From a phage: 64,000 bases of DNA. Shown here one piece after another: positions 1 to 64,000 of the stretch. The notes beneath the pieces were generated by a model, which had not been told where the DNA came from, did no database searches, and saw only the letters and a list, made by a program, of their open reading frames with translations. How positions within the stretch are numbered: the stretch's first letter is position 1; each line of letters opens with the position of its first letter. The position numbers and the translations under genes were made by a program. The stretch lies in the sequence record PZ452588.1. The stretch is one strand, 5' to 3'.

Positions 1-203
1 ATTCCGATTCAAAATTTGCTTTTTTACCAACTAAAAAGCCTACTCCCGAAATAAACTACATGTACAGTTGTCCATATTTTAATTTGGATAATATCTATGC
101 TGGAACGATAACCATGTACTGGTATAGAAATGATCATATAAGTAATGACCGCCTTGAATCAATATGTGCTCAGGCGGCCAGAATATTAGGAAGGGCTAAA
201 TAA
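1..203 (+). CDS. t: Holin T, C-terminal fragment (5' end lies upstream of window)
   Basis: Open frame from window edge (codon phase from nt 3) to TAA at 201-203; translation ends ...YFNLDNIYAGTITMYWYRNDHISNDRLESICAQAARILGRAK, matching recalled T4 holin C-terminus; convergent with asiA. Confidence 0.75.
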   Translation, partial: SDSKFAFLPTKKPTPEINYMYSCPYFNLDNIYAGTITMYWYRNDHISNDRLESICAQAARILGRAK

Positions 204-476
204 TTATTTGTTCGTATACATCTCTAGATATCGATATACACCCTCAAAACCCTCGTTGAATTCGTCGATGAGGGTTTTCTTATCTTCTTGAGTTAATTCA
301 GAAACAATTTTACGGAATGAATTCTGATTTAATTTTCTACCTTCATGCGTTACTCCAATCTCATTCAGAAATGCAATAAAATTAGCACGATTCTCAACAA
401 TATCTTCTCTGGAAAATTTAATCAAAATAGACGCAACAGTAATAATTTCACGAACTGTATCAATGTTTTTATTCAT
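204..476 (-). CDS. asiA: Anti-sigma70 factor AsiA (90 aa)
   Basis: 90-aa ORF MNKNIDTVREIITVASILIKFSREDIVENRANF... matches recalled T4 AsiA; position between t and motA. Confidence 0.9.
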   Translation of the reverse strand: MNKNIDTVREIITVASILIKFSREDIVENRANFIAFLNEIGVTHEGRKLNQNSFRKIVSELTQEDKKTLIDEFNEGFEGVYRYLEMYTNK

Positions 477-488
477 TAACTATACCAC

Positions 489-641
489 TCAATTAGTTGA
501 CTTTGTTATAATATCATCAGACGCTTGATTTGTAAACTGGTCTGTGTTATTTTCTTCAAAAATTTTTTCTACGAATTCCTTGAACGACTTACGTTCCTGA
601 GCTACATTATGCTCGATTACTTTTTCAAGATTATGACTCAT
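489..641 (-). CDS. Small hypothetical protein (50 aa), not in ORF track
   Basis: ATG at 639-641 overlaps the arn stop (ATGA coupling); open to TGA at 489-491; translated by hand. Confidence 0.35.
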   Translation of the reverse strand: MSHNLEKVIEHNVAQERKSFKEFVEKIFEENNTDQFTNQASDDIITKSTN

Positions 642-916
642 TCGAAATAATCTTCAATTTCATAATCATAGACATAAATCATTATAGTTTTTAATACATC
701 ATCAATACTTTTTCCTGGAGCTGGAATTACGTAAAAATATCCTGCTTTTGAGAGGTCTTTATAAGTTCCAATCAAGAAATCATTATTCTCAAGATGTAGT
801 TCTTCAACTAATTCATTAACAATTGAGTGGTATAAATTTGGTAGAAACTTATATAGCTTTTCTAGAATATCAATTTTGATTGTGTATTGAACCACGGACT
901 GAGAATCAATAATCAT
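638..916 (-). CDS. arn: Probable Arn anti-restriction protein (92 aa)
   Basis: 92-aa ORF at the position and size of T4 arn between asiA and motA; sequence not independently recalled. Confidence 0.6.
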   Translation of the reverse strand: MIIDSQSVVQYTIKIDILEKLYKFLPNLYHSIVNELVEELHLENNDFLIGTYKDLSKAGYFYVIPAPGKSIDDVLKTIMIYVYDYEIEDYFE

Positions 917-999
917 AGACCTTCCCCTTATGTTTCTGTTTGCGATTAGATTCTTTAAACGCTTTCTTCTTATCTTTATGAACAGAAGCTTTATTAAAA

Positions 1000-1218
1000 T
1001 TATGCTTTGCGACTAAATTGTTCATAGTGCTGAATTACCTCTCTCAAACATTTGCATGTGAATGAAAACTTTTTAGCTACACCACATTCAAATATATGTT
1101 CTCTTAAATCGCGTGTATCCGTATATCCCATCTCAACAATAAAATGCCGTATTAGATTTTTATCTTTATCATTGAGAGAATTAAAATAATCAGATTTTGA
1201 ATTAATTTCTCTGGCCAA
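1000..1218 (-). CDS. Hypothetical protein (72 aa), arn.x position
   Basis: ORF in co-directional early gene string; Cys-containing. Confidence 0.5.
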   Translation of the reverse strand: MAREINSKSDYFNSLNDKDKNLIRHFIVEMGYTDTRDLREHIFECGVAKKFSFTCKCLREVIQHYEQFSRKA

Positions 1219-1498
1219 ATTGAATCACCTTCAGTTGACGTTTTAGCTCTTTTATCATCTCTTCGTTCATCGCAATATAAAGATCGCGTAAAGCAGGTTT
1301 TAGCATGTCATTTATTATAGAACTAAATGGACATACATAATCTTTTCCTACAAGCTTTTTGGTGAATTCCATATCGCAGAACTTAAATCCCGGCTCATTG
1401 GTATAAATTCCCCAATTAGTTGACATCATTTTATTAGCATATTCCAGTGCCTGGATTTGATTCATAATTCCATCGATTTGAAACTTTTTAATATTCAT
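1202..1498 (-). CDS. Hypothetical protein (98 aa)
   Basis: ORF tightly packed with neighbours. Confidence 0.5.
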   Translation of the reverse strand: MNIKKFQIDGIMNQIQALEYANKMMSTNWGIYTNEPGFKFCDMEFTKKLVGKDYVCPFSSIINDMLKPALRDLYIAMNEEMIKELKRQLKVIQFGQRN

Positions 1499-1959
1499 TA
1501 GTAAAGGTCCTCAGAGTAAAGTTCTTTTTCACTACCACCACGTTCAATACGTACTTGTCCAGCGTAAGTTGCAATAATCATTGCTTCTTCGCGAGTCCAA
1601 TAATTACTATATTGGTCAATAAACCCTTGGTCATCATCACAAACTTGTTGAGTAACTAATTGAGGTTTAACTACATCTAAAACTTCTGCCATATCTTTAG
1701 AATAATGACGAGCACCTGGAATAATAAGAGTTCGTCCATCTTTTAATTTAAAACGGTTGGCTGCACAGACAATTCGTCGTTGATACTTTTGGTTTTCATC
1801 CCAATATGCAGTCTGCCAACAGATTTCAGGAACTTCTTTTAGAATATCTTCTTCTGTGCATTTATAACCATGCGCTTTAAATTTTTCAGCAAGACTTTCT
1901 GGAGTTTCACGAGATAAAGGAACATTCAGCATTTTTAAACGATTGATAAATGGGTTCAT
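1498..1959 (-). CDS. Hypothetical protein (153 aa)
   Basis: ORF with overlapping stop/start with neighbours. Confidence 0.55.
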
Positions 1960-2285
1960 TTAAACCATCCTTTAATACGTTGCCACAAAGTTTTCTGTTG
2001 AGCTTTGTTAACACCAATTGAGCGAATAACTGGTTGAGATTCCTGGAATTCTTTATAATCGGCAAGGTAAATTTCGTAAGCTGCATCTGTAAAGGAACTT
2101 ATCGCTGCCATGAAATTATTGCGAATACCTACTGGAGCATCTTTACTTTCACGAATAATCATGTATTTACCAGTCTTAATCTTTACAATAGTTCCAAGAT
2201 AAGCTCCATGGTACCAAATATCCCAACCCTCTTGAGTAGGTTCTGCACAACGACGAAGTTCATTGACAATTTCTAACTTGTTCAT
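1956..2285 (-). CDS. Hypothetical protein (109 aa), motA.1 position
   Basis: ORF immediately downstream of motA. Confidence 0.55.
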
Positions 2286-2295
2286 TATTTATTCC

Positions 2296-2931
2296 TCACA
2301 GTTCAGATGCTACAGTGATTACAGCTTCAATGTTTTCTGCCGAGCGTTTAATGTCAAGATACACATTACCGTTTTTAGCGATTTTACATGACATTCCGAT
2401 ATCAGTAAATTTCTGAATATGATGTTCCATCATTTTGTATCCAAAAATTCGCATGTTTCCATTGTTGTTAATTTCAAAATTACGAATTCCGTGAGTGCGT
2501 TTTTCTAAAATAGCGAGATAGTTACTGCGATAAGTTTCAACCTTTTTAAGAACAAATCCATTTTCATCTAAAAGTTTTAACATGAGGTCTTTATCTTCTT
2601 CCATATCGGAAGTAATCTCGCGAGCTTTACGAGTTGCTCGTTTTTTCAGTAGTTCCGGAGCATTTTCTTGTGCGTATAAAGTTGCTGCATTTGAAATAAT
2701 ATCCTGAGCTTCACCAGTAATGATTAATCCATCACCAGATTTCTCCACCAGGCCTTTTTTAATCAATACCCCAATATTACTATTAACTACTGCGTTACCT
2801 AAATCTGGATGCACCTCACGAACTTCTGCAGCTGTAATGAAATCTTTCTTAGCAATGGTAATTAAAATCGCAGCAGTTTTTTCATTCAGAACATCGTTAG
2901 AAGCTTTGATGATGTAAGTTACTTTAGACAT
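2296..2931 (-). CDS. motA: Middle-transcription activator MotA (211 aa)
   Basis: 211-aa ORF MSKVTYIIKASNDVLNEKTAAILITIAKKDF... matches recalled T4 MotA in sequence and length. Confidence 0.92.
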   Translation of the reverse strand: MSKVTYIIKASNDVLNEKTAAILITIAKKDFITAAEVREVHPDLGNAVVNSNIGVLIKKGLVEKSGDGLIITGEAQDIISNAATLYAQENAPELLKKRATRKAREITSDMEEDKDLMLKLLDENGFVLKKVETYRSNYLAILEKRTHGIRNFEINNNGNMRIFGYKMMEHHIQKFTDIGMSCKIAKNGNVYLDIKRSAENIEAVITVASEL

Positions 2932-2967
2932 TTTCTAATCTCCGTAATTCTGTATCAGTAGTTGATA

Positions 2968-3005
2968 GTTGTATAGTACCACAGTATGCTTTGGTTGTAA
3001 ACCGT
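2968..3005 (-). promoter_or_regulatory. Early sigma70-type promoter upstream of motA
   Basis: Minus strand GTTTAC (-35, fwd 2997-3002) and TACTAT (-10, fwd 2973-2978), A-tract upstream, GGAG SD before motA ATG. Confidence 0.6.
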
Positions 3006-3028
3006 TTTGTGAAAAAATTTTAAAATAA

Positions 3029-3056
3029 AAAGGGAGAGCCGAGGCTCTCCCTAAAA
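3029..3056 (-). terminator. Stem-loop (GGGAGAGCC-GAG-GCTCTCCC) followed by T-run on minus strand
   Basis: Perfect 8-bp stem at 3032-3052; minus-strand readout gives hairpin then TTTTTATTTT. Confidence 0.6.
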
Positions 3057-3206
3057 TTACTGCATGACTGTGATAACTGTCATGATAACACGTTGAATTC
3101 CGAACGCAAGAAGACCTCCTGCTACGGATGGAACAACGCCTAAACCCGCCAGTAAAATGCTACCAGATACTAATGCAGCGCTTGTAATACCTATGAATGG
3201 ACTCAT
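3057..3206 (-). CDS. Small hydrophobic protein (49 aa), not in ORF track
   Basis: ATG at 3204-3206 overlaps gene 52 stop; translation MSPFIGITSAALVSGSILLAGLGVVPSVAGGLLAFGIQRVIMTVITVMQ. Confidence 0.4.
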   Translation of the reverse strand: MSPFIGITSAALVSGSILLAGLGVVPSVAGGLLAFGIQRVIMTVITVMQ

Positions 3207-4531
3207 TTGATTTCCTCTAAATCTTTGGTGTATTCTGTAACTACATCAGTAGTTTTCCAATATTCGTTTTCTTCTTTTTTGGCTTTAGCTTCTTCAGCAA
3301 GTTTCTTTGCTTCATCGGAAGTCATATGAAAAATATTCATTCCAACTAGTTTATCAACATAAGAAGAATACATATCGATTTTCGAAAGTTCTTCGGTCAG
3401 TTCTTTACGAGTTTTACCCTGTACAACAATTTCACCTGAAATTACTTTCTTAATGAAATGTGCCTTGGCAAAAGCTAAACGAAAAGCTGACTCAGTTTCT
3501 TTAATTTTATTATCAATTCGTTTTTGGACATAAGTTTTACGAACTTCAACAAAGTCTTTGATTAAATCAACTACGTTATCGTAAACTTGTAGCTTTCCTT
3601 TCTCATTAATAACCGTAATATTCTGAGAACGACGCTCAATCAACCCGAAGTCTTTCATAATTTTTGCATGGCGTTCTTCTTCATTATCGCTCAAAGAATA
3701 TTCTTTACGGAATTTAACTTTAAAGCCAAAACCATGCTCACCACAAGCATCATCCCATGTAATGAAGCCTTTATCTTCAAGTGGGTCTAAGATTTTACTC
3801 ACATAAGTTTCACGATCATACTTATACGGAATCTCAGTGATATGCATTTGAGTTCGTGAAGTAAACTTATATGTTCCACGAATTTCATATTGCCCATCAA
3901 TTTCAACGACTTCACCACGAAATTCTGGGAATTCTACCTTCGGTTTAGTTACTTTCTTTCCTTGAAGAGCTTGTAGTACAGCTTTCTTGACAGAAGAAAC
4001 ACTATGAGGAAGAATGTAAGTTGCATAACCAGTTGCAATACCGGAAACGCCATTAAGAAGAACAGTAGGAATAATAGGCAAATAGAAAGCAGGCGGAATG
4101 TGTTCTTTATCTTGATGTACCGGAGCATATTCAGTATCTTTATATACGTTATAGAAATTTTTACTTACACGAGCAAAAATATAACGACTTGCCGCTGCCT
4201 TTTGAACAGTACGAGAACCAAAGTTTCCTTGACCATCTAACAGAGGAAAATTATTATTCCAAGTGTTAGCCATCAAAGCACCTGCGTCTTGCGCAGAGTT
4301 TTCACCATGATGATATCCAAGGTCCGCTACACCACCTGCAATAGAAGCGAGTTTGTGAAACTTATCTTTATTTCCTCGTGCCAAATCAAGAGCTCGAGCA
4401 ATAACAAATCGTTGAACTGGCTTAAATCCATCAATCATATTTGGAATGGCACGATTTTCAACCGTGTACATAGCATAAGCCAATGCTTCATTATCAATGA
4501 TACTTTTTAAATCGCGATTATTCAGTTGCAT
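3203..4531 (-). CDS. 52: DNA topoisomerase II medium subunit gp52 (GyrA-like, 442 aa)
   Basis: 442-aa ORF; matches recalled T4 gp52 length and N-terminus. Confidence 0.92.
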   Translation of the reverse strand: MQLNNRDLKSIIDNEALAYAMYTVENRAIPNMIDGFKPVQRFVIARALDLARGNKDKFHKLASIAGGVADLGYHHGENSAQDAGALMANTWNNNFPLLDGQGNFGSRTVQKAAASRYIFARVSKNFYNVYKDTEYAPVHQDKEHIPPAFYLPIIPTVLLNGVSGIATGYATYILPHSVSSVKKAVLQALQGKKVTKPKVEFPEFRGEVVEIDGQYEIRGTYKFTSRTQMHITEIPYKYDRETYVSKILDPLEDKGFITWDDACGEHGFGFKVKFRKEYSLSDNEEERHAKIMKDFGLIERRSQNITVINEKGKLQVYDNVVDLIKDFVEVRKTYVQKRIDNKIKETESAFRLAFAKAHFIKKVISGEIVVQGKTRKELTEELSKIDMYSSYVDKLVGMNIFHMTSDEAKKLAEEAKAKKEENEYWKTTDVVTEYTKDLEEIK

Positions 4532-4535
4532 AAAT

Positions 4536-4676
4536 TTACCATACTAGTGAATGTAGTGCCATAATAACATCAGAAATGAAAAGCACGACTTGAATTAATC
4601 CGAACATTACTCCATAATATAGTGCTACTAATAAAGTAGCAAGGGCTAATGAATAGCCCAAGATTTTCTTAATCAT
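4536..4676 (-). CDS. Small membrane peptide (46 aa), 52.1 position
   Basis: Hand-translated MIKKILGYSLALATLLVALYYGVMFGLIQVVLFISDVIMALHSLVW; start overlaps upstream stop. Confidence 0.4.
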   Translation of the reverse strand: MIKKILGYSLALATLLVALYYGVMFGLIQVVLFISDVIMALHSLVW

Positions 4677-4827
4677 TAGTAGATAACAACACAAATGTTA
4701 AATATGCACACATACCCTGAGCTAAAGCTTGCGAAAACACACTGCTGGCATCAATACAGATAGTTAAAACACATGCTACTATCCAACAAATAAATGAAAT
4801 AACTCCTAATAATTTTGCAATATTCAT
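4669..4827 (-). CDS. ac: Small membrane protein (52 aa), candidate Ac (acriflavine sensitivity)
   Basis: Hand-translated hydrophobic ORF with GAGG SD; position between 52 and stp as in T4. Confidence 0.45.
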   Translation of the reverse strand: MNIAKLLGVISFICWIVACVLTICIDASSVFSQALAQGMCAYLTFVLLSTND

Positions 4828-4834
4828 ATTTTCC

Positions 4835-4915
4835 TCACTGGCGTCCGAAGACGCCTTTAGTTTTAAGATTATTACGATAGAACTGCATCACATGTTCGTT
4901 GTGGAAATTACTCAT
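4835..4915 (-). CDS. stp: Stp peptide (26 aa)
   Basis: Hand translation [26 protein letters not shown] matches recalled T4 Stp; ATG overlaps ndd stop. Confidence 0.75.
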
Positions 4916-5358
4916 TAATATGCCTGCAAAACGAATTTAAAGTTATCAGCCAACATACGGTTCATTTCTTCAAGTGTTTGATACTCAGAATGATGATTAC
5001 GAGTAAACGCCAAAGCTAACTGACCTTTACCAAATCCTGTCGTCAGAGGTTTCATCTTAGAAGCAGGCAGATAAAATACTGTGTATGGAACATTGTTATT
5101 TGCAATAGTACGCGCAAGTTGAGACCGGCGTTGACGAATATGACTTAGAACTGCGCTGAATCCTTGCTTAGAACGCTGATTACCCACATAAAATCGTGCG
5201 GATACGCATGAACCATCGAATTCATTTACTAAAAAGTAAAATCCAGGTTTAGATAAAATATCTTTATGCGGAGTTCCTAAAAACCATTCACCGCCCTTGA
5301 TTGTACCAATAACAGTAGCTCCTGCATTATTCAGATCAGTAACAGTCATGTATTTCAT
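4915..5358 (-). CDS. ndd: Nucleoid disruption protein Ndd
   Basis: ORF contains [42 protein letters not shown]..., as recalled for T4 Ndd; start set at internal ATG (track ORF extends to 5412). Confidence 0.75.
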
Positions 5359-5416
5359 ATTAATTTCCTCTAAATTATTTTCTACTCCAAGGCCGCATGA
5401 ATACGCGGCCATTAAA

Positions 5417-5632
5417 TTAATCGTCGCAGTCGACGCTCAATTCCCAAAACTCTTCTACGGTATAAGTTTCAGTATCATTTTCAATACAGAAACGTTCATT
5501 ACTGTTATTTGCTAAAGTAGCATTAACTGTCGGTTTCTCGCTAGTGCTCTTAAGAGGTGAAATACGAATTAACTGATCACCGTTATCTAAACAGAAAATT
5601 TCACCAACTTTTACATCTTTAAAGATTTTCAT
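5417..5632 (-). CDS. Hypothetical protein (71 aa)
   Basis: ORF downstream of early promoter region. Confidence 0.5.
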
Positions 5633-5747
5633 AATTCACCTCAAGGAGTATAAAATCCAAATGCAGTTGTTGACCATCCCATCCAATATGGAAAATTTGC
5701 GCCAATGTAAAACATAAGAATATAAAACCAAATGTTTAGTAAATTCA

Positions 5748-5966
5748 TTATTTTACACCATTCCAAATTGTTTCAACTACGGATTTTAAACCATTTTGAT
5801 GAATATCCATTCCGACTACCGCCATCAAATAGATTCCAACTACAACTGAACCTAAGGCAAAAATCAGCATGAAAATGAATAAAGCCGGAAAAATATTATC
5901 GAAAAACCATTCAATAAATGTAAAAGCACTGCGTTTACGCTTCATATTTTCCTCACATAAATCCAA
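5748..5966 (-). CDS. Small membrane protein (up to 72 aa)
   Basis: Hydrophobic core FIFMLIFALGSVVVGIYLMAVVG; true start may be internal Met. Confidence 0.45.
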   Translation of the reverse strand: MDLCEENMKRKRSAFTFIEWFFDNIFPALFIFMLIFALGSVVVGIYLMAVVGMDIHQNGLKSVVETIWNGVK

Positions 5967-6066
5967 AGTAAACGTTTAATACATCAATCATTAAAACGAT
6001 TGGGAATATACTCAAAACTACTAGTATTATAACTACATTCCATATAGCTTTAACAATCTTTTTCAT
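5953..6066 (-). CDS. Small membrane peptide (37 aa)
   Basis: MKKIVKAIWNVVIILVVLSIFPIVLMIDVLNVYFGFM preceded by GGAGG SD; the track ORF 5953-6201 runs into the promoter and is over-extended. Confidence 0.4.
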   Translation of the reverse strand: MKKIVKAIWNVVIILVVLSIFPIVLMIDVLNVYFGFM

Positions 6067-6089
6067 TTTCTGTTCCTCCGTAGTTGATA

Positions 6090-6128
6090 GGGTAATAGTA
6101 CCACGGAAGAACAGTCTTGTAAACAACT
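6090..6128 (-). promoter_or_regulatory. Early sigma70-type promoter
   Basis: Minus strand GTTTAC (fwd 6119-6124), 18-nt spacer, TACTAT (fwd 6095-6100), conserved leader CAACTACGGAGGAACAGAAAATG. Confidence 0.55.
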
Positions 6129-6309
6129 TTTTTAAAAATATTCGTAATAAATGTGAATACCAACTACTACCGCTGAAACCTGTGCAACCCACCACGCGCA
6201 AGCAATAAGTACAGAATTCAAAATTTTCATAATAACCTCATCACAAAAGTAAATGTTAAACAAATTAATGGAATACTAATTAACCAAACAAAACACCACC
6301 ATAATGAAC

Positions 6310-6573
6310 TCATAGTTCAATCTCAGCGATTTTCATTTCATTATTGTTAATAGCATTTTTAAGACTATCCGAAAGAATTACATTCCAGTGGTCATTCATA
6401 TGACCATTAACTAAGCGTGTAATTTCTTCGGGAGTTGAAAAATAAGGCTGATCAGACTCCCAATGCGATAATCCTAAGCGAGTATAAATCATGCCTTCAT
6501 CATCGCTAGAATATTCAACTGACACAAACTCATCAGTTATTTTATGTTTAGCGTAATAAAATTTAAATTTCAT
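6310..6573 (-). CDS. Hypothetical protein (87 aa)
   Basis: Start at ATG after SD GGAG (leader GGATTTGGAGAATAAAATG shared with two other genes). Confidence 0.5.
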   Translation of the reverse strand: MKFKFYYAKHKITDEFVSVEYSSDDEGMIYTRLGLSHWESDQPYFSTPEEITRLVNGHMNDHWNVILSDSLKNAINNNEMKIAEIEL

Positions 6574-6605
6574 TTTATTCTCCAAATCCGTATCAGTAGT
6601 TGATA

Positions 6606-6644
6606 GTTGTATAGTACCACGGTCCTTGTGGTATGTAAACTGTT
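6606..6644 (-). promoter_or_regulatory. Early sigma70-type promoter
   Basis: Minus strand GTTTAC (fwd 6635-6640) and TACTAT (fwd 6611-6616) with A/T-rich upstream tract. Confidence 0.55.
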
Positions 6645-6658
6645 TTGTGAAAAAATTT

Positions 6659-7216
6659 TTAAATGGAAAGATACCATCCGTTGTAGTTGCTTTTTCTTAC
6701 AACCTTACGAAGGTCTTCTCTGTCACCGATGAACTTCGGAGTGTACTGGATGACACCTGGATGAATTTCTTTAGTGTTGAATATAATTATACAGTCAGCG
6801 ACTTGATGATTTAGAATGGGCCCTAGATTTATTCCAGAACCATATGGATACTCTCCGCTGCATCCTGTTGTTACCGAAATCCAACGTGAGTCAGTTTGAT
6901 GTGTCTTAACTTCTACGCGAAGCCCACAGTATTTTGGATGCGCCAATACATCCCATGCATATGTGTACGGATCATCGACATCTTCTTGACCTTTATTAAC
7001 ATACCCGCTTAACCAATCTGCTACAAAAAACTCTGCGTACACAGCGATACGACATCTTTCGATAACTTCTGCCTTATCCTGGTTCGGGTTTTGTTTTAAA
7101 GAGTATCTTGCTGTATCAGCAATTTTGACCTTCATTTCATTGGTTAAATCGCTGTTCGATAGAGTAAATGTCGGAATCTGAAATAGTCTCTGCAAACCCG
7201 GATTCGTTTTCTGCAT
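6659..7216 (-). CDS. denB: Probable endonuclease IV DenB (185 aa)
   Basis: 185-aa ORF immediately downstream of rIIB, matching T4 denB size and position; sequence not independently recalled. Confidence 0.6.
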   Translation of the reverse strand: MQKTNPGLQRLFQIPTFTLSNSDLTNEMKVKIADTARYSLKQNPNQDKAEVIERCRIAVYAEFFVADWLSGYVNKGQEDVDDPYTYAWDVLAHPKYCGLRVEVKTHQTDSRWISVTTGCSGEYPYGSGINLGPILNHQVADCIIIFNTKEIHPGVIQYTPKFIGDREDLRKVVRKSNYNGWYLSI

Positions 7217-7260
7217 TTAAACTTTCCTTTATGTCGGAATCATAATTTCTCTTAAAACAA

Positions 7261-7276
7261 AAGGGCCGAAGCCCTT
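7261..7276 (-). terminator. C(UUCG)G tetraloop hairpin (AAGGGC-CGAA-GCCCTT) with flanking T-runs
   Basis: 6-bp stem; on minus-strand RNA the loop reads UUCG and is followed by TTTTGTTTT. Confidence 0.55.
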
Positions 7277-7279
7277 ATT

Positions 7280-7474
7280 TTATTTGAATTGTGCGATTCT
7301 TTTCTCTAGACACTCAGCATAAGATTTCATTGAGATGAACTGTGAAAGCAGCAGTTCTTGCTCAACTGCACTAACCGTTAGAAACTTTGTGCTTTCTAAA
7401 AATTTGCTCAGTGCATTAATTTTGAGCATTAATTGATCGTATTCTTCTTTTACTCGTGCTTGATAACCTAACAT
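7280..7474 (-). CDS. Hypothetical protein (64 aa)
   Basis: ORF between rIIB and denB, flanked by hairpins. Confidence 0.5.
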   Translation of the reverse strand: MLGYQARVKEEYDQLMLKINALSKFLESTKFLTVSAVEQELLLSQFISMKSYAECLEKRIAQFK

Positions 7475-7506
7475 AATTTTCCTTAATATGATAAGGGCCG
7501 AAGCCC

Positions 7507-8445
7507 TTATTTAAATTGTTCAGTAACGTCTTCAACTACTTCGTATTGGCAGGTACGCATTTTAGCATCGTTGTAATCAATCGGAATTGATACTACATCA
7601 CGTGGATGTACTTTAACTTTTACAACTCGGCTGGTTGAACTGCCAAAGTGACGAATATAAGATTTAGAACACACATGCAGACCACGAGAACAAGTTTGTG
7701 TATCATCGTCATTCACACGAGTACGCGGCATTTTAACTACTTTACCAGGACTGTTATCAAAGGTGTTTGAGTGACAGTCAAAGTAGTTGTCACGAACTAC
7801 TTTCCAAGCATAGAAGTAACCATCTTCTGTAATTTCAATATCGTTTGCTACCAAGAAATCAAAGAGTCGAGATACCGCTTTCTGGCTTGGGTTTTCCAGC
7901 AGATTTTCCAAGAACGGAAAATAAAATTCAAAGTTTTCACCTTTTTCCATCGAATCAAGAATACGATCAACCAGACCAGACCGTAATTCGATATTTTGAT
8001 AGAACAAGCTTCCGCCTTCAATTCGAACATCGCCGGAAATATATTTTTCAACAGCGCGACGAACATTAATTTTTTGTGCCGCTTCTTCCAACTTATCTGC
8101 TACAAGCAGATTAAGAATTTCCTGGAAGTTTGAATGAGTATTAGGAGTTGCGTTATAAGTTACACCGTCAACAGTAATTGAAATGAATTTTTTAGATGCA
8201 TTCCAAATAATGTCAGATTTAGCAACTGGAGCAATAACTGCATCGCTATTAACTTTAATTGTAATATCACCGCTAATAGTAACTTTAGAGCGTTTAGCTT
8301 CTTCAGCATTTTTCAAAACACGACGAATTGTGTCAACCGATACACCTTGCCAATCAGCCAATTCCTGTTGGGTGTAATTACCACTTGAATACAGCTTAAC
8401 AATTTCAGCTTGTTCGTTTTTGGTCAGGCATTTAATATTGTACAT
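7507..8445 (-). CDS. rIIB: rIIB protein (312 aa)
   Basis: 312-aa ORF MYNIKCLTKNEQAEIVKLYSSGNYTQQELADWQGVSVDTIRRV... matches recalled T4 rIIB. Confidence 0.92.
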   Translation of the reverse strand: MYNIKCLTKNEQAEIVKLYSSGNYTQQELADWQGVSVDTIRRVLKNAEEAKRSKVTISGDITIKVNSDAVIAPVAKSDIIWNASKKFISITVDGVTYNATPNTHSNFQEILNLLVADKLEEAAQKINVRRAVEKYISGDVRIEGGSLFYQNIELRSGLVDRILDSMEKGENFEFYFPFLENLLENPSQKAVSRLFDFLVANDIEITEDGYFYAWKVVRDNYFDCHSNTFDNSPGKVVKMPRTRVNDDDTQTCSRGLHVCSKSYIRHFGSSTSRVVKVKVHPRDVVSIPIDYNDAKMRTCQYEVVEDVTEQFK

Positions 8446-8456
8446 AATTTTCCTTA

Positions 8457-10634
8457 TTAGGCCGCAAGGGCCTTCATAGTTTTAGCGATTTGGGAAACTT
8501 CATCATCACTTAAAGAGTTGCGATAACCGATGAAGTCGGAAACAATACGGAATTTCTTGGTAAACTCAGCAACCATTTTATCACTATTTTTTGAAGCATT
8601 ACGTGATAATTCATCAAAGAGATTAGTTACTGTCCAGATATCATGACCGATGGTATCTTTTCCACCATTGAAATACACACCGCGTAATGAACTAACCATA
8701 TTACCAAGTCGTGTATATTCTTCAGAAACTTCATCTGTACTGAAGTACTTCATCATAAAATCTAGTTCAGGATACTTGATAATTTTATCAATATATCGTT
8801 GAGCTGAACTTGAATAACCTACATACTTATCATAATCTACATCATCAAAAGCATCTACATATAAATCACGCAAAGCTTCAAAAATACATTGGCACTGACC
8901 AAGCTCTTTTACCTTTTTCTGCAAAAGCGGACGAATAACATAAAATTCATTAATGCCAATAAGATTAGCCATACGAATCAAAATATTCATAGATGGATGA
9001 CAAAGTGATGTAGTACCATCCATAGAGAAAATATCAGAACGATGCATATACGCTACATAACCAGTAATTTCATCTGCTTCTGACGTAAGTGTAAATAATT
9101 CCTCTTTTTCCCAACGCCCATCTTTAATTTCAAACTTAAATGCTGTAGCAGCTTTAGGACGAGGAGCTTTACTTTTAACTACCTTTGGAATATAGCTTTT
9201 AACTAAAGCTTCAATTTCTGACAAATAATGAATGTTAACTTCATCACTTTCAAACATCGCCATAATATCAGGAAGCAAATCAATCTGCGATTCTACTTCT
9301 GGATTAATAAACAGAAGACGCTCATTGTGATGAATATTCAAAGTGTTATTAAATTCACTATCATCTAACGCATGCGCTAATCCACGAACAATATTAACAC
9401 GATTTTTAATATCATCAATAACGATATTAATTTTTGTTGTATTAATACCAAACAGACGATAACTTGATGCAACGGCTGAAGTTTCATGGCTTTGTTTAAT
9501 GCGTTTCAGTCGAGGGTCAAGATTTACTTCATACACCACGCCTGCATTACATAACTTACTGTCAGGCTCAAACATGCTCTGCATCTTTTTATATGACAGA
9601 TTTTTAGTCGTGAATTTGACTGAATTACTAATCATATAATCTCGAGCAGAATACCCCATCTTCATCAATTCACGATATGTGTGACGAGGAGATGTAGATT
9701 CTTTAAATCGTTTTACATCTTCATTAAATGCTTTCTCACTGAGTTCTTTAACTCGTTCAATAATATTTTTACGAGTGCGATCATCTAATGAAAGAGCTTC
9801 GCGTGATGGAGCAATATCCAGTGAACCCATTGGAAACTTAATGTAATTCACTTCATTACGAATGCTTAGCCAGTTACGGTCTCTAATAACACCATCGATA
9901 GGATAAACAATACCACCATAGATAGCATATAATCCACCACGATCAGGCCAGTATCTTTCTGGATTTACACCGTAATAGTCATCAAAATCCGGAAAATAAT
10001 CAATTTCGCGGTCAAGACCATTAATAATAGCCAAATCTTTGAACGGTCGCATGATATAAGAAACTTCATAAGCAAAGTTTCTAAAGTCTTTTTCTTCAAC
10101 TGGAACTACGATTTCAATACCAGTTTTATCATCTGGACCCATTTCTTTTACGAATGTAGGTTTAATTTGTGGACCATCGCCATCCATGTAAGCTACATAA
10201 CCACGAATTTCACCTTTATGATACGAAGTAATACTAAATGTATCAGTATAACTAAACGGAGATTTAGAACCTAAACCAAATCCGCCAATGAAATCGTTAG
10301 ATTCAGCCTTAGATGAACTGAAATATGAATTATACAGACCAGGAGAATTATCATCACCCTGAATATCAAAATCACTCATACCCGGACCAAAATCTCGGCA
10401 AACAAATCGTGGATCTAAACGTCCAGGAACTTGAATGATAAATTTTTCAGGATTTCCATTGAGTGCATGGGCATCAATCATGTTGGTAATCAATTCACGG
10501 ACTACTGCGCGAATCTTGTTTGTATACAAATCAGATGACAGAATTTTAAATACTTTAGGATTTGCTGCGATGCTAAATGCTTTTGATTTAGAACCATTGC
10601 CAAGAATTGTTTCTTTTTCAGTGGTGATAATCAT
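8457..10634 (-). CDS. rIIA: rIIA protein (725 aa)
   Basis: 725-aa ORF with GHKL-type ATPase-like motifs ([26 protein letters not shown]); matches T4 rIIA length and position. Confidence 0.92.
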
Positions 10635-10644
10635 AATTTCCTCA

Positions 10645-10848
10645 TTAATTCATATTGCGTTTAATAACTTCAGCAACTTCTAGTAGTTCGTCTTTAGTTG
10701 CGGTGTCGGATTGAATTTTATCTCTAATATCTTTAAAGCGGTTTTTAAATTCTTCGGCTTCTCCCATATCGAAAAAGCGTTGAATGATTCTATATTCTCG
10801 ATGAACTGCTTTATCAAAAAGTTCTAAATTTACTCTATATGATTTCAT
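10645..10848 (-). CDS. Hypothetical protein (67 aa), rIIA.1 position
   Basis: ORF between gene 39 and rIIA. Confidence 0.55.
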
Positions 10849-10869
10849 TTCAATATCCTCATTTGCCCA

Positions 10870-10907
10870 ATTAATTATACCACATCCTTGTGGTAAAGTA
10901 AACTACT
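10870..10907 (-). promoter_or_regulatory. Early sigma70-type promoter
   Basis: Minus strand GTTTAC (fwd 10898-10903, overlapping gene 39 stop), 17-nt spacer, TATAAT (fwd 10875-10880). Confidence 0.6.
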
Positions 10908-12723
10908 GGCTCATCCATTCTTTACGAAGGTCAGCATTATCTCCCATGAGCATTTCAAAAAGCTCTTTCCAGTTCTCAGGAAGTTTAACAACATCATATA
11001 CTGGATTTTGAATCATCTCACGATATTCAGATTTTTCCAAAGAGCCAAGTCCCTTAATATAACGGATGCTATGTTTAGATAGAGCATCTTTAGCACTCTC
11101 ATATTCAGCGACTGTATAAAACCATTCTTGTTTTTTACCGACCTGGGCGATGATTACAGGAGTTTTGACAAAGCGAATTCGTCCTTGCTCAAACAATTCT
11201 GGCCAATTACTAAAAAATCCGAGCAGAGAAGGATAAATGCTTCCTAAACCATCATGGTCAGCATCGGTCATAATAGCAATATTATGATAATTCAAGTTTT
11301 CAGCTTTTTCACCAAGAACTAATCCAGTGATTGCGCAAATATCAAATAGTTCTTTGTTTTTAAGCATATCAGCATATGACATACCCCAACTATTGAGAAC
11401 TTTACCACGCAATGGATAACCACCATGAAGTTCTTTATCACGAACATCAATAAGATATCCGATAGCAGAATCACCCTCAGTCAAGAAAAGAGTAGTGTCA
11501 GCATCTTTACCACAAAGATTCGCTTTGATATGTTTATGAACCTTAGCTTTAGAAGCCTTTTTAGCTGCTTTAGTTTCTGCTGCTTTTTCTGCCGCCAATT
11601 TACGAGCCAACGCAGCTTCAATAATTGGCATTAAAATTGCTTCATTATTTAAAATAGCACGTGAAATCTTTTTAGCATCAAGTTGAATATGACTACGAAT
11701 TTCGCCAAATGGAGAAGTCAAACGCTCTTTAGTTTGAGAATCAAATCGCATGTTTTTCATATCACGAACAAACATAACGATAGTCAAACATTCTTTAACG
11801 CGTGCTTTAGTTACATCAATTTTGAATTTACGTTTGATTTGTGGAATAAGGTCTTCACAAATATCATCCATAACACAATCAATGTGATGACCACCATTCT
11901 TAGTGTGAATGTTATTCACATAAGTTAATTGACGAAAACCATCCGGTGAACGACCAACCGCAATAGAACAATTTTCTTGTTCTTGAACAATAGCGTGTTC
12001 ATCATACTGTCGTGCATATTTCTTAAAATTGTCCTGAACCTTTTTACCATTAAAGGTAAATTGAATATCAGGATAAACAACAGCAAGTGTCTGGAGACGA
12101 TCTAGTGTAATATCAAGATAAACCTGAGACAGCTCATTAGTTTCAAATGACATAAAATCAGGAATGAAAGTAACACGAGTTCCTTTCCATTTTCCAGGAA
12201 TAGTTTCCCAGGATTTATTTTCCATACCATTTGAACAACGAACTACAATATTATTTTGACCATCGCCAGTTTCACCGACAAACATCACAGAAAAAATGTT
12301 AGTTAAACTAGAACCAACACCATTCATACCGCCGGTGACGCGTTCTTTATCATCACCGAAGTTACCACCTGCTTTTGGAATAGTCCACGCAGCAACAGGA
12401 CCAGGAATTTCTTCACCAGTAGGTGTTTTAACCATCGCCTGTGGAATACCACGACCGTTATCTTCAACTGTTACTTGATTGTTTTTAATAGTAACATTAA
12501 TTTTATTTGCGAATTTAAACTTAGTACGAATACCTTCATCTACTGAGTTATCGATAATTTCATCAATAAGCTTAACAAGACCAGGTACATACTGAACACT
12601 TTCCCATTTACCAAACAGAAAGCGCTCATGCATTTCATTAGCAGAAGAGCCAATGTACATGCCACTACGCTTTTTGATATGTTCAATATCGCTCAGAATT
12701 TTAATTTCATTCTTAATCATCAC
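10903..12723 (-). CDS. 39: DNA topoisomerase II large subunit (GyrB-like), uninterrupted gene 39 (606 aa)
   Basis: GHKL ATPase motifs (EIIDNSVDE, DNGRGIP, GGMNGVGSS) plus TOPRIM region; C-terminus ...YDVVKLPENWKELFEMLMGDNADLRKEWMSQ corresponds to the part encoded by separate gene 60 in T4. Confidence 0.92.
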   Translation of the reverse strand: MMIKNEIKILSDIEHIKKRSGMYIGSSANEMHERFLFGKWESVQYVPGLVKLIDEIIDNSVDEGIRTKFKFANKINVTIKNNQVTVEDNGRGIPQAMVKTPTGEEIPGPVAAWTIPKAGGNFGDDKERVTGGMNGVGSSLTNIFSVMFVGETGDGQNNIVVRCSNGMENKSWETIPGKWKGTRVTFIPDFMSFETNELSQVYLDITLDRLQTLAVVYPDIQFTFNGKKVQDNFKKYARQYDEHAIVQEQENCSIAVGRSPDGFRQLTYVNNIHTKNGGHHIDCVMDDICEDLIPQIKRKFKIDVTKARVKECLTIVMFVRDMKNMRFDSQTKERLTSPFGEIRSHIQLDAKKISRAILNNEAILMPIIEAALARKLAAEKAAETKAAKKASKAKVHKHIKANLCGKDADTTLFLTEGDSAIGYLIDVRDKELHGGYPLRGKVLNSWGMSYADMLKNKELFDICAITGLVLGEKAENLNYHNIAIMTDADHDGLGSIYPSLLGFFSNWPELFEQGRIRFVKTPVIIAQVGKKQEWFYTVAEYESAKDALSKHSIRYIKGLGSLEKSEYREMIQNPVYDVVKLPENWKELFEMLMGDNADLRKEWMSQ

Positions 12724-12744
12724 TTATCCTCGTTTGGTTTCGGG

Positions 12745-12772
12745 AATATTATACTCCGGTAATCATAAAGCT
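12745..12772 (-). promoter_or_regulatory. Candidate MotA-dependent middle promoter for gene 39
   Basis: Minus strand AGCTTTA (MotA-box-like, fwd 12766-12772), 12-nt spacer, TATAAT (fwd 12748-12753). Confidence 0.5.
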
Positions 12773-12789
12773 AAAGGCCCGAAGGCCTT

Positions 12790-13059
12790 TTATTTAAAAC
12801 GAATAGTCGAATCCTTGAAGAATAGACCAGAACATACTGTTCCTTCTACTTTCTGCCCGGTAGGTCCAATAGCACGAAATCCAGTATGTTGGAAATCATT
12901 TTCAGAGCAACCGAACCAATTATATCCAGTGATTTCAATATTAGTAAAACCACTTGAAGACAAAACTTTAGTTGCATTATCAGCATCAGTACATCCTACT
13001 AAAGATACTGCTAATACTAATGCTGCGATAGAACGATTAATATATTTCATAATTTTCAC
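12790..13059 (-). CDS. Putative lipoprotein (89 aa)
   Basis: N-terminal signal peptide with lipobox LVGC. Confidence 0.55.
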   Translation of the reverse strand: MKIMKYINRSIAALVLAVSLVGCTDADNATKVLSSSGFTNIEITGYNWFGCSENDFQHTGFRAIGPTGQKVEGTVCSGLFFKDSTIRFK

Positions 13060-13427
13060 TTAAATTTAATAGCTTGAAGAAGACTAATAATTCTCAAGCG
13101 ACTTCTTTCATCTTTAACTGTAAATGAAAGAGGGTCGCCAGATTTCATAGTAATAGTGCATTCAAAATCAAAATCTTCTGTGACTTCTTCGAAAAAGTCA
13201 AATTCTTCATCATAAATTAGAACACTACTTTGCAGACTATGAAGAGTTTTTCCAGCATTTCCAGATGCTGTACCAATCATTGTAACATTATGACCTTTCA
13301 TATCTTCAACGATAAATTCGTTTGTCAATATTACAACATTAATAGAACTATTCCTATTACTAGCAGAAAGTAGAAATTTCTGTTCTTCACCTTCGCGAAT
13401 ACGATATTTCTTACCGATTTTAAACAT
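13056..13427 (-). CDS. Hypothetical protein (about 123 aa)
   Basis: ORF; first ATG at 13425-13427 (track ORF uses upstream GTG). Confidence 0.5.
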   Translation of the reverse strand: MFKIGKKYRIREGEEQKFLLSASNRNSSINVVILTNEFIVEDMKGHNVTMIGTASGNAGKTLHSLQSSVLIYDEEFDFFEEVTEDFDFECTITMKSGDPLSFTVKDERSRLRIISLLQAIKFK

Positions 13428-13429
13428 AA

Positions 13430-13606
13430 TCACCCTTTAAGTAAGTCGTAAAAACCACCATTCACATGCTTAGGAGCAGAAGGCCGACGAGTAGACAAAC
13501 GATGACATTTAGGGCAAACATCATTTTCTCGTTCAGAAATCTTTTTAATTTTTTCATATTCATGCCCGCAATCTTCGGATTGGCATTTATAATCATACAT
13601 TGGCAT
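13430..13606 (-). CDS. Small zinc-ribbon protein (58 aa), not in ORF track
   Basis: Hand translation MPMYDYKCQSEDCGHEYEKIKKISERENDVCPKCHRLSTRRP... has two CxxC pairs. Confidence 0.5.
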   Translation of the reverse strand: MPMYDYKCQSEDCGHEYEKIKKISERENDVCPKCHRLSTRRPSAPKHVNGGFYDLLKG

Positions 13607-13608
13607 AA

Positions 13609-14028
13609 TTATTCCTTAAAGTGAGCTTTCAACATCTGATACAAGGACCATGCCTGTTCATTATTTTCAATAGTAACTTTCATTACCGGGAATTCTGTGA
13701 AATCTTCTATTTGTTCTTGCTCTTCCTGCTCTTGTTCTTCAGCAGCCTGGTAGGGATTTTCAACTTCATCAAAGAACCCAGCTTCGTTAGTAGAGAGCCA
13801 AATAAAGTTTTCGTCAATGACTGTACCTTGTGTTGAATATCCAACTATGCCAGTAGATGTCACAATTTTAGTAGGACGCCCGTAATAGTCAACATCTAAA
13901 ATTTTAAAAGGTTCCATACCTAAACGCCGCGCATAGATTCCGTTATCAGTATGGTCTTTAATAAAATTTTCTTGTGCTTGTTTATTTTTAAATTGATACC
14001 ATTTATTAACTTCAAATTTAATAGCCAT
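13609..14028 (-). CDS. Hypothetical acidic protein (139 aa)
   Basis: ORF with acidic low-complexity stretch [10 protein letters not shown]. Confidence 0.5.
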
Positions 14029-14243
14029 TAATAAATTTCCTTCCAGTAAGTTGTGCCATCTTCGGTAATTTCACGAAATACACCGTAAATTGGTTGTTTA
14101 TCACCGACTTTCTCATACACATAAACAGAAGTCAAGTGAGTAAACTTGATAGTGTGTTCCTTTTGAACTACTACCAAATCTGGATCGAATAATACATCTT
14201 CAAATTCATCATTAGTGCAATTCTGAACAATTTTACGTTTCAT
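14028..14243 (-). CDS. Hypothetical protein (71 aa)
   Basis: ORF with overlapping start/stop with upstream gene. Confidence 0.5.
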
Positions 14244-14342
14244 TACAATTTCCTCATTAATTGAACAGTGGAGCGATGCGTTTCAGAAAAGTATCAGCAC
14301 CTTTGGCGAATTTTCCATTTTATTCTCCAAGTTGTTTTCTAT

Positions 14343-14386
14343 ATCAGTAGTTGATATTGATATAGTACCATAATCAACTACTGATG
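14343..14386. repeat. Inverted repeat: ATCAGTAGTTGAT ... ATCAACTACTGAT (13-bp arms) around a -10-like element
   Basis: Arms at 14343-14355 and 14374-14386 are exact reverse complements; the arm sequence is the conserved leader of the recurring early-promoter module. Confidence 0.7.
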
Positions 14387-14415
14387 TATATAGTTTTATG
14401 AAAAAAATTTAAACT

Positions 14416-14904
14416 TTATGCATAGAGCGCATTTCTATAGTGTTTAATCCAACTTTCAGGAATGACTTTGTATGTTCCTAAAAATACCACGTTGTACAAC
14501 TTAACACCATCTTCTACCCATTGATCGGTAATGTATCCACACATAGCACGAGTATAAACAGCCTTTCCATCATCTGGAATGAATTTAAATTCACAAGGAG
14601 CAATGAACTTAATAGATTGACCGAGTTTCCACTTAAAGTCTACACCTACATGCGAAGTATCAATCGTCTCAATTCCTTTAGCGGGAACAGCTTTCAAAAA
14701 CGCAGATTCAAGAAATTTCGCGCGAACATAACCAAACTGAGGTTTAGACTTTCCATCTTTAGGAATGATACGAACTTTTACTTCAGAATCTTCATCTTTA
14801 ACACCATGCTTAAGCTGAATGCTTACAATTTCGACCAATTTTCCTGCTGCTTTAGAGCGGGATTTATCAGATACACGAGCTAATTCACCAATATTAATAA
14901 TCAT
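14416..14904 (-). CDS. motB: Probable MotB (162 aa)
   Basis: 162-aa ORF at T4 motB position with matching length; sequence not independently recalled. Confidence 0.65.
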   Translation of the reverse strand: MIINIGELARVSDKSRSKAAGKLVEIVSIQLKHGVKDEDSEVKVRIIPKDGKSKPQFGYVRAKFLESAFLKAVPAKGIETIDTSHVGVDFKWKLGQSIKFIAPCEFKFIPDDGKAVYTRAMCGYITDQWVEDGVKLYNVVFLGTYKVIPESWIKHYRNALYA

Positions 14905-14944
14905 AGTTATCTCTCACTTGTTAAAAAGATTTTATACTCCACGG

Positions 14945-14982
14945 GACCATTATACACCGGTCCCAAGAGTTTGTAAACTATT
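14945..14982 (-). promoter_or_regulatory. Early promoter upstream of motB with hairpin spanning the -10
   Basis: Minus strand GTTTAC (fwd 14973-14978), TATAAT (fwd 14949-14954) lying inside hairpin GGGACC...GGTCCC (14943-14964). Confidence 0.5.
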
Positions 14983-15520
14983 AATTCAAAATAGCTACCA
15001 CTGCACTACGAGGTACTACGCTAAAATCGCCTGCATGAACAACGTTCAGAAGTTCAACACCATCTTCAATCCATTGGTCTGTTACCCAACCACAGACCGA
15101 AATAAATGGAGTCTTGATAGCTACCGCATGAGTTAGAAGGTCAGTAGGATCGCATTCTTGAAAGAGGATGAACTCTGCTTCAAAAACTATAGTTTTAATT
15201 ACTTCATCATTATCTAAACGGCGTACTCGAATCACGTAAGCTTTATTCTTATCATACCAGTTACTTTTTGAAAAGCTTTTAACCACAAACTCGCCTTCAC
15301 CAAAAGCATTAGTCAATGCTTTATAACCCAAATTTAGTTCAGTAGTTTTAATTTCAGTTTCCACCAATTTGTAGGTTTTGCCGATTTCAATAGCGGTAGT
15401 CATAGTAGGTTCCTTAATTTCCAGTGGTTTAACAGGGCATACATAAGTGCTTACAACATCAAAATCAATCAGTTTAGCTACCGGATTTGGTATGTATTCA
15501 GGATTATAATTAAATTTCAT
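14981..15520 (-). CDS. Hypothetical protein (179 aa) sharing a C-terminal module with MotB
   Basis: C-terminus CGWVTDQWIEDGVELLNVV aligns with MotB CGYITDQWVEDGVKLYNVV. Confidence 0.55.
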   Translation of the reverse strand: MKFNYNPEYIPNPVAKLIDFDVVSTYVCPVKPLEIKEPTMTTAIEIGKTYKLVETEIKTTELNLGYKALTNAFGEGEFVVKSFSKSNWYDKNKAYVIRVRRLDNDEVIKTIVFEAEFILFQECDPTDLLTHAVAIKTPFISVCGWVTDQWIEDGVELLNVVHAGDFSVVPRSAVVAILN

Positions 15521-15522
15521 AA

Positions 15523-16023
15523 TTATCTCATTTCAATAAAATCTACGAGTTCAGCATGCGATTTGCGGAACATTACTTGGTGACCGCCAATGATAACTTC
15601 ATCTTCAGGAACTTCGTATACAGCGAGATAAAATCCTTTAGAAGATAATTCTTCCCGCTCTTCTCGTGTGAACCATCTCATCATATCATATTCGCTAGCG
15701 AAAGCAAAATGATAAAGAGCTATAAACCATCCTGGAATATGATATTCTACTCCAACATAATCTTTCTTGAACTTAGTATTAATTACTATATTAGAGTTTT
15801 TAACTAATAGTTTATCTTCGTGCGGTAAAGGAATTCTTTTATTATTATCGCTATGATGCATAAAATTAGGTCTGTCATAACCTACGTGTAATAGCCACTC
15901 TTCGCTCCATGAATCTATTATACTCCTGTACGGCGTTATTTGAACACAAAGATTTCGACGTATTGTTATAGCATCTTCATAATCAAGAATACTAAACGAT
16001 GATTCAACACGATAAATTTTCAT
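15523..16023 (-). CDS. Hypothetical protein (about 166 aa)
   Basis: Start set at ATG after GAGGA SD (track ORF extended to 16062). Confidence 0.5.
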   Translation of the reverse strand: MKIYRVESSFSILDYEDAITIRRNLCVQITPYRSIIDSWSEEWLLHVGYDRPNFMHHSDNNKRIPLPHEDKLLVKNSNIVINTKFKKDYVGVEYHIPGWFIALYHFAFASEYDMMRWFTREEREELSSKGFYLAVYEVPEDEVIIGGHQVMFRKSHAELVDFIEMR

Positions 16024-16047
16024 TTTATTATCCTCAGTAGCTATGGT

Positions 16048-16084
16048 GTTATAATACCACAACTAACCGAGGAAGTAAACAACT
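16048..16084 (-). promoter_or_regulatory. Early sigma70-type promoter
   Basis: Minus strand GTTTAC (fwd 16075-16080) and TATTAT (fwd 16051-16056). Confidence 0.5.
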
Positions 16085-16086
16085 TT

Positions 16087-16770
16087 TTATCGTTTTGTTG
16101 GAAGAGACAGAGGATCGCAATCTTCCTCTGACGGAGCATCTTCAAGACCCATAGCATATCGCAAAGCATACTTCATCATCAGGATGTCTTTCGCACAGTC
16201 ATGAATAGAATCATGCGCAACGAATCCATCTAAAGTTCCTTTTGGAAGAGGACACGTGGTCATATCACGAACAAGCAGAAGTGCTTCAATTCTGGTACGA
16301 ATATCACGCTGATTCCAGAATTTACATGGTTCTAACTTAAATGTATCAAGCTCATTCTCAGAAACACCATTAAGACGTTGAATATCGCGAATGAGATCGA
16401 CTAAAATTGGAAAATCAAACGACATTCCACGGCACCAACCCTGGGATTTCCAAGGATCGATATTATGCGCATTGATGTAATCATTAAATTTTGCAATACC
16501 ATCGATAGTGCTTACATCTTCATCTGATGGTGCAATATTTTTTCTAGCTTCAGGCGATTGATTTTTCCACCATTCAATAGTGCTTTTAGTAAAAAGACGG
16601 TGTCCTTTTTGACTTTTTAAGTCAAATTTAATTTTAATGCCACGTGAAACTAGTTCATCGAATGTTTCAACTACTTCTGGATTAGGGTCAAAGGCAATAA
16701 CAGCCAAATCAATAACAGCTGCTTTTTCACCACTTCCCATTGTTTCAAAATCTATAATAAAATCAAACAT
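16087..16770 (-). CDS. dexA: Exonuclease A DexA (DEDDh 3'-5' exonuclease, 227 aa)
   Basis: 227-aa ORF with N-terminal DFETMG exonuclease motif; T4 dexA size and position. Confidence 0.85.
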   Translation of the reverse strand: MFDFIIDFETMGSGEKAAVIDLAVIAFDPNPEVVETFDELVSRGIKIKFDLKSQKGHRLFTKSTIEWWKNQSPEARKNIAPSDEDVSTIDGIAKFNDYINAHNIDPWKSQGWCRGMSFDFPILVDLIRDIQRLNGVSENELDTFKLEPCKFWNQRDIRTRIEALLLVRDMTTCPLPKGTLDGFVAHDSIHDCAKDILMMKYALRYAMGLEDAPSEEDCDPLSLPTKR

Positions 16771-17045
16771 TAAACTTTCCTCGCTAAATCGCGAATTTGG
16801 CCTACAGTATAGTCTTGAATATAAACTTTATTAATAGGTTCATCAATAAATTTTGTCATAGATTCAATATCTTTTTGTATCTCTTCAAGACTGTATATTA
16901 TCTTTAAAGCTTTTTCGCGAATAGTAATATTTTCAGGACCAGAATTTTTCTCAATGACAGCTTTAACATTTGTCATAAGAGATTTAAACTGACACCAACT
17001 TAATTCAATCATTAATAACCGCCTTATAAAGATGGCTAATTTCAC
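16770..17045 (-). CDS. Hypothetical protein (91 aa), dexA.1 position
   Basis: ORF. Confidence 0.5.
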   Translation of the reverse strand: MKLAIFIRRLLMIELSWCQFKSLMTNVKAVIEKNSGPENITIREKALKIIYSLEEIQKDIESMTKFIDEPINKVYIQDYTVGQIRDLARKV

Positions 17046-17265
17046 CTAAAATGTAATCACTGATTGTGACAGTTTTCACTTCACCGCAAAAGAATTCTAA
17101 CGCAATCAAATCTCGTTCAATTTCTTCCAATTGAAGCATTAACTTTCCTGATTCAGTTTTCACATTTTTGCGATTTTTGCTATAAGCTATTTCATAAATT
17201 TCGCTAACTTTATCCTGAAGAAGATAAAACTGATCTTTAGTTATTTCCACGAATAGCTTCCTCAA
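17005..17265 (-). CDS. Hypothetical protein (86 aa), dexA.2 position
   Basis: ORF; weak resemblance to the preceding ORF. Confidence 0.5.
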   Translation of the reverse strand: MRKLFVEITKDQFYLLQDKVSEIYEIAYSKNRKNVKTESGKLMLQLEEIERDLIALEFFCGEVKTVTISDYILGEISHLYKAVIND

Positions 17266-17271
17266 ATTTAA

Positions 17272-18591
17272 TCATACATAAAACACATCATAACGACCAC
17301 GTGTTACACCAACATAAAGAAGCTGCTGAGCTAGTTCAGCATCTGCATAATGAATACAAGGCGTATAAATGAAAGCACGGTCTACAGACATGCCCTGCGC
17401 TTTATGGAATGTTGATGCAGGAAGTGCTTTCACTTTACTAAACTGTGATTTAGCATCCCAAAAATCACTCCACGGAGCTTTTCCGCCTTTATTCCAATTT
17501 TTGTAAGTTTCTGCCGTTTTACCTAAAAATAGGTTAAACTTATATAGCTCTTCATCAGATGAAATTATTTTAATCTTTTCACGATAATATTCATCATCGC
17601 CATAAGTTTCTACTGTTAAATCCCAATGACGAATTAGATATTCTCCAGGAACACCACGAGCTTTAACAAATGTTGATGTATACTCTGCTTCTATAATACG
17701 AACTAATTGTCCGTTATTAAAAATAATTTCTGACACAGGCTTTCCATCAATTTTATATGTTTTAATTAATGGTTCCTGCATTACAATAATTTCACCGACA
17801 ATAAAATCTTTATCAGTTTCAAAAATCTTTTTACGAATAATGCTATTTAACTTGTCAACAGATTTATTCGTAAATGCCATTACGCGATTTTCAAACAAAT
17901 CATCTAGTGATTTGACGATTGAAAAATAATTTACCATAAAATCACGTAAAGCGGTATCACCAGTAAATCCACGTACTCCATGCCCGTCAACAATTTTATC
18001 ATAAATCCACTTACCGTTACGAACGTCAGTAGCTACATCAATAATAGGAGCATTACTGCGTTTAACTTCAGTAAGTTCACACTGATAAAAATCTTTGTGT
18101 GTAAAGAATGGACTGATATAAGCAGTATTTTCTCCTGGATCAACAGGTCTAATTTGCTTATTATCCCCTATTCCAATTATAGTACACCACGGCGGGATAG
18201 TTGAAAGCAGAATTTTAAATAGCTTTCTATCATACATTGACACTTCATCGCAGATTAATACTCTGCATTTAGCTAAATCCGGTACTTCCTTCTGTTCAAA
18301 AAGAACATTTTCTTCATATGTTACCGGGTTAATTTTAAGAATACTATGAATAGTACTCGCTTCTTTCCCTGATAGTTTTGAAAGAATCTTTTTAGCCGCA
18401 TGTGTAGGAGCTGCTAAAATAATACCAGTTTCACCCGTAGATATTAAAGCTTCAATGATGAACTTAGTAAGAGTAGTCTTACCAGTACCAGCAGGTCCAT
18501 TAATAGTTACATGATGTTTCTTTTCTTTAATAGCCCTCATAACGATGTTAAAGGCATTTTTCTGGCCTTCTGTCAAATCATCAAATGTCAT
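17272..18591 (-). CDS. dda: Dda DNA helicase (SF1, 439 aa)
   Basis: 439-aa ORF with Walker A GPAGTGKTT; matches recalled T4 Dda. Confidence 0.92.
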   Translation of the reverse strand: MTFDDLTEGQKNAFNIVMRAIKEKKHHVTINGPAGTGKTTLTKFIIEALISTGETGIILAAPTHAAKKILSKLSGKEASTIHSILKINPVTYEENVLFEQKEVPDLAKCRVLICDEVSMYDRKLFKILLSTIPPWCTIIGIGDNKQIRPVDPGENTAYISPFFTHKDFYQCELTEVKRSNAPIIDVATDVRNGKWIYDKIVDGHGVRGFTGDTALRDFMVNYFSIVKSLDDLFENRVMAFTNKSVDKLNSIIRKKIFETDKDFIVGEIIVMQEPLIKTYKIDGKPVSEIIFNNGQLVRIIEAEYTSTFVKARGVPGEYLIRHWDLTVETYGDDEYYREKIKIISSDEELYKFNLFLGKTAETYKNWNKGGKAPWSDFWDAKSQFSKVKALPASTFHKAQGMSVDRAFIYTPCIHYADAELAQQLLYVGVTRGRYDVFYV

Positions 18592-18899
18592 CGGAAAGTC
18601 CCTGCAATTGGAATACTAACAATACGCCCAGTATCTAAAATTCGCTGATATAATCTTTGTGTGTCTACGTCAGGCTTAACATGTTTAACTTCTATTTTAT
18701 TAAACCAAAATTTACGTGGAGTCTCAACTAATCTTGGAATTCCCTTACCTAAAGCTAGTTGATACTGCTCTTTAAGAGTGGTAAATACTTTATCAGCAAT
18801 CTTCCATTCAAAAAATACAGCAGGACGATGTTCATCAAGCGGAACTGGTGCCGTAAATCCATCCTTATCTCTATACACTATCGCATATACATAAACCAT
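18588..18899 (-). CDS. Hypothetical protein (103 aa), dda.1 position
   Basis: ORF. Confidence 0.55.
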   Translation of the reverse strand: MVYVYAIVYRDKDGFTAPVPLDEHRPAVFFEWKIADKVFTTLKEQYQLALGKGIPRLVETPRKFWFNKIEVKHVKPDVDTQRLYQRILDTGRIVSIPIAGTFR

Positions 18900-18900
18900 A

Positions 18901-19647
18901 TTATCCTCGGATAAGTTTAAAAATTGAACAATTCAGCGGATATCCTCTTTTCAGTTTAAGTTTATCAATAAATGATAAGTTTTGAAACCGCTCTACGCCT
19001 TGAATAATTTTATCACACATATCATATTGCATTTCTGCTTCTGACAACTTTTTCACAATTTTCCAATCCGAACCTTTAAGAAGAACGTTCAGTTTAACAA
19101 CTTCAGCGCCTTCTGCTATACGAGAACCATCAATACGAGCTTTAAGTGCTACAATAGTTAATTTAATATCAGCGGTTTGTTTTGATTTAGAAAGCTGTGA
19201 AATGTGTTCAATTCGGTTTTCACGTTTTTTCTGTATAGCTTTAATTTGATTATAGGTCTTTTTGATTTTAGCCCATTTCTTTTCATCTAAATTTAGTTTA
19301 TGAACTTTTTTCGCAGATGAACGACCAATTCGCAAAGCAAATAAATCACGCTTTTCAATCAACTCCTCTAAAGTATAATCAGAACGAAATGTATTATACT
19401 TTTTCTTTACTGCAATAACATTCCCTTTAATGTATCCAATGTTATTATCAAAACGTTCTAATGATAATTTCTCTCCTTCAATACGATTATCAAAAGGTTC
19501 TCCCGAGTAAGCACAAACTTTTTGATCTAAAATGTTCTTAATGTAATTGAAGTCTAAGTTAAAATCTTTAGAACGTCTTTTTGCAGATGCCTGAGTGTGC
19601 TCTAAACGACGTTTAATTTTACGAATTTGATTATTAGACAGTTTCAT
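18901..19647 (-). CDS. srd: Probable Srd (248 aa)
   Basis: Basic 248-aa ORF at T4 srd position between dda.1 and modA. Confidence 0.55.
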   Translation of the reverse strand: MKLSNNQIRKIKRRLEHTQASAKRRSKDFNLDFNYIKNILDQKVCAYSGEPFDNRIEGEKLSLERFDNNIGYIKGNVIAVKKKYNTFRSDYTLEELIEKRDLFALRIGRSSAKKVHKLNLDEKKWAKIKKTYNQIKAIQKKRENRIEHISQLSKSKQTADIKLTIVALKARIDGSRIAEGAEVVKLNVLLKGSDWKIVKKLSEAEMQYDMCDKIIQGVERFQNLSFIDKLKLKRGYPLNCSIFKLIRG

Positions 19648-19679
19648 ATTTTTCTCACATCTTACGGACGATTTAATAC

Positions 19680-19715
19680 TTACTATAACATTTTTACTTC
19701 AGATTGTAAACAACT
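19680..19715 (-). promoter_or_regulatory. Early sigma70-type promoter upstream of srd
   Basis: Minus strand GTTTAC (fwd 19706-19711), 18-nt spacer, TATAGT (fwd 19682-19687). Confidence 0.5.
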
Positions 19716-19769
19716 TTATGCAAAAAATGCTTTAAAAATTTCATGGTATAATGAATCTAAGTCCTTCCA

Positions 19770-20372
19770 TTATAGATTAAATCCTTCAAAATCAAGAGTA
19801 TAGATAGTGTATGTTGAATACTTTTTATACTCGTATCTATCTGCAATTCTAAATACACTTCCAGCTGGTATCATTACTTCTTGTTCATCTGAAACTAATT
19901 CCATATTACGATAACGATGGCTATCCGGAAACTTAAAGTTTGGATTGTATTCTTTACAGCGTAGAGCTTTTATAGCATACTCCTGGAAATTGAATACCAT
20001 AGGAGCTTTGAATTCAAAAATAACTTGTGTGTTATACTCTAAACCGGAAGCAAAATGTAGAGCTATATTTTTATCATATGAAGCTGATACGACTTTATCA
20101 AATGTAATAATATCAATTCCTTGATTTAACACCTGCTTAGTCTCAGCTGGAACACCTCTCCAAAGAGGTTTATCGTTTGGAACCAAACGAGATTTGATTA
20201 TTTCATTTAACCAAGTATGGTCATCTGGTTTGTTGGTAATACAATGAATTAAAAGTTCAATTTCAGATAAATTAAACCCTTCAGAAAGTAATTCTTCACG
20301 AATAGAAGCACGCACCGATGCATCCATTGATTTTATTTTAAAATCTTTTAGTTGCATTACTGAGTATTTCAT
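19770..20372 (-). CDS. modA: ADP-ribosyltransferase ModA (200 aa)
   Basis: R-S-E ART motifs (LWRG, SAS, EQEVMIP); 200 aa; T4 modA position. Confidence 0.75.
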   Translation of the reverse strand: MKYSVMQLKDFKIKSMDASVRASIREELLSEGFNLSEIELLIHCITNKPDDHTWLNEIIKSRLVPNDKPLWRGVPAETKQVLNQGIDIITFDKVVSASYDKNIALHFASGLEYNTQVIFEFKAPMVFNFQEYAIKALRCKEYNPNFKFPDSHRYRNMELVSDEQEVMIPAGSVFRIADRYEYKKYSTYTIYTLDFEGFNL

Positions 20373-20992
20373 TCAACTACCTCAATATCATAAACTTTAA
20401 ATGTTCCGAATGAATCGTGTAATTTTTCTTTTGAAATAGAAGTTATTTTATACTTTCCAATTGGAATCATCCATTCTTGTTCACGCACAATCATCATCAA
20501 GTTATCAGTACGTTCTGAATCTAATCCATCAGTATCTTCATACGTGTACTTGAACTCAGTATTAGGAGAAGAAAGTATAATATCGCTGATATGGTCAGAA
20601 TAATTAAAAGCTTTATCAGTTTTTAAACGAAGTATTGTTTCAGTGAAATATTCAGCATAAGAAAAAGAACACGCTGTGTGCAAACTAGTAGTAAATGAAT
20701 CTACCCTGTTCGTTGAAAACACTTCTCCAACTTGTAAATCTTTAATGAGTTCTTTTGTCGATTTTGATATACCACGATATAACTGATAAGGCGATTTAGT
20801 TAAATGCTTTTTAATGATTTTATTCAACTGCCTATGAATAGCTTCATTCTTTTTGGCTTCCATACATTGCCAAAGAACAGACTGCTCAAAGTCAGTAAAT
20901 TTTTCACAGACCTTTTTATACATATCATATTGAAAATCAACGCTTTCAGCTTTTATAGATAACTGTTCAACATCTGCAAGATTAATAATCAT
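20369..20992 (-). CDS. modB: ADP-ribosyltransferase ModB (207 aa)
   Basis: R-S-E ART motifs (LYRG, SFTTS, EQEWMIP); 207 aa; adjacent to modA. Confidence 0.75.
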   Translation of the reverse strand: MIINLADVEQLSIKAESVDFQYDMYKKVCEKFTDFEQSVLWQCMEAKKNEAIHRQLNKIIKKHLTKSPYQLYRGISKSTKELIKDLQVGEVFSTNRVDSFTTSLHTACSFSYAEYFTETILRLKTDKAFNYSDHISDIILSSPNTEFKYTYEDTDGLDSERTDNLMMIVREQEWMIPIGKYKITSISKEKLHDSFGTFKVYDIEVVE

Positions 20993-21059
20993 GATAGCCT
21001 CCGTATACTTCAGAAGCTATCATATCATCGTTAGAAAGGAAAGTAAACAACTTTTTGAA

Positions 21060-21242
21060 TTATTTTGCCCAGGGAGCCCAGGGCGGAGGGTCAAGATGGT
21101 ATGAAGCTAGTTCTTCTAGAAGAGCATCTGGGGCTTCAATTCCATAATTCTGTAATACTATACGGTACTCTTTCTTATAATCACTAGAATCATTCTGGAT
21201 ATTCGTAGAATGATTATCTTCTAACATCTCAAATAAATCCAT
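21060..21242 (-). CDS. Hypothetical protein (60 aa)
   Basis: ORF. Confidence 0.45.
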   Translation of the reverse strand: MDLFEMLEDNHSTNIQNDSSDYKKEYRIVLQNYGIEAPDALLEELASYHLDPPPWAPWAK

Positions 21243-21250
21243 ATTAATTC

Positions 21251-21721
21251 CTAGCGATAAAAACCAAATTGACGATTAGCTTCAATAATCTTTCTTTCTT
21301 CTTCGGACATTCTCCAGCGTAGTCCAACATCAAAATGAGCCCAGACCATCCTAACAAATGCATTTATATCTTTAATATCTTCAATAATGAATGTTTTACT
21401 TTTAGAAGGTTGACTCGCTAATTTAACTTTATCGTCTTCAAACATGTCAAAAAGACCATATTCATGAGCTCTTTTATAGCCTTTAATAGTTAAAGCTTCA
21501 GAAGAAGAAAATGGTGAATCTGTATTCTGCAAAATATCTTCAGTATGCTTTATAATTAGAATAACATTTTCTGGATATTTTCTTTCTTTTATATCTTTAA
21601 TTAAAATATCCGGATTTTCTGCTAAAGGAATAATTAACGAGCATTTTTTATCAAGTGTATTTACTGATTTACCTTCTTTGGACATAAATTCTATTGAATA
21701 ATGTTTTGCTACTTCAATCAT
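21251..21721 (-). CDS. Hypothetical protein (156 aa), mrh region
   Basis: ORF. Confidence 0.5.
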
Positions 21722-21874
21722 GTGATTTCCTTTTGCCTACTAATGGACCGTCAGGAATTTTATTTTCCTGGATATACTTCTCATTTTCTTCCATCATTTT
21801 ACTGCCAATTTTAAGAAGCAAATCCAAGGCTTCATTTGCTTTAGCCTTTGCCTCTTCTAACGTCATATCTTTGG

Positions 21875-22078
21875 TCATGATTTATCACCATAGATGTCTC
21901 TCATCAATTTAAGCGCTGAGCGTTCTAATTTCTTTTCTTTCTCAGCACTAATCATTGATTTCATCCATTCTTCTGACTCGTTCTGCATTTCTTTATTTGC
22001 CTGTTCAACCCAACCATCATCAATATACATTGAGTTTGGTCTATTGAACCATTCAAGCATTTTCTTCAGAACTTTCAT
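21875..22078 (-). CDS. Hypothetical protein (67 aa)
   Basis: ORF. Confidence 0.45.
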
Positions 22079-22550
22079 TTGTTTTACCTAAAACGATAGT
22101 ATGGACACCGTCAAATTCATGAATTTTTAGCAAATTTGGATTTAAATTATTCCATAAAGAGGTAATAAAATATGATAGCGCACTTTCGTCTGTAATTATA
22201 AATTTATTTCCTTTATCTATTTTCCAATCATATATTGAATCATATGAATAGAAGGACAATGGTTTATTATTATAATATGCTTCACTAACATCAATATAGT
22301 TAGATTTAGTAAATGCTTGAATTGACATAAATGGAGAATTTTTTACAGTTTCAATAATTCCGATCTTTTTGAGTTTTATTTCAACATCTTCTGGAACTGG
22401 CATTGAAATAAAATCTTCTACTAGATACATGTTATTGTCATATCTTTTATCAATCATTACTGCTACGGTAATTGGAACATCCTTAACAAACGCCATACTA
22501 ATACTATTGATAGACATTTCAAACAAAATTGCTTCCATAATTTTCCTCAA
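22053..22550 (-). CDS. Hypothetical protein (165 aa)
   Basis: ORF. Confidence 0.5.
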
Positions 22551-22879
22551 TCACAAGATGTAGATGAACAACTAGAATCACAAGAACTTCCGCATGAATC
22601 ACCTGCCCATATGTGAACAGGGACATTTGTATCATATGAAGAATTAGAACTTTTAACTTCGTTAGAAGATGCAGGTACTGACCATCGCCAAGGATTTTTA
22701 TAATATTCTTGGGCTTCTTCGTAAGTCATAGTAACTGCTTCTACTGTTCCATCTCCCATATAAACATATTCAACTACAGTTAAAGGAAGATAGTCATTTG
22801 AAATAGGAACTACACCTTCTCCGGGAGTTGTAGAGAAAAAATCCGTAAAGAAACTTTTAAACCAATTAAAGATAAACAT
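22547..22879 (-). CDS. Hypothetical protein (110 aa) with Cys/Ser-rich C-terminal tail
   Basis: C-terminus [19 protein letters not shown]. Confidence 0.5.
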
Positions 22880-23091
22880 TATAAAAAGTCTCTTTGAAAT
22901 TCGACTCTTTGAAATCCACCCCAGTCAGTGTATCGCATTTCAGCATTGAACTCGACTGAACCATCTGCATGCATCATGAATGAATGCGTGACGACATCAC
23001 AATCCCAGCTTTTCATACCCCATTTATCAGAGATAGCTTTATCAAGAACCTTCTGGAGGTCTTCATTTGGTTTAATCCAGCGATTTAACAT
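22879..23091 (-). CDS. Hypothetical protein (70 aa)
   Basis: ORF. Confidence 0.5.
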   Translation of the reverse strand: MLNRWIKPNEDLQKVLDKAISDKWGMKSWDCDVVTHSFMMHADGSVEFNAEMRYTDWGGFQRVEFQRDFL

Positions 23092-23114
23092 AGTGCTCTC
23101 CTCTATAAGATAAA

Positions 23115-23150
23115 TCTATTATACCATACTCATTTTGGAAAGTAAACCGT
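23115..23150 (-). promoter_or_regulatory. Early sigma70-type promoter
   Basis: Minus strand GTTTAC (fwd 23142-23147) and TATAAT (fwd 23119-23124). Confidence 0.55.
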
Positions 23151-23160
23151 TTAAATGAAA

Positions 23161-23184
23161 AAAGGACTCCCGAAGGAGTCCTTG
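23161..23184 (-). terminator. Rho-independent terminator downstream of soc (UUCG-loop hairpin + U-run)
   Basis: AGGACTCC-CGAA-GGAGTCCT stem-loop; minus-strand readout followed by TTTTTTCATTT. Confidence 0.7.
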
Positions 23185-23189
23185 AATTA

Positions 23190-23435
23190 TTAACCACCAG
23201 TTACTTTCCACAAATCTTCGTTTGCAGCAATCCATTCAGTACGCTGATTTTCTTCATATACAGTAGTATATGCTGCTTTTTCTGAAGGGAACGTCTGGTA
23301 ATGAGCACCAGAAATTTTGTGAACGTCAGAATAAAGAGGGAAAGCTACTGAAATTTCCTTTCCTTCAATTTTCTTATTTCCATCTAATTTCTGCTCAAAT
23401 GTTTTGATATTAACATAACCGCGAGTACTAGCCAT
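23190..23435 (-). CDS. soc: Small outer capsid protein Soc (81 aa)
   Basis: MASTRGYVNIKTFEQKLDGNKKIEGKEISVAFPLYSDVHKISGAHYQTF... matches recalled T4 Soc. Confidence 0.9.
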   Translation of the reverse strand: MASTRGYVNIKTFEQKLDGNKKIEGKEISVAFPLYSDVHKISGAHYQTFPSEKAAYTTVYEENQRTEWIAANEDLWKVTGG

Positions 23436-23455
23436 GTAATTCTCCTTTTATTTAA

Positions 23456-23463
23456 ATTACATG
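23456..23463 (-). promoter_or_regulatory. Late promoter TATAAATA upstream of soc
   Basis: Exact T4 late-promoter octamer on minus strand about 20 nt upstream of soc ATG. Confidence 0.55.
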
Positions 23464-23503
23464 ATTATTTATAATAAATTCTCGCGGCTTTTAAGACGAG
23501 CTG

Positions 23504-24022
23504 TTAATAACCTCGGTCTTGACGAGCGAAATTTTCAGCATTTTTCAGATAATAAAGTTTAAAGATTTCTTCAGCTGTAAGACCAAGACCCTGGAACATA
23601 TTCAGAACGAAATGAAGAATATCAATCATTTCAAATTTAATTTCTAACTGGTCTTGCGGAGACAAATCAGTAATCAGAGTTTCACGACGTTCACCATGCT
23701 GTGACTTCCAAGGTTTCCATACAGCAGATGCATCTTTTTCGCCATTGCTCATACCACCAAGAGAAGTCAGAAGTTCGCGGAATTCATCATCAATATAATC
23801 TTTCTGATTACGCAGCCAATCAACAACTTCACCTGCAGTAGCCAAATCATCAGGATGACGGTTATATTCAGGTTTATCTTTAGCTAAACGAATCTGTAGA
23901 GATTTCTGCATATCAAGCATTACCTGCAGCGGGTCTTTTTCATCACCGAGAATATCCCAATATTCATTTTGAGCTTTATCAGCGCCTTCGATCAGTTGAC
24001 TACATTCGTTGAAATGTGGCAT
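23504..24022 (-). CDS. 56: dCTPase/dUTPase gp56 (172 aa)
   Basis: 172-aa ORF at T4 gene 56 position and size. Confidence 0.85.
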   Translation of the reverse strand: MPHFNECSQLIEGADKAQNEYWDILGDEKDPLQVMLDMQKSLQIRLAKDKPEYNRHPDDLATAGEVVDWLRNQKDYIDDEFRELLTSLGGMSNGEKDASAVWKPWKSQHGERRETLITDLSPQDQLEIKFEMIDILHFVLNMFQGLGLTAEEIFKLYYLKNAENFARQDRGY

Positions 24023-24095
24023 GTTATTTTTCCTTTCAATTCATGGGTTAGTAGATTAATTATACAATAAATATATAAAGCAATAAGGAGGACAT

Positions 24096-24296
24096 ATGGT
24101 ACAAAAATTAATGGCACTTGTTAATGCCATAAAAGGTAATAAAAAACGTATAGCTTTTACTATTTCTGCTATGGTAGGAATTTTACTCTGGAACTTTATT
24201 CTATCACCTGTTGCAATTGCACATGGTATTAATATTCCAATAGTTACTCTTGATACATTTGTAGATTTAGCATTTGCTTTAGTTGGGTTGATTTAA
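24096..24296 (+). CDS. Small putative membrane protein (66 aa) on the opposite strand
   Basis: Strong SD AAGGAGG 4 nt before ATG; two hydrophobic segments; sits in the otherwise empty 56-61 interval. Confidence 0.45.
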   Translation: MVQKLMALVNAIKGNKKRIAFTISAMVGILLWNFILSPVAIAHGINIPIVTLDTFVDLAFALVGLI

Positions 24297-25321
24297 ATCT
24301 TAGCATATTTAGATAACCGCATTTTAGCCATCAACCCCTGGGCAATATTATTTTTCATATATTCCATAATTTGTTCAGGGGTTGCACCTTCCTTTCTAAT
24401 CATATCATTGACATCTTTTGATTTCCAGGGAGATTTATCCCAAAACATAATCCTTTCTCCTGCATCAACTAATTTAGTAATTCGCTTAATAGTGTCAGGG
24501 TGACGAGGTTCATTATCTAAAACCCACACTCGTCTATCTTTAAATGGAACAACTTCTAGGTCTAATTGACCACCCGTAATAGCTATACCATTTTCAATAA
24601 AAAGTGAATCTATAGGTCCTTCTAGAACATATACATCGCCATCTTTAACTCGTTCGACTCCATATATTTTTGTTGCCTCAGGATAAGCTTTAATGGTGAT
24701 ATATTTTTGAGGAGCATCTTTCTTTAATGCGCGTCCTTGAAAAGACTCAGCCTTTCCGTCAGCATTATAAATTGGAATAACAAGACGAGGCTCAGAAATT
24801 TCCTTTTTATATGTTCCCGGTGCTATGCTATTAACTAATTTAGGCCATTCGGTTGTAAACCAAAGATATTTCCATTTATCCTTTGGAATACAACGAGCTT
24901 TTACATATTTTATAATTGGATGGTCTTCCGCCAGTTTATCTAATCTAACACATGACGGAAGAGATTTAATTATTTTCTTCTCAGGTTGTTTAGGAAGTTC
25001 TTTAGGTTTTTCTACTGGACGACTTTTACCTTTTTCTTTTCTTATTTCAAAGATATACTCACGATATAAATCAGGTTCAAACTCCTTTAAATATATTCCG
25101 ATTGGTGCATGATAGTTACAGTTATAACAATGAATATTTCCTTCATTATTATCACCATAATACCATCCACGGGCTTTATTTTGGTCGGTTTTTGAATCTC
25201 CACAAACTGGGCATCTAAACCGTAATTTAAAAGTTGAACTATTATTTACTTGTGTGAATTTAGGTAAATGAGCTAATGCACGATACGCAAACTCATTATC
25301 AATCCAAGGTATTGATGACAT
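24293..25321 (-). CDS. 61: DNA primase gp61 (342 aa)
   Basis: N-terminal zinc ribbon CPVCGDSK...CYNCNYH plus TOPRIM region; 342 aa as T4 gp61. Confidence 0.92.
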   Translation of the reverse strand: MSSIPWIDNEFAYRALAHLPKFTQVNNSSTFKLRFRCPVCGDSKTDQNKARGWYYGDNNEGNIHCYNCNYHAPIGIYLKEFEPDLYREYIFEIRKEKGKSRPVEKPKELPKQPEKKIIKSLPSCVRLDKLAEDHPIIKYVKARCIPKDKWKYLWFTTEWPKLVNSIAPGTYKKEISEPRLVIPIYNADGKAESFQGRALKKDAPQKYITIKAYPEATKIYGVERVKDGDVYVLEGPIDSLFIENGIAITGGQLDLEVVPFKDRRVWVLDNEPRHPDTIKRITKLVDAGERIMFWDKSPWKSKDVNDMIRKEGATPEQIMEYMKNNIAQGLMAKMRLSKYAKI

Positions 25322-25323
25322 TT

Positions 25324-25488
25324 TTACTCTTCTTTTTCTTTAGATTCCTCTTTTTTCTTTTTAGGAATCTGTTCAGGACCTTTATTTACCACAGCACCTG
25401 ATGTTGTTCCAGTAGAGATATTTTCAGGATTACCACCTGAATCTCCAGCAACCATATCTTCTTTGATAAATTCTTTATATGTTTTCAT
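25324..25488 (-). CDS. Small hypothetical protein (54 aa), 61.1 position; not in ORF track
   Basis: Hand translation MKTYKEFIKEDMVAGDSGGNPENISTGTTSGAVVNKGPEQIPKKKKEESKEKEE; stop 3 nt before gene 61 ATG. Confidence 0.45.
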   Translation of the reverse strand: MKTYKEFIKEDMVAGDSGGNPENISTGTTSGAVVNKGPEQIPKKKKEESKEKEE

Positions 25489-25489
25489 A

Positions 25490-26116
25490 TTAACCTCTAT
25501 TCATAAAAGCATTAAAAATTTGGTCATCAATAGAAACATTTACTTTAGACTGTTTTTCTGATGGTAATTCATATCCACATATTACAATTTTGTGATCAAT
25601 ATCAAAATACACAGAAGCAATATGATTAATGATGTTTTCAGTAAAATCTAAATCAACATCAATATCTTTTTGACCACAGTCCAAAGGATAAATAATGCGA
25701 GTAATTCGATTATCTTTAACAAATATTCCACCGACATACTCTGTGCTGCGTTTAAAGTCTACACGCCGACGAAATGAAAAATATTCAGGCTCTCTATGAG
25801 CTCGGCTCATAGGACACAACGAGTAACTAGAATAAGAGATGTCAAATCCTACGCCTTCGATATGAGCCAAAGTGTTATGATTAAACCAATTATAATCGTA
25901 CGCCAAATCCATTAGATTATAATATGTAAAAGGCACCGGATTAACATCATTAGTCACAAGCATGTAATTAGCAACTGCTATAATTTCATTGTTTTTAACG
26001 AATACAAACCGTGATTGATGCGAATGGCCTGGACCCGCGTTTTCACGATTAATGATATAACACTGGGCACCTTTATATTTGTATGTATCTTTACACTTGT
26101 GCATTTGATAGAGCAT
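25490..26116 (-). CDS. Hypothetical protein (208 aa), 61.2 position (possible AdfA-type anti-defence protein)
   Basis: ORF at the 61.2 position; functional label is by position only. Confidence 0.5.
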   Translation of the reverse strand: MLYQMHKCKDTYKYKGAQCYIINRENAGPGHSHQSRFVFVKNNEIIAVANYMLVTNDVNPVPFTYYNLMDLAYDYNWFNHNTLAHIEGVGFDISYSSYSLCPMSRAHREPEYFSFRRRVDFKRSTEYVGGIFVKDNRITRIIYPLDCGQKDIDVDLDFTENIINHIASVYFDIDHKIVICGYELPSEKQSKVNVSIDDQIFNAFMNRG

Positions 26117-26409
26117 TATTCACCTACCACTTCAGCGATGATATTTTTGTTATTAAAGTTTTTATCGCAATACAGAACATAATTATACTGCATTACACCA
26201 CCAGACTTAAGTTGTTTTTGCACTTCAGCTTTCATTTCAGGGCGATCACGCTCAACGATATTCATAATATCCGCTTCAATTTGAGTTTCAACTTCAGTCT
26301 GATCCGCAGTCATAGACCATTCACACAAATCTTTATCATATCCTGCCATAGCAGGCTGAGCAGCACAAGAAGCCAAAGTAAAAATTGTAGCAAAAATAAA
26401 TTTTTTCAT
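26116..26409 (-). CDS. sp: Spackle periplasmic protein (97 aa)
   Basis: 97 aa with N-terminal signal peptide (MKKFIFATIFTLASCAAQPAMA); T4 sp (61.3) position and size. Confidence 0.75.
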   Translation of the reverse strand: MKKFIFATIFTLASCAAQPAMAGYDKDLCEWSMTADQTEVETQIEADIMNIVERDRPEMKAEVQKQLKSGGVMQYNYVLYCDKNFNNKNIIAEVVGE

Positions 26410-26469
26410 GATAATCTCCTCAGTAGTTTATGTTTATATAGTATCTCAATTTCCAACAAAAGTAAATAG

Positions 26470-26727
26470 TTATTTTAAAACTTCTGCATAATCACATGTT
26501 ATAAACTGTTTCTCTAACTTGACGATTTTACGAAAGTATCTTTTGCATTGACGAATCTGTCGCTTTGTAGGGCGCACAGCAAACTTAATAAATTCCACTC
26601 GACCAAATGGAGGACTTTCTTCTGCTGGAATATCTAACACCAATTCCCACGTATCCGCAATAAGTGCCTTGAATTGAGTATTTTTCCTAACATTATACGG
26701 AGTAGGTTTAAATAAAACAATGTGCAT
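26470..26727 (-). CDS. Hypothetical basic protein (85 aa), 61.4 position
   Basis: ORF between sp and dmd. Confidence 0.5.
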   Translation of the reverse strand: MHIVLFKPTPYNVRKNTQFKALIADTWELVLDIPAEESPPFGRVEFIKFAVRPTKRQIRQCKRYFRKIVKLEKQFITCDYAEVLK

Positions 26728-26728
26728 A

Positions 26729-26911
26729 TTATCCTCGGCAATCTACTTCATATACTTTCTTGTCATCAATGAAAGCTTTAACTAATGCTTTATTAACTTC
26801 AGCATATTGCGTAGTAGCCCATTGAACGTCATCTTTCATCATTGTGATTTCTTTAGTAAACATGCTTTCATTCTTAAACCACCCCATAAAAACTACCTTT
26901 ACCAATTCCAT
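26729..26911 (-). CDS. dmd: Dmd antitoxin (60 aa)
   Basis: MELVKVVFMGWFKNESMFTKEITMMKDDVQWATTQYAEVNKALVKAFIDDKKVYEVDCRG matches recalled T4 Dmd; adjacent to gene 41. Confidence 0.8.
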   Translation of the reverse strand: MELVKVVFMGWFKNESMFTKEITMMKDDVQWATTQYAEVNKALVKAFIDDKKVYEVDCRG

Positions 26912-26969
26912 AACAATCTCCTCATTTAACCAACAAGACTACTATACCATAGTCTTGTCAGCTTGTAAA

Positions 26970-28397
26970 CTAAAATTTTAATTCATTTGCCAAAGCATCT
27001 AACTGAGCTCGAGTGGATTCATTTCTTTGATAGCGATTCTGTTCAGCCTGAATCTGTTGTGAACCTGCTACTTCACTCACTTCAGTTGGAGTAGAATCTT
27101 GTTCAATTTCTACCCATTTTTGGTTTCCTTTTTGAACACCCATCAAAAACTTATTCCACTTATTCTTATCACCATATCGTGATTTGATTTGCTTAATGAG
27201 TTGTTGTTCAGCAGCTGCTAGCTCCTCGGTTTCAATGACCGCAAGCATAAAATCAGCTGTTGCTGGAAGACCGGCAGATTCTGCAATATCGCTCATGTTA
27301 ACATCAGAAGAGTCCCAAGCTTGTTTACCAACCTGTGCTGCAGTCCAAAGAACAGTTTCTGTTTCAACAGCCAGAGCACGTAATTCCTCTGCAATAGCTT
27401 TAACAGTTGTGTAACTATTTTCTGAATAAACTCTAATGCGGCAAGATTTACAAATACCTAGATAGTCGACAATAATGATTGTTGGAACAAAATTCTTCTT
27501 GAGCTTTAATTCATTTAAAAGTGATCGAAATGTATTAGCGTCTGCTCCACCAGTAGGATATTGCTTAACGATTAAACGACCAAGAGTAGATTTCTCACGC
27601 CATTTTTCCATTTTTCCTTTATACTCAGCGTAAGAAATATGTCCATCATCAATATCGTCAAGAGAAACATCGAGCATGTTAGCATCAATACGTTTAGCAC
27701 AGACTTCTTCTGCCATTTCCATGGAGATATAAAGAACGTTATGACCAAGCTGCAAATAATCTGCTGCTAATGAGCAAAGTCCTAATGATTTACCAACGTT
27801 AACGCCAGCCATTAAAACGTTCAGTGTTCCAGTTTCAGCTCCGCCTTTTGTAATTTTATTCAAAATACGAAGTTTAAATGGAACTTTACGAGCTTTATTC
27901 ATATAAGATAGCCAGCGTGCTTCATAATCATCCATCCAATCATGACCGACGTAGCTATCAAATGAAATTGATAATGCTTGGCGCATGATGTCAGGAATAG
28001 CACCAACATCCGGCATTTTCTTATTTCGTTTTTCCGGAGGAAGCTCAGCATTAGTTTGAATTTCGATTATTTTAGACGTAGCATTAAACATCGCCCTTTG
28101 CTGAACATATTTTTCTGTTTCTTTTATTAACCAGCTGTGGTCTTCCGGAGAATCAGCTAGTTTTGAAATAAGTGTTTTTACACCAGAATATTCTGTTTCA
28201 GTAAATGAACTATTTTCTAATGCAACATTTAACGCATTAATAGATGGAACGCTATGGTACTCATTAACATGAGATTTAATTAATTTGAATGTATTTTTAG
28301 CTGGACCACTTTCAAAATATTCTGAATCCATATATGGCCAAACTTTTGAAAAATAAGCTTGATCAAATATGAGATGAGAAAGAATAATTTCTACCAC
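26970..28397 (-). CDS. 41: Replicative DNA helicase gp41 (DnaB-like, 475 aa)
   Basis: 475-aa ORF with Walker A GVNVGKS and RecA-like core. Confidence 0.92.
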   Translation of the reverse strand: MVEIILSHLIFDQAYFSKVWPYMDSEYFESGPAKNTFKLIKSHVNEYHSVPSINALNVALENSSFTETEYSGVKTLISKLADSPEDHSWLIKETEKYVQQRAMFNATSKIIEIQTNAELPPEKRNKKMPDVGAIPDIMRQALSISFDSYVGHDWMDDYEARWLSYMNKARKVPFKLRILNKITKGGAETGTLNVLMAGVNVGKSLGLCSLAADYLQLGHNVLYISMEMAEEVCAKRIDANMLDVSLDDIDDGHISYAEYKGKMEKWREKSTLGRLIVKQYPTGGADANTFRSLLNELKLKKNFVPTIIIVDYLGICKSCRIRVYSENSYTTVKAIAEELRALAVETETVLWTAAQVGKQAWDSSDVNMSDIAESAGLPATADFMLAVIETEELAAAEQQLIKQIKSRYGDKNKWNKFLMGVQKGNQKWVEIEQDSTPTEVSEVAGSQQIQAEQNRYQRNESTRAQLDALANELKF

Positions 28398-28406
28398 ACT
28401 TACTCC

Positions 28407-28751
28407 TTAAAAGAATTTAAACTTTTTCTTTGACCTTTTATTAAATGCATCTTGTAGTTGCATTGTAATACATTTTTCTACATGAGGAGCTAACTCAGCT
28501 TTTCTTTCTTGGTCAAGAACAGCAAAGTCCATTACGACTTTTCCATCAACCCAATCTAATTTTGTCACATACACAATGTGTGTAGAACCATCTTCTAGTT
28601 TAATGATAATCTCCTGGATAACATTTTCCATGGCAGATTTAATTATCTTAAGAGATTCATTAAAAAGACGTTCTTTTCTTTCTTCTTCCCCCTCCGAAGA
28701 GGGGGATTCGTCGATAATTTCTAGATCTAAATCTAAATCATCTTTATTCAT
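28407..28751 (-). CDS. 40: gp40 head vertex assembly chaperone (about 114 aa)
   Basis: ORF between 41 and uvsX; start set at ATG overlapping uvsX stop (track ORF uses upstream GTG). Confidence 0.6.
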   Translation of the reverse strand: MNKDDLDLDLEIIDESPSSEGEEERKERLFNESLKIIKSAMENVIQEIIIKLEDGSTHIVYVTKLDWVDGKVVMDFAVLDQERKAELAPHVEKCITMQLQDAFNKRSKKKFKFF

Positions 28752-29925
28752 TAAATTCTTCCATATCACTTAACTGTTCTAGGTCAGTTTCTAAATCAGC
28801 AGCTGATTTACTTTTACTTTCTGGAGATTTAAATTTTTCAACCTTTGAGTTAATCAATTCATCAACTTCAGCTTCAACAATTTCATTACTATCAATAGCA
28901 CCTAACTGATAAGCACGTTTAATAGCATCTCGGAATGGTTGATGCTTAAATAAAGGACCCCAGAATGTAGTGCAGTTAGTATCTTTTGCACGCCAAGATT
29001 TTTCTTCGCGAATCATCTCGCCAGTTTCTTCGTCAAGAAATTCACGAGCATACCAGCCATTTTTAGGTTTTACAACAAATCCTAATTCTAGAGCCATATC
29101 TAACAATCCAGAATAAGGATCGATACCACCGTCAAATTTAACATCAATAAAGAATTTACTTTTTTCTTTAACGGTACGAGATTTTTCTACATTTAGAACA
29201 AATTGATACCCCTGAAGATCAGAACCATCTTTAATCTGGCGCTTACCGATAATGAATACAGTATCAGCCGAATACATTACGCCTGTACCACCTGTCATCA
29301 CGGTTTTACTAAACATTTCAATTGTTTCAATTGTATGGTTAACCGCAACACATGGAATGTTTTTAATACTAAAATAAGGAGTAACAATACGGAATAATGA
29401 CTTCAGTGATTTAGCACGAGTCATATCTGCCACAGATTTTTCATTCAAGGCATCTTCCGTTTCTTTCTTAGAAGCCATATTACCGATTGAGTCGATGAAT
29501 ACAATAACCTTTTCACCACGCTCAATAGCTTCAAGCTGATTCACCATATCAATTTTCAGCTGTTCAACTGACTGAATCGGCGTATGAATTACTCGTTCCG
29601 GGTCAACTCCCATGGATCGCAAATAAGCTGGAGTAATACCAAATTCACTATCATAGAATAGACAAACCGCGTCAGGATATTTGTTCAAATACGCCGCAAC
29701 CATAGTCAAAGACATATTTGATTTAAAGTGTTTAGAAGGACCTGCAAAAATGGTTAAACCAGACTGCATACCGCCATCAATCGCACCGGAAATAGCGATA
29801 TTAAGCATTGGGATTTTTGTACGGATTACATCCTTTTCATTAAAGAATTTAGATGTAGTCAGTTCAGCAGTCATTTTAGAAGTGGAAGCTTTAATCAAAC
29901 GGGATTTTAAATCTGCAATAGACAT
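28744..29925 (-). CDS. uvsX: UvsX RecA-like recombinase (393 aa)
   Basis: RecA fold with Walker A GPSKHFKS; matches recalled T4 UvsX. Confidence 0.92.
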   Translation of the reverse strand: MSIADLKSRLIKASTSKMTAELTTSKFFNEKDVIRTKIPMLNIAISGAIDGGMQSGLTIFAGPSKHFKSNMSLTMVAAYLNKYPDAVCLFYDSEFGITPAYLRSMGVDPERVIHTPIQSVEQLKIDMVNQLEAIERGEKVIVFIDSIGNMASKKETEDALNEKSVADMTRAKSLKSLFRIVTPYFSIKNIPCVAVNHTIETIEMFSKTVMTGGTGVMYSADTVFIIGKRQIKDGSDLQGYQFVLNVEKSRTVKEKSKFFIDVKFDGGIDPYSGLLDMALELGFVVKPKNGWYAREFLDEETGEMIREEKSWRAKDTNCTTFWGPLFKHQPFRDAIKRAYQLGAIDSNEIVEAEVDELINSKVEKFKSPESKSKSAADLETDLEQLSDMEEFNE

Positions 29926-30002
29926 TCATTTTTTCCATAGGCATCATTATATTTTCCTCACTGGTTAAAGATAGAGTAATTATAACACAATAAATTTAGG
30001 CA

Positions 30003-30851
30003 TTAATCAACTGCTATTGGATGAATAGCATTAAACTTATGAAATGCTTCTGATTTTTCTTTACGCGAAACGCACATGCGAAGAACCTTTAATGGCTCAT
30101 CTTCTTCACCCAACGATTTTCGTTTTTCAATATTCGATGTTTTCCAACGAGCTTGCTCTGGAAACTCTCTATTGATTTGCTCAAGCGCTCTATTATGTTT
30201 AGAATTACTACGAATTGAACTGCACCCGCCAGGAGCTTGTGCTTTTCCAGATACAACCAGATATTTGAACAAGGCCAAATGCGGATAACCTTGATTAATT
30301 AAATTGAGAAATGCATACATATCTTCGCACAAATCAATTTTTCCATACCCAATTTGTTCTGTCGTAAGTTTTCCAAGGTCATACCATGTATTCGTGAATC
30401 CATATGAATTTTCACGATAATTACCCCAAGATGAAGTAATTTTAAAAATAGGTAGACGAGCATGGCCATGATAATACCCACAATCCATGGCATCCTCAAC
30501 ATATTGAATCAATTCATAGAACTGTTCATGGGTCAATTGATTGACTTTATCCACACAACGACGGTCATCTCTTTTTCGCATTGAACTCATACGAATAGTA
30601 GTATCATCGTCAATCATCCAGATTCGTTGACCTGCATACATATCAGTAATTGCTTTACGAGTACCGGCAATTCCGTTTACATCATCAGGAATAGTTATAA
30701 TTTTAGCTCTAGACCCATAAGCGTCATGATAAGCTTTTTCTTCATGTTCACGCACTACAATATGGGGTTCATAATCAGTCGGAAACATATCAAGGGCAGA
30801 AACTGCCCCGACACGCTGATAACTTGGAATTACGAATTGAATCATTTCCAC
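30003..30851 (-). CDS. Glycosyltransferase (GT-A-like, 282 aa); candidate beta-glucosyl-HMC-alpha-glucosyltransferase
   Basis: In the slot between uvsX and 42 where T4 has beta-gt, but sequence and size differ from T4 beta-gt as I recall it; DxD-like WMIDDDTT motif. Confidence 0.55.
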   Translation of the reverse strand: MEMIQFVIPSYQRVGAVSALDMFPTDYEPHIVVREHEEKAYHDAYGSRAKIITIPDDVNGIAGTRKAITDMYAGQRIWMIDDDTTIRMSSMRKRDDRRCVDKVNQLTHEQFYELIQYVEDAMDCGYYHGHARLPIFKITSSWGNYRENSYGFTNTWYDLGKLTTEQIGYGKIDLCEDMYAFLNLINQGYPHLALFKYLVVSGKAQAPGGCSSIRSNSKHNRALEQINREFPEQARWKTSNIEKRKSLGEEDEPLKVLRMCVSRKEKSEAFHKFNAIHPIAVD

Positions 30852-31582
30852 TCACCTTTATAGTCTTTTTTCACAATATGAGTTTCGCCAGTATTCCACC
30901 AATGATCAACCAAGTAAAAATGACGAGAATATACATGAAGACTTCCGACATTCCATATAATAGAACCTGCTTTATACTGACGAGTTGAATCGCCTGCATT
31001 CAAATCAAATACTAATTTATCTAATACGTATTTTTGCCATGCATAATCATTACGGAATCCGAAGACCACGTCATTTGAGCGCATGCTTACTACTGCATTG
31101 ACTTTCTTATCACGAATCAGGTACTGTACTGTATTAGTACACATGAAATCTGACATACCATCTTTATTGTAGTCAAATTGCATGGATGGACGAGTATAAA
31201 TCATGATACCACGTCGAGAATCAGGATTTTGACCAAGTTCAGCTAAACACATATCATACTGGGCATAGTTATCTTCTGACCAGATAGCCCAACCATAATT
31301 CGAGTTAATTTCGCCTTTAGAAGATGCTACTTGTTGCCAAATCTTCGGTGTTTCACCCGGAATATCTTTAACGAACAAGCTTTTAGATTTATACCATTCA
31401 AGTTCACGCTGAATGTATTCATCATTAAGAGCGCCAAAAATAAACGGTTCATCTGCTACAAATGATGCGCCAATAATTTCAATAGTTTTAACGCCAGTTT
31501 TATCAACTACGAAATCTTTTTCCTTTAATGCAAGCCCCAAATGAAGACGGATTTCTTCAACTGTCATAGAGTCACTAATCAT
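30842..31582 (-). CDS. 42: dCMP hydroxymethylase gp42 (246 aa)
   Basis: 246-aa thymidylate-synthase-like ORF; T4 gp42 size and position. Confidence 0.9.
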   Translation of the reverse strand: MISDSMTVEEIRLHLGLALKEKDFVVDKTGVKTIEIIGASFVADEPFIFGALNDEYIQRELEWYKSKSLFVKDIPGETPKIWQQVASSKGEINSNYGWAIWSEDNYAQYDMCLAELGQNPDSRRGIMIYTRPSMQFDYNKDGMSDFMCTNTVQYLIRDKKVNAVVSMRSNDVVFGFRNDYAWQKYVLDKLVFDLNAGDSTRQYKAGSIIWNVGSLHVYSRHFYLVDHWWNTGETHIVKKDYKGEWK

Positions 31583-31735
31583 TTAAACCTCAATTGATAC
31601 ATTCATATTTAACTTGTAACAGTAATAAGCTCCAACCTAAAATAATAGTTGGAATCATAAGAGGAACCGTTACACTATAGTATATACTTATTATAATCAT
31701 CAAGATTAAAAGCAACACTGTTATAATTTTGCTTT

Positions 31736-31987
31736 TCATTCCTTCTCTCTGATGATAATTACCTGATTTGGCTGCGCAGACTTTTTAGTTTCACCTGCAA
31801 TTGACCAAATAAATGTAATAAACCAACCAATAATTGACCAGTTAAACAGTAAAGACGTGAAAAAGATTCCTACTGTCGATTTTGACCCACGCATCAAGGC
31901 GATAAACCATGGAAGCATGTATATAATAATAGCCAACACACCTGAAACTAAAACCATAAAAATTGAACCTGCTACTAAAGTTTCCAT
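31736..31987 (-). CDS. imm: Immunity protein Imm (83 aa, membrane)
   Basis: 83-aa ORF with two hydrophobic segments at T4 imm position. Confidence 0.75.
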   Translation of the reverse strand: METLVAGSIFMVLVSGVLAIIIYMLPWFIALMRGSKSTVGIFFTSLLFNWSIIGWFITFIWSIAGETKKSAQPNQVIIIREKE

Positions 31988-31994
31988 GTTTTCC

Positions 31995-32375
31995 TCACTT
32001 AGTCAAATTTTTTACACATGAATTATAAGAATTCACTACATACTCCATCGGAGCATTTTTACCGGTACGCCATTGGTAATTATTAGCCCAATTTGCCCAA
32101 AGCATGGCGCAGTAGTTTTCAATTTTTTCTTCGCGTGTAATTACATCTGAATTACGATATGCTTGAGCAGATTCATCTGGACGAATAGCCTCGTCAAAAT
32201 TCGCCTGCATTTGTTCTACTGTTTGTTTTGGAGCTTCTTTATAACACTTGACATTAGGATTATAAAATTTGCTTGAACAGTTTACAATTTTTCCTACATC
32301 AGACTGATTTACTACCGGTCCTTGAGCTACACAACCAGTAAGACCTAATGCAATAACCAAAATAGCGATTTTCAT
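31995..32375 (-). CDS. Putative lipoprotein (about 126 aa), imm.1 position
   Basis: Signal peptide with lipobox LTGC; start set at second ATG after GGAG SD. Confidence 0.5.
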   Translation of the reverse strand: MKIAILVIALGLTGCVAQGPVVNQSDVGKIVNCSSKFYNPNVKCYKEAPKQTVEQMQANFDEAIRPDESAQAYRNSDVITREEKIENYCAMLWANWANNYQWRTGKNAPMEYVVNSYNSCVKNLTK

Positions 32376-32404
32376 TTCATTCTCCAAATCCGTATCAGTT
32401 GATA

Positions 32405-32442
32405 GTTGTATAGTACCACAGAGGAACGGTCTTGTAAACAGT
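32405..32442 (-). promoter_or_regulatory. Early sigma70-type promoter
   Basis: Minus strand GTTTAC (fwd 32434-32439) and TACTAT (fwd 32410-32415); leader near-identical to modules at 6606 and 58960. Confidence 0.6.
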
Positions 32443-32526
32443 TTTGTGAAAAAATTTTTAATGAATCCAAAAGGTCCAGAATCATCTGTTTTTCATAAGT
32501 ATAGATTTATATTACTTGTATGAAAA

Positions 32527-32544
32527 AGGGACCCGGAGGTCCCC
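32527..32544 (-). terminator. Hairpin + U-run downstream of gene 43
   Basis: GGGACC-CGGA-GGTCCC stem-loop followed on minus strand by TTTTTCAT. Confidence 0.6.
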
Positions 32545-32556
32545 AGATTTATTCTA

Positions 32557-35253
32557 TCAGCCAAACAGGAAGTCTAACGAAGCTTTTTCTTCATAGTCCA
32601 TACCAGCCGATTCACACATACCCGCAAGCGGTTTAACAAACGATTTTTGGAACAAAGTTGAGTAGTCAATCCAAGACAGTACGTCAGAACGAATTTCTTT
32701 TGGAAGTTCTGTGCCCGACGGCCAAGCAATACACTTGTCACCAAATGGATTTCCTTCACGTAATGGAAGAACCATTACCTTATTTCCATCCAAAATTGGA
32801 GCTACACCTAAACCGCTAACAGCTCGACGATAAGTTAGCACACCACGAATATGGAACGGACATTTAAATCCCGGCCAACCTTTATCATCATATTTCGCTA
32901 TATCGTTCGCAGTTTTTACTTCAGCAATAACTTTATAGTCAAGTTGACGATATTCTTTCTCAAAGTTCTTATAATATTCTTGAACAGACTCTTCGCCTTC
33001 TTGAAGAATACGACGGATACTTTCTTCAAGAGCTTCTTGGACCGCTTTAGGCGTCGAACTTTGCTGAGTTTCCATACCCATGATTTTTAGATGCGGTTCA
33101 GCAAATCGCTTATCTTCCATATCATAAACGTTCAGAGCATAACGCTTTTTCGCTTTCCAAAATCCACCAACGCCCTTTGAACCAAGTGGAGGGCAAGAAA
33201 TAGCTTCACGGTCCATATGCATCAGATGCTCGCGGTTATTCATATAATCACATAACTCACGATATGCAACATCAATCATAGGTTCCATCTTTTTCTTACC
33301 GAACTGATTCATGAATTCAACTAAATCGTTCTGCTCTTTGAATCGGTCAAGACCTACTTTTTCAATAACTTTATCTACACAAACATATACTGAATCAGTA
33401 TCACCTGCTGCGATGAAATCTTCACCATTAGTTCCGCATACTTTATTCAGATATTCATTAATTTTACGAGCAATCCACTGAATACCGACTTGACCAAAAA
33501 TTGTGATAGCAGTAGCATTTCGCAAATCATAGTAACGGAAATGAATATTACCAAGAGCACCGTAAAGGCTGTTAATAAGAATTTTACGGTTCAGCTGATT
33601 TGTATTAGCAAGTGTAGCTGCTTTTTCACATTCCTCAATCAAACTATTGAGAACAGATTCAGTATAATTCGATAGTTCATTTAAGAAATCATCACTGAAC
33701 TTAACATATCGTTCAACTTCCGGTTTAGTTGAACAAGACCCTGCGCCTTTCATAATAATCTTTTTAATAGCTTCGGCATTCATTTCTTCAGCGAACATTT
33801 TCTTTTTCCAATCTTTACGCTGGAAAAATACTTTAGCGATTTCCTTTGGAATGATACCTTCTTGATGCTTATCGTACATCCATCCATTCGGAGAACAAGA
33901 ATATTCATCACTCGGTTTAGGAGCTGTTCCTGCGATATATTCATGAATTGGATGAACTTTAAACTGACCACGAATAGTCTCAGGACTAATGTTAACCTGA
34001 CGAATAATGCTAGGATACAGAGACGTCAAGTCAAAACTCATAATGTATCGACGAGCAATCGGTTTAGGTTCAAACACAAATGCACCTGGAAAACTTTGTT
34101 TAACGTGCGAACCTTGTTGAGGAATAACCTTATGTTCACCTTTCAATGAGTTAAAAATAATAGCATCCCAAGTTTTAATAGGACTCATTACACCAGAAAA
34201 AGGCATTTTAGCATAATAAGACATACTTAAAACTAGATCGATAAACCCACGAATTTTATCAATTGCTTGAACTGATTCTACGTCAATGATGTTATAACTA
34301 ATGTATCGTTGATGATTAGTCTCACGAAGTTTATTAATAGGACCATCATATGGCAATTTACCTTTTTTGGTTTCATGTTGAGCAACTGATTCCAAAGAGA
34401 ATGATGGCAAATTAGTAAATGCGAATTTCTTATACAAATCTAAATAATCAAGAATAGATACGCCATCAATAGAATAAATTTCTTTGCTGCCGTACATATT
34501 TTGAATTAGTTTAGATTTTACTCGACCGATTGGAGAGAAGCGTTTCATACTGCGTTCACCGAGAACCATTTTAACACGATTCATGATATATGGAACGTCA
34601 AATCCCTCAATATTCCAACCGGTAAAAATAGCAGGTCGTTTCTGTTCCCAGAGATTAATATATTCCATGAGCATATCACGCTCATTATCAAATGGCATAT
34701 AAATTACTCGGTCAAGAATTTCTTGAGGAACTTCATCACCACCTTCACAGTCAAGTTTAGCAGCTAACTTTGCATCCCATTTTGATACTGAACCGTACAT
34801 TGAATTCAACAAATCAAAGACGTAAAAACGGTCGTCAATTGAATCATAATGAGTAATAGCATCAATTTCATATTCTGCTTTCATTGGGTCAGGAAATTTA
34901 TCGCTAGTAACCTCAATGTCACAGTTAGCTACACGAACAAATTTTCGGTCATAAACAATTTCTGAACCATATGTATCACTGATATAAGCGAGTTTAAAAT
35001 CGTTCATACCGAGAGCTTCGAGACCGATGTCTTCCATTCGCTTCATCCAATCTCGTGCATCTTTCATTGATGGAAATTTTTGAGGAGCGCAGTTTTTACC
35101 GTAAATGTCTTTGTATTTTGATTCTTCCTTACAATGTCTAAACATAGTCGGAAGATATTCTACTTCGCGAGTACGTTCCTTTCCATTTTCGTCAATATAA
35201 CGTTCAACAATATTATTTCCGACTGTTTCGATAGAGATATAAAATTCTTTCAT
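32557..35253 (-). CDS. 43: DNA polymerase gp43 (family B, 898 aa)
   Basis: 898-aa ORF with exonuclease and polymerase motifs (DTDS); matches recalled T4 gp43. Confidence 0.95.
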   Translation of the reverse strand: MKEFYISIETVGNNIVERYIDENGKERTREVEYLPTMFRHCKEESKYKDIYGKNCAPQKFPSMKDARDWMKRMEDIGLEALGMNDFKLAYISDTYGSEIVYDRKFVRVANCDIEVTSDKFPDPMKAEYEIDAITHYDSIDDRFYVFDLLNSMYGSVSKWDAKLAAKLDCEGGDEVPQEILDRVIYMPFDNERDMLMEYINLWEQKRPAIFTGWNIEGFDVPYIMNRVKMVLGERSMKRFSPIGRVKSKLIQNMYGSKEIYSIDGVSILDYLDLYKKFAFTNLPSFSLESVAQHETKKGKLPYDGPINKLRETNHQRYISYNIIDVESVQAIDKIRGFIDLVLSMSYYAKMPFSGVMSPIKTWDAIIFNSLKGEHKVIPQQGSHVKQSFPGAFVFEPKPIARRYIMSFDLTSLYPSIIRQVNISPETIRGQFKVHPIHEYIAGTAPKPSDEYSCSPNGWMYDKHQEGIIPKEIAKVFFQRKDWKKKMFAEEMNAEAIKKIIMKGAGSCSTKPEVERYVKFSDDFLNELSNYTESVLNSLIEECEKAATLANTNQLNRKILINSLYGALGNIHFRYYDLRNATAITIFGQVGIQWIARKINEYLNKVCGTNGEDFIAAGDTDSVYVCVDKVIEKVGLDRFKEQNDLVEFMNQFGKKKMEPMIDVAYRELCDYMNNREHLMHMDREAISCPPLGSKGVGGFWKAKKRYALNVYDMEDKRFAEPHLKIMGMETQQSSTPKAVQEALEESIRRILQEGEESVQEYYKNFEKEYRQLDYKVIAEVKTANDIAKYDDKGWPGFKCPFHIRGVLTYRRAVSGLGVAPILDGNKVMVLPLREGNPFGDKCIAWPSGTELPKEIRSDVLSWIDYSTLFQKSFVKPLAGMCESAGMDYEEKASLDFLFG

Positions 35254-35314
35254 AGATATTCCTTAGTTTATAGCCCGAGTTATTAGGCTCTTGATATATT
35301 ATACTCCAAATAAG

Positions 35315-35331
35315 GGGCCGAAGCCCCCTTG
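35315..35331 (-). terminator. C(UUCG)G tetraloop hairpin downstream of regA
   Basis: GGGGC-CGAA-GCCCC stem-loop overlapping regA stop region. Confidence 0.45.
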
Positions 35332-35332
35332 C

Positions 35333-35701
35333 TTAATTACCAATCGTATATTTAGGAACGAGTTTCCATTCATGTTTTTGCTTAAAAGAAATAACTCGGA
35401 AGTTATTAGTTAAGTCTTTCATAAAAGTTCTTTGACCGGGAGCGATTTCAATCAGTCCCCAATCTTCTAATAGCCATGCGATTGAATCACGACGAACTTC
35501 ATCTTCTTCTGTCATTTCAACTTGACGACCATCCATACGAAGCATTTCTTTAAAATGGACGATATAGTATAGTCCTTTTTTCTGAAGAATGTGGCAGGAC
35601 TGATACAGAACTTTATCTTTATTATTAGCAATTCCCATACGAGTCAAGGTTTCTTTTACTTTCAGAAAATCTTCAGGCTTTTTAAGAGTAATTTCAATCA
35701 T
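35333..35701 (-). CDS. regA: Translational repressor RegA (122 aa)
   Basis: MIEITLKKPEDFLKVKETLTRMGIANNKDKVLYQSCHIL... matches recalled T4 RegA. Confidence 0.9.
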   Translation of the reverse strand: MIEITLKKPEDFLKVKETLTRMGIANNKDKVLYQSCHILQKKGLYYIVHFKEMLRMDGRQVEMTEEDEVRRDSIAWLLEDWGLIEIAPGQRTFMKDLTNNFRVISFKQKHEWKLVPKYTIGN

Positions 35702-35702
35702 T

Positions 35703-36266
35703 TTACCATTCCAATGCTAGTTTTTTGAGTTGTTTCTGTTCTTTTACGTTCTTAGTCACTTCTTTCAAAAAATCATCCGTGACTAATCCTTTAAGTTCTT
35801 TTAATACTAAAGGAAGTTTTCCATTTTTAGTAAGAATTGATTTATAGTTAATTGCATCATTTGTGTTAACTTGATACCGCTTAGCAAGTAACTTAATAAT
35901 CAATACTTCGGTAGAATCTTCAACAAGTTTTGCCCATTTACCATATCTTTTACCACGAGGAACAGCAGCCATTAGATAATTAAAATGGGCTTCATCGCTT
36001 AAACCTGATCCAATTAAATTCATAGCATACACTGTCGGCATGCACTCAGGAAATTGTGATAATGCATTCTCAACCATGTATTTTGAATAATCTTTTTGAG
36101 CAATAGAGCATTTAGTTTTATTATTGATCGCTCCAATTATTTCAAAAAATTCATTTTCAGCTTTTTCCTTAAAAGAATCAGCAGCAGATTGGACAGCTGT
36201 CCAATCTTTTGAATACCAAGCAACTTGATGCTCGTTTAATTGAATATCATCTTCAAATAAGCTCAT
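35703..36266 (-). CDS. 62: Clamp-loader subunit gp62 (187 aa)
   Basis: Start set at MSLFEDDIQ... per recalled T4 gp62 (track ORF extended 7 codons). Confidence 0.88.
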
Positions 36267-36267
36267 A

Positions 36268-37227
36268 TCACTTCCACTGCATTTCACATGCTAACTGAAT
36301 GAAAAGATAAGCTAGATGCAATTCAGTATTAGCTGCAATACCATGATACTGATTATTTTCACCGACAATTTCGTACATACGAATAATACTTTGTGGAGTT
36401 ACACGTGAATAGATTTCTTCGGCAAGTTTACCCACGAACCACGAATAATCAGCTGCATATTTTGGTGCTAAAGCTCTGAGTTGTTTAACATCTTTATTTT
36501 TGAGAGACTCAAGAACATCATCAATAGCACCACGATCGTTAGTAACCAGTGATAAAATACCAGCATCCAAAACACCTTTAGATGAATAACTATCGAGCTC
36601 GCCAATAGTTTTACGAAAATCAGGAAAATTCTTTTTAACCAAAGCTGCTACAACTTTCATATCAGCTATAGCAATTCCTTCATGCTTGCAGATTTCAGTC
36701 AATCGACGAATCATCTGCTTCATCATTTCAATTTTATCTTCATCGGTCGGTTGACCGAATGTAATAACTCGGCAGCGTGACTGAAGTGGTTTAATAATAC
36801 CATCAATATTGTTAGCAGTAATAATAATACTACAGTTTGAACTATAAGCTTCCATAAAGGAACGAAGATGTCGCTGAGACTCTGCTAACCCTGAGCGGTC
36901 AAATTCATCAATAACGATTACTTTTTGACGACCATCAAACGAAGCGGCGCTGGCAAAATTAGTCAAAGGACCACGAACGAAATCAATTTTACAATCTGAA
37001 CCATTCACAAACATCATATCAGCATTTACATCATGACACAATGCTTTTGCTACAGTTGTTTTACCTGTTCCTGGAGAAGGAGAATGAAGAATAATATGTG
37101 GAATCTTACCTTTACTTGTAATAGATTTAAAGGTTTCTTTATCAAAGGCGGGAAGAATACATTCATCGATAGTAGATGGACGATATTTCTGTTCAAGAAT
37201 GTGTTCTTTTTCATTTACGGTAATCAT
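36268..37227 (-). CDS. 44: Clamp-loader ATPase gp44 (AAA+, 319 aa)
   Basis: Walker [11 protein letters not shown]; start set at MITVNEKEH... per recalled T4 gp44. Confidence 0.9.
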
Positions 37228-37261
37228 AATTTCCTCATTCAAGTTTTAGTGTAAATTATAA

Positions 37262-37276
37262 AGGGCCGAAGCCCTC
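37262..37276 (-). other. Intercistronic C(UUCG)G tetraloop hairpin between genes 45 and 44
   Basis: AGGGC-CGAA-GCCCT stem-loop, no U-run; probably an mRNA stability or processing element. Confidence 0.45.
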
Positions 37277-37278
37277 TA

Positions 37279-37965
37279 TTAAAAATCGTGGGTAGAATCA
37301 GCTTCAAGAGCTACTACATAATTCGCATGTTCACCTTCAAATTTAGCAGCACCTTGTTTACCTTTTGCCCAGAGCAGAAGTTTATAATTTCCTGGTTGCA
37401 TTTTCATATTTGCCATATTGATAATGAAATTAAATGTATTTTCACCATCATAATCACCAAGAGTCAAAGAATATTTAACACGGGTCAGAGCAGAATCTTC
37501 TACTTTATTAAAACCGTTAATTACGATTTTACCTTCTTTTACCGTGATAGCAATTGTATCAATTTGCAGACCACGAGATACACGCAACAGTTGTTGAAGG
37601 TCTTCAGCTTTAATTTCAGTAACAACAGATGCTACCGGGAATGGAATTGGTTTATTAGGAGCAACTACTGTACTCGGATCGGCTGCTGGCCAAAAAATTG
37701 TTGAACGGGCATCAGCAATTTTAATATTTCCATCTTCTGACTGGGAAATTTCTGCATCATCATTAACTAGAGACAGAATACCAAGAAAACCGTTTAAATC
37801 GTAAATTGCTACATCAAAATCAATAACGTCAGAAATATTTGCTTCCGCATAAGTTGTACCATTAACTGCGCGAGTCATAATAAATTGACCGGATTTAAGC
37901 ATAATACCGGAGTTAATAGTAGCGAAATTTTTAAGCAGAGCAGTAGTATCTTTAGACAGTTTCAT
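37279..37965 (-). CDS. 45: Sliding clamp gp45 (228 aa)
   Basis: MKLSKDTTALLKNFATINSGIMLKSGQFIMTRAVNGTTYAEANISDVIDFD... matches recalled T4 gp45. Confidence 0.93.
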   Translation of the reverse strand: MKLSKDTTALLKNFATINSGIMLKSGQFIMTRAVNGTTYAEANISDVIDFDVAIYDLNGFLGILSLVNDDAEISQSEDGNIKIADARSTIFWPAADPSTVVAPNKPIPFPVASVVTEIKAEDLQQLLRVSRGLQIDTIAITVKEGKIVINGFNKVEDSALTRVKYSLTLGDYDGENTFNFIINMANMKMQPGNYKLLLWAKGKQGAAKFEGEHANYVVALEADSTHDF

Positions 37966-38020
37966 GTAATTTCCTTCAATTCAAATGAGATTTAATTTTA
38001 TAACTAATTTAATAAAGCAA

Positions 38021-38410
38021 TTAACGATTAAAATCAGCCGCAATTGTTTCCGCAACAATTTGAGCAGCAACAATTAGACGTTCATCTGCATTACCACAAT
38101 AATCATCTTCAAGGCGTTCACCACATGAAGTCATAATAAATTTAGCACCGGCGTTTAGAGATTCTGTAGTATGTTTGCGCATTAGTTCAATCCATTTATT
38201 ACTTACTTCACGATCGATAGCTTCATAATATGCATGACGAGCAGGTGCAGATTTAATTTTGTTCTGAATAACTTCCATTGCGTTATCAGAAAGAGACAAA
38301 ACCCATGCTCGACGAATTTTATTTTGGTTTTGCGGATTTGATTCAGAACGCACGTGTTTTGGCTGAATATCTTTTACATCAACAGTATAATTCACAGTAA
38401 TTTTAGTCAT
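38021..38410 (-). CDS. rpbA: Probable RNA polymerase-binding protein RpbA (129 aa)
   Basis: 129-aa ORF at T4 rpbA position between 45 and 46. Confidence 0.6.
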
Positions 38411-38419
38411 AATACACCT

Positions 38420-38608
38420 TTAGTCATAATAATCAGTAACAGTCCAAGCTTCATTTCTGTTGGACATTATTTTCGTATATTCTGCTTTAAATGCATTCCT
38501 AAGCATAGATTCAGTAACTATATGCTCTTCATTAGAAAAATTATTTCTCAGAATATATCGTTTTATTTCAGGAATAGTTAATAGATGCTGTCCAGTTGAA
38601 TATTCCAT
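38420..38608 (-). CDS. Hypothetical protein (62 aa)
   Basis: ORF. Confidence 0.45.
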   Translation of the reverse strand: MEYSTGQHLLTIPEIKRYILRNNFSNEEHIVTESMLRNAFKAEYTKIMSNRNEAWTVTDYYD

Positions 38609-38663
38609 GTTTTTCCTCCATAGAGATTATACTCTAATAAATTAAAGCATAATCTCTTATAAA

Positions 38664-40346
38664 TTAAACCATTACAGTAAATCGACCAACTTTCTTCATT
38701 TGAAGATGCTGACCGTATGCTTGCGGGTCATGGTCTCTATGTGAAATAACAAAAACATTAGTATTTTTTAAACTATCTAAAATAGTTGAAATAGCTTTTA
38801 CACCTTCAACGTCGGTCGCTGAATCAAAAACTTCATCAAGAATTAGTGTGTTTATTTTAACACCTGAAACTTTTTCAGCAATATCACGCCAAGTAAATAA
38901 AAGAGCAATATCAATTCGTGCTTTTTCACCTTGACTAAATGAAGCATAACTAAAATCTTCACGACCACGGGATTTAATTGTCTCATTAAATTCTTCATCT
39001 AATGTAAACACATAATCCGCTTCCATTATTTTAAGATAATGGTTAATCTGCTTATTAAATAATGGAATGTACTTTTTAATAATAGCACCTTTAATACCAG
39101 AATCTTTGAGCATATCAGTCAAAATTCCTCGGTGGTATTTTTCCATTACTAAATTAGTTTTTGTCTTAACAATTTTATCAAGTTCTTCTTGAAGCAGTGC
39201 TATTTCATCAGCATGGTCAATAAACTCAGAAGATGCTTTTTCTATAGCTGCTTTAACTTTTTTAGCTTTATCTACTGTCGTGATTAGAGATTGCTTTTTA
39301 TTGCGAATATCATTTGCCAACGACTGCTGTGTTTTAATATTATCTCGGTATTCATCAACAAGAACTTTTAAATTATCACGATGTGTTGAAAGCTGTTCAA
39401 ACGAATGCGTACATTCAGAAACTTTATCTTTAATTTTAGAAACAACTTTATCACCTGAACTTAATTGTGACAAGCAGGTTGGACATAATCCACCTTCGTG
39501 ATACATATTAATGACTTTATTATACGAGTCAATTTTTGATTTAATTAAAACTGCTTCTTGACCGATTTTATTAAATGCATCAGTCGGGTCTTCATCTAAA
39601 ACAATATTAACTAATCTTTCATTAGCTTCTTCTATTTCCGATTTTAGCGTTCTAGCTTCTTTTGCCAAATCATCATACATATTTTGTAGACGAGTAAGGT
39701 TGTCACCCGTTAATTTTTTCTGGCGTTCAACGTTATCATTATATATTTTAATTTGTTGGATAATACTATCTTTTTTAACATCAAGCACTTGGTTTTGTGA
39801 ATTTAATTCACGTATTAGTGCTTTATTAAGCTTATCCATTTCAGCTAATGTTCCTACCTCAAGCAGGTCTTCCACAAGCTTTCTTCGTGCAGGGGTCGAC
39901 AAACCCATGAAAGGGGTATACCCTGCTGTACCAAGGACAACAATCTGCTTGAAACTGGCATATGACATTCCGATAAGCTGTTCAAATTCTGCTTGGAAAT
40001 CTTTACTGCTGGCAGATTCATTAAGACGTGTACCGTTAACGGTGATTTCGAAAACGTTTGGTTTTTGTCCTCTTTTGATATAGTACTTTTTCTCATCATA
40101 TTCCATCCACAGTTCAACTAAAAGTTCTTTCTTATTTGTGCTGTTTATTAATTGACCTTTCTTTACATCACGAAATGGCTTGCCAAAAAGCCCAAATGTG
40201 ATGGCTTCTAACATAGTAGACTTACCACCGCCATTTCGTCCAGTAATAAGAGTTTTTTGAACCTTATCTAATTGAATGTCAATAGGATTTCCACCTACTG
40301 ACATTATATTTTGATACCTAACTCGGTTTAGTTTAAAATTCTTCAC
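38664..40346 (-). CDS. 46: Recombination endonuclease subunit gp46 (Rad50/SbcC-like, 560 aa)
   Basis: Walker A GRNGGGKST, long coiled-coil middle with CPTC zinc hook, C-terminal ABC signature; 560 aa. Confidence 0.9.
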   Translation of the reverse strand: MKNFKLNRVRYQNIMSVGGNPIDIQLDKVQKTLITGRNGGGKSTMLEAITFGLFGKPFRDVKKGQLINSTNKKELLVELWMEYDEKKYYIKRGQKPNVFEITVNGTRLNESASSKDFQAEFEQLIGMSYASFKQIVVLGTAGYTPFMGLSTPARRKLVEDLLEVGTLAEMDKLNKALIRELNSQNQVLDVKKDSIIQQIKIYNDNVERQKKLTGDNLTRLQNMYDDLAKEARTLKSEIEEANERLVNIVLDEDPTDAFNKIGQEAVLIKSKIDSYNKVINMYHEGGLCPTCLSQLSSGDKVVSKIKDKVSECTHSFEQLSTHRDNLKVLVDEYRDNIKTQQSLANDIRNKKQSLITTVDKAKKVKAAIEKASSEFIDHADEIALLQEELDKIVKTKTNLVMEKYHRGILTDMLKDSGIKGAIIKKYIPLFNKQINHYLKIMEADYVFTLDEEFNETIKSRGREDFSYASFSQGEKARIDIALLFTWRDIAEKVSGVKINTLILDEVFDSATDVEGVKAISTILDSLKNTNVFVISHRDHDPQAYGQHLQMKKVGRFTVMV

Positions 40347-40606
40347 AAAAGATTCCTTTTAATGTATCTTTTAGACCATTCTATCATATCATCATAATCT
40401 AAAAAGTATTCATCAAATTCAGCCATGCAAACAACACCTTGTGCTGTTTTTGATGTGATATAAATTATTCCAACATATCTAGAATCTTCTTCGGTATAAT
40501 CAATATTTGCTATGAATTCATCATTAATGTCAAATGTCGAAAACTTCACAGTATGCATCCTTAATACAAGATACAGCCATATCTCGTAATGATTTAGGTG
40601 TGTCAT
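40343..40606 (-). CDS. Hypothetical protein (up to 87 aa)
   Basis: ORF; start uncertain because of overlap with the next ORF. Confidence 0.45.
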   Translation of the reverse strand: MTHLNHYEIWLYLVLRMHTVKFSTFDINDEFIANIDYTEEDSRYVGIIYITSKTAQGVVCMAEFDEYFLDYDDMIEWSKRYIKRNLL

Positions 40607-40793
40607 TATCTAAAATGTTGAAGTTAAAAGATACAGCCCAGTCAGTGCAGACCGTAACCTTTTTAATACAATTATCTTCAACCTCTAGCGGTTCAAACCA
40701 ATATTCAATAATTTCTTTATGCCCAATATCATCTTTTACTTCGCATTCAAAATGCTGACTCATCATAACATTTTTAAATTCATCAAAAATCAT
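40530..40793 (-). CDS. Hypothetical protein (87 aa)
   Basis: ORF. Confidence 0.5.
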   Translation of the reverse strand: MIFDEFKNVMMSQHFECEVKDDIGHKEIIEYWFEPLEVEDNCIKKVTVCTDWAVSFNFNILDNDTPKSLRDMAVSCIKDAYCEVFDI

Positions 40794-41809
40794 TGTGTTG
40801 CCTCTACATATAACTGATTTGCATATTGAATAAGTGCTTCGCGGTCAGAATCAGTGATGTCTGGAATTGCATTAATGTATTCTTCCATCAACGTCTGAAG
40901 AGATTGAACTTCAACTTCTTCACTGTCATCTGACTCGACAGAGTTATCAATTTTCGACACAACTCGTAATGAATGCACAACTTTTTCTAGTTCAGATTCG
41001 AACTTCGTTAGATTTTTGTCTACTTCAGTTACTATAACACGTACTGATAGATTTGTAAAATCTTTATAATCAATTTTTCCTTTAAATGGATAATGAATTC
41101 TACGATGCCAGGTAGTATTGTTTGGAATAAATTCCATTCGTTCTGTTTCTGTATCAAACATCCAGAACCCACGAGGGTCATTCTCGTCACCTGCAGTTAG
41201 TGTCCATGGTGTCCCAATATATCTGACGTTAGCAGCCTCAGAGATAGTATGGAAGTGACCAGACCACACCTCTTTATAAGTCTTAAGGAAATCAGGTTCA
41301 AGACCATGAGATTTCATTCCTTTATAAAAATAAAATCCATTCAGTTCCCAGTGACCAACACAAAAAGAAGCAGAAGAAGTTTTTATGTGCTCGAGAATTT
41401 CACCAGTATTTTCTTCACACATCCAAGGAATTAAATCAATTAAACATCCGTCAAAATCTACTGTAGTAGGCTTATCATATACTTTAACATTGGGATATTT
41501 AGCCAAAAGCTCAGTAGAGGCATTTGGATGCATTACATTTTTGTAGTGGAGATCGTGATTTCCTACAATAGTATGTAATGTGATTCCAGCATCATCAAGC
41601 ATTTGAACTATTTCGCGAGCGAACTCCATAGTTTTATGCGTGATTGCTTTTCGCACATCAAAAATATCGCCGTATTGAATCCATGTAGTAATTCCATTTT
41701 TCTTAGAATATTCTATTGCTTGTTTAATTCCATCAATTTGAATACCGCGAATCCACTCATCATCAGCTTTAACGCCTAAATGCCAATCACCTAAATTTAA
41801 AATTTTCAT
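40790..41809 (-). CDS. 47: Recombination nuclease subunit gp47 (Mre11/SbcD-like, 339 aa)
   Basis: Calcineurin-like phosphoesterase motifs (GDWHLG, GNHD); 339 aa. Confidence 0.9.
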   Translation of the reverse strand: MKILNLGDWHLGVKADDEWIRGIQIDGIKQAIEYSKKNGITTWIQYGDIFDVRKAITHKTMEFAREIVQMLDDAGITLHTIVGNHDLHYKNVMHPNASTELLAKYPNVKVYDKPTTVDFDGCLIDLIPWMCEENTGEILEHIKTSSASFCVGHWELNGFYFYKGMKSHGLEPDFLKTYKEVWSGHFHTISEAANVRYIGTPWTLTAGDENDPRGFWMFDTETERMEFIPNNTTWHRRIHYPFKGKIDYKDFTNLSVRVIVTEVDKNLTKFESELEKVVHSLRVVSKIDNSVESDDSEEVEVQSLQTLMEEYINAIPDITDSDREALIQYANQLYVEATQ

Positions 41810-41944
41810 ATATCAAGAACCGTCATTGAAATGCAAAATAAAATTATTGAAATAAACCCATCTGGTGTGCTAAAGAACCCAATCCAACATGCTCTAGTGA
41901 ATAGATAAAATGCAAGAAAAAGTATCACATATCCAAGAAATATC

Positions 41945-41970
41945 ATTATATCAAACTCCGTATAAAGCTA
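41945..41970 (-). promoter_or_regulatory. Candidate MotA-dependent middle promoter for gene 47
   Basis: Minus strand AGCTTTA (fwd 41963-41969), 12-nt spacer, TATAAT (fwd 41945-41950); same architecture as the gene 39 middle promoter. Confidence 0.5.
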
Positions 41971-41985
41971 AAGGGCCGAAGCCCT

Positions 41986-43188
41986 TTATTTTGTAATAAT
42001 GTCAAACTGTTCTTTAAAGCAGAAGCTTGAATCTTGATGCTGATACAAAAATTCATATGCTTTTTCTCGCTCACGGTCATAAAGAGCTCGGTCAGATGAC
42101 AGTTCTTTAATACGTTCAAATGTTGATTCCATATCATTTTCATCAAACCAAATGATACCGCTATCATGCGAGGTCAAAGGAGTATTATCAACACGGAATT
42201 TTAAATTTTCGCCAGTAGATTTCCAAAATACCGGAATTGTTCCACACGCGCCAAGCTCGAGATGAGTATATTCTAAAGAACGTTGTAGATATTTTTTATC
42301 CAACTTACTCAGCTGATAACCAAAACCGGATTTACTCATACGTTCAAGCATTTCGCTATTTACATAACGGTCAAGAATTTGCGTTGGCAAATTAGGAGCA
42401 ATTTTAATTTGGTCTACTTGATGAAGACGATAATACTCGTATGGAATTCCTTTTTCTTTAATAGGAATGAACGCTGGAGAACGTTCCAGACCTTCCATAA
42501 TAGTACTTAGTCCTGCAGGTTTAAGATGTTTTTCATGAAAATCAAACATCTGATAAAAACCTTTCCATGTAGTCGTACGACCAATCCAACGGTTGATATT
42601 CATGTTAATTTCAGAAACATCTTTCCAGTATGTTGATCGAACCTTTGCAATATCCATCGGAGGCTGAAAGTTATATACGGTCGGTGCTTCTTCAATATCA
42701 TCAAACAGAGAAACAGTTTCTGGATACCACTCTTTCATCAGAACTTTATTAAAATCACCATTATCAGAATGGCTAAAAATAATATCAGCTCGACGAACAG
42801 TTTCTTCTAATCCCAAATTTCGGCGCAAAGAAAGAGAAGAATGGTCATGTTGATAAACTACAACACGAACAGAAGGTTTAATGTTATCAATAATTTTTTT
42901 ATAGTTATTAATAGTGTCTTCTTCAACTGAAGTAGCAGGAACTGAATTGATAATTAGAATATCACAATCATTTACCAGCTTAAGTGTTTTATCGTATTCT
43001 TTTGCCAATAAAACCGGAATTGAAAATGATTTATAATCATGCGCGCAATTACGAGTAAATGATTTATCTTTAGCATAAACCAAAGTTACTTCATGACCAT
43101 TTTTAATAAACCAATCACGTTGCTCGAGTGAGAATTTTGTTACACCACAACCTTCAAGACCTCGAGCCATAAAAATACATACTTTCAT
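41986..43188 (-). CDS. agt: Alpha-glucosyltransferase (400 aa)
   Basis: 400-aa ORF closely resembling recalled T4 alpha-gt (MxICIFMARGLEGCGVTKFSLEQRDWFIKNGHEVTLVYAKDKSF...). Confidence 0.85.
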   Translation of the reverse strand: MKVCIFMARGLEGCGVTKFSLEQRDWFIKNGHEVTLVYAKDKSFTRNCAHDYKSFSIPVLLAKEYDKTLKLVNDCDILIINSVPATSVEEDTINNYKKIIDNIKPSVRVVVYQHDHSSLSLRRNLGLEETVRRADIIFSHSDNGDFNKVLMKEWYPETVSLFDDIEEAPTVYNFQPPMDIAKVRSTYWKDVSEINMNINRWIGRTTTWKGFYQMFDFHEKHLKPAGLSTIMEGLERSPAFIPIKEKGIPYEYYRLHQVDQIKIAPNLPTQILDRYVNSEMLERMSKSGFGYQLSKLDKKYLQRSLEYTHLELGACGTIPVFWKSTGENLKFRVDNTPLTSHDSGIIWFDENDMESTFERIKELSSDRALYDREREKAYEFLYQHQDSSFCFKEQFDIITK

Positions 43189-43212
43189 TTAATATCCTCT
43201 TTGTTTTGGTTT

Positions 43213-43238
43213 ATTTTACCAAAAATTTATAAAGCAAT
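43213..43238 (-). promoter_or_regulatory. Candidate MotA-dependent middle promoter for agt
   Basis: Minus strand TTGCTTTA (fwd 43231-43238), 12-nt spacer, TAAAAT (fwd 43213-43218). Confidence 0.45.
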
Positions 43239-43431
43239 ATAGGAGCCGAAGCTCCTATCCGCATAATACACCATACAAAGGCTCATTAGAGCTTCTAAAT
43301 TTTATGCGCTTATATGTTATAGTTCCTTCTGCTTTAGCTTTATCATGAGACGCTTTAAAGAGTCTCATCATTTCCTCTTTAGAGGAACGAATTTTATTAT
43401 AATCTATTTCAGAAGTCTGGATGTTCATCTT

Positions 43432-43638
43432 TCACAGTTGCCACCATTTTTTGACTTGATAAGAATCAACCCACACTTTCATATTAGGGTCTGCTCTTAC
43501 AATAGGAGGATTAACTTCTTTAATTGAACTATCATGGTATTCTTTTTCAGAAATTTTCACACAAAGATGACCATTCAAAGATTCAGTAAATCCTGCATTA
43601 ATTTTAAGACGCTTGAATTTTACGTGTGTAAGCATCAA
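43432..43638 (-). CDS. Hypothetical protein (68 aa)
   Basis: ORF. Confidence 0.45.
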   Translation of the reverse strand: MMLTHVKFKRLKINAGFTESLNGHLCVKISEKEYHDSSIKEVNPPIVRADPNMKVWVDSYQVKKWWQL

Positions 43639-43921
43639 TCATATCCTCAATCTGTGATCTAGTAGTCTTCCAAAGAATACTGATGAGTTCATCGTTATAT
43701 GGCTGTTTTAGAATATCCCGACTTTTCTTGATAGCATATTCGTATTGAGCAAAATTATTGTTTTCAGCTGCGATCTGAGCGTGCTTATAAAGACGATTCA
43801 GTTCGCGTTTGTTTTTAGACAATAACTTATTTGCTTTTCTTTCTGCTTCAAGACGGTTCTTTTCTTCAATAGAAGAAATAAGCTTTTCCACTTCATCATT
43901 AATTTCGGGTTTATCAGTCAT
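43604..43921 (-). CDS. Hypothetical protein (105 aa)
   Basis: ORF. Confidence 0.5.
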   Translation of the reverse strand: MTDKPEINDEVEKLISSIEEKNRLEAERKANKLLSKNKRELNRLYKHAQIAAENNNFAQYEYAIKKSRDILKQPYNDELISILWKTTRSQIEDMIDAYTRKIQAS

Positions 43922-43922
43922 A

Positions 43923-44141
43923 TTATTTCTCTAATATAAAATAAAAATCATCATCTGTTAAATGATACCTGTAATTTAATTCTACACCATTAGATTTAAA
44001 AGCGGTATCATACGGATTTTCTGGATCAATATCAATGTCAAGAGCTAAAACTTCCCTGAGATACATTTTAAGTAAATAGGGAATAGCTTCAACTTCAGGT
44101 ATTTCTTCCAAGAATCCGGAGAGGTTAATCGTTAGCCTCAT
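43923..44141 (-). CDS. Hypothetical protein (72 aa)
   Basis: ORF. Confidence 0.5.
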
Positions 44142-44682
44142 ATAAAAAATCCAAACTAGGAGAATCGTCTACAACACTTTTCTTTTCAGCCCCCGGTGTT
44201 CTATAGGTTGATTCTTCGTAATGCGTCATTTTATCGTAGATGTCTTGAATAAAAGTTTCATCTACTAACGCAACCATATCGTCGTCACGACTGTCATAGA
44301 CATTGTGAACGAAGTAACTATATTTCTTTGCAACTTCCTTACGTTCTTTTTTAATACGCTGGACGAATGCATTAAAACAAGCTTGAGTTATATATGCATG
44401 TGGGTTTTTATATTTCGTTTCATCAAAATTATGAAGCCCCTTAATAGAAGCTTCTATACCATCTGCAATCATTTCTTGTTTCCAAGACTGGGTGTATCCT
44501 GAAAAGTTGAAACGTTTAGATAAGCCTTCTGCAATAAGCATAATGGCTAATCCGATAGTATCATTCTGACGAACTACTTTATTTGGGTCTTTATTATTTG
44601 CTAATTCTGTTTTCCAATCAATAATAGCTTGTAAAAGCTCTTTATTGTTTACGTAATTATATTTAGGCTTAGTTTCTGACAT
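44125..44682 (-). CDS. 55: Late sigma factor gp55 (185 aa)
   Basis: [54 protein letters not shown]... matches recalled T4 gp55. Confidence 0.9.
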
Positions 44683-44760
44683 TTTCACCTCTTAGCTCAA
44701 TTCATAGATCTATTATATCATAATATTTGAAGATCTATCTTAAAGCATAGAGGATATCAG

Positions 44761-45030
44761 TTATCTAAGTAAACAGTATGCTTGGAACACTTTCTCCATC
44801 ATCTTTTTAAATTCATGAATATCTATATAATGACTAGTTAAATCAGCATGATATAAAAAGTCTAAAAACTTTTCATGTGTGCTAACATATTCACTTTCAT
44901 TTAATTCAGAAACATGACTTTCCCAATATCCAACACCAGTCTTATTTGGGAAAAATGAAATTTTCATGTATTGGTCAACATAGAAAATGCCATAATTTTC
45001 AATAGTAATAGAAATATTAATAAATTTCAT
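44761..45030 (-). CDS. Hypothetical protein (89 aa)
   Basis: ORF. Confidence 0.5.
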   Translation of the reverse strand: MKFINISITIENYGIFYVDQYMKISFFPNKTGVGYWESHVSELNESEYVSTHEKFLDFLYHADLTSHYIDIHEFKKMMEKVFQAYCLLR

Positions 45031-45242
45031 ACATTCATCAACTTAGCCGCTTCAAGAGCTGCATCTAGTGAATCAAATTGGTCAACATATTCAATCAATT
45101 CGCCATAATTGGCATATAACCACCATTGGCTAAATTCATACTCAAGGATGAATCCGTTTCCTTCAATTTGAGTTAAACCAATGCCATTTGTATTTACTTC
45201 ATACCCAGCAAGACGTAAATCGTTAATAAGAGCTTCGTTCAT
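45027..45242 (-). CDS. Hypothetical protein (71 aa)
   Basis: ORF. Confidence 0.5.
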   Translation of the reverse strand: MNEALINDLRLAGYEVNTNGIGLTQIEGNGFILEYEFSQWWLYANYGELIEYVDQFDSLDAALEAAKLMNV

Positions 45243-45244
45243 AA

Positions 45245-45571
45245 TTATACCTTAGTAATTTTCAGGTCTGCAAATTTTTTCTTGCGTTGATTTTTCATAC
45301 GACGAATAGTTTTATCGGAAATTTCATGCTTTTGATAAGCTTTAGATTCTACGCCAAAAGCTTTAACATCAAATTCTGACAAGATATATTGAACCAACAA
45401 TTCACGGACAGTATTGCGTCCAATCTTCTGATCATTCTGTTTCATCGTCTGATGAAGCTCTTTTTCCCATTTATCCAAAATTTGAGGAGTTACAATATCG
45501 CCTTTTTCTAGCAAAGAAACTACTTTATCATATGCGTAAGAATTGATGGCGTTTTTAATTTGAATAGTCAT
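45245..45571 (-). CDS. Hypothetical protein (108 aa)
   Basis: ORF. Confidence 0.5.
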   Translation of the reverse strand: MTIQIKNAINSYAYDKVVSLLEKGDIVTPQILDKWEKELHQTMKQNDQKIGRNTVRELLVQYILSEFDVKAFGVESKAYQKHEISDKTIRRMKNQRKKKFADLKITKV

Positions 45572-45622
45572 ACATTATCCTCAATTGCATTAAAATTTTA
45601 TTATCCAAAAGGGCCGAAGCCC

Positions 45623-45823
45623 TTAGCTAAACTTTTTGGCACCCTTCCAGCCTTCGTACATCATTGCGGCTGATATTAATATTGCTCCTGAGCAACTTGA
45701 ATATTTGTGATTCCAAAACCAGTTTAGAAAAACTTCATCATCAATACCTTGGGCTATCATATTTTCAAAGAACTGACGACGAGCTTCGGCAATTCGTTGT
45801 GATAATTTAGATTCAGGATTCAT
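45623..45823 (-). CDS. Hypothetical protein (66 aa)
   Basis: ORF preceded by UUCG-loop hairpin at 45611-45626. Confidence 0.5.
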   Translation of the reverse strand: MNPESKLSQRIAEARRQFFENMIAQGIDDEVFLNWFWNHKYSSCSGAILISAAMMYEGWKGAKKFS

Positions 45824-45955
45824 TTAAATTTTCCAGTTACCATTTTCATCAATAAATTTAATCCAGTCATTTACTGACCACTTAGTTGTATCGCCTTTTG
45901 GAGTAACATTTAAAGTGTATAACCCCTGCTTAAAAAGCATTCGTTTAATATTCAT
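45824..45955 (-). CDS. Small hypothetical protein (43 aa)
   Basis: ATG after GAGGAAAAT SD; track ORF 45824-46039 is over-extended. Confidence 0.4.
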   Translation of the reverse strand: MNIKRMLFKQGLYTLNVTPKGDTTKWSVNDWIKFIDENGNWKI

Positions 45956-45962
45956 ATTTTCC

Positions 45963-46256
45963 TCAGCTGTAACGATAACATTCGTTTGATTTGCGCTTAG
46001 CAACTCGTTGAGATGTATTATAATCAAAATCATCGTCAATGTAAACTGATTTTTTCAACTTTCTTACTTCACCACGCAGTTGACGATTCAATTCATTCTT
46101 AACCTCTGAATCAACACCTCGCATACGTCGCCATTTATCTGAACGAAAAATGTTTTCAACCATATCTTTATGACTTACCCCATCAGGAGCTTTACGCTTT
46201 CCGAAATAGTCATAATCACGAACTTTCAAGTCTTTACGACGATACGTTTTACCCAT
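45963..46256 (-). CDS. Hypothetical basic protein (about 97 aa)
   Basis: Lys/Arg-rich ORF; start set at internal ATG. Confidence 0.45.
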   Translation of the reverse strand: MGKTYRRKDLKVRDYDYFGKRKAPDGVSHKDMVENIFRSDKWRRMRGVDSEVKNELNRQLRGEVRKLKKSVYIDDDFDYNTSQRVAKRKSNECYRYS

Positions 46257-46431
46257 GGAGTTTAATTTCCTTAGCAACTGAACTAAATACAGCACGATCA
46301 CAAATCATGTGTTTATGTAACTTAAGTATAAGATAATAAACATCATAACCATTTACGTAAGTAACACGAACAACATTACCATTAATAAAATAATATTGTC
46401 CCTTTTTAATTTCTTTATCAACCACAACCAT
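46249..46431 (-). CDS. Hypothetical protein (60 aa)
   Basis: ORF downstream of early promoter (-35 fwd 46486-46491). Confidence 0.45.
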   Translation of the reverse strand: MVVVDKEIKKGQYYFINGNVVRVTYVNGYDVYYLILKLHKHMICDRAVFSSVAKEIKLHG

Positions 46432-46589
46432 ATCAAATCCTCAAAGGCAATTCATATGTTAATAATACCACGGTTTGAACTTGTTGTAAACAACTTTGTG
46501 AAAATTATTTTAGGGAATGATAAGAAGGGAACGATAGCTTAGAATGGTAATATACAGAATGTAAGAAAGAAAGGCCCAGAAGGCCCGTC

Positions 46590-46913
46590 TTAGTCTTCTA
46601 TGATATCTCTATCATATCCAAGTGAAATGAGAGTTTCTTTGAAGTGTTTAATGTTCTTTTGTCTAGAATCATTAATGAAAATGACTGGATAACGAATGTT
46701 AAGAGATGTGAATCCAGCGCGTTTAGCAAGAGATACAATCAGCGGACGATCATACTCAATCTTACCATTATTTGTAAGAACTTTATAGAAAGTAAAAGGA
46801 GCATTGAGCTCCTTTAGAAGTTTTGTAACTGATTGACATCCAGGACAACGACCAACTTCATCTGGAATTCCGTAGACTTCAATCTTATTCTTTAAGTTCG
46901 AGTTTTGTTCCAC
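46590..46913 (-). CDS. nrdH: Glutaredoxin-like protein, probable NrdH (about 107 aa)
   Basis: CxxC redox motif (GRCPGCQ) in thioredoxin-fold context; start uncertain (GTG at 46911-46913; the track ORF N-terminal 43 aa overlap the upstream gene). Confidence 0.55.
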   Translation of the reverse strand: MEQNSNLKNKIEVYGIPDEVGRCPGCQSVTKLLKELNAPFTFYKVLTNNGKIEYDRPLIVSLAKRAGFTSLNIRYPVIFINDSRQKNIKHFKETLISLGYDRDIIED

Positions 46914-47196
46914 GAGAAATAATTCCTTGGTAAGCCCAATAAGGAGGATTAACAGAATCCTCACCAGAGTTTTCTTCAGGAAAATAAACCTGGATAACGA
47001 AGCCGGATTCATCAAAGGTGAAATAAGTAGTAGGCAGTTCACCTAACAAATCGGCACGAGCGTTGATTTCTTCGAGGTCTTGTTCACGTCCAGCCCAGAA
47101 GCTTGGGTTCAGACTACATTCATAGAAATAATAGTCATTACCGAACATATCAAAACCATTCCAACTCTCTACTACATACCGCTCAAAACTAATCAT
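46885..47196 (-). CDS. Hypothetical protein (103 aa)
   Basis: ORF. Confidence 0.5.
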   Translation of the reverse strand: MISFERYVVESWNGFDMFGNDYYFYECSLNPSFWAGREQDLEEINARADLLGELPTTYFTFDESGFVIQVYFPEENSGEDSVNPPYWAYQGIISRGTKLELKE

Positions 47197-47198
47197 AA

Positions 47199-47414
47199 TT
47201 AAGCCTTTTTATCAAGAACAGCATTCAGCTTGTTAGTAATTTTATCCAGACGCTCATTGAACTCACTAGAAGATAAGCCCTTTTCTGGAGAAATCAAACT
47301 AATTACGAAAAATATAACAATAAAAGGAATAAGGAAAATAGCTCCAACTGCCATGAACAAAAAGAATGTTACAGTTGTAAGAAAATCAGCTAAACCTTTA
47401 CGAAATTTATACAT
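47199..47414 (-). CDS. Small membrane protein (71 aa)
   Basis: Strongly hydrophobic N-terminal segments. Confidence 0.5.
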   Translation of the reverse strand: MYKFRKGLADFLTTVTFFLFMAVGAIFLIPFIVIFFVISLISPEKGLSSSEFNERLDKITNKLNAVLDKKA

Positions 47415-47529
47415 ATTTTACCCTTAATTGATTAACCAAGCATTGATAAGCACTAAACTATATTGCGAATAAAATTCTGGACCAAAATGAAAAATCATAT
47501 CATTTATAGTATCCATAATGTAATTCAAT

Positions 47530-48000
47530 TTAATCATGTGTCCACACCCCATCGGTATTTGACCAAAGTCGCTGATTATCTGATCCTCGCCACAGCTTTT
47601 TGGTCGGAAGATTTTTCTCATACTTCCCATCAATAATAACATCAACATATTTAAGCATTTCTAGTTGTTTAATATCTTCAAACTTATATCCTGTCCACAA
47701 CCAAATGCTTTTATTGGGATAAAGATTTTTAATAGTTTGAACCACAGAGTGAATCACGTCTCTGTTATCAGGATAAAGAGGGTCACCTCCGGTTATAGTT
47801 AATCCTTCTATATAATCATTATTCAAACATTCAATCAATTGTTCTAGTGTTTCACCAGTGAATGGAATACCATTTCTAGCATTCCATGTTGATTTATTAT
47901 AACACCCTTCGCATTTATGCAAACAACCTGTAACGAAAAGAACGACCCTGCATCCAGGGCCATTCACAAAATCACAGGGATAAAATCTATCATAATTCAT
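47530..48000 (-). CDS. nrdG: Anaerobic ribonucleotide reductase activating protein NrdG (radical SAM, 156 aa)
   Basis: CxxxCxxC cluster motif (CLHKCEGC); 156 aa; adjacent to nrdD. Confidence 0.9.
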   Translation of the reverse strand: MNYDRFYPCDFVNGPGCRVVLFVTGCLHKCEGCYNKSTWNARNGIPFTGETLEQLIECLNNDYIEGLTITGGDPLYPDNRDVIHSVVQTIKNLYPNKSIWLWTGYKFEDIKQLEMLKYVDVIIDGKYEKNLPTKKLWRGSDNQRLWSNTDGVWTHD

Positions 48001-49814
48001 TGGTGTTTAACCCTATGCATGATTTCTTTATTTTTGCCAAGATTAAATCCGCGTTCGTTCGGATTTCCCAAATAACCACATGTTCTTCTTATTGTGTTCA
48101 TCTTTTTAGGATCAGTTTCTCCACAGATAGAACAAACAAATCCGTTTTCAGTAGGAGTCATTTCATGAGTACTTCCGCATGTAAAACACTTATCTACTGG
48201 CATGTTAACACCAAAATAATCTAAATGCTGTGCAGCATAATCCCATACGGCCTCAAGACCTTTTAGATTATTTTTCATATCAGGAAGTTCAACATAAGAA
48301 ATGTGACCACCTGTCGCAATGAAATGATATGGCGCTTCACGAGAAATCTTTTCAAACGGAGTAATATTTTCTTCTACTGAAACATGGAAACTATTAGTGT
48401 ACCAGCCTTTATCAGTAACATCTTTTACGCTTCCATATTTTTCTGTATCAAGTTTACAGAAGCGATAACAAAGGTTTTCAGCAGGAGTCGAATATAAACT
48501 AAAAGCAAATCCGGTTCTTTCAGTCCACTGTTTAAGATGAGCATTCATTTTAGTTAAAATTTCTTGTCCAATATCACGACCGACAAGAATATTCAATTCG
48601 TGAATACCAATGTATCCCAAAGACACTGAACTTCTGCCGTTTTTAAATAACTCAATTATATCGTCATCAGGTTTAAGACGAACCCCGAATGCACCTTCTT
48701 GGTAAAGAATAGGAGCAACAGTCGCTTTAACTCCTTTTAAGGAACTAATTCTACACATCAATGCTTCAAAACATAAATCCATTCGCTCATTGAATAATTC
48801 AGTAAATTTCTGTTCATTGAACTGTGTTCCAATATAAGAATCTAACGCGATGCGAGGAAGATTCAGTGTTACAACACCAAGATTATTACGTCCATCAAGA
48901 ATTTCATTGCCAGTCGAATCTTTCCATACGCTCAAGAAACTACGACAACCCATTGGAGAAACAGGAATAGATGAGCCAGTGATAGCTTTATTGTTCTTAG
49001 CTGAAATAATATCAGGATACATTCTTTTGCTTGCGCACTCTAGAGCAAGCTGTTTAATATCATAGTTCGGATCGTCTTTATAAAGATTAACACCTTCTTC
49101 AACGAACATAACAAGCTTAGGAAAAATAGGAGTTATCCCATCACGACCGAGACCTTTAATGCGGTTTTTAAGAATTGCCTTCTGAATCATTCGTTCAGTC
49201 CAGTCAGTTCCCGTACCAAATGTAATTGTTACAAAAGGCGTTTGTCCGTTTGAACTAAAGAGAGTATTTACTTCATACTCATAAGCTTGGAATGCATCGT
49301 ATACGTCTTTTTCTGTTTTAGATTGAGCATAATTCAGTGCATCGGCGATTTGCCATTTTTCTGCATCCTCAATATGTTTTGCATAGGTGCGTTTAACATA
49401 AGGAGAAAGTACTTTATCTACATTCGCAAAAGTCGTTCCGCCGTACTGGTGTGAAGCAACCTGTGCGGTAATTTGTGCCATAATTGCAGTAGCAACGCCA
49501 ATTGATTTAGGAGTTTCAATCTGCGCATTACCAAGCTTAAATCCGTTCTCAAGCATTCCTTTTAAATCTACTAAACAGCAATTAGTAAATGGAAGAGCAG
49601 GGGAATAATCAATATCATGGAAATGAATAATTCCGCTTTCATGCGCTTTCATAATAAAAGACGGGACCATATTTTTGGCAATGTGTTTAGACACAATACC
49701 AGCCATAAGGTCCCGTTGAGTTGGAAAAACACGAGAATCTTTATTAGCATTCTCGTTTAAAAGGTCTTTATTAGTTTTATGAATCAATCCTTCAATTTCT
49801 TTTTCAATTGTCAT
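47997..49814 (-). CDS. nrdD: Anaerobic ribonucleoside-triphosphate reductase NrdD (605 aa), uninterrupted
   Basis: 605-aa ORF with C-terminal glycyl-radical motif (RTCGYLG) and zinc ribbon; no intron-like interruption. Confidence 0.92.
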   Translation of the reverse strand: MTIEKEIEGLIHKTNKDLLNENANKDSRVFPTQRDLMAGIVSKHIAKNMVPSFIMKAHESGIIHFHDIDYSPALPFTNCCLVDLKGMLENGFKLGNAQIETPKSIGVATAIMAQITAQVASHQYGGTTFANVDKVLSPYVKRTYAKHIEDAEKWQIADALNYAQSKTEKDVYDAFQAYEYEVNTLFSSNGQTPFVTITFGTGTDWTERMIQKAILKNRIKGLGRDGITPIFPKLVMFVEEGVNLYKDDPNYDIKQLALECASKRMYPDIISAKNNKAITGSSIPVSPMGCRSFLSVWKDSTGNEILDGRNNLGVVTLNLPRIALDSYIGTQFNEQKFTELFNERMDLCFEALMCRISSLKGVKATVAPILYQEGAFGVRLKPDDDIIELFKNGRSSVSLGYIGIHELNILVGRDIGQEILTKMNAHLKQWTERTGFAFSLYSTPAENLCYRFCKLDTEKYGSVKDVTDKGWYTNSFHVSVEENITPFEKISREAPYHFIATGGHISYVELPDMKNNLKGLEAVWDYAAQHLDYFGVNMPVDKCFTCGSTHEMTPTENGFVCSICGETDPKKMNTIRRTCGYLGNPNERGFNLGKNKEIMHRVKHQ

Positions 49815-50284
49815 TTTAAACTCTTTCTAAGCTGCTTCTTAAATGAAGCTATTAATTGTGTTTTAGTGTCAGATTCATTATATTCAAATCCTCTTTGAAG
49901 CATCTCAGCCATCATTTCCTCTTTTCCTAAACGAGAAAATTCCTTTGATTTATCTCCAACAAAGTTAGGGTGAATATTATTTTGGGTGTAATCGGATTTT
50001 AAGTAAGTAAGTAAATTTTCTAACCATTCAAGATAATCAACACCTTGTCCCTTTAAGCCAGAACGATTAAATTTATGCTTCATTTGACCTTCTGCGGCAT
50101 TGCAGAGATTACAAAGCAATCCACGCACCTTTCCTGCTTTTGGTCCATTTAATTCATGGTCATGATCAAGATGATTAGCTTGAACATCAGGATTTAGTTC
50201 TCGTTGGCAAATTAAACATTTACCATTTTGTGCATCATAAAATTTCTGTTTTTCTTCTTTATATAATTTGCCAGTTAATAACAT
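49811..50284 (-). CDS. 49: Endonuclease VII gp49 (Holliday junction resolvase, 157 aa)
   Basis: 157-aa ORF with zinc-binding Cys cluster and HxH; matches recalled T4 gp49. Confidence 0.9.
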   Translation of the reverse strand: MLLTGKLYKEEKQKFYDAQNGKCLICQRELNPDVQANHLDHDHELNGPKAGKVRGLLCNLCNAAEGQMKHKFNRSGLKGQGVDYLEWLENLLTYLKSDYTQNNIHPNFVGDKSKEFSRLGKEEMMAEMLQRGFEYNESDTKTQLIASFKKQLRKSLK

Positions 50285-50325
50285 AATAAACCCTTACCTT
50301 AAATAGATAAGGGTATTTATTATTT

Positions 50326-50811
50326 TCAAGTATTGTAAAACATTTGATTCAATCGCTTATATTGCCGAATCTTTTGGTCAGAAAAAGAAATTTGGGTTTC
50401 AAGCCATTCAATATATTCTGTCGCAGCTTGCATCAAATTTCCTTCATAGCCATCGTTATTTTCTTGTGCAGCTAATTTAGCTAATGCGTATGAAATACGT
50501 TCACCTTGAAAATCGGCTTTAGGCTTCTGAACAACTTGATTAGTTCGCTCTACAACTTCTTCAATTTCGCCATTTTCGACTGATTCAGTATTCCACAAGC
50601 ACCAATACGTAATTGGCTTATCGTAGATGTTAATAATCTTTCCATCAGAAAGTTCAATTTCAATAATTCCAGTATCAGGCTCTATATCATCTTCACATTC
50701 TTTTGCAAGTTCACGAACTTTAAAGACAGTACCTGCACTAAGTTCCGGCCAGTAATTACATAGCCCTGTATCAGCACGATTAATTCTAAACCACTTATCT
50801 ACTGTAATCAT
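50326..50811 (-). CDS. Hypothetical protein (about 161 aa); possible Pin
   Basis: 161 aa from internal ATG; label by size and position only. Confidence 0.4.
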   Translation of the reverse strand: MITVDKWFRINRADTGLCNYWPELSAGTVFKVRELAKECEDDIEPDTGIIEIELSDGKIINIYDKPITYWCLWNTESVENGEIEEVVERTNQVVQKPKADFQGERISYALAKLAAQENNDGYEGNLMQAATEYIEWLETQISFSDQKIRQYKRLNQMFYNT

Positions 50812-50934
50812 GTCCCATCTCCATATCAATTAAGTCATTTATCGTTGGTTCATTATATACTGTTTCTTCATCAGTGTAAACCGGTTCTTCCGGCTCTGGC
50901 TCTACAGTTTCCCATCTAGCCGCCCACCAAGGTT

Positions 50935-51255
50935 TTATAGCGTAATCCATTCTCGTACTATCTGAGTTACTACACGTTCACGGGGCTCGACTAGTTCAAC
51001 AGTCGGAACTGCATAATACCAGTCAGAATGATAAGAACCTGACCGAGATTCATTTACAGCCACATGTACATTATGTTTTGGACTAAAGTAAACACACTGA
51101 CGATATTGACATTTACCATCTTGCACCCAGTCTTCTATTTCGACAGGTTTAAGATAATCGGAAAAATCGAAATCATAGTTTTCCGAAAATGCATCATGGT
51201 CTTCAATGATTTCGCTCAGAACTGCATCAACATCTAATTTATTTTCAATAGTCAT
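50935..51255 (-). CDS. Hypothetical protein (106 aa)
   Basis: ORF. Confidence 0.5.
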   Translation of the reverse strand: MTIENKLDVDAVLSEIIEDHDAFSENYDFDFSDYLKPVEIEDWVQDGKCQYRQCVYFSPKHNVHVAVNESRSGSYHSDWYYAVPTVELVEPRERVVTQIVREWITL

Positions 51256-51438
51256 TTTTCACCAATTAATTTCGCAATTTATTAAGTTCTTCATCATCAA
51301 TCCAGGATTCTAGTCCTGATGGCAGGTCACATTCAATTTCCCAAAGAAGTTCTTCAATTTTCTGAAGACGATCTAGTTCTTCGGCTGGAATAGTAACCAT
51401 TGACGGAGCTCGTGATACATTAATATCGTAAATCATAT

Positions 51439-51654
51439 TTACCCCAATTTAACCATACAATCGCCGTATTTCCACTTAGAAATAGACTTTTCACCATTAG
51501 AATAATAAACTTCGAGTTTAGCACGATTATTTTTAATTTGAATAACCTTGGCTGTCATCAAAGTTCCATACCCATAATAAACTGCAACTTCATCACCTAC
51601 ATATACCGCGCTTCCGCGGTAATCATGAATATAGTCATTTCCTTCGAGCATCAT
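51439..51654 (-). CDS. Hypothetical protein (71 aa)
   Basis: ORF. Confidence 0.5.
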   Translation of the reverse strand: MMLEGNDYIHDYRGSAVYVGDEVAVYYGYGTLMTAKVIQIKNNRAKLEVYYSNGEKSISKWKYGDCMVKLG

Positions 51655-51914
51655 TTAAAATATTCTCGCAGCTGGTCAAATCCACCAATATGACTTCCAT
51701 CAGGAGCAAATACCTGGGGCATTGTCAAGCCGATTTGAGTATCACGACCTAGTTTAGTCAGAAGCTCAGCGATTTTCTCATCATCAAAAACACCTTTTTC
51801 CGGCATAATGTTGATAAATTCAAACGGCTGTTTCTTCACGGTCAAAAGACGTTTTGCATTATCGCAATACACACATTTATGAATGTTGCTATCATAACCA
51901 TATACTTTAAACAT
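51651..51914 (-). CDS. nrdC: Thioredoxin/glutaredoxin NrdC (87 aa)
   Basis: 87 aa with CVYC active site; matches recalled T4 NrdC. Confidence 0.85.
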   Translation of the reverse strand: MFKVYGYDSNIHKCVYCDNAKRLLTVKKQPFEFINIMPEKGVFDDEKIAELLTKLGRDTQIGLTMPQVFAPDGSHIGGFDQLREYFK

Positions 51915-51915
51915 A

Positions 51916-52158
51916 TTATTCCTTAATTCCTAGTACTTGTTTAAAAGTCTCGTCGTAATCAAGACTTTGGCCCGTTTGTTCTTTATGTTTGTATATAATA
52001 TCACTTACTTCTGATAGCATATTTTTATATGAACGAGTTAAAGCAGATTTAAGCACGCTGTATCTATCAGGAAATTTACCATGTTCATTATAATAAGCTA
52101 TTGCTAATTCACGGACTGCCTTTTCAGCAGCCTCCATATATTCTTTACGCTTGGTCAT
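51916..52158 (-). CDS. Hypothetical protein (80 aa)
   Basis: ORF. Confidence 0.5.
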
Positions 52159-52160
52159 TT

Positions 52161-52550
52161 TTAATCCAAAATATTATTAGGCATTGGTTGAACACTCACA
52201 AGTTCTTTAAAGAACTCAGTAGAGTCAGGCAATTTAACCATTTCCGGAGCATGCTTACTGAATTTATGTTTACATTGACGGCATTTATATTCAAGCTCTG
52301 GTTTACGCCAGTTAATCAATTGAACTTGTTCAGTACCGCATTCAGGGCAATTAGGAACGTTTTTAGAAGCTCTTTCACGTCGTTCAACCATAGCCATAAT
52401 AGCATCCCATGCTGGAGGTTTAAAATCTAAATCGTCGCAGCCGTGAATCTTTCCACGCATTTCCATATCATCTTCCTCACCAGCCATAATAATTTTAATT
52501 AAACTAGAATTACTTGAAGCTGCAATGTCTTCTAATAAACGCTTTTTCAT
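52161..52550 (-). CDS. Hypothetical zinc-ribbon protein (129 aa)
   Basis: CPECG...CRQC motif. Confidence 0.5.
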
Positions 52551-53476
52551 TTCAATACCTCAATAGCATTACGTAAACCATTTGCTTTTGCATTAAGAGC
52601 TTTTAACAATTTGGTGTGTTCTGCAATTTGGGCTTCAACTTCAATCAAACGGGCATTGAGATATTCACGTTCTTCACTCAGATTATCAACCTTTTCTACT
52701 TTAGGCTCTTTTACAACTGTCTTATATGTATTAGGGTTCTTCAGTTTAATTAGAATGCGTGAACTGTATAACATTGAACCATTATCTTCGGTTTCGTCAT
52801 ACATTTCCACTACGTCCATAATTTTTAACATCATGCGGAGTTTATAAGACAACGAACGAATAGTTTTGTTGTGCTTATTAATTTCTTTAGCTGTCATGGT
52901 GCCAAGATTACGTGAGTAATAATAAGGAACCTGGATATTAATTAATACTGATGAACCACCTGGCTTGTGTGTTACTTCATCAGCAATAACCCAATCCTTA
53001 ACATGAACTGTATTTGTACGGTCATCGCCCGCGGTAAATAGTTTACGAGCATGCTTAAAAAGCATATTCACTTGGTCATTGAATTGACAAGCGAATTTAT
53101 CAGCAAATTTAGTTTCAGGAATGGTAGAAAACCAATCAGCCAAATGGGTCTTTTTAACATCATTAACAATAGTAAATTCAACCAAATCGGTTATAGATGT
53201 CTCAGATTTAACGAAGCTCGGCTTCATAAAGTTTTTAATGTTCTCATGAGCTACAGTAGAAGATAACATACGAGAACGTTTAAACCATTCAAGCAAATTA
53301 CCTAACGAATGAGAATAAGCATTCTGAGTATCTTTACAGATATGATTTTCCTGGCCAACATATTGAAGGAAATCACGAAGAATATTATTGATTACTGCCC
53401 TGTGTCCTATCTGATAATTACGATGTTTAGTAATAAGACTATCAAAATAATCAATATAATGTTTACGAGTTTTCAT
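52547..53476 (-). CDS. Hypothetical protein (309 aa) with C-terminal coiled coil; first of four tandem ORFs
   Basis: N-terminus MKTRKHYIDYF; C-terminal heptad-rich segment. Confidence 0.55.
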   Translation of the reverse strand: MKTRKHYIDYFDSLITKHRNYQIGHRAVINNILRDFLQYVGQENHICKDTQNAYSHSLGNLLEWFKRSRMLSSTVAHENIKNFMKPSFVKSETSITDLVEFTIVNDVKKTHLADWFSTIPETKFADKFACQFNDQVNMLFKHARKLFTAGDDRTNTVHVKDWVIADEVTHKPGGSSVLINIQVPYYYSRNLGTMTAKEINKHNKTIRSLSYKLRMMLKIMDVVEMYDETEDNGSMLYSSRILIKLKNPNTYKTVVKEPKVEKVDNLSEEREYLNARLIEVEAQIAEHTKLLKALNAKANGLRNAIEVLK

Positions 53477-53528
53477 GTTCTTCTCACTTGATTAATGATT
53501 TATGCTCCGAGCCATCCTTGGCTTTAAA

Positions 53529-54530
53529 TTACTTAATTAACTGTAAAGCTTGTTCAAGACGATCCAGGCGATTAACAGATTCTTCCCAAATCCTTTTAGC
53601 CTTCTCATATTCTTTCTGTGATTTATTAGAAATTTCTAGAGCTTCTTTATAAGCTTTTTCTAATGCAATAACTTCTGGACGAATTTCTACCGGTTCAGGT
53701 GAATCATCAAGATTATCCATTAGTTCCTCAAGGGTAGTTTCTTCTTTAGGAGTATTCACAATTTCATCACATTTTTGTTGGTAAATTTCTTTATCAGTCG
53801 GTGAGTACGCACATTTCACTTCACGAAGACTAACTACAATTTTGTATCCTTCCCAACCACACATATTCTTAAAAGGATAAGTATGAATATTTTCTACGGT
53901 TTCCATACAAAGTAATGCAGTCTCTAACTGACGAGTTATAGTGCTAGCAATTGAGAAAAATTTATTAATATTCTTTTGGTTAGCGTTTGGTGTAAAAAAT
54001 CCATAATTCACAAAAATAGCTACTTTATTTTCATCAAGCTCATATTCTTTTACGATAATCATATCAGAAGCCAAAGGATGAATTTGACGATAATCGCCAT
54101 AACATAATTTAGAAGCTGATTTTAGAATTTGTCCTTTGAAAAGTCTGAAATTACTAATCCAACGACGAGTAAAAATATTCTCAGGGTCTTCTTTATTATT
54201 AAGATGATAAGAATTAACATCACCGAACCAATTATATCCTACTACATCTTTAGTTCGTTTAATTTCTTTCCCAAAATTACCAAGAATATCCCGATTAACC
54301 AAATATGAAAGAAGACGAGACTCTTTAAAGGTTTTCTTGATAACATCTTTATCTACACGGCTAGAAATTTTACGAATTTCATGAATAAATTTAGTAGAAG
54401 AAACAATACTTGCATCAACACTATTGAGCCATTGATTGATAATAGAAAGAACGATATTTTGACCAAACATCGGTATAGCTTTATCATCAATAACGCTATT
54501 GAATGATTTGATATATTCGTTACGAGTCAT
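53529..54530 (-). CDS. Hypothetical protein (about 333 aa) with C-terminal coiled coil; second of four
   Basis: Start set at MTRNEY after GAGGAG SD; C-terminal heptad-rich segment. Confidence 0.55.
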   Translation of the reverse strand: MTRNEYIKSFNSVIDDKAIPMFGQNIVLSIINQWLNSVDASIVSSTKFIHEIRKISSRVDKDVIKKTFKESRLLSYLVNRDILGNFGKEIKRTKDVVGYNWFGDVNSYHLNNKEDPENIFTRRWISNFRLFKGQILKSASKLCYGDYRQIHPLASDMIIVKEYELDENKVAIFVNYGFFTPNANQKNINKFFSIASTITRQLETALLCMETVENIHTYPFKNMCGWEGYKIVVSLREVKCAYSPTDKEIYQQKCDEIVNTPKEETTLEELMDNLDDSPEPVEIRPEVIALEKAYKEALEISNKSQKEYEKAKRIWEESVNRLDRLEQALQLIK

Positions 54531-54587
54531 ATTAATCTCCTCAGTAGAAAGTAAGAACATTATACCACATCCTTGTGGCAAAGTAAA

Positions 54588-55607
54588 CTAGTTCAGTGCA
54601 TTTAGTGCATTGTTCAGTTTAGAACGTTGCTTTGTCAGATTTTGAACCCTTGACTGAGCTTGTTCTAACGCCTTTTCAGCTTCTAGCACTTCATTGGTCG
54701 CTTTAACGAGTTCATCATCTACTGCCTTAAGAGACTTCTCAATCGCGTCAGCGTGCCATTTTTCTACAGGTTTAAAATTTGAATTTTCAGTAGGAAGAAA
54801 ACTCACTTTATTAAGTTTACATGCATCTATATTGCTTGAGCTATACATCCAAAATTTAGGATCGTTTGATAAGTAATTGGATAAATTTAAGTTATCTTGC
54901 ACTTCCTGCTTTTTCTCTTGCGGGACTTCGTCCTTTCTCAAAAAATCGTATTTAAATGAAACGATCATATCAAGTTCATATGATGTTGTATCTAACTTAA
55001 ATCGTTCAAAACGAGGTAAAATCTTAGATTGAACAGCAGCAACAACATCCATATACTTAAATGCTTCTGTCAGCTGTGATTTAAGACATTCACAAATTGA
55101 AAGAGAATTTTTAGTATTAGGCTTAAAGCTAATTCGTGCAGTTCTATTATTTTCTTTTAACGGTCTTACTTCCATCTGGAGAGTATAACCATCAAATTTC
55201 AGATTCTTTAAGTTAATATCAGAGCCTTTTAATCGACTAGCAGTAGACAAAATTTGCTTTAATTGTCTACGGAACAGAGCAATAAATCTCCATTCAATAC
55301 GATAATGATTCGGATTGAAAAATCCAGATGATAAATCGACCTTACTTTGACCAACGCCTTGAACAAATAGAGGATTTTTATAATCAATAGTTTTACAGAA
55401 ATCGGTGAGCTGCTCACGAGCAGTCATTTGTGTAATATACCCTGCTTTACTAAAATGACGTAACAATTCACTGCTATTTAGATATTTAAAGTGAATAGCA
55501 CGATTAACTTTATCAGGGTCTAAATTATTTTCACACAAAAATGTCATAACATTACGAGTATCGCTGGCAGTACGAACCATATCTTCAATTTGAGAACGAG
55601 TTTTCAT
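54588..55607 (-). CDS. Hypothetical protein (339 aa) with C-terminal coiled coil; third of four
   Basis: N-terminus MKTRSQIEDMV; C-terminal heptad-rich segment. Confidence 0.55.
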   Translation of the reverse strand: MKTRSQIEDMVRTASDTRNVMTFLCENNLDPDKVNRAIHFKYLNSSELLRHFSKAGYITQMTAREQLTDFCKTIDYKNPLFVQGVGQSKVDLSSGFFNPNHYRIEWRFIALFRRQLKQILSTASRLKGSDINLKNLKFDGYTLQMEVRPLKENNRTARISFKPNTKNSLSICECLKSQLTEAFKYMDVVAAVQSKILPRFERFKLDTTSYELDMIVSFKYDFLRKDEVPQEKKQEVQDNLNLSNYLSNDPKFWMYSSSNIDACKLNKVSFLPTENSNFKPVEKWHADAIEKSLKAVDDELVKATNEVLEAEKALEQAQSRVQNLTKQRSKLNNALNALN

Positions 55608-55615
55608 GGTGTTCC

Positions 55616-56506
55616 TTAAGATTTAAGTAAATCAACAATTTTAATTAATTTTTCACGCTCAGATTTAGCTTTACTACTCAATCCAGATAGTCTGAAAATT
55701 TCATCGTCATACTGTTGAATAGAAATATTCAGCTCTTCAATTTGCTTATTAAAATAATCAATTTGTTCAGAATGTTTTTCATTACTACGAACTGGTACAG
55801 GTTTTGTAGGCAATTTAGTTGAACTGGATTCATCCGGGCGATAAATTAAAATACAACTTGAACCAATCGGACATTTTGCACCAGATGAATATTCTAATGT
55901 TCCGGCTTCTTTTAAAACTTCAAAAGCTAAACAGAGATGATGCCCCATATTAACATAATCAGTAGAGCGAGCTCTAATGTAATAATCATCTCCACGAGTA
56001 CTAAATTTAAAGCATTTAAGGTCTTCTGTATTATTAGTTTTAAAAATCATTTGTTTATCTAGACCTTTAGCCAATCGAGCACCTAATGCTAATAATCGTC
56101 GTTGATTTTCCCACAAATCCGCAATCATTTGATCGAATGACAATTTCGGCATTAGTCGACCATAAAGGTCATATCCTTTATTATAATTGCGAAGGATTTC
56201 ACTCGCGTTAATACGAGACAATGCTCCAATTTTATTAAGGGCTTTCATGATGCGATTAGATAAACTCATTCCAGACCCACTTGTTCGCTGTAGATGTTTT
56301 TCTAATCCAAATCCAATATCAACTTTAAACTTATCTAAAATTTCAGCATGAACATCTTTGTCAATAACATTCAAATCTAAAGTTGGGTTAAATCTATGAA
56401 AAAATTTATCTGGCTCTCCACGACGAAGTACAGTCCATTCATTCATCATTTTTTTATTAACTAAAGATTTAATTACTGCATTGACATTATTAATTGCTAC
56501 TGACAT
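55616..56506 (-). CDS. Hypothetical protein (about 296 aa) with C-terminal coiled coil; fourth of four
   Basis: Start set at MSVAINNV after GAGGAAAAT SD; C-terminal heptad-rich segment. Confidence 0.5.
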   Translation of the reverse strand: MSVAINNVNAVIKSLVNKKMMNEWTVLRRGEPDKFFHRFNPTLDLNVIDKDVHAEILDKFKVDIGFGLEKHLQRTSGSGMSLSNRIMKALNKIGALSRINASEILRNYNKGYDLYGRLMPKLSFDQMIADLWENQRRLLALGARLAKGLDKQMIFKTNNTEDLKCFKFSTRGDDYYIRARSTDYVNMGHHLCLAFEVLKEAGTLEYSSGAKCPIGSSCILIYRPDESSSTKLPTKPVPVRSNEKHSEQIDYFNKQIEELNISIQQYDDEIFRLSGLSSKAKSEREKLIKIVDLLKS

Positions 56507-56513
56507 ATTTTCC

Positions 56514-56915
56514 TCACTCAATTTTACCAATTACGCGGAATAAGATTGAACAGACTATATAAGTACCACATACAGATTGAACTAATGCCATTCCAAAGAA
56601 CCAAATAATATTATCAAACCATGTCTGTTTTACGTCGAAAGGACGTAAACTTACAGTAATATTATCGCCTTTTTCTATTGATGAATACATCTCTGGTGAA
56701 ATATATTCGCTAAATCTATAACCATCTTTGAGTTCATATACGGCAATAAACGATAAACTAGACCCCTTTCCTTGAGTTCCTGTAAGGGTATTAACTACAG
56801 TAACATCATAATCTTTATAATGCATATAATCATTAATAGCATAATAACTATATGCAACTACTATACATAAACAACATATCAATAAATTCAATCTTTTAAT
56901 TATCAACTGTTTCAT
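56514..56915 (-). CDS. Membrane-anchored hypothetical protein (133 aa)
   Basis: N-terminal TM segment LNLLICCLCIVVAYSYYAI and C-terminal hydrophobic segment. Confidence 0.5.
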   Translation of the reverse strand: MKQLIIKRLNLLICCLCIVVAYSYYAINDYMHYKDYDVTVVNTLTGTQGKGSSLSFIAVYELKDGYRFSEYISPEMYSSIEKGDNITVSLRPFDVKQTWFDNIIWFFGMALVQSVCGTYIVCSILFRVIGKIE

Positions 56916-56970
56916 AATAATCTCAATTAAAAGGGCTTAGAACCATTATACCATCCTTGGTATAAAGCGG

Positions 56971-57498
56971 TTATGCGAGTACCGTCTTTAACCGTTCTTC
57001 AAATTTCCGAAGAGTGTTCTGGCGTTCAGCTCTTTGCTTTTTGTAAGTTTCAATACGCTCTGAAATGAGAGTGTATCGTTCATTTACTGATTCTTTCATA
57101 AAATCAGGAATTTCACGAGAAGCTTTAATCTCGTCAAATTTATCAATAACAGCTTGCTCTTCAGCAATTAAGTTATCATACATCAAAATATCTTTCTTGA
57201 TGAACTCAATATCTTCTTGAGTTACACGAGATAATTTAGATGCTTTATCCTTTTTGTATTGTTCGTTAGTATCACGAGACCAGTGTAATGTACGATTTTT
57301 ATTCGTATTCTTGTAAATTTCTACAATACCAATCTCATCAATAATAACGATCCAATTCCAACGGGATTTGTAAATTTGTCCTCCATCAACCGTGATTTCA
57401 CCACCGATTGAGACATCATTAAAGAACTTGCTTTGAGCTTCAGATTTAAATTTACCATCATTGTAGTTTACCAAGTTGAAAATATCTTTAGCATTCAT
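56971..57498 (-). CDS. Hypothetical protein (about 175 aa)
   Basis: Start set at MNAKDIF after GGAGG SD; the track N-terminal extension is promoter leader. Confidence 0.5.
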   Translation of the reverse strand: MNAKDIFNLVNYNDGKFKSEAQSKFFNDVSIGGEITVDGGQIYKSRWNWIVIIDEIGIVEIYKNTNKNRTLHWSRDTNEQYKKDKASKLSRVTQEDIEFIKKDILMYDNLIAEEQAVIDKFDEIKASREIPDFMKESVNERYTLISERIETYKKQRAERQNTLRKFEERLKTVLA

Positions 57499-57558
57499 TT
57501 TCTGTTCCTCCGTAGTTGATAGTTGTATAATACCACAGAGGAACAGTCTTGTAAACAA

Positions 57559-57861
57559 CTAAAAGAAACTTCTTTCACAATTTTTTCCACTGAACCATGC
57601 GCTCACTGCTTTCTTAGTCTCAGGAGCAGTGTTATCCATAAACCATTCAAAGGCAGCCTTTTTATGATTCTGGAGGGCTTCTCGGGCTTTAATCTGCTCA
57701 CGGTCTATTAACACTAACATATGAGCCTTTCTTGTCACCAAGGGCTTCTTATGATTCTTGGAGTATTCCCAGTCATTTGTCCAACGCATTGTCGTTGCGA
57801 ACTGAAATACTGCTTCTTTAATTTTAGTTTCATAAATTTCACGAGCTTTTGAGTATAACAT
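57559..57861 (-). CDS. Hypothetical protein (about 100 aa)
   Basis: Start set at ATG after GGAGG SD. Confidence 0.5.
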   Translation of the reverse strand: MLYSKAREIYETKIKEAVFQFATTMRWTNDWEYSKNHKKPLVTRKAHMLVLIDREQIKAREALQNHKKAAFEWFMDNTAPETKKAVSAWFSGKNCERSFF

Positions 57862-57962
57862 CTTTACCTCCATTTACTAGTTTAATTCTAGTCATCTTTT
57901 TAATGGCAGTCCATATAATCTATTTCTGAACTGCCTTTTTGTCTTAGAAGTCCTCTTATGAA

Positions 57963-58931
57963 TTATTTCAGAAGAGTAACCTCAGCGATTTCTTCCCAAC
58001 CGTTTTTGTCGGTCATAATAAAGTCAGCAAGATAAAGCGCAGTACGCAGTGAAACATTGCGTAAACGATTAACATTGACTTTCATCCATGATAATGCTTT
58101 ATAAGTTTCTTCATCAGAAAGACCACGCTTTTGCATCATGTCGGTTGAAAGAATAACATCTTCAACCCTGACCATAATTTCTTCATTAGTGTGAACACCC
58201 AAATCCAAATAAACTGAGCGGGACACTAATGCTTGTAAATGTGGAGCAAGTTTAGTACCACGGTCTAATTCGCGGTCAATGTCAACGTTTGTGATAAAAA
58301 CGATCGTTCCTTTAAATTCAAACTCACGCTCAATGCCTTTTTCTTCTAAGTAAGAAGACGCAGTGCTCCAGCAGACTTTACGGGTCTCTCCGGTGTCCAG
58401 AGCAGCTTTCAGAAGATTAAGAATGTCCATATCAGAGAAAACATCCACATCATCAATCAAAAGGACAGAATTCTCTTCACGATTATTCCAGAGCTGTTCA
58501 TAAAGACCGATACCGGAGATTTTACCGTTAATGCTTTTATATTCAATGTATCCATTATCATTTGCTTTATTTAAAGCTTTATCTAAAGAATACGTTTTAC
58601 CAATACCCGCCGCACCAGAGATAATTAATGAACGAATGTTTCCGTTAATAATACCATTCGTCATCATTCCCATAACATTAAATCTTTTATTAATGCGGGT
58701 TTTCATATCTTCATATGATTCTTTAACTTCTTCAACTTTTACACCATCATATGAAATGTCTGATTTGTAAACCCAAACACCGCGACGTTTACCGTCAATT
58801 TCAACAAAAACTTTACCATCTCCTTGTGCATCTACCGGAGCATTATCTGGGAACCATTCACCTAAGAGCTCAAAAGTTCCAGAGATTTCTTTACCAAAGT
58901 AGATACCCTTATTGATAGTTACAGTTTTCAT
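57963..58931 (-). CDS. P-loop NTPase (AAA-like ATPase, about 322 aa)
   Basis: Walker A GAAGIGKT and Walker B VLLIDDVD; start at ATG after GGAG SD. Confidence 0.6.
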   Translation of the reverse strand: MKTVTINKGIYFGKEISGTFELLGEWFPDNAPVDAQGDGKVFVEIDGKRRGVWVYKSDISYDGVKVEEVKESYEDMKTRINKRFNVMGMMTNGIINGNIRSLIISGAAGIGKTYSLDKALNKANDNGYIEYKSINGKISGIGLYEQLWNNREENSVLLIDDVDVFSDMDILNLLKAALDTGETRKVCWSTASSYLEEKGIEREFEFKGTIVFITNVDIDRELDRGTKLAPHLQALVSRSVYLDLGVHTNEEIMVRVEDVILSTDMMQKRGLSDEETYKALSWMKVNVNRLRNVSLRTALYLADFIMTDKNGWEEIAEVTLLK

Positions 58932-58959
58932 TTTATTCTCCAAATCCGTATCAGTTGAT

Positions 58960-58998
58960 AGTTGTATAGTACCATAAAGCTTTATGCTTGTAAACAGT
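58960..58998 (-). promoter_or_regulatory. Early sigma70-type promoter
   Basis: Minus strand GTTTAC (fwd 58990-58995) and TACTAT (fwd 58966-58971); leader matches modules at 6606 and 32405. Confidence 0.6.
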
Positions 58999-59025
58999 TT
59001 TGTGAAAAAATTTTTGAAATAAAAA

Positions 59026-59045
59026 GGGGGACCTCTAGGGCCCCC
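59026..59045 (-). terminator. Hairpin + U-run downstream of the ART-like gene
   Basis: GGGGGACC-TCTA-GGGCCCCC stem-loop; minus-strand readout followed by TTTTTATTTC. Confidence 0.55.
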
Positions 59046-59054
59046 TTTATGCTT

Positions 59055-59540
59055 TTATTCCATTTCTATTATATGCATGTTCTTTTTGCTATCAAAATAT
59101 ATGTTTTTAACTGTTAACTCCGAATTAATTGGCAATAAAAACTCTCTTTCATAATCTACCATACAAAGGTTATCATAAAGCTTGTTAAGCTTATCATCGT
59201 CAGTTTGGCCAGATTCTTCAATTGCGATTAAATTTTCTAAAATGTCAATCATAGCAGTCGAATAGTCAAAAACGTTTGCATTTTTTAACACTACTAAAAC
59301 ATTAGTCATATAGCGTTCTGCAGCAAACGTTTCAGCTATATGAGACTCACTGCTAAAGGAAGTTATTCTTTTAAATTTGATTCTCCTATTAACTTCAAAC
59401 TTATAAGATAGTACTTCCTCTATTGTAAGTCCTCTAAAAAGCACGTCTTTAATCTCAAGTTTGTCTTTAATGTAATCATTAACACGCTTATGATTAAAAT
59501 CATTAATTTTGTTGCCAAGGCATTTCATTAAAATATGCAT
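59055..59540 (-). CDS. Predicted ADP-ribosyltransferase-like protein (Mod-family paralog, about 161 aa)
   Basis: R-S-E-type motifs LFRG, SFSSESHIAETFA and EREFLLP aligning with ModA/ModB in this window; start set at first ATG (track ORF starts at TTG). Confidence 0.5.
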   Translation of the reverse strand: MHILMKCLGNKINDFNHKRVNDYIKDKLEIKDVLFRGLTIEEVLSYKFEVNRRIKFKRITSFSSESHIAETFAAERYMTNVLVVLKNANVFDYSTAMIDILENLIAIEESGQTDDDKLNKLYDNLCMVDYEREFLLPINSELTVKNIYFDSKKNMHIIEME

Positions 59541-59584
59541 TGTGTTTCTCTTCAATTTTTTAAAGAACAATTAATTAACTACAA

Positions 59585-59620
59585 ATATATTATAATATGC
59601 TTTATGATAGAAGTAAACAA
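59585..59620 (-). promoter_or_regulatory. Early sigma70-type promoter for the ART-like gene
   Basis: Minus strand GTTTAC (fwd 59613-59618), 18-nt spacer, TATAAT (fwd 59589-59594). Confidence 0.5.
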
Positions 59621-59647
59621 CTTTGTGAAAAATTTTTGAAATAAAAA

Positions 59648-59665
59648 GGGAGCCCGAAGGCTCCC
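59648..59665 (-). terminator. C(UUCG)G tetraloop hairpin + U-run closing the upstream operon
   Basis: GGGAGCC-CGAA-GGCTCCC stem-loop; minus-strand readout followed by TTTTTATTTC. Confidence 0.6.
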
Positions 59666-59667
59666 TA

Positions 59668-60681
59668 TCATTTATAATAACTTCGGTGGTTTTCAAGATA
59701 CACCTTCTCAAGGAAGTCATCCCAGAAACCCATGTCTACTTTTTGCTGCATACCGTTCTTAGAAGCTTCAGTAGATGCTGCTTCTACTTGATCGACCACA
59801 TCTTCCAAAAACTCTTGAACTGTTTTAAATGGATGCTTACCCAACTTCACGTCGAGAATAAATGGAGCATCTTGGAGTGGATAAACCAAGTCACCAGTTT
59901 TGTAAATTTCCAATAGTTGGAGTCCACCACGACAAGCATGACTCAGAGCTTTCCAGTCAATACCTTCATTGGCTTCGGCCTTACGAGCACGTTCACCGTA
60001 TTCAGCATCAAGTTTATTCAAAGACTGCTTAAGCTCAATAAGAGAAAGCGTTGTCTGATATTTACGACCCAACACAGTGTAGAACGTTTGTGGACCTGTT
60101 TTCTCATGATTATGGAACACCCATTCACAGAATTCGTTTTCTGGAAGACGATGCTTAATATCTTCAACTTTAGTGCGACGCTGCTTAATAGAACCATCTT
60201 CTTGGTAATCAACCCATTGCTCAGGGATTTGATTAACTACTTTCAATACATCACGTAATGCAGCCAAACGAGAACCCTTGACACCGTATTTAGAAGCTTG
60301 CTTGCGGACATATCCTAAATATGATTTCATGTTAGTCGTATAAAAACGAGAACGGTTGTCTTGAATAAACTTCCACACATCAGGCAAATCTGATTTAACT
60401 ACTAGTTCAGGTGGAGTGTGAAGCATATCCAATGCTACGGTTTCACCATCTGCTGCTAATTTAAAGAAATACTTAAGACTGTATAGTTCATGGTCAATAT
60501 CATCTTTAGTGTTTTTAGATGATGTGTTGTTAGTGTTTTTACTCATGTGCTCTTTAACGTTTCCGATAAGAATATCACGAGCAGGAGGAACAAAGATTTC
60601 TTTAAAATCTACATCAGATTCTGGGGTAGAAGTTCCATAAAGATGACTACCAAAATAGCTTTTCATTACTGTTTTCATCAT
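59668..60681 (-). CDS. Predicted nucleotidyltransferase-fold protein (337 aa)
   Basis: N-terminal GS-x10-DxD signature (FGSHLYGTSTPESDVDF) and downstream VALDML acidic strand, typical of Pol-beta-like NTases; start overlaps upstream stop. Confidence 0.55.
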   Translation of the reverse strand: MMKTVMKSYFGSHLYGTSTPESDVDFKEIFVPPARDILIGNVKEHMSKNTNNTSSKNTKDDIDHELYSLKYFFKLAADGETVALDMLHTPPELVVKSDLPDVWKFIQDNRSRFYTTNMKSYLGYVRKQASKYGVKGSRLAALRDVLKVVNQIPEQWVDYQEDGSIKQRRTKVEDIKHRLPENEFCEWVFHNHEKTGPQTFYTVLGRKYQTTLSLIELKQSLNKLDAEYGERARKAEANEGIDWKALSHACRGGLQLLEIYKTGDLVYPLQDAPFILDVKLGKHPFKTVQEFLEDVVDQVEAASTEASKNGMQQKVDMGFWDDFLEKVYLENHRSYYK

Positions 60682-61139
60682 TCAGCCTTATATTCAATAA
60701 CAGGACATACTTTAGCTTTACGAGCTTTTAAAAATTCAACGATAACCGATTTCTTGGGTTGAATAGGAGGTAAACCTTTATACGCCCTATCAATATTTTC
60801 TACGTGTAAAGCATAATCCTTTTTCCATTTATAATCTTTATATTTTTCACGCAAATGTGCAGGAATAACAAATGAACCGATAATAAGTAAAACAACCAAA
60901 AGCGCAAGTATAAATGCTGATGGAAGCAAAGTCCATAAACTACCAAAAATAAGCCAACGCTGTAGGCTTTCTGCACAAATAATTGTTAGCCCTACGAGTA
61001 TAACACACCCAAAAATAGAAACGAAAAATGTAGGAATGGCAATAGACCAAAAATATGCGCATAGTGTCTTAGGTCGTTGCCATTCATCGTTAAACAATTT
61101 GAATAATTTATAGTGCCAAGAGTTTTCATTAATAATCAT
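60678..61139 (-). CDS. Membrane protein (153 aa, two predicted TM segments)
   Basis: Hydrophobic segments FVSIFGCVILVGLTIICA and ILALLVVLLIIGSFVI. Confidence 0.55.
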   Translation of the reverse strand: MIINENSWHYKLFKLFNDEWQRPKTLCAYFWSIAIPTFFVSIFGCVILVGLTIICAESLQRWLIFGSLWTLLPSAFILALLVVLLIIGSFVIPAHLREKYKDYKWKKDYALHVENIDRAYKGLPPIQPKKSVIVEFLKARKAKVCPVIEYKAE

Positions 61140-61141
61140 AA

Positions 61142-61663
61142 TTATCCTCTCATTGAAGGCGTAACAGTTGTTAAATACTTAATCATAGCTTCAGCTTCTG
61201 ATTTTGATAATGAAATTTCTCCATTGTTTTGACGAATAGAAATAAAATCCGGATGACGGTCACCACCAGCTTTTAAAACACACATATAAGTATCAACTTC
61301 ATCTTCAATATTTGAAATGATTGAAGCAGTTCCACATGAATGCGGTTTTTGATAAATCAATGCAGCTTTTCTTCCGCCATTTGACTGTTCATAAACTTTT
61401 AATACATCAAACAAATCACTTCTTTTATCAATAGCTAAAATGTTATTTTCATCTTCAATGTTAAATCCTTCGGATACTTCATAAAGTGTCACCCATAAAT
61501 CGCCAATATCAATAACAGCGTTCACTTTTCCATGACTTTCAAGAGCATGACAAATTTTCTTGATTTCGTCATAACTCATTTTAATAATATCATCTCCTTG
61601 AATAAGAAAGATGTCATTTTTAAATTCAACACGAATTAAACCACTTCCACTTGAAATAAACAT
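61142..61663 (-). CDS. Hypothetical protein (173 aa), paralog of the next ORF
   Basis: C-terminus KSEAEAMIKYLTTVTPSM aligns with KDEAIALKTYLDSVIPTM of ORF 61670-62224. Confidence 0.55.
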   Translation of the reverse strand: MFISSGSGLIRVEFKNDIFLIQGDDIIKMSYDEIKKICHALESHGKVNAVIDIGDLWVTLYEVSEGFNIEDENNILAIDKRSDLFDVLKVYEQSNGGRKAALIYQKPHSCGTASIISNIEDEVDTYMCVLKAGGDRHPDFISIRQNNGEISLSKSEAEAMIKYLTTVTPSMRG

Positions 61664-61669
61664 ATTTCC

Positions 61670-62224
61670 TCACTTTGAAATCATAGTTGGAATGACAGAA
61701 TCAAGATAAGTCTTTAGCGCAATAGCTTCGTCTTTGGTAAATGTGACAATATGTGCTCGAGAATCATCATTTTGGCGAACAAGTACGACATCGCCATCTT
61801 CATAAGAAGTCTTGACATCCAAAGTCGTAGTATAATTTGCAGCTACTGGATTAATAATGTTAGCACCGCGATCTTTAGCCCATTGAAGTTTAGCCTTTTC
61901 AGGTGTTTCGACTGTTTCAGATTCCAAGAATTCTTTCACCTTGGCAACGAATGTTGCCCAATTGTTAATAGAAAGACACATAAATTCAGTTTCAATATTA
62001 CCGCCGTAAAGGCCACGATAAAAACGAACTTGGAGGTCGTCTGTAATATTAGTTACACCGGTAACTCCTGAGGGAGCATAAGATAAAATCGCAGCCAGTT
62101 CCATAGGAAGAATAGTAATACTATCGTCTTCCTGCGTCAGAACGTATACATTACCGCGTTTTTCGATAACTAGGTCACCGAACAAATCAGTTGTTTCAAT
62201 TACAGCTTTCATATTATTTACCAA
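61670..62224 (-). CDS. Hypothetical protein (184 aa), paralog of the preceding ORF
   Basis: Shared C-terminal motif with ORF 61142-61663. Confidence 0.55.
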   Translation of the reverse strand: MVNNMKAVIETTDLFGDLVIEKRGNVYVLTQEDDSITILPMELAAILSYAPSGVTGVTNITDDLQVRFYRGLYGGNIETEFMCLSINNWATFVAKVKEFLESETVETPEKAKLQWAKDRGANIINPVAANYTTTLDVKTSYEDGDVVLVRQNDDSRAHIVTFTKDEAIALKTYLDSVIPTMISK

Positions 62225-62399
62225 TTAAAGTTTCAATATAAGAATCGAGATTTACTTTAGCTTCTTCCATAAGAGTTTTGTATTTAATCTTGTTGGCATG
62301 TCCGGAAAAAGCTGATTCATCAATAATTGTTGATGTATGAACAGCTTTACTATACGTCTCAATTAATTCTCTTAATTTAAAAGCCTGCTCACTTGTCAT
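62214..62399 (-). CDS. Hypothetical protein (61 aa)
   Basis: ORF with GAGGAG SD. Confidence 0.5.
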   Translation of the reverse strand: MTSEQAFKLRELIETYSKAVHTSTIIDESAFSGHANKIKYKTLMEEAKVNLDSYIETLIGK

Positions 62400-62527
62400 T
62401 ACATACTCCTCTGAATCATATCAATAATGTTATTCACCAAATTATAAGTAAACATTGGGTAATTATATTGAATCATTACATACACAACAAACAAAACTTT
62501 CATTCTCTTCTCCTTGACAGTTGACAA

Positions 62528-62563
62528 GATTACTATACCATAACCTTGCCAACTTGTAAACCG
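62528..62563 (-). promoter_or_regulatory. Early sigma70-type promoter heading the 62.4-59.7 kb operon
   Basis: Minus strand GTTTAC (fwd 62556-62561), 18-nt spacer, TATAGT (fwd 62532-62537). Confidence 0.5.
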
Positions 62564-62726
62564 TTAAATGTTGTTTTCAATAAAATTTTGAAGCTTTGTG
62601 TGAGCATCAACCATGATTTTCATTTCTTCCTTTGCGAAAGCTGTACCTCTTTCCCGAGAAGAACACTCATAGTCAGAAACTGCATTAGCATATTCTTCAA
62701 TTAGTTTCATTAAAAACATCTGCTTT

Positions 62727-62921
62727 TCAGTTTTCATTATTCCACCTAATCATTTCAAGATATTGAACTAACTTAGCTTTAGATTTGTCCAAATCCTTTT
62801 TAGCTGCTTCTATACCGTCGTATGAATATCCTTCACAATGCTCAACTGCTAATTGGTATGAATCTATTTCAATATCATGCGCTAATTTAATGATTTTTTC
62901 AAACTGTTCGCGTGTTAGCAT
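62727..62921 (-). CDS. Hypothetical protein (64 aa)
   Basis: ORF. Confidence 0.45.
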   Translation of the reverse strand: MLTREQFEKIIKLAHDIEIDSYQLAVEHCEGYSYDGIEAAKKDLDKSKAKLVQYLEMIRWNNEN

Positions 62922-62923
62922 AA

Positions 62924-63142
62924 TTAAACTCTCGTATTATGATCGATAATTTCATCAAGAAACATATCTAACGCTTCTAAAGCATTATCAACTTTAGCTT
63001 CAAGTTCTTCAATACCTGATAAGGCAAAGTTAATGCGTTCCTCATCTGCTTTACGAATTAAAGCTACCAATTCCTTAATTTTATCAGCTTGTTCGATACT
63101 AATCATTATTCCACCACATATGAAAGAGAGAATATTGCACAC
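62924..63142 (-). CDS. Hypothetical protein (up to 72 aa)
   Basis: ORF; start may be an internal Met. Confidence 0.45.
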
Positions 63143-63294
63143 GCCATGTGAGTTGCAACTTCATCACACATATTATAACGTTTCTTAAGAAGTTCTACAA
63201 GTTCTTCACTAGTAACTTCATCCATGTCGACGAAAAAATCACCATTAATGATGACGTAGATATTTCCTTCTTGATTGAGTGCTTCAATTTTCAT
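63106..63294 (-). CDS. Hypothetical protein (about 62 aa)
   Basis: Start set at ATG after GAGGAG SD; the track extension overlaps the promoter at 63308-63345. Confidence 0.45.
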
Positions 63295-63389
63295 GATGTT
63301 CTCCTCTTTATCCGATGGTTGTATAGTACCACAGCTCAAACGGAAAGTAAACCGGTAAAATGAAAAAAGTCTCCCGAAGGAGACTAATG

Positions 63390-63776
63390 TTATTCGAGGG
63401 AAAGAAGATACTTACTCTGGTAAAACATTCCAGTAATATCATCTATCGTGCTTTGGATGGCTGGAGGCATTTCTTTATAAATGCTGTTAGATTGGTCTAG
63501 TATGTGATCAATCATTTTAATTGTGTCGGTAGGAAGTTTACTGGCATCTGGAATTGAAGGTGTGTATTTTCTACCAGAATACCCCAAATATTGCTCACCA
63601 AATTTATCAATCAAATCTGGCAACTCGGAGAAAATAAAATCGTATGCTTTGTGTCTAGCATAACTTTTAGTTTCAAAATGTGCAGAATGAAAATAAGCTT
63701 GTGCAGCCATTAATAAACCTAAGTATTCATCTGCCTTTGAAGGTTTTCCACTTTGTGAAAAGTCGCTGAATTTCAT
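63390..63776 (-). CDS. Hypothetical protein (128 aa), rI.-1 position
   Basis: ORF immediately downstream of rI, followed by UUCG hairpin at 63359-63374. Confidence 0.55.
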
Positions 63777-64000
63777 TCAGTCTCCAATTTAATGTTCATA
63801 ATTCTAGCGTATGATTGTGCCATCTCCGCGCCTCGTTCTATACATTCAAAATCAGAAGAGCACGGGTCATTTTTATAGGTCGTTCTCATAAAACTATAGA
63901 ATTGTTCAGACGATTCTACGCTTTTATTTTCAAAAAGCATATAAACGTGCCTAATACCAGATTCCATAAATTTATCAAAATGAGGATCGACATTCGCTTC
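63773..64000 (-). CDS. rI: Antiholin RI, C-terminal portion (N-terminus beyond window end)
   Basis: Translation ...[64 protein letters not shown] resembles the recalled periplasmic domain of T4 RI; frame stays open to the window edge. Confidence 0.6.
   Translation of the reverse strand, partial: EANVDPHFDKFMESGIRHVYMLFENKSVESSEQFYSFMRTTYKNDPCSSDFECIERGAEMAQSYARIMNIKLETE

Follow-up and report, generated by a model that had tools for sequence, protein, structure and literature searches.

A conserved small gene convergent with the primase gene of T4-like phages, likely encoding a late-expressed membrane protein

The 66-codon open reading frame (ORF) found between genes 56 and 61 of the phage analyzed here is, as judged by sequence comparison, a conserved Tevenvirinae gene that has already been annotated in related phages and that belongs to a family without an assigned function. 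We consider it likely that this gene, which sits beside the primase gene and coexists with dam in T4 and T2, is transcribed late and makes an inner-membrane protein. A preliminary description of the locus had placed the ORF "instead" of the dam adenine methyltransferase gene of T4. That reading is refuted, since T4 (63/66 aa identical) and T2 (66/66 aa identical) carry the same ORF beside dam.

Organization of the 56–61 interval

The window, which is the whole 64-kb stretch of phage DNA that was analyzed, comprises an early-gene block of a Tequatrovirus and is ~96–97% identical to VEc74, RB32, RB51, and AR1. The 66-aa ATG ORF occupies positions 24096–24296 on the plus strand. It is flanked on the left by gene 56 (dCTPase, 172 aa; 23504–24022, minus strand) and is convergent with gene 61 (DNA primase, 342 aa; 24293–25321, minus strand), the gap between these two genes being 270 bp. 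A Shine-Dalgarno (SD) sequence, AAGGAGG, can be read at 24085–24091 on the plus strand and is followed by a 4-nt spacer, ACAT, and then by the ATG. The ORF coordinates, the SD with its 4-nt spacer, and the ~270-bp gap given in the preliminary description are confirmed. At its 3′ end, the TAA of the ORF and that of gene 61 share 4 nt (24293–24296) within the sequence TTTAAA. The same tail-to-tail stop overlap is observed in T4, T2, F31, the second VR26 copy, CkP1, and L030; the exception is EAWsc9, in which a 118-nt gap separates the ORF from gene 61. Sequence comparison reveals a strong SD upstream of all orthologs.

Plus-strand genes are rare in this part of the genome, as had been remarked: the curated genome of RB32 has only two in its first 50 kb, ORF030w and a gene for a mobB-like endonuclease. 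On the minus strand, a pattern scan finds a terminator-like hairpin, followed by UUAAUUUUUGU, at 24111–24130, inside the 5′ end of the ORF, with a fold energy of -8.9 kcal/mol and a z-score of -2.28. This hairpin could, with some uncertainty, serve as a weak terminator of transcripts leaving gene 61.

Family membership and coding evidence

Annotated orthologs of the ORF include T4T dam.1, RB32ORF030w (labeled "similar to RB69ORF029w"), RB69ORF029w, and AR1_033. Hundreds of other records label it "hypothetical protein", and the T4 RefSeq record, NC_000866.4, leaves it unannotated. The protein matches phrog_2024 (unknown function) with an E-value of 6.3e-31, residues 2–66 aligning with positions 1–65 of the 65-position profile. 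Identity within this dam.1 family is 89–100% among Tequatrovirus members and ~55% to Mosigvirus, and the length, position, orientation, SD, and gene 61 stop overlap of the family are all as in the window, with no substantive difference. As in other members, genes 56 and 61 flank the window ORF and are read from the other strand, and the stop codon of the ORF overlaps that of the primase gene. By tblastn, the ORF is present in 699 phage records, in ~503 of them at an identity of at least 80%. Searched with the family profile, 1.84 billion representative proteins yielded only 19 clusters, all of 45–82 aa, and a locus search with the single window protein returned only five close loci. Scans of Pfam and NCBIfam with the window protein and with family alignments gave no significant match; hits to Borrelia P13/porin, MASE7, Syndecan, Ldr_toxin, and Mlo at E-values of 0.02–0.13 were treated as hydrophobic noise. 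Literature searches on this gene under the name dam.1 returned nothing, and searches for T4 ribosome profiling or for transcription start site (TSS) and antisense literature returned nothing relevant to it.

The preliminary description regarded the ORF as a credible gene, and both its substitution pattern and the conservation of its protein across genera bear this out. Among 15 distinct Tequatrovirus sequences, pN/pS is 0.196 in the ORF frame, the lowest of the six frames, with values of 0.28–2.3 in the others; 15 of the 29 variable sites fall at third codon positions, and almost all amino acid replacements are of the I/V, A/T/S, or K/R type. At 20–55% identity, where the DNA is no longer alignable, orthologs keep the length (60–70 aa), the start, the SD, the stop position, a basic N-terminal segment, and, after that segment, the family motif [WY]-[ND]-x4-P-x5-G-x3-P-x-[IVLM]-x2-[ED]. 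The core of this motif, W-N-x4-P-x5-G-x3-P, persists down to ~20% identity in several Tevenvirinae genera, always in a gene convergent with the primase gene. The window protein carries the motif residues Trp32, Asn33, Pro38, Gly44, Pro48, and Asp53. In an alignment of 26 sequences, Pro38 is invariant and Asn33, Gly44, and Pro48 are each at least 90% conserved, and family alignments extending to ~20% identity retain these four residues together with Trp32. By these comparative measures, the ORF is a real protein-coding gene under purifying selection, far beyond what a chance ORF would display.

Presence and absence of dam

As stated in the preliminary description, T4 carries dam between genes 56 and 61. 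In NC_000866.4, dam (16846–17625) and gene 61 (17935–18963) are separated by a 309-bp unannotated gap, and this gap holds the same 66-codon ORF, at 17738–17938 on the plus strand. In T2, dam and a 181-aa ORF lie upstream of the identical protein. In both phages, dam is on the gene 56 side of the ORF, and the 4-nt overlap with the gene 61 stop codon is the same as in the window. The same ORF and spacing are thus present in dam-positive relatives, which the preliminary description had itself named as the observation that would refute its claim. The sole difference between the window and the T4 and T2 loci is that the window has no dam cassette upstream of the ORF.

The reported lack of a methyltransferase or a DPPY motif in the window holds. 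A Dam-family adenine methyltransferase is recognized by a length of ~260 aa, a DPPY catalytic motif, and an AdoMet-binding motif; here, the interval is just 270 bp, DPPY does not occur within the 64-kb window, and a tblastn search of the window with the Dam proteins of T4 and T2 reaches an E-value of 0.68 at best. Only two sequences in the window match [DNS]PP[YFW]: NPPY, in an ORF of 107 aa, and SPPF, in one of 90 aa. Relocation of dam to another site in dam-less relatives was considered and is rejected for RB32, the complete genome of which has no Dam homolog by whole-genome tblastn (best E-value ~1) and no annotated methyltransferase. The T4/T2 Dam cassette, which encodes a GATC N6-adenine methyltransferase and occupies the 56–61 interval in those phages, is unrelated to the ORF and is absent from both the window and RB32.

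In a comparison of 16 Tequatrovirus copies, the DNA preceding the ORF takes one of three forms: an empty one, a T4-type one with dam, and a T2-type one with dam and the 181-aa ORF. Homology between the T4-type and T2-type arrangements starts exactly at the (G/A)ATAAATA box before the ORF, and the gene 56 middle promoter is common to the dam-less and T4 arrangements. On the basis of these two boundaries, the difference between the window and T4 is the presence or absence of a ~0.9-kb cassette between the gene 56 promoter and the promoter and SD of the ORF, with no replacement of one gene by another. The slot between the gene 56 promoter and the ORF is empty in this phage and in most Tequatrovirus, as well as in Mosigvirus (RB69, F31) and Gaprivervirus (VR26, EAWsc9), in which the order is 56, ORF, 61 with no dam there. 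In Karamvirus CkP1 and in an uncultured T4-like phage, the slot contains other small ORFs and no dam. T4-type Dam is found by tblastn at an identity of at least 90% in ~182 records, as compared with the ~503 records for the ORF, and dam-less Tequatrovirus are therefore the majority; dam is missing from roughly two thirds of Tequatrovirus records. The absence of dam is a common cassette polymorphism among T4-like phages. From the distribution among phages, an empty or variable slot with the ORF fixed beside gene 61 looks ancestral, with dam having been inserted in the T4 and T2 lineages.

Promoter and expression signals

The T4 late-promoter consensus is TATAAATA, located at -13 to -6. A late-promoter-like box, AATAAATA, is found at 24066–24073 on the plus strand, 22 nt before the ATG of the ORF, and matches this consensus at seven of eight positions. 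Such sequences are scarce in the window: TATAAATA occurs once, as compared with ~10 expected, and that copy precedes soc, a late gene; ATAAATA occurs five times, as compared with ~40 expected (~8-fold depletion), and one of the five copies is the one at 24067–24073, 22 nt before the ATG. In each of the three Tequatrovirus arrangements, as in Mosigvirus, Gaprivervirus, and the uncultured T4-like phage, an NATAAATA box precedes the ATG by 14–22 nt; the upstream DNA of these lineages is otherwise unrelated. The sole exception among the T4-like lineages examined is Karamvirus CkP1, which has TAAATA only. The box reads AATAAATA in the window; T4 and T2 share GATAAATA, with G at -13, and Gaprivervirus has CATAAATA, with C at that position. 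The AATAAATA variant is also the one that stands before t, 49, 15, and inh, all late genes, in RB32. A published comparison describes low conservation of the T at -13, with A or T common at this position in most of the T4-like phages that were compared (PMC1524935); for G or C at -13, no documented activity was found in the literature examined. A sigma-70 early promoter for the ORF was considered and is rejected, since a pattern scan of the plus strand finds no sigma-70-like site upstream.

From the box and its placement, we infer a late, gp55-dependent plus-strand transcript that would start at ~24079 (T4 ~17722) and have a 17-nt leader. Similar to the T4 late genes that depend on gp55, gp33, and gp45 (t, e, soc, and 49), the ORF has a TATAAATA-type box 13–30 nt before its ATG, a short predicted leader, and a strong SD, and it is transcribed on the clockwise strand, as are most T4 late genes. 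Unlike those genes, it stands alone within an early-gene block, and its late expression is a prediction from sequence.

The plus-strand late box overlaps a promoter of the opposite strand. The middle (MotA-dependent) promoter of gene 56 spans 24059–24084 on the minus strand and is composed of a MotA box, ATTGCTTTA, at 24084–24076, an 11-nt spacer, and a -10 element, TATAAT, at 24064–24059; the late box falls within the spacer. This promoter aligns with the T4 56–dam intergenic region and is homologous to T4 P(M)16.53 at oriA, for which X01416.1 annotates a mot-box and a -10 at the equivalent T4 position. Downstream of the ORF, a pattern scan of the plus strand finds no terminator-like site in 24296–25600, and the late transcript would therefore run antisense into gene 61. 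A dRNA-seq preprint on T4 gives 150 phage TSSs, of which 22 are antisense (bioRxiv 10.1101/2024.04.04.588121).

The predicted membrane protein

The ORF product had been described as a hydrophobic protein of two segments, and Kyte-Doolittle analysis (19-residue window) agrees, with peaks of 2.01 at residues 23–41 and 1.87 at residues 47–66. The clear hydropathy span comprises residues ~19–42, and the second hydrophobic stretch, 47–66, contains two Asp residues. Five of the N-terminal 18 residues are Lys or Arg, whereas residues 43–66 include no Lys or Arg and two Asp, the C terminus reading ...LAFALVGLI. AlphaFold2, run with the family alignment, predicts helices at residues 2–14, 16–42, and 52–63, with a mean pLDDT of 78.5. 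The most likely product is a small inner-membrane protein, expressed late. The N terminus is likely cytoplasmic, with the C-terminal helix either being periplasmic and interfacial or forming a second span. A profile search of the PDB gave only acetylcholine-receptor transmembrane helices at an E-value of ~1, and a Foldseek comparison with viral structures gave only the family itself. A three-helix model of 66 residues carries no fold information.

In the proposed model, the gene has its ancestral place between 56 and 61, where it meets the primase gene tail-to-tail, and would be transcribed late from the gp55-type promoter AATAAATA, with a start at ~24079, a short leader, and a strong SD. The product would insert in the inner membrane with its basic N terminus in the cytoplasm and residues ~19–42 spanning the bilayer, and the short C-terminal helix would re-enter the membrane or span it a second time. 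The conservation of Asn33, Pro38, Gly44, and Pro48 suggests that the first two of these residues, which would be intramembrane, and the last two, which would be in the loop, may mediate helix–helix contacts, whether between copies of the protein or between it and a partner. In addition, the late transcript would extend antisense into gene 61.

Remote homologs and the relationship to holins

Remote members of the family, with E-values of 1e-4 to 1e-6 against the family profile and of 1e-9 to 1e-11 against phrog_2024, are found in other phages and also in E. coli, in a prophage that is inserted in yegD. Their surroundings are late genes, including those for Endonuclease VII, a minor-tail-protein homolog, and T4-type lysozyme; one remote member precedes a RelA/SpoT gene. 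In some cases, the homolog lies 1–3 kb from the T4-type lysozyme gene with tail-like genes in between. These neighborhoods fit late expression; they are mixed and do not form clean lysis cassettes. The companions of the remote homologs (~180 aa and ~106 aa) were considered as lysis proteins and rejected, the 180-aa companion matching a minor tail protein PHROG.

The similarity of the family to holins is weak and unproven. Two remote members match holin phrog_3427 with sub-threshold E-values of 5e-4 and 2e-3, three members match the Pfam family GTA_holin_3TM (PF11351) at an E-value of 0.03, below its curated threshold, and hhalign aligns the family profile with the 81-aa "GTA-like holin" of Pseudanabaena phage Pan1 at a probability of 86.8%. 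The copies in OE5505 and EAWsc9 bear the labels "holin" or "holin family protein", which are unreferenced automatic or submitter annotations. For the window protein itself, scans of the phrog, Pfam, and NCBIfam collections give no match to a holin model.

The ORF product shares with small holins (class II holins and pinholins, and the GTA-release holins of PF11351 and phrog_3427) its small size, a basic N terminus, one or two hydrophobic helices, and probable late expression, and the weak profile similarity extends over a W-x-[FY]-x3-P-x-A helix. As in holins, at least one transmembrane domain is predicted in a small protein. A charged C-terminal tail is typical of holins. Unlike small holins, the ORF product has no hydrophilic, highly charged C-terminal domain, no match to a curated holin model reaches threshold, and in T4-like phages the gene is adjacent to neither endolysin nor spanin genes. 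In RB32, for instance, the ORF is at 15.7 kb, e at 62.6 kb, pseT.2/pseT.3 at 133 kb, and t at 156.6 kb. T is the known, essential holin of T4, and the T4 antiholins are RI and RIII. Since T4 t mutants do not lyse, the ORF product cannot be a sufficient holin.

Function and alternative explanations

Our best guess, offered tentatively, is that the protein is an accessory envelope factor or a lysis-stage membrane factor that is distantly related to small holins and is not the main holin. That it might instead be a true holin or pinholin, a lesion-forming trigger of lysis, is unlikely. The annotation labels, the sub-threshold model matches, the hhalign result, and the occasional proximity of remote members to a T4-type lysozyme gene would favor such an assignment, but phrog_2024 itself is classified as of unknown function, the C terminus lacks the charged domain, tens of kb separate the gene from e and t in T4-like phages, and T4 already has T in this capacity. 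It is very unlikely that the main function is exerted by the RNA, with a late antisense transcript shutting off primase gene 61 and the peptide being secondary. The ORF is convergent with gene 61 and overlaps its stop codon in nearly every T4-like lineage examined, and the plus strand has no terminator-like site from 24296 to 25600; however, the protein sequence is under purifying selection, a motif of the protein is conserved, and no primase gene lies opposite the remote members in other phages. An antisense role and a protein role are not mutually exclusive.

The interval contains the gene 56 middle promoter and the minus-strand terminator-like hairpin, and the T4 RefSeq record has no annotation for the ORF, all of which would favor the view that the ORF is untranslated and that its conservation is a by-product of overlapping regulatory DNA (a gene 61 terminator, the gene 56 promoter, and oriA). 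This explanation is highly improbable given that the substitutions follow the codon pattern of the ORF, that the motif, length, start, SD, and stop are maintained beyond the range of DNA alignability, and that VR26 (Gaprivervirus) has two tandem paralogs. Least tenable, and already refuted, is the proposal that the ORF replaced dam, as a lineage-specific insertion in the dam slot that perhaps compensates for the loss of Dam. Although dam is indeed missing from the interval in which T4 has it, T4 and T2 carry both genes with the same gene 61 junction; Mosigvirus, Gaprivervirus, Karamvirus, and another T4-like phage have the ORF in the equivalent position and lack dam at this locus; and the 66-aa hydrophobic protein has no methyltransferase motifs. 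The conserved gene beside the primase gene, present with or without dam, remains our preferred reading.

Implications for T4-like phages

The gene is already known, its annotation dating back to the RB69 and RB32 genomes, and the presence or absence of dam is routine among T-even phages. What the present comparison brings out is that NC_000866.4 omits a conserved gene under selection that hundreds of relatives annotate, and screens and omics analyses built on that annotation consequently miss it. The ORF belongs, moreover, to the very small set of probable late genes within the early region, and the location of its late box inside the spacer of the oriA-associated gene 56 middle promoter makes the locus a compact system in which to study overlapping promoters and the small membrane proteins of T4. 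A more specific and rather doubtful extension is that, in T-even phages, the protein is a holin-derived, late inner-membrane factor by which the timing of lysis, lysis inhibition, or the integrity of the envelope is adjusted, with a transcript that might also silence primase by antisense. If the lysis- or envelope-tuning reading is true, the gene would represent a component that was missed by classical T4 genetics and that is absent from the T4 reference annotation.

Distribution and Annotation of the dam.1 Family

The 66-residue ORF between genes 56 and 61 (24096-24296, plus strand) belongs to the conserved dam.1 family, whose T4 member occupies the plus strand at T4 17738-17938 (4739-4939 of the T4 locus, L001) and has no annotation in the RefSeq record, NC_000866.4. 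In contrast, the gene is annotated in T4T (HM137666), where it is named dam.1. The records of T2 (LC348380) and PP01 likewise leave the family gene without annotation. In the Gaprivervirus VR26 (KP007362.1), two tandem paralogs of 65 and 66 residues are encoded on the plus strand (positions 1995-2192 and 2201-2401 of locus L006), with approximately 22% identity between the pair; the type represented by the second paralog is also carried by the Klebsiella T4-like phages Potts1 and Marfa. A remote family member of 70 residues is found on the E. coli chromosome (5302-5514 of locus L035), where it is the final gene of a prophage that resides in yegD beside alkA (L025/L035). This prophage also encodes a T4-type lysozyme, a DUF2730 protein, a GIY-YIG nuclease, and tail-tip genes, and the full segment is present in only 25 of the 5426 complete E. 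coli genomes.

The dam Cassette of T2 and GATC Content

In T2 (LC348380.1, locus L003), a 181-residue ORF, T2_032, lies on the minus strand between dam and the dam.1-family ORF (1865-2410), and the ORF of this T2-type cassette is also present in Salmonella phage SG1 (650-1213 of locus L017). T2_032 contains a PD-(D/E)xK-like motif, D-x13-EIK, and its Pfam matches, all sub-threshold, are to the DpnII (GATC) restriction endonuclease (E = 0.0096), RE_BanI, and HSDR_N. T2_032 may be a nuclease partner or the leftover of a GATC restriction-modification pair. The window, a segment without dam, contains 66 GATC sites versus the approximately 200 expected from base composition alone. An NPPY tetrapeptide occurs at 46950 on the minus strand, within a 107-residue reading frame; this frame is shorter than a methyltransferase would require and shows no similarity to Dam.

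Overlapping Signals and the Late-Promoter Core

Gene 56 has a MotA-type middle promoter (24059-24084, minus strand) that is homologous to the primer promoter of oriA in T4, and the spacer of this gene 56 promoter contains, on the opposite strand, the late-promoter-like box of the ORF (24066-24073). In T4, the late box of the dam.1 gene instead overlaps the -35 element of P(E)17.40, the early promoter for dam (X01416.1). Within the 5' end of the ORF, the minus strand can form an 8-bp hairpin followed by UUAAUUUUUGU (24111-24130; -8.9 kcal/mol, z = -2.3); downstream of gene 61, this structure could act as a weak terminator.

Across the whole window, TATAAATA occurs once versus approximately 10 expected copies, at 23466-23473 on the minus strand, the soc promoter. 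ATAAATA occurs five times versus approximately 40 expected, and the late-promoter core copies in the whole-window count lie at 2286(-), 23466(-), 24067(+), 25688(+), and 50314(-). The copy at 25688 is immediately 5' of the ATG of a 34-residue ORF antisense to 61.2, and a matching arrangement is observed at position 17704 of RB32. This early region is strongly purged of the late-promoter core.

Follow-up and report, generated by a model that had tools for sequence, protein, structure and literature searches.

An open reading frame flanked by uvsX and gene 42 in phage sequence PZ452588.1, very probably coding for a T2/T6-type β-glucosyl-HMC-α-glucosyltransferase

The uvsX-gene 42 slot and its surroundings

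The window analyzed here is a stretch of 64,000 nucleotides from a phage (sequence record PZ452588.1). On its minus strand, an uninterrupted open reading frame occupies 30003-30851 and codes for 282 aa from the first in-frame GTG (30851). The earlier note had described an ORF of this extent between uvsX and gene 42, with the motif WMIDDDTT; it is present, and its strand can now be added. Translation almost certainly starts at the third codon, an ATG, which results in a protein of 280 aa; the GTG reading adds two N-terminal codons. Because this ATG (30845) overlaps the stop codon of gene 42 and relatives are annotated from it, the coding sequence is best given as 30003-30845. A start at the ATG, with 280 aa, is annotated in all retrieved annotated relatives that have an intact gene (T2, EL, Geo, BGP, Solly, CP and JK08), and the identical 4-base overlap (ATGA) is annotated in the same phages. 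Such an overlap suggests translational coupling and co-transcription with gene 42. A homolog was found by tblastn in 689 phage records; as the ORF is full-length in these, it is no chance reading frame. The features are listed in Table 1, where the gene is labeled βα-gt for the reasons given below.

Table 1. Features of the window, with the corresponding genes in public records of T2 and T6 (for the latter, positions are those of the retrieved segments).
Feature	Position	Strand	Basis or remark
gene 56, dCTPase/dUTPase, 172 aa	23504..24022	-	tblastn with T6 gp56: 72% full-length, E = 6.5e-83
uvsX	28744..29925	-	ORF, 90.5% aa identity to T4 UvsX; downstream side of the slot
βα-gt / ggt / TAGT coding sequence, 280 aa + stop	30003..30845	-	ORF, PHROG 842, PF20691, identity to T2 and MLF4
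D79-D80-D81 codons, DxD-type motif in WMIDDDTT	30603..30611	-	sequence read; family alignment
ATGA overlap (gene 42 stop / βα-gt start)	30842..30845	-	sequence context
gene 42, dCMP hydroxymethylase, 246 aa	30842..31582	-	96.7% aa identity to T4 gp42
α-gt, DNA α-glucosyltransferase, 400 aa	41986..43188	-	99% identical to T2 α-gt, 92% to T6 α-gt
T2 βα-gt	7286-8128 (MH751506); 2283-3125 (AP018813)	-	R11H, P251S
T6 βα-gt (MH550421)	7138-7980	-	CAG to TAG at codon 10
T6 βα-gt (AP018814)	2135-2974	-	one GAT of GATGATGAT run lost

The slot has the order uvsX - βα-gt - gene 42, with all genes on the minus strand, and T2 and T6 have the same arrangement. Between the stop codon of βα-gt and the start of uvsX lie 77 bases (29926-30002). 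In T4, segA, which codes for a homing endonuclease, is found between uvsX and β-gt; T4 SegA has no tblastn match anywhere in the 64-kb window. On the other side of the slot, a 49-aa hydrophobic ORF (31590-31739, minus strand) fills the space that separates imm from gene 42. The Durham phages EL, Geo, BGP and CP have it in their annotation as "Phage protein" (150 nt); no gene is annotated at this place in T4, T2, T6 and JK08, whose records show a gap of ~153 nt.

The genes that supply the acceptor (gene 42, gene 56 and α-gt) are intact in the window. This includes the intact α-gt that had been reported in the earlier note, which is confirmed as a minus-strand ORF. The 24 kb around the slot are 96-97% identical to the Tequatrovirus genomes JK08, ECML-123-2 and G50, JK08 being the best match. 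The product of gene 56 has only 72% protein identity to gp56 from T6, as compared to the ~96% DNA identity of its surroundings to JK08, which shows allelic mosaicism within the pathway of 5-hydroxymethylcytosine (5hmC).

Several other features of the window differ from related genomes. For Dam from T2, there is no tblastn match in the window at E <= 1e-5. Gene 56 is followed by gene 61 (24293-25321), and the gap between them (24023-24292) is devoid of dam, as is also the case in the T6 record; it holds only a 66-aa ORF on the plus strand (24096-24296). T2 and JK08 have dam and a hypothetical gene between genes 56 and 61 (~1.5 kb in JK08). Should the genome also be devoid of dam outside the window, no GATC 6mA would be made by the phage itself. 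No tRNA genes were found by ARAGORN in the window (1-64000). Compared with JK08, the window is devoid of a 237-nt ORF after imm.1 (32375/32362), a 222-nt ORF beside regA (35339/35333) and a 624-nt ORF between gene 47 and α-gt (41809/41803). It has DNA of its own in two regions, ~340 nt near 50935-51279 and ~450 nt near 15099-15548. These small-gene differences are the usual Tequatrovirus flux.

Assignment of the gene and its predicted fold

The gene in the slot very probably codes for the β-glucosyl-HMC-α-glucosyltransferase (βα-gt, ggt, TAGT) of the T2/T6 type. The protein matches PHROG 842 ("beta-glucosyl-HMC-alpha-glucosyltransferase") with E = 2.8e-89 (protein 2-277, profile 3-269 of 270). 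It is identical to the ggt product of T2 at 276 of the 280 residues (98.6%), and 277 of 280 codons match the T6 record (MH550421), the differences being two substitutions and the stop codon of that record. In both T2 (MH751506) and T6 (MH550421), ggt is annotated in the uvsX-42 slot, just as in the window. By tblastn, the 280-aa protein is 100% identical to the enzyme annotated in Escherichia phage MLF4. By megablast, the gene is found with at least 90% DNA identity in 475 phage records, many of which are annotated with the βα-gt name; the phages are almost all Tequatrovirus and their hosts are Escherichia, Shigella, Yersinia and Salmonella. Among the matches listed, Sf22, KMB42, CM8 and Solly have 98.0-98.7% DNA identity to the gene. 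The earlier note had left open two alternatives. The first, α-gt together with a T2/T6-type second transferase that makes gentiobiosyl-HMC, is supported by the close identity to T2 and the distance of only two substitutions from T6. Since hundreds of sequenced T4-like phages carry the gene in the same slot, it is an ordinary one, and its identification adds nothing new: identical or near-identical copies have already been deposited and annotated.

There is virtually no chance that the gene is a diverged β-glucosyltransferase of the T4 type, attaching a single β-glucose to 5hmC. It does occupy the same slot as T4 β-gt, and several database records are loosely labeled "b-gt" or "putative beta-glucosyltransferase". 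However, when compared by BLASTP with T4 β-gt (NC_000866), the best segment has E = 0.29 over ten residues, in line with the earlier statement that the protein does not resemble T4 β-glucosyltransferase; the high identity that would contradict this statement is absent. The length is also distinct (280 versus 351 aa). Moreover, the predicted model (see below) matches GT-A-fold enzymes, whereas T4 β-gt (PDB 1JG7) has a GT-B fold (PMC13216743), and the chains of T4 α-gt and β-gt are absent among the structural matches listed for it. A diverged T4 β-gt was thus rejected on both sequence and fold. Likewise, the window has no additional β-gt of the T4 type: when T4 β-gt was used to query the whole 64-kb window by tblastn, the best match had E = 1.3, and no homolog was found.

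The designation as "non-T4-type" in the earlier note is thus accurate, but it suggests a peculiarity that does not exist. Only 6 of 753 glucosyltransferase-encoding phages, T4 included, have the α-GT and β-GT pair of T4, while in the vast majority α-GT or β-GT is paired with a TAGT (PMC13216743). In Tequatrovirus, most phages combine α-gt with TAGT, and the T4 pair is a rare outlier.

The domain assignment is consistent with this. The Pfam domain PF20691 (TAGT, TET-associated glycosyltransferase) is matched with 41.5 bits (gathering cutoff 27.5; E = 1.8e-10), residues 5-209 being aligned to profile positions 2-205 of 205. A family search of a large protein collection resulted in 11 clusters, from which an alignment of ten full-length sequences, down to 32% identity, was obtained. 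D79, D80 and D81 are invariant in this alignment. Judged from the sequence, they presumably form the binding site of a GT-A enzyme for the divalent metal and the UDP diphosphate.

Two structure models were made with AF2. The single-sequence model was set aside (mean pLDDT 38.8). The alignment-based model has a pTM of 0.72 and a mean pLDDT of 69.9, with 85-95 across residues 1-80 and less than 50 at residues 126-150 and 204-211; because the homolog search gave 11 clusters, the underlying alignment is shallow and the model only moderate. In this model, the DDD motif follows strand E74-77, which fits the position of a DxD motif after the fourth β-strand. All structural matches listed for the alignment-based model were GT-A-type enzymes or related nucleotidyltransferases; those from Foldseek had weak E-values (best 1.3e-3). 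The model thus predicts a GT-A-like (nucleotide-diphospho-sugar transferase) fold with a conserved DDD, and the "GT-A-like DxD" of the earlier note is borne out by the Pfam match, the invariant motif and the structural matches. Searching PDB sequences with phmmer gave chance-level matches only (a PNPOx-like protein, E = 1.5-2), and no solved structure of any family member was found there, either by phmmer or by the family profile. An AF3 model of the TAGT from T6 has been classed as GT-A, sister to GT2 (PMC13216743). The model of the window protein agrees with this published assignment and would fit an inverting, metal-dependent mechanism; inverting, because a β-bond is formed from UDP-α-glucose.

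Proposed pathway and extent of gentiobiosylation

In T2 and T6, α-GT glucosylates ~75% of 5hmC in α-linkage, and βα-GT/TAGT adds a β-1,6-linked glucose, which results in gentiobiosyl-5hmC (PMC13216743; bioRxiv 10.64898/2026.02.25.707755). In a ba-gt deletion mutant of T6, gentiobiosyl-5hmC is lost and the DNA contains only α-glucosyl-5hmC (PMC11078745; bioRxiv 10.64898/2026.02.25.707755). Gentiobiosyl-5hmC was detected by LC-MS in Tequatrovirus phages that have both α-GT and TAGT (PMC13390438). By analogy, the following pathway is proposed for the phage from which the window is derived, with the in vivo need for the enzyme and its chemistry resting on the literature for T6 and near-identical phages. 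Initially, gp56 (removal of dCTP) and gp42 (the 5-hydroxymethyl-dCMP precursor) would lead to the replacement of cytosine by 5-hydroxymethylcytosine. Using UDP-glucose, α-gt would then attach an α-linked glucose to about two-thirds to three-quarters of 5hmC. The βα-gt product, with its putative GT-A fold and DDD motif, would use UDP-glucose to add the second glucose, β-1,6-linked to the α-linked one, giving gentiobiosyl-5hmC; this step would require inversion at the anomeric carbon. Because a T4-type β-gt is absent, 5hmC out of the reach of α-gt would stay bare. The βα-gt allele of the window is taken to be active.

It is very improbable that the enzyme has a distinct specificity, be it another sugar donor or transfer of the first sugar directly onto 5hmC. 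The Pfam TAGT family is a broad one, and of 753 phages, 288 have a solitary TAGT homolog but lack both α-GT and β-GT (PMC13216743), so that specificity varies across it. However, with at least 98.6% identity to the genetically characterized T2 and T6 enzymes, there is little room for change, near-identical alleles (Solly, CP, EL, Geo, BGP) go along with gentiobiosyl-5hmC DNA and no other sugar, and the window also codes for α-gt, the source of the substrate. The second alternative of the earlier note, a different sugar transferase, thus finds no support.

The reported gentiobiosyl fraction is 5% for T2 and 72% for T6 (PMC13390438; bioRxiv 10.64898/2026.02.25.707755; PMC11078745), even though the two enzymes differ at only 5 residues, plus the stop codon in the T6 record. 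The allele of the window was therefore compared with those of phages with LC-MS-measured DNA (PMC13390438) and with that of T2; NR1 (LR990704) was left out. Solly, with 2 aa differences from the window, has ~1/3 5hmC, 2/3 gentiobiosyl and background α-glucosyl, and CP, with 3 aa differences, has the same composition (PMC13390438). EL, Geo and BGP have 9 aa differences, including 7 shared substitutions that are absent from the window, and their DNA has 5hmC, α-glucosyl and gentiobiosyl in a ratio of ~1:2:2 (PMC13390438). T2 (5% gentiobiosyl) has 4 aa differences, including the T2-specific H11 and S251, neither of which occurs in the window. The two T2 substitutions (R11H and P251S) are found in both independent T2 records (MH751506, AP018813) and in none of the other compared alleles. 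R11 is invariant in the ten-sequence family alignment and is part of an IPSYxR motif after the first β-strand. R11H and P251S are thus a candidate explanation for the low gentiobiosylation of T2.

As the window allele is only 2 residues away from that of Solly and is devoid of both T2-specific substitutions, the DNA of the phage would be similar to that of T6 and Solly, rich in gentiobiosyl and with a quarter to a third of bare 5hmC; this expectation is a correlation over a handful of alleles, not a demonstrated rule, and sequence alone does not reveal how far gentiobiosylation goes. The same enzyme might alternatively have a T2-like low output, with ~70% α-glucosyl-5hmC and a few percent gentiobiosyl, so that the DNA would be nearer to that of T4 Δβ-gt than to that of T6. 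The α-gt of the window, with 99% identity to T2 but only 92% to T6, points in this direction, as does the enzyme itself, which is only 4 residues away from that of T2. We nevertheless consider a low output unlikely, given that both T2-specific substitutions, confirmed in two independent records, are missing from the window, that R11H falls on a family-invariant residue, and that the closest alleles are from Solly and CP, whose measured DNA has about two-thirds gentiobiosyl and no more than background α-glucosyl. H40 of the window is seen in none of the compared phages with measured DNA, which have Y or N. There is a slim chance that the window allele (H40 and a T6-like H106, combined with a T2-like α-gt) gives a glucosylation pattern unlike that of any measured phage, for example in the α-glucosyl:gentiobiosyl ratio or in sequence context. 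A novel pattern or an effect of R11H, if true, would leave the identity of the gene unchanged.

Two public genome records of T6 each carry a lesion in βα-gt, and the lesions are different (Table 1). Because of the TAG at codon 10, the CDS in MH550421 is annotated from Met20, with 261 aa. In AP018814, the loss of a GAT from GATGATGAT shortens the family-invariant WMIDDDTT to WMIDDTT. Both lesions may represent independent loss or alteration in laboratory stocks, or they may be sequencing errors. They matter since T6 serves as the reference for 72% gentiobiosylation, and elsewhere the shortened CDS may have been used as "T6 TAGT".

Expected phenotypes and comparison with known systems

The gene places the phage among those with DNA hypermodification of the T2/T6 type, not of the T4 type, and its value is confined to annotation and the prediction of phenotypes. 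The earlier note had predicted that the hypermodification, and with it the sensitivity to type IV restriction, would differ from T4. The first part stands, the modification being predicted as T2/T6-type, but the second has to be qualified, as α-glucosyl, β-glucosyl and gentiobiosyl DNA are all reported targets of GmrSD (PMC13216743). Such phages are also restricted by BrxU, a member of the GmrSD family (PMC13390438). Where a departure from T4 has been documented, it relates less to type IV restriction than to the DNA glycosylases Brig1 and Brig3/BapA. In vitro, gentiobiosyl DNA is resistant to Brig1, yet T6 is still restricted by Brig1 in vivo (PMC11078745). The BapA glucosidase is unable to strip gentiobiose, and in phages without β-gt, ~25% bare 5hmC leads to Brig3 sensitivity (T2, T6 and the BASEL Tequatroviruses) (bioRxiv 10.64898/2026.02.25.707755).

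From these T2/T6 relatives, the following is expected for the phage. With a quarter to a third of its 5hmC bare, it would be sensitive to the 5hmC glycosylase Brig3 (bioRxiv 10.64898/2026.02.25.707755). Its mature gentiobiosyl DNA would be resistant to Brig1 and BapA in vitro (PMC11078745), but it would still be a target of GmrSD-family enzymes (PMC13216743, PMC13390438). Upon loss of α-gt, it would be devoid of the back-up that T4 has in its β-gt.

Among cellular enzymes, the inverting GT-A enzymes of the GT2 family (BcsA, TarP and the PglI-like AvpGT, PDB 9jma) can be compared, although sequence similarity is non-significant. When PDB sequences were searched with the family profile, a single sub-threshold match was obtained, to the GT2 glucosyltransferase 9jma (E = 0.24); in this weak alignment, IPSYxR corresponds to IPTYNR and DDD to DDDD (in LDDDD of 9jma). 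Unlike these enzymes, the window enzyme has a sugar on duplex DNA as its acceptor, and its C-terminal half is poorly modeled, without a clear counterpart.

T4 β-gt and the window enzyme have in common the slot next to gene 42, the use of UDP-glucose and the formation of a β-glycosidic bond on phage DNA. Besides being unrelated in sequence and predicted fold, they differ in the acceptor: T4 β-gt acts on the hydroxymethyl group of 5hmC, βα-gt on the glucose of α-glucosyl-5hmC. They also differ in the layout of the slot (segA and β-gt in T4; βα-gt without segA in the window).

The T2 enzyme shares with that of the window its length, the uvsX-42 slot, the ATGA overlap with gene 42, the partner α-gt and the DDD motif. 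It has H11, Y40, R106 and S251, where the window enzyme has R11, H40, H106 and P251. The T6 enzyme shares the slot and the partner α-gt and has N40 and G55 instead of H40 and D55; compared with the public T6 records, the window copy has neither the premature stop nor the DDD deletion. Finally, Tequatrovirus isolates such as MLF4, Sf22, CM8, Solly, CP and the BASEL phages code for the same enzyme, with no substantive difference from that of the window.

Follow-up and report, generated by a model that had tools for sequence, protein, structure and literature searches.

The phage DNA analyzed here (a single stretch of 64,000 nucleotides; the window) carries a third Mod-type gene, which sequence comparison identifies as a true paralog of the modA and modB genes of the same window. 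We assign a probability of about 0.7 to the reading that its product (the candidate) is a phage mono-ADP-ribosyltransferase from the Mod family that acts on arginine, is encoded on an accessory cassette shuffled by PeSL (promoter-early stem-loop) elements, and modifies host proteins. A preliminary description of this DNA had proposed a Mod-like ADP-ribosyltransferase homolog, and this proposal is supported by the sequence, by profile matches (PHROG 832 and PF26816), and by the predicted fold. The same description had presented the gene as a paralog beyond the Alt, ModA, and ModB enzymes of T4 and, as such, as a new effector. T4 indeed lacks the gene, but the source phage is a Tequatrovirus other than T4, and orthologs of the gene are already annotated.

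In the mechanism that we propose, the unmodified host RNA polymerase would transcribe the gene right after infection from the T4-type early promoter of the cassette, and the transcript would end at the terminator that belongs to the cassette. The protein would bind NAD+ in its R-S-ExE site, with NAD+ positioned by R36 and S61, catalysis depending on the glutamate E133, and transfer steered to arginine by E131 of the ExE turn; ADP-ribosylation of one or more host proteins would then aid takeover. Homologous recombination between PeSLs would insert, delete, and transfer the ~620-bp unit among T4-like phages. Within this proposal, we infer the expression of the candidate, its catalysis, its arginine specificity, and its host-protein target. 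The coordinates of all features are given in Table 1.

Table 1. Positions in the window of the candidate gene, its predicted catalytic residues, the cassette elements, and the genes used for comparison
Feature	Position	Strand	Description	Basis
Third Mod-family ADP-ribosyltransferase CDS (candidate)	59055-59540	minus	161 aa; ATG at 59540, stop codon ends at 59055	ORF listing
R36 (motif LFRG)	59435-59433	minus		aligns with ModA/ModB
S61 (motif SFSSE)	59360-59358	minus		aligns with ModA/ModB
E131 (motif EREF)	59150-59148	minus		aligns with ModA/ModB
E133 (motif EREF)	59144-59142	minus		aligns with ModA/ModB
nrdC.10	57963-58931		flanking gene	weak P-loop/AAA matches
nrdC.11	59668-60681		flanking gene; RlaP-type nucleotidyltransferase	E = 2.5e-11
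modA	19770-20372	minus	comparison paralog; 200 aa	ORF listing; PHROG 832, E = 1.4e-33
modB	20369-20992	minus	comparison paralog; 207 aa	ORF listing; PHROG 832, E = 4e-42
Cassette early promoter	59589-59618	minus	GTTTACT-N17-TATAAT	promoter scan (10/12); read directly
Upstream stem-loop	59647-59666	minus	AGGGAGCC-TTCG-GGCTCCCT, then T-run; predicted terminator of nrdC.11	terminator scan; stem-loop half of upstream PeSL
Downstream stem-loop	59027-59045	minus	GGGGGCC-CTAGA-GGTCCCC, then T-run; predicted terminator of cassette gene	terminator scan; stem-loop half of downstream PeSL
nrdC.10 early promoter	58966-58994	minus	TTTACA-N17-TACTAT; promoter half of downstream PeSL	promoter scan; conserved in T4 and T2
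Direct repeat, copy 1	58990-59027	plus	GTAAAC..TTTGTGAAAAAATTTTTGAAATAAAAAGG; -35 box and AT-rich tract common to both PeSLs	
Direct repeat, copy 2	59613-59650	plus	GTAAAC..TTTGTGAAAAAATTTTTGAAATAAAAAGG element	repeat search
Horizontally exchanged block (promoter, CDS, and terminator)	59020-59614	minus		sliding-window identity of source phage, T2, and Moon; KM16 flank-versus-ORF identities

Homology to ModA and ModB, catalytic motif, and predicted fold

The candidate (roughly 19 kDa) is the sole open reading frame (ORF) of the minus strand between the conserved T4-type genes nrdC.10 and nrdC.11. A TTG start at position 59570, which would add 10 aa (171 aa in total), was dropped in favor of the ATG because all annotated orthologs, as well as a 54%-identical homolog (P0003), begin at the ATG position. 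The region is AT-rich and holds many spurious ORFs. The nearest ortholog of the candidate is encoded by Salmonella phage Manna (98.1% nucleotide and 99.4% amino acid identity). The closest overall relatives of the source phage over 12 kb are ~97% identical to it and do not contain the candidate ORF, and their alignments, each in two pieces, cover 95% of the query.

BLASTP aligned the candidate with ModB of the window at an E value of 5e-14 (29% identity over 142 residues) and with ModA at an E value of 4e-10 (28% identity over 152 residues), which indicates that the resemblance to the Mod proteins reflects homology rather than chance. Both alignments span nearly all of the candidate. When all window ORFs were compared using phmmer, the E values were 2e-13 for the candidate and ModB, 3e-7 for the candidate and ModA, and 1e-12 for ModA and ModB; thus, the candidate is no less a paralog of ModB than ModA itself. 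The same comparison revealed no fourth Mod-like ORF in the 64,000-nt window.

A profile search, which had been suggested as a check on the initial assignment, matched the candidate to PHROG 832 ("RNA polymerase ADP-ribosylase") with an E value of 1.2e-23, through the profile segment common to ModA and ModB. The Pfam family PF26816 (Mod_ADP_RT) is the precomputed match of a 95%-identical ortholog (P0001), of a 62%-identical homolog (P0002), and of P0003, and indeed of all homologs retrieved from a large protein collection. Our Pfam scan used a copy lacking PF26816 and returned no match for the candidate, ModA, or ModB. We dropped this null result as evidence against the ADP-ribosyltransferase (ART) reading; with the family missing from the copy and ModA and ModB equally unmatched, it carries no information. 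An NCBIfam scan of the candidate also returned no match.

The ORF that the preliminary description had reported to carry the R-S-E signature elements in order was confirmed, and its motif columns match those of ModA and ModB in the alignment. When the candidate clade was aligned with ModA and ModB, the invariant columns included R36, G37, S61, E131, and E133. Across 19 to 33 family members, no variation occurs at R36, G37, or S61, and little or none at E131 and E133; in the 33-member alignment, every full-length member keeps an aromatic residue followed by R-G, the S-x-S/T motif, and the E-x-E motif. The catalytic residues are all retained in the 62%- and 54%-identical homologs. Among R-S-E transferases, E-x-E, not Q-x-E, goes with arginine acceptors, and the ExE turn of the candidate would accordingly predict an arginine acceptor. 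R36 and G37 of the candidate align with R73 and G74 of ModB, in which the R73A substitution abolishes both ADP-ribosylation and RNAylation (PMC10468400).

ModA and ModB possess an N-terminal extension of ~36 to 37 residues that is missing from the candidate, in which nothing precedes the aligned M1. P0003 and the sister clusters P0021 to P0025 likewise have a short N-terminus (7 to 10 residues at this position in the clusters). In a rough neighbor-joining tree, the candidate groups with P0002 (62% identity) and P0003 (54% identity) in a clade of its own, and this clade is sister to a group of short (175- to 189-aa) Mod-like proteins, all of which lack the ~37-residue extension. Because the entire sister group has it, the short N-terminus represents a subfamily trait and not a truncation, and the view of the candidate as a truncated ModB copy was ruled out. 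The extension is typical of the Mod family but probably does not define it; its absence could affect substrate binding or stability.

Structure prediction and comparison with the ART fold, also proposed earlier as a check, gave a confident model with ART-fold matches. The AlphaFold2 model, based on a 19-sequence alignment, had a mean pLDDT of 91 and a pTM of 0.84; in this model, R36 ends a strand (residues 29 to 37), S61 lies within a strand (residues 60 to 63), and E133 opens a strand (residues 133 to 136). The result of a Foldseek search of the model against the PDB agrees with an ART fold. Among predicted viral structures (BFVD), the ortholog from ACG-C40 matched the model with a TM score of 0.98, and ModA/ModB homologs matched with TM scores of 0.78 to 0.87, with the ModB homologs superposing on the candidate at a TM score of ~0.85. 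No Mod-family structure emerged when PDB chains were searched by sequence; the sole match (METTL21A; E = 0.38) was spurious. The candidate is thus predicted by modeling to have the ADP-ribosyltransferase fold.

The PeSL-bounded cassette and its distribution among T4-like phages

Along the minus strand, the elements of the locus follow one another in the order stem-loop, AT-rich tract, promoter, ORF, stem-loop, repeated AT-rich tract, and nrdC.10 promoter. They make up two PeSL units (positions 59666 to 59589 and 59045 to 58966), each consisting of a stem-loop terminator followed by a sigma70-like early promoter; such elements of T4-type phages are described in PMC2839356 and PMC4122927. The layout described at the outset, i.e., a single gene with its own early promoter, an upstream hairpin, and a downstream terminator, was recovered in full, although the coordinates first given for it were slightly loose. 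The cassette promoter and the nrdC.10 promoter both fit the T4/PST-type PeSL consensus TTTACW-N17-TAYWAT, as given in PMC4122927, and the cassette promoter matches the T4 early -35 sequence GTTTAC (PMC1524935).

The upstream hairpin has an 8-bp stem with six GC pairs and a folding energy of -18.4 kcal/mol (z = -4.5; RNA fold), and an identical hairpin is present at the nrdC.10/nrdC.11 junction of T4. The downstream hairpin is missing in T4 and found in T2; its folding energy is unexceptional (-15.3 kcal/mol; z = -1.7), with 11 of 200 shuffled sequences folding equally well. The two direct-repeat copies are spaced 622 to 623 nt apart. A third, nearly identical PeSL occurs at positions ~2950 to 3050 of the window, where the pattern recurs at 3006 to 3029. 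The PeSL copy at ~58999 differs by a 1-nt indel. As far as the sequence allows them to be judged, the flanks of the candidate have the properties that define PeSLs. Recombination between PeSLs has PCR evidence in the form of excised mini-circles of RB49 and phi1 (PMC2839356).

The comparison of this locus across T-even genomes, called for in the preliminary description, revealed the same insertion in T2 as in the source phage. At the nrdC.10/nrdC.11 site, T4 carries just a single PeSL and lacks the gene, which produces a 622-column gap in the alignment; T4 and the closest overall relatives of the source phage are missing exactly one repeat unit (~622 bp). A tblastn search of 50,697 phage records identified 44 records encoding the candidate protein at ≥95% identity, below which there were no matches until about ≤33% identity, i.e., the ModA/ModB proteins of other genera. 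In 43 of the 44 records, the frame is uninterrupted; in the remaining one, that of phage BW-1, a 1-nt deletion splits the gene. The whole cassette is present in 42 of the 512 records matching the region. Since T4 and ~90% of Tequatrovirus genomes lack the candidate, the gene is dispensable. The copy in UFV-AREG1, named "ModB ADP-ribosylase" (AREG1_00093), has been described as a cloud gene, present in ≤15% of Tequatrovirus genomes (PMC10236363). Only 16 clusters with E values of ≤1e-3 were retrieved from among 1.84 billion cluster representatives. Among these, the candidate's own cluster is isolated except for a cluster of 65-residue fragments, and the next clusters are 28 to 34% identical.

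The gene is also carried by members of Moonvirus (i.e., Moon, CF1, STML-198, and KM16), in which it lies between the nrdC.11 and nrdC.10 homologs together with two extra small ORFs. When the source phage and T2 were compared with Citrobacter phage Moon in 50-nt windows, a block at positions ~59614 to 59020 was 90 to 100% identical, whereas nrdC.11 and nrdC.10 were 45 to 86% identical (about 70% for the flanking genes). The edges of the high-identity block are sharp and are located in the PeSLs. This contrast between block and flanks, together with a T2-Moon dS of only 0.023 in the candidate ORF, shows that the cassette moved between the genera recently. The 62%-identical homolog occupies another site, i.e., between regA and DNA polymerase gene 43 on a T4-like metagenomic contig, and there, too, a stem-loop comes after the gene, together with a sequence resembling a promoter. 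Comparison of these sequences supports an accessory gene on a ~620-bp PeSL-bounded unit that has been exchanged between phage genera, and the shuffled regulatory cassette envisaged earlier is borne out by the PeSL repeats, by the absence of the gene from T4, and by the Tequatrovirus-Moonvirus exchange.

Selection on the gene and alternative readings of its function

Comparisons with P0003 were saturated at synonymous sites; therefore, selection was estimated from close orthologs only. The seven orthologs used fall into two allele groups, one comprising the source phage, Manna, and ECO07P2 and the other comprising T2, ACG-C40, KM16, and Moon. Between the groups, dS was 0.08 to 0.16 and dN/dS was 0.10 to 0.20, which indicates that the coding sequence has evolved under purifying selection. 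Within the T2/Moon group, there were 15 nonsynonymous polymorphic sites and 1 synonymous polymorphic site, compared with 2 nonsynonymous and 6 synonymous differences fixed between the groups (Fisher's test, p = 0.0013; seven sequences, with sites crudely classified). The motif residues are not among the 18 residues that vary. Given the small sample and the crude site classification, the nonsynonymous excess in the T2/ACG-C40/KM16/Moon group would fit diversifying selection as well as a recent relaxation of selection.

An excess of amino acid polymorphism of this kind is expected of arms-race genes, and it bears on a reading in which the fold and chemistry are the same but the substrate is noncanonical, i.e., NAD-capped RNA, a nucleic acid, a small molecule, or a strain-limited host immunity protein. 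Such a substrate would suit a candidate that is nearer to the RNAylating ModB than to ModA, that shows a sporadic, cloud-gene-like distribution in a hyperplastic region, and that has moved recently between genera; moreover, anti-defense ADP-ribosyltransferases of phages exist (e.g., AcrIF11; PMC12421852). We nevertheless consider this reading unlikely, since the sequence gives no pointer to any particular target and the polymorphism test is based on seven crudely classified sequences. In addition, the turn of the candidate is ExE and not QxE, which among R-S-E enzymes is generally the signature of arginine-protein modification, as in ModA and ModB. Equally doubtful is a more specific proposal, according to which the third Mod protein has a target or chemistry unlike those of Alt, ModA, and ModB and might inactivate a strain-specific host defense protein or link NAD-capped RNA to a new substrate, a host-dependent advantage drives the PeSL-mediated spread between Tequatrovirus and Moonvirus, and the burst of amino acid changes in the T2/Moon group reflects an arms race.

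The purifying selection between allele groups (dN/dS of 0.10 to 0.20) weighs directly against another alternative, in which the gene is a decaying or noncatalytic, N-terminally shortened Mod copy that hitchhikes on the PeSL cassette and contributes nothing or just binds. The catalytic residues retained even at 54% and 62% identity, the confident and compact predicted fold, and the frame preserved in all but one record argue in the same direction. Some observations are those expected of a remnant: the frameshift in BW-1, the lack of the gene in most relatives (T4 included), and the near-neutral or higher dN/dS in the T2-like allele group. The absence of the ~37-aa N-terminus of ModA and ModB would be another, but a short N-terminus is found across the sister group of 175- to 189-aa proteins. 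Taken together, the evidence makes a remnant quite improbable. Finally, a chance ORF is practically negligible as an explanation: the R, S, and E motifs are short and could arise fortuitously in AT-rich intergenic DNA rich in spurious ORFs, but this explanation is refuted by significant homology over the full length, matches to family profiles, the confidently predicted ART fold, conservation in 44 genomes, and purifying selection.

Prior annotation, significance, and relation to known systems

Textbooks illustrate how a phage takes over its host through ADP-ribosylation with Alt, ModA, and ModB of T4. The T4 set is still described as three enzymes (PMC10468400; PMC9503650), which is correct for T4, as T4 does not carry the gene studied here. 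Orthologs in T2, ACG-C40, HY01, UFV-AREG1, Moon, and other phages are annotated as "RNA polymerase ADP-ribosylase," "modB_2," or "modA_2" (the RefSeq T2 ortholog, gp097 [YP_010073745.1], bears the first of these names). The family assignment is therefore not new, having been made by homology in these phages. The label "RNA polymerase ADP-ribosylase" is a family-level transfer from ModA/Alt and provides no evidence that RNA polymerase is the target; with only 28 to 29% identity to ModA and ModB, the target of neither can be transferred to the candidate. The literature that we searched contained no experimental study (biochemistry or expression) of the candidate or its orthologs.

T2 and ~40 other sequenced T-even/Moonvirus phages carry a predicted fourth enzyme with intact catalytic-site residues. 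The known picture of the Mod family is unchanged by this finding and is extended by one accessory member. A comparison of T2 with and without the gene would reveal any added host target, and a new target could bear on how T2 and T4 differ in taking over the host or in the range of hosts they infect. The importance of the gene would grow if its target proved distinct or if it served in counter-defense. The locus also represents a clean natural case of PeSL gene shuffling with a functionally interpretable cargo, and its sharp transfer boundaries and the second insertion site of the 62%-identical homolog (P0002) add to its value.

The known proteins most similar to the candidate are T2 gp097, ACG-C40_0094, UFV-AREG1 AREG1_00093 ("modB_2"), and Moon gp100. 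These share 95 to 99% amino acid identity with it, are all 161 aa long, and represent the same gene, with the locus likewise between nrdC.10 and nrdC.11 or their homologs. ModA, which in T4 ADP-ribosylates RNA polymerase alpha, shares the motifs and the fold family with the candidate (28% identity; E = 4e-10) and is more distant from it than ModB is (phmmer E values of 3e-7 versus 2e-13). ModB and the candidate have in common PHROG 832 and Pfam Mod_ADP_RT, the R-G, S-x-S-T, and E-x-E columns (with R36 of the candidate on the catalytic R73), and early-type promoters of their genes. They differ in length (207 versus 161 aa), in location (the candidate lies 39 kb from the modA-modB pair), and in distribution, as ModB is widespread and the candidate is accessory (44 records). 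ModB is known to RNAylate proteins (PMC10468400), including S1 and L2. The bacterial R-S-E toxins of the C3-like, VIP2/iota-like, and Tre1-like types are only 7 to 19% identical to the candidate, which is smaller than these toxins, has no secretion, translocation, or immunity partner, and carries ExE in place of the QxE of C3.

With regard to the cassette, the PeSL papers (Arbiol et al. 2010; Comeau et al. 2014), in their available portions, make no reference to this locus or to a cargo gene for an ADP-ribosyltransferase, and neither "nrdC" nor "ADP-ribos" occurs in PMC4122927. The locus resembles the PeSL cassettes of those papers in that a terminator stem-loop stands immediately before a sigma70-like early promoter, a variable ORF of a hyperplastic region lies between copies of the element, and indels between close relatives end at the element.

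Allelic variation in the Mod-like gene

Comparison of the Mod-like ADP-ribosyltransferase gene (window 59055-59540) with its orthologs in relatives L001, L007, L008, L010, L011, and L012 revealed two allele groups. Polymorphic sites within the T2/ACG-C40/KM16/Moon group comprised 15 nonsynonymous sites and 1 synonymous site, whereas the differences fixed between the two groups numbered 2 nonsynonymous and 6 synonymous (Fisher p=0.0013). Residues 111-127, immediately N-terminal to the ExE turn, account for several of the changes. The excess of amino-acid polymorphism, as judged from these sequences, could reflect diversifying or relaxed selection. The ortholog of Escherichia phage BW-1 (L009, OR125554.1) has a 1-nt deletion following codon 86, and its annotation splits it into two fragments; it represents either a pseudogene or a homopolymer sequencing error. 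Within the 3' end of the window gene, immediately upstream of its terminator, lies a near-consensus sigma70-like site, which probably arose by chance, the DNA being AT-rich.

Homologs and a dispersed PeSL-like element

A homolog with 62% identity, carried by another T4-like phage (Logan contig ERR12726568_1671, L004; also L005), is flanked by regA and the DNA polymerase gene 43 and is followed by a stem-loop (AAAAGGGCC-TTCG-GGCCCTTTT) and a TATAAT box. The gene call probably begins 24 codons too early. A third PeSL-like element in the window, which includes the same AT-rich tract as the cassette PeSLs, is nearly identical to the PeSL upstream of nrdC.10 (58960-59047); potential recombination partners are therefore dispersed through the window.

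Features in the window and in related sequences
Feature	Location	Strand	Details
PeSL-like element 3	window 2950-3050	-	GGGAGAGCC-TCG-GCTCTCCC, T-run, AT-rich tract, GTTTAC-N17-TACTAT
nrdC.10	window 57963-58931	-	weak P-loop/STAND/AAA matches (E about 1e-4, under Pfam cut-offs)
Sigma70-like site	window 59068-59095	-	TTGATA-N16-TATAAT, 11/12
nrdC.11	window 59668-60681	-	RlaP nucleotidyltransferase family match (E=2.5e-11)
153-aa ORF	window 60678-61139	-	apparently membrane-spanning, from its sequence
BW-1 ortholog	L009 401-885		frameshifted
62%-identical homolog	L004 4001-4546
Two small hypothetical ORFs	L012 1913-2376		Citrobacter phage Moon (Moonvirus)
Two small hypothetical ORFs	L006 2952-3421		contig of the 54%-identical homolog

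Flanking genes and differences from known phages

The matches of nrdC.10 and nrdC.11 offer hints of function, and the RlaP family belongs to the RNA-repair pathway. In Moonvirus (Moon), and likewise in the contig of the 54%-identical homolog (P0003), two small hypothetical ORFs separate the Mod-like gene from the nrdC.11 homolog; the window and T2 lack them. The map position downstream of nrdC.11 is occupied by the 153-aa ORF in the window and by the homing endonuclease gene mobD in T4, a further case of presence or absence within the hyperplastic region that holds the Mod-like cassette.

Follow-up and report, generated by a model that had tools for sequence, protein, structure and literature searches.

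RlaP-family (Pfam PF10127) nucleotidyltransferases have recently been studied in Pseudomonas, where two members add one or two NMP to RNA 3'-OH ends, prefer Mn2+, show little NTP specificity on any RNA 3'-OH, and do not add NMP to DNA or protein (PMC12776372, a 2025 preprint). These canonical RlaPs of P. fluorescens and P. aeruginosa are proteins of ~250 aa with an hG[GS]...DxD...D core followed by helices, and in the PfRlaP crystal structure an N-terminal NTase domain and a C-terminal helical domain form a cleft. On a nicked tRNA mimic, canonical RlaP favours the 5' half over the acceptor end. The same authors propose that RlaPs counter nucleotide-excising ribotoxins such as RloC, which excises the wobble nucleotide (PMC2610378), and point out that an RlaP product with a 3'-OH end suits 5'-phosphate ligases such as Rnl1. 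In jumbo phages, the distribution of RlaP mirrors that of RNA ligases (PMC7824862), and NrdC.11 of phage T4 has been named as a PF10127 member, in cluster 5 of a similarity network in which it and canonical RlaP fall into separate clusters (PMC12776372).

In this study, we analysed a window of 64,000 nucleotides of phage DNA (the whole stretch, sequence record PZ452588.1) and found, in the region between nrdC and rI, six minus-strand ORFs that an early-type promoter at 62560-62532 and a terminator hairpin at 59666-59647 enclose. Our best explanation is that the phage is a T2/RB18-like Tequatrovirus and that the interval forms a single early transcription unit within its nrdC-rI hyperplastic region, with nrdC.11 as the last gene of the unit and the only widely conserved one. 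Its features, and the promoter that follows it, are:

62532-62560, minus strand: predicted early sigma-70-type promoter, upstream of mobD.2 (GTTTACA, 17 nt, TGgTATAGT)
62399-62503, minus strand: mobD.2, 34 aa (RB18 and T4 annotation; phrog_3515)
62214-62399, minus strand: DUF7438 gene, 61 aa (Pfam DUF7438, E=1.4e-15)
61670-62212, minus strand: mobD.1, 180 aa, y05I family (T4_y05I_N, E=1.4e-32; T4_y05I_C, E=2.4e-17; MobD.1 in RB18)
61142-61663, minus strand: RB32ORF097c-like gene, 173 aa, mobD.1 paralog (N-terminal domain with a modelled PUR-alpha/Whirly-like fold)
60678-61139, minus strand: gene for an RB32ORF096c-like membrane protein, 153 aa (hydropathy; phrog_944, 'membrane protein')
59668-60681, minus strand: nrdC.11, RlaP-family (PF10127) Pol-beta nucleotidyltransferase, 337 aa (predicted catalytic residues G11, S12, D23, D25, D63)
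59647-59666, minus strand: intrinsic terminator hairpin that directly follows the stop codon of nrdC.11 and is the first half of a PeSL element
59589-59617, minus strand: predicted next early promoter, second half of the PeSL element (GTTTACT, 17 nt, TATAAT)

The promoter hexamers, TTTACA and TATAGT, are separated by 17 nt, match the consensus at 10 of 12 positions and are accompanied by a TGn extension. A consensus scan alone was not significant (27 sites against 23.3 expected); the site is intergenic, and its copies in T4, T2 and RB18 are identical almost base for base: the hexamers do not vary, and spacer and leader differ by only one to three substitutions. The terminator consists of a AGGGAGCC-TTCG-GGCTCCCT hairpin and a T-run; the hairpin is kept in T4, T2 and RB18, and RB69 holds a hairpin of another sequence, GGGCC-TTCG-GGCCC, at the same place. 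Between these signals the ORFs follow one another closely, with anything from a 4-nt overlap to a 6-nt gap at their junctions, and a scan inside the unit for promoters of the T4 middle (MotA box) and late (TATAAATA) types gave no convincing site. Rfam returned no match above threshold, and its sole match below threshold, STnc130 (E=0.083, 31.8 bits against 55), overlies the terminator region and was taken as chance; PADLOC and NCBIfam scans of seven proteins yielded nothing useful. The sigma70-type promoter, the terminator and the hyperplastic setting thus agree with a preliminary description of this DNA, and its count of five or six coupled ORFs can be fixed at six.

The terminator and the promoter that follows it are a PeSL (promoter-early stem-loop) element, of the kind that mediates gene shuffling in T4-like phages (PMC2839356, PMC4122927). 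Such elements combine a GC-rich stem-loop and T-run with an early promoter within about 50 nt, at an indel boundary between related phages. Here the hairpin at 59666-59647 is followed by a T-run and by the early promoter at 59617-59589, at an indel boundary, so that the element is a typical example in which we found no difference from those described; it is conserved (PMC4122927). Two PeSL copies with a common 35-nt core flank an additional ADP-ribosyltransferase-like ORF, which is absent from T4 and RB18, and the promoter at 59589-59617 is predicted to drive this downstream cassette. In contrast to this phage and T2, which have the additional cassette, T4 contains a single PeSL copy.

The last gene of the unit encodes a protein of 337 aa (336 if counted from the second ATG) that is 98% identical to T4 NrdC.11 (NP_049709) and 100% identical to the T2 protein, and its RB18 orthologue carries the RefSeq label NrdC.11 nucleotidyltransferase. 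As in T4, the gene lies upstream of nrdC.10 and is followed by the same terminator/promoter element. The preliminary description had placed the nucleotidyltransferase after nrdC.11 and had been unsure of a T4 orthologue; instead, the nucleotidyltransferase is nrdC.11 itself. NrdC.11 occurs in 1518 records of phages that infect Escherichia, Klebsiella, Aeromonas, Acinetobacter and Vibrio, and the gene is thus a well-conserved, T4-type nrdC.11 whose RlaP link to RNA repair is already in the literature. The stretch from nrdC.11 to mobD.3 can be deleted in T4 (PMC9825161), which fits the expectation for an accessory or counter-defence gene, and the counter-defence role suggested earlier is plausible.

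NrdC.11 belongs to the RlaP family of nucleotidyltransferases, has the Pol-beta fold and keeps its predicted catalytic residues intact. It matches PF10127 above the gathering threshold (44.2 bits against a cut-off of 23, E=2.5e-11), as do 80 of 80 diverse relatives. The nucleotidyltransferase motif GS-x10-DxD, already seen in the preliminary description as GS-x10-DVD, is formed by G11-S12, ten residues and D23-V24-D25; among the 80 relatives, which share 35-55% identity, G11, S12, D23, D25 and D63 are invariant and D85 is nearly so, and non-conservation of these residues, named at the outset as grounds for abandoning the assignment, was not what we found. Profile-profile comparison with canonical 255-aa RlaPs (probability 93.8%, residues 3-131) takes in the catalytic core and the helices after it and aligns D63 with their third Asp, so that hG[GS], [DE]x[DE] and the third carboxylate of the Pol-beta signature are all conserved. 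An AF2 model (pLDDT 94.6) shows an NTase domain followed by helical domains. Foldseek comparison of this model with the PDB gave weak generic NTase matches only, and sequence searches of the PDB with NrdC.11 alone and with an 80-sequence profile retrieved nothing relevant.

Despite this common core, NrdC.11 differs from canonical RlaP in several respects. At 337 aa it is longer and, unlike canonical RlaP, has a conserved insert (KNTxxDxD) ahead of the third aspartate. Only its N-terminal ~130 residues align with canonical RlaP; residues 132-337 do not. These remaining ~200 residues comprise a beta-rich insert (155-209) and a helical C-terminal domain that is distinct and in which K244, H248 and R251 are invariant; neither of the two is aligned by the profile. 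Since this part is specific to the subfamily, substrate and product could differ from those of canonical RlaP.

The cellular relatives provide the genomic context. We examined 76 bacterial and archaeal loci that encode full-length relatives of the NrdC.11 type, and in 20 of them a neighbour of the RNA-repair type lies no more than four ORFs away: canonical RlaP in 12, Pnkp in four, RtcB in four and Ro60/TROVE in three. The tandem arrangement with canonical RlaP in 12 bacterial loci suggests that the two types are not functionally redundant. The association holds for cellular relatives and not for phage loci: clustering of the neighbours at 78 viral loci revealed no RNA ligase or kinase genes adjoining nrdC.11 but small hypothetical proteins from the hyperplastic region instead, and nrdC.11 is not adjacent to the genes for T4 polynucleotide kinase (Pnk) or RNA ligase 1 (Rnl1). 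Because the cellular relatives adjoin repair genes, the most likely role of NrdC.11, we infer, is RNA-end restoration beside T4 Pnk and Rnl1 against host defences that cut tRNA. The conflict would be the one in which Pnk and Rnl1 of the same phage restore tRNA cut by the anticodon nuclease PrrC. The two enzymes heal and seal ends but have no means of replacing a nucleotide that has been lost. This replacement would be the task of NrdC.11, acting after the 3'-phosphatase action of Pnk and before sealing by Rnl1, with which its 3'-OH product would be compatible. In this way, tRNAs that have also lost a nucleotide to a host anticodon nuclease of the RloC type would become repairable, and the classical T4 pathway of tRNA repair, which overcomes PrrC, would be extended.

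Alternatively, the substrate that NrdC.11 nucleotidylates may not be RNA but a protein or small molecule: it could, for instance, AMPylate and neutralise a HEPN-type RNase toxin of the host, in the way of MNT antitoxins, or modify a metabolite in the manner of aminoglycoside nucleotidyltransferases. On the whole we consider this reading unlikely. NrdC.11 is not itself an MNT-HEPN antitoxin, which would be an NTase of about 100-150 aa paired with an Rx4-6H HEPN gene, and an active HEPN RNase in its C-terminal helical bundle was rejected because the Rx4-6H motif is missing.

An RNA substrate is retained, at a different site, if NrdC.11 has a partial CCA-adding activity and repairs or completes tRNA 3'-CCA ends, rather than the anticodon loop, so that tRNAs of phage or host would be protected against toxins that trim 3' ends. 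The addition of one or two nucleotides to any RNA 3'-OH by RlaPs with little NTP specificity (PMC12776372) is consistent with this, as is the homologue of Rheinheimera phage Barba31A, which lies two genes away from a CCA-adding enzyme. However, the nicked tRNA mimic was favoured by canonical RlaP at its 5' half over the acceptor end (PMC12776372), and ligases, which CCA repair does not need, are among the bacterial neighbours. Moreover, T4 tRNA maturation requires the CCA-adding enzyme of the host, which argues against a phage-encoded substitute. End repair of this kind is therefore quite improbable in our view, and restoration of the cleaved anticodon loop remains the preferred reading.

The preliminary description had instead seen in the nucleotidyltransferase and the membrane protein an early counter-defence or host-takeover module, and in this form the two would make or intercept the nucleotide second messengers of CBASS, Pycsar, Thoeris or retrons. 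The active site of NrdC.11, within a Pol-beta NTase fold, is indeed intact, the nrdC.11 start codon overlaps the stop codon of the RB32ORF096c-like gene by 4 nt (ATGA) under one early promoter, and members of the RB32ORF096c family lie immediately upstream of it in Tequatrovirus, Mosigvirus and Dhakavirus relatives. The membrane protein itself is as described: residues 25-98 form one continuous hydrophobic stretch interrupted by the polar ESLQRW, which fits two long predicted transmembrane segments. However, the RB32ORF096c family (906 phage records) is separable from nrdC.11. Of 78 viral loci, only 12 have it directly upstream of nrdC.11; T4 lacks it and has mobD in its place, Klebsiella phage KPV15 has three ORFs between the homologue and nrdC.11, and an Erwinia jumbo phage contains a family member without any RlaP. 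This distribution rules out an obligate partnership, albeit with a presence within five ORFs upstream of nrdC.11 in 40 of 78 viral loci that may reflect a loose functional link. The identity as a CD-NTase or minimal NTase, also considered earlier, gave way to RlaP: NrdC.11 has no PADLOC match, a CD-NTase is not among its fold matches, and a CD-NTase or cGAS-like signalling cyclase was dismissed for lack of any sequence or fold match to CD-NTase models. A signalling module is thus highly improbable. Least probable of all is de novo synthesis of short oligonucleotides, as by the Hailong NTase HalB, to serve as decoy ligands that keep an abortive-infection channel of the host closed, since the likeness goes no further than the generic NTase fold, with no sequence-family link, and HalA-like channels are not adjacent to the bacterial relatives.

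The other upstream ORFs point to mosaicism. MobD.1 and the RB32ORF097c-like protein, described earlier as paralogs with a shared C-terminal motif, are indeed a pair, but their similarity extends over the full length (28% identity, E=1e-7) and is not limited to that motif: both match the two y05I domains (PF24449 and PF24448) above the gathering threshold, with 112.7 and 63.5 bits for MobD.1 and 118.5 and 81.2 bits for the RB32ORF097c-like protein. Members of the y05I family make up about 50 clusters, all of them proteins of T4-like coliphages. In the models its N-terminal domain resembles the single-stranded nucleic-acid-binding fold of PUR-alpha, Whirly and PC4; the likeness is one of fold, with no detectable sequence similarity between the families, and nucleic-acid binding is putative. 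The C-terminal domain has low model confidence, and a sequence search of the PDB with MobD.1 gave chance-level matches only. The label 'helicase loader' attached in databases to the DUF7438 protein is probably a propagated error.

In keeping with a mosaic, record counts differ by gene (NrdC.11 1518, RB32ORF096c family 906, RB32ORF097c 482, DUF7438 193), and T4, T2, RB69 and KPV15 each have a different gene content at this interval. Where this phage has the RB32ORF096c- and RB32ORF097c-like genes, T4 has the HNH homing endonuclease gene mobD; this phage also contains the extra DUF7438 gene, which is not annotated at this position in T4. The best reading is that the five upstream ORFs are independently shuffled cargo sharing a promoter, and not subunits of one machine. 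An early unit with an RlaP-type NrdC.11 acting in tRNA repair, and with these five ORFs as shuffled cargo, is on balance the probable explanation of the locus.

It is tempting to go further and to speculate, with little confidence, that the NrdC.11 type is a functionally distinct RlaP branch, whose own beta-rich insert and C-terminal domain would confer a defined RNA target or nucleotide choice and which would provide T-even phages with a third tRNA-repair step against RloC-type nucleases, with PUR/Whirly-like proteins of the MobD.1 type perhaps as RNA-binding accessories. A distinct function of this branch would explain why bacteria often keep it in tandem with canonical RlaP.

In summary, a repair role for NrdC.11-type proteins has already been proposed (PMC12776372, PMC7824862), so no new kind of system comes with this window. 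The contributions of this study are a corrected gene identity, evidence that the neighbours are shuffled cargo, and the finding that, outside the catalytic core, the NrdC.11 branch is unlike canonical RlaP, with which it is paired in some bacteria. If NrdC.11 does restore nucleotides, the textbook heal-and-seal pathway of T4 would gain a third enzyme, and this would supply a long-proposed answer to how phages might counter RloC-type defences.

All genes between 57.9 and 64 kb of the window lie on the minus strand, and by DNA comparison the window is of Tequatrovirus origin, with 59500-62700 being ~98% identical to RB18, MLF4, PhiZZ23 and similar phages. The preliminary description had listed a promoter-like site, a terminator hairpin and tightly packed ORFs between them, and all of these are present:

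62560-62532, minus strand: promoter-like site GTTTACA-17-TGgTATAGT, a consensus match
59666-59647, minus strand: GC-rich hairpin with a T-run, directly 3' of the nrdC.11 stop codon

Matches to the promoter consensus show no excess in this AT-rich region (27 seen, 23.3 expected from shuffled sequence), so the promoter match by itself is little proof. T4, T2 and RB18 carry a near-identical version at the same intergenic position; the hairpin is also kept in these three phages, and at its position RB69 carries a hairpin with another sequence. Judged by such comparison, we accept both as real regulatory elements, and the early expression proposed for the nucleotidyltransferase gene is well in line with its location in a unit headed by this early-type promoter. 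Six ORFs fill the interval between promoter and hairpin, with junctions ranging between an overlap of 4 nt and a gap of 6 nt. According to RefSeq (RB18 and T4), the order along the transcript is mobD.2, the 61-aa gene, mobD.1, RB32ORF097c, RB32ORF096c, nrdC.11, terminator, and nrdC.10. Based on this gene order, the 337-aa protein (59668-60681), previously mapped after nrdC.11, is NrdC.11 itself, with 98% identity to T4 NrdC.11 and 100% identity to the T2 protein.

NrdC.11 is widespread. A tblastn search matched 1518 phage records, including T4-like phages of Klebsiella, Aeromonas, Acinetobacter, Cronobacter and Vibrio at 30-70% identity and one non-T4-like Rheinheimera phage, and among 1.8 billion cluster representatives 3424 related clusters were found, 829 of them with E <=1e-30 and nearly all full-length. 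Many GenBank and UniRef records name the protein 'thioredoxin', apparently carried over from nrdC, one record names it 'HNH homing endonuclease', and T2 mobD.4 carries the label 'molybdopterin-guanine dinucleotide biosynthesis protein MobD'; all three look like name-propagation errors.

The Pfam family of NrdC.11 is PF10127 (RlaP, 'RNA repair pathway DNA polymerase beta family'; 44.2 bits, cut-off 23), which is also matched by all 80 diverse relatives in our alignment. The GS-x10-DxD motif noted earlier is correct and conserved, as G11, S12, D23 and D25 are invariant in these relatives together with S22, N57, D63, Y132, K244, H248, R251, P268 and K279, and profile-profile comparison aligns D63, the third carboxylate, with the third aspartate of canonical RlaPs. 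The AlphaFold2 model built from this alignment is confident (pLDDT 94.6, pTM 0.84). Foldseek matches of the model to solved structures (the 3c18 protein, kanamycin nucleotidyltransferase, HalB, AadA, LinB and Tam41) reach only E 5e-3 or worse and indicate general-fold likeness only. CD-NTase or cGAS-type enzymes were not among these matches, and PADLOC defence models gave no match for NrdC.11. Thus, the nucleotidyltransferase prediction stands, but the subfamily is RlaP. Both the gene and its RlaP assignment are already in databases and literature: T4 NrdC.11 has been placed in PF10127, similarity-network cluster 5 (PMC12776372).

Two Pseudomonas RlaPs were characterised in a December 2025 preprint. 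With any NTP or with dATP as donor, they extend an RNA 3'-OH by one or two NMPs. They prefer Mn2+, leave DNA and protein unmodified, act preferentially on the 5' half of a nicked tRNA mimic, and partly restore aminoacylation of a tRNA lacking one anticodon-loop nucleotide (PMC12776372).

NrdC.11 differs from canonical RlaPs in that the profile-profile alignment covers residues 3-131 only (probability 93.8%), and the rest is without counterpart in the 255-aa canonical proteins. Specific to the NrdC.11 branch are a conserved KNTxxDxD insert, a beta-rich segment of five strands (155-209), and a C-terminal helical domain containing the invariant K244, H248 and R251.

A scan of one genome per prokaryotic species yielded 156 full-length NrdC.11-type relatives; we retained 80, whose best segments are 32-54% identical to the query. 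Many are encoded on large contigs (hundreds of kilobases up to megabases) of Desulfobacterales, Nitrospirota, Alphaproteobacteria and some archaea. Their neighbours were clustered and the cluster representatives scanned against Pfam. In 12 loci the next gene downstream, in the same orientation, encodes a canonical 255-aa RlaP; Pnkp occurs in 4 loci, RtcB in 4, and Ro60/TROVE in 3. Since 20 of the 76 prokaryotic loci have any such neighbour, the RNA-repair association holds for the NrdC.11 branch too, beyond canonical RlaPs. In the tandem loci, all bacterial (L013, L027, L039, L042, L054, L058, L062, L063, L067, L079, L081 and L083), the NrdC.11-type match lies at ~6001-6950 and the canonical RlaP is neighbour +1 (representative PF10127 E=3e-51). 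This pairing suggests that the two branches cooperate and are not redundant. Together with the non-aligning regions, it allows that NrdC.11 may prefer another substrate, which is the main uncertainty in extending the Pseudomonas biochemistry to this protein.

No ligase or kinase gene was found near nrdC.11 in 78 viral loci, where it is surrounded by genes for small hypothetical proteins of the hyperplastic region; this fits the scattered location of T4's own repair genes. In 32 of these loci nrdC.11 adjoins nrdC.10, whose product (~322 aa; 57963-58943, minus strand) has a Walker-A P-loop GAAGIGKT and weak, sub-threshold matches to AAA and STAND NTPase families (E 1e-4 to 1e-3). In Rheinheimera phage Barba31A (84 kb, not T4-like; locus L003, 2250-4900), a CCA-adding tRNA nucleotidyltransferase, gp063, is encoded two genes upstream of the RlaP homolog gp061.

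The ORF096c-like protein has a hydrophobic stretch with one break (residues 25-98) that by hydropathy fits two long transmembrane segments, and members of its family are present in 906 phage records. In RB69 and other relatives with NrdC.11 at least 75% identical, its gene directly precedes nrdC.11, and its stop codon overlaps the nrdC.11 start. However, the idea of a membrane partner for the nucleotidyltransferase could not be sustained: T4 lacks the gene and has the mobD homing endonuclease in its slot (also PMC2988022), T2 has other ORFs there, Klebsiella phage KPV15 has it three ORFs further from nrdC.11, and an Erwinia jumbo phage encodes it with no RlaP nearby. The paralogs mobD.1 and ORF097c-like (28% identity) both have y05I N- and C-terminal Pfam domains, and this family is small, with ~50 clusters exclusively from T4-like coliphages. 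One member, P0281 of the y05I-family alignment A4, is a chimera with an N-terminal half like T4 MobD.1 and a C-terminal half like ORF097c, which indicates recombination between y05I paralogs. The 61-aa gene is one of four DUF7438 paralogs of ~60 aa in the window, arranged in a near-tandem row:

62214-62399, minus strand: 61-aa gene
62564-62737, minus strand: mobD.2a
62727-62921, minus strand: mobD.3
62924-63127, minus strand: mobD.4

The 61-aa gene occurs in only 193 phage records. RefSeq and PHROG label it 'helicase loader' without visible basis, and its RB69 counterpart is annotated tk.1. Because each upstream gene has its separate distribution, we interpret the unit as a slot between promoter and terminator that takes up exchangeable cargo, with nrdC.11 as the conserved anchor.

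The region following nrdC.11 has two further features:

59617-59589, minus strand: second early promoter GTTTACT-17-TATAAT, no more than 30 nt after the nrdC.11 hairpin
59055-59540, minus strand: 161-aa ORF between nrdC.11 and nrdC.10, flanked by elements at 59589-59666 and 58966-59045

The hairpin and the following promoter are a PeSL (promoter-early stem-loop) element as described in T4-like phages (PMC2839356, PMC4122927). This window and T2 have two PeSL copies with a common 35-nt core on either side of the 161-aa ORF, whereas T4 and RB18 lack the ORF, and the single PeSL of T4 consists of the left half of one copy and the right half of the other. Such an arrangement is the textbook footprint of insertion through PeSLs, which supports a mosaic reading of the whole region. 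The ORF, with a putative early promoter and terminator of its own, matches phrog_832 'RNA polymerase ADP-ribosylase' (E=1.2e-23) and by eye contains the R / S-x-S / E-x-E ADP-ribosyltransferase motif (VLFRGL, SFSSES, YEREF). Copies at >=95% identity are in only 44 records (T2, SV76, ACG-C40 and others), and its distant relatives (25-33% identity) are ModB genes of other T4-like phages.

In summary, the nucleotidyltransferase and its early expression were borne out, while its map position, subfamily and membrane partner were not. A genome-reduction study showed that T4 can lose nrdC.11 to mobD.3 (PMC9825161). RlaP has been proposed as an antidote to ribotoxins like RloC that cut and then excise a nucleotide (PMC12776372), the wobble nucleotide in the case of RloC (PMC2610378). 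A 2021 survey of jumbo phages had predicted this as well and pointed out that RlaPs are distributed in parallel with RNA ligases (PMC7824862). NrdC.11 is plausibly involved in counter-defence.
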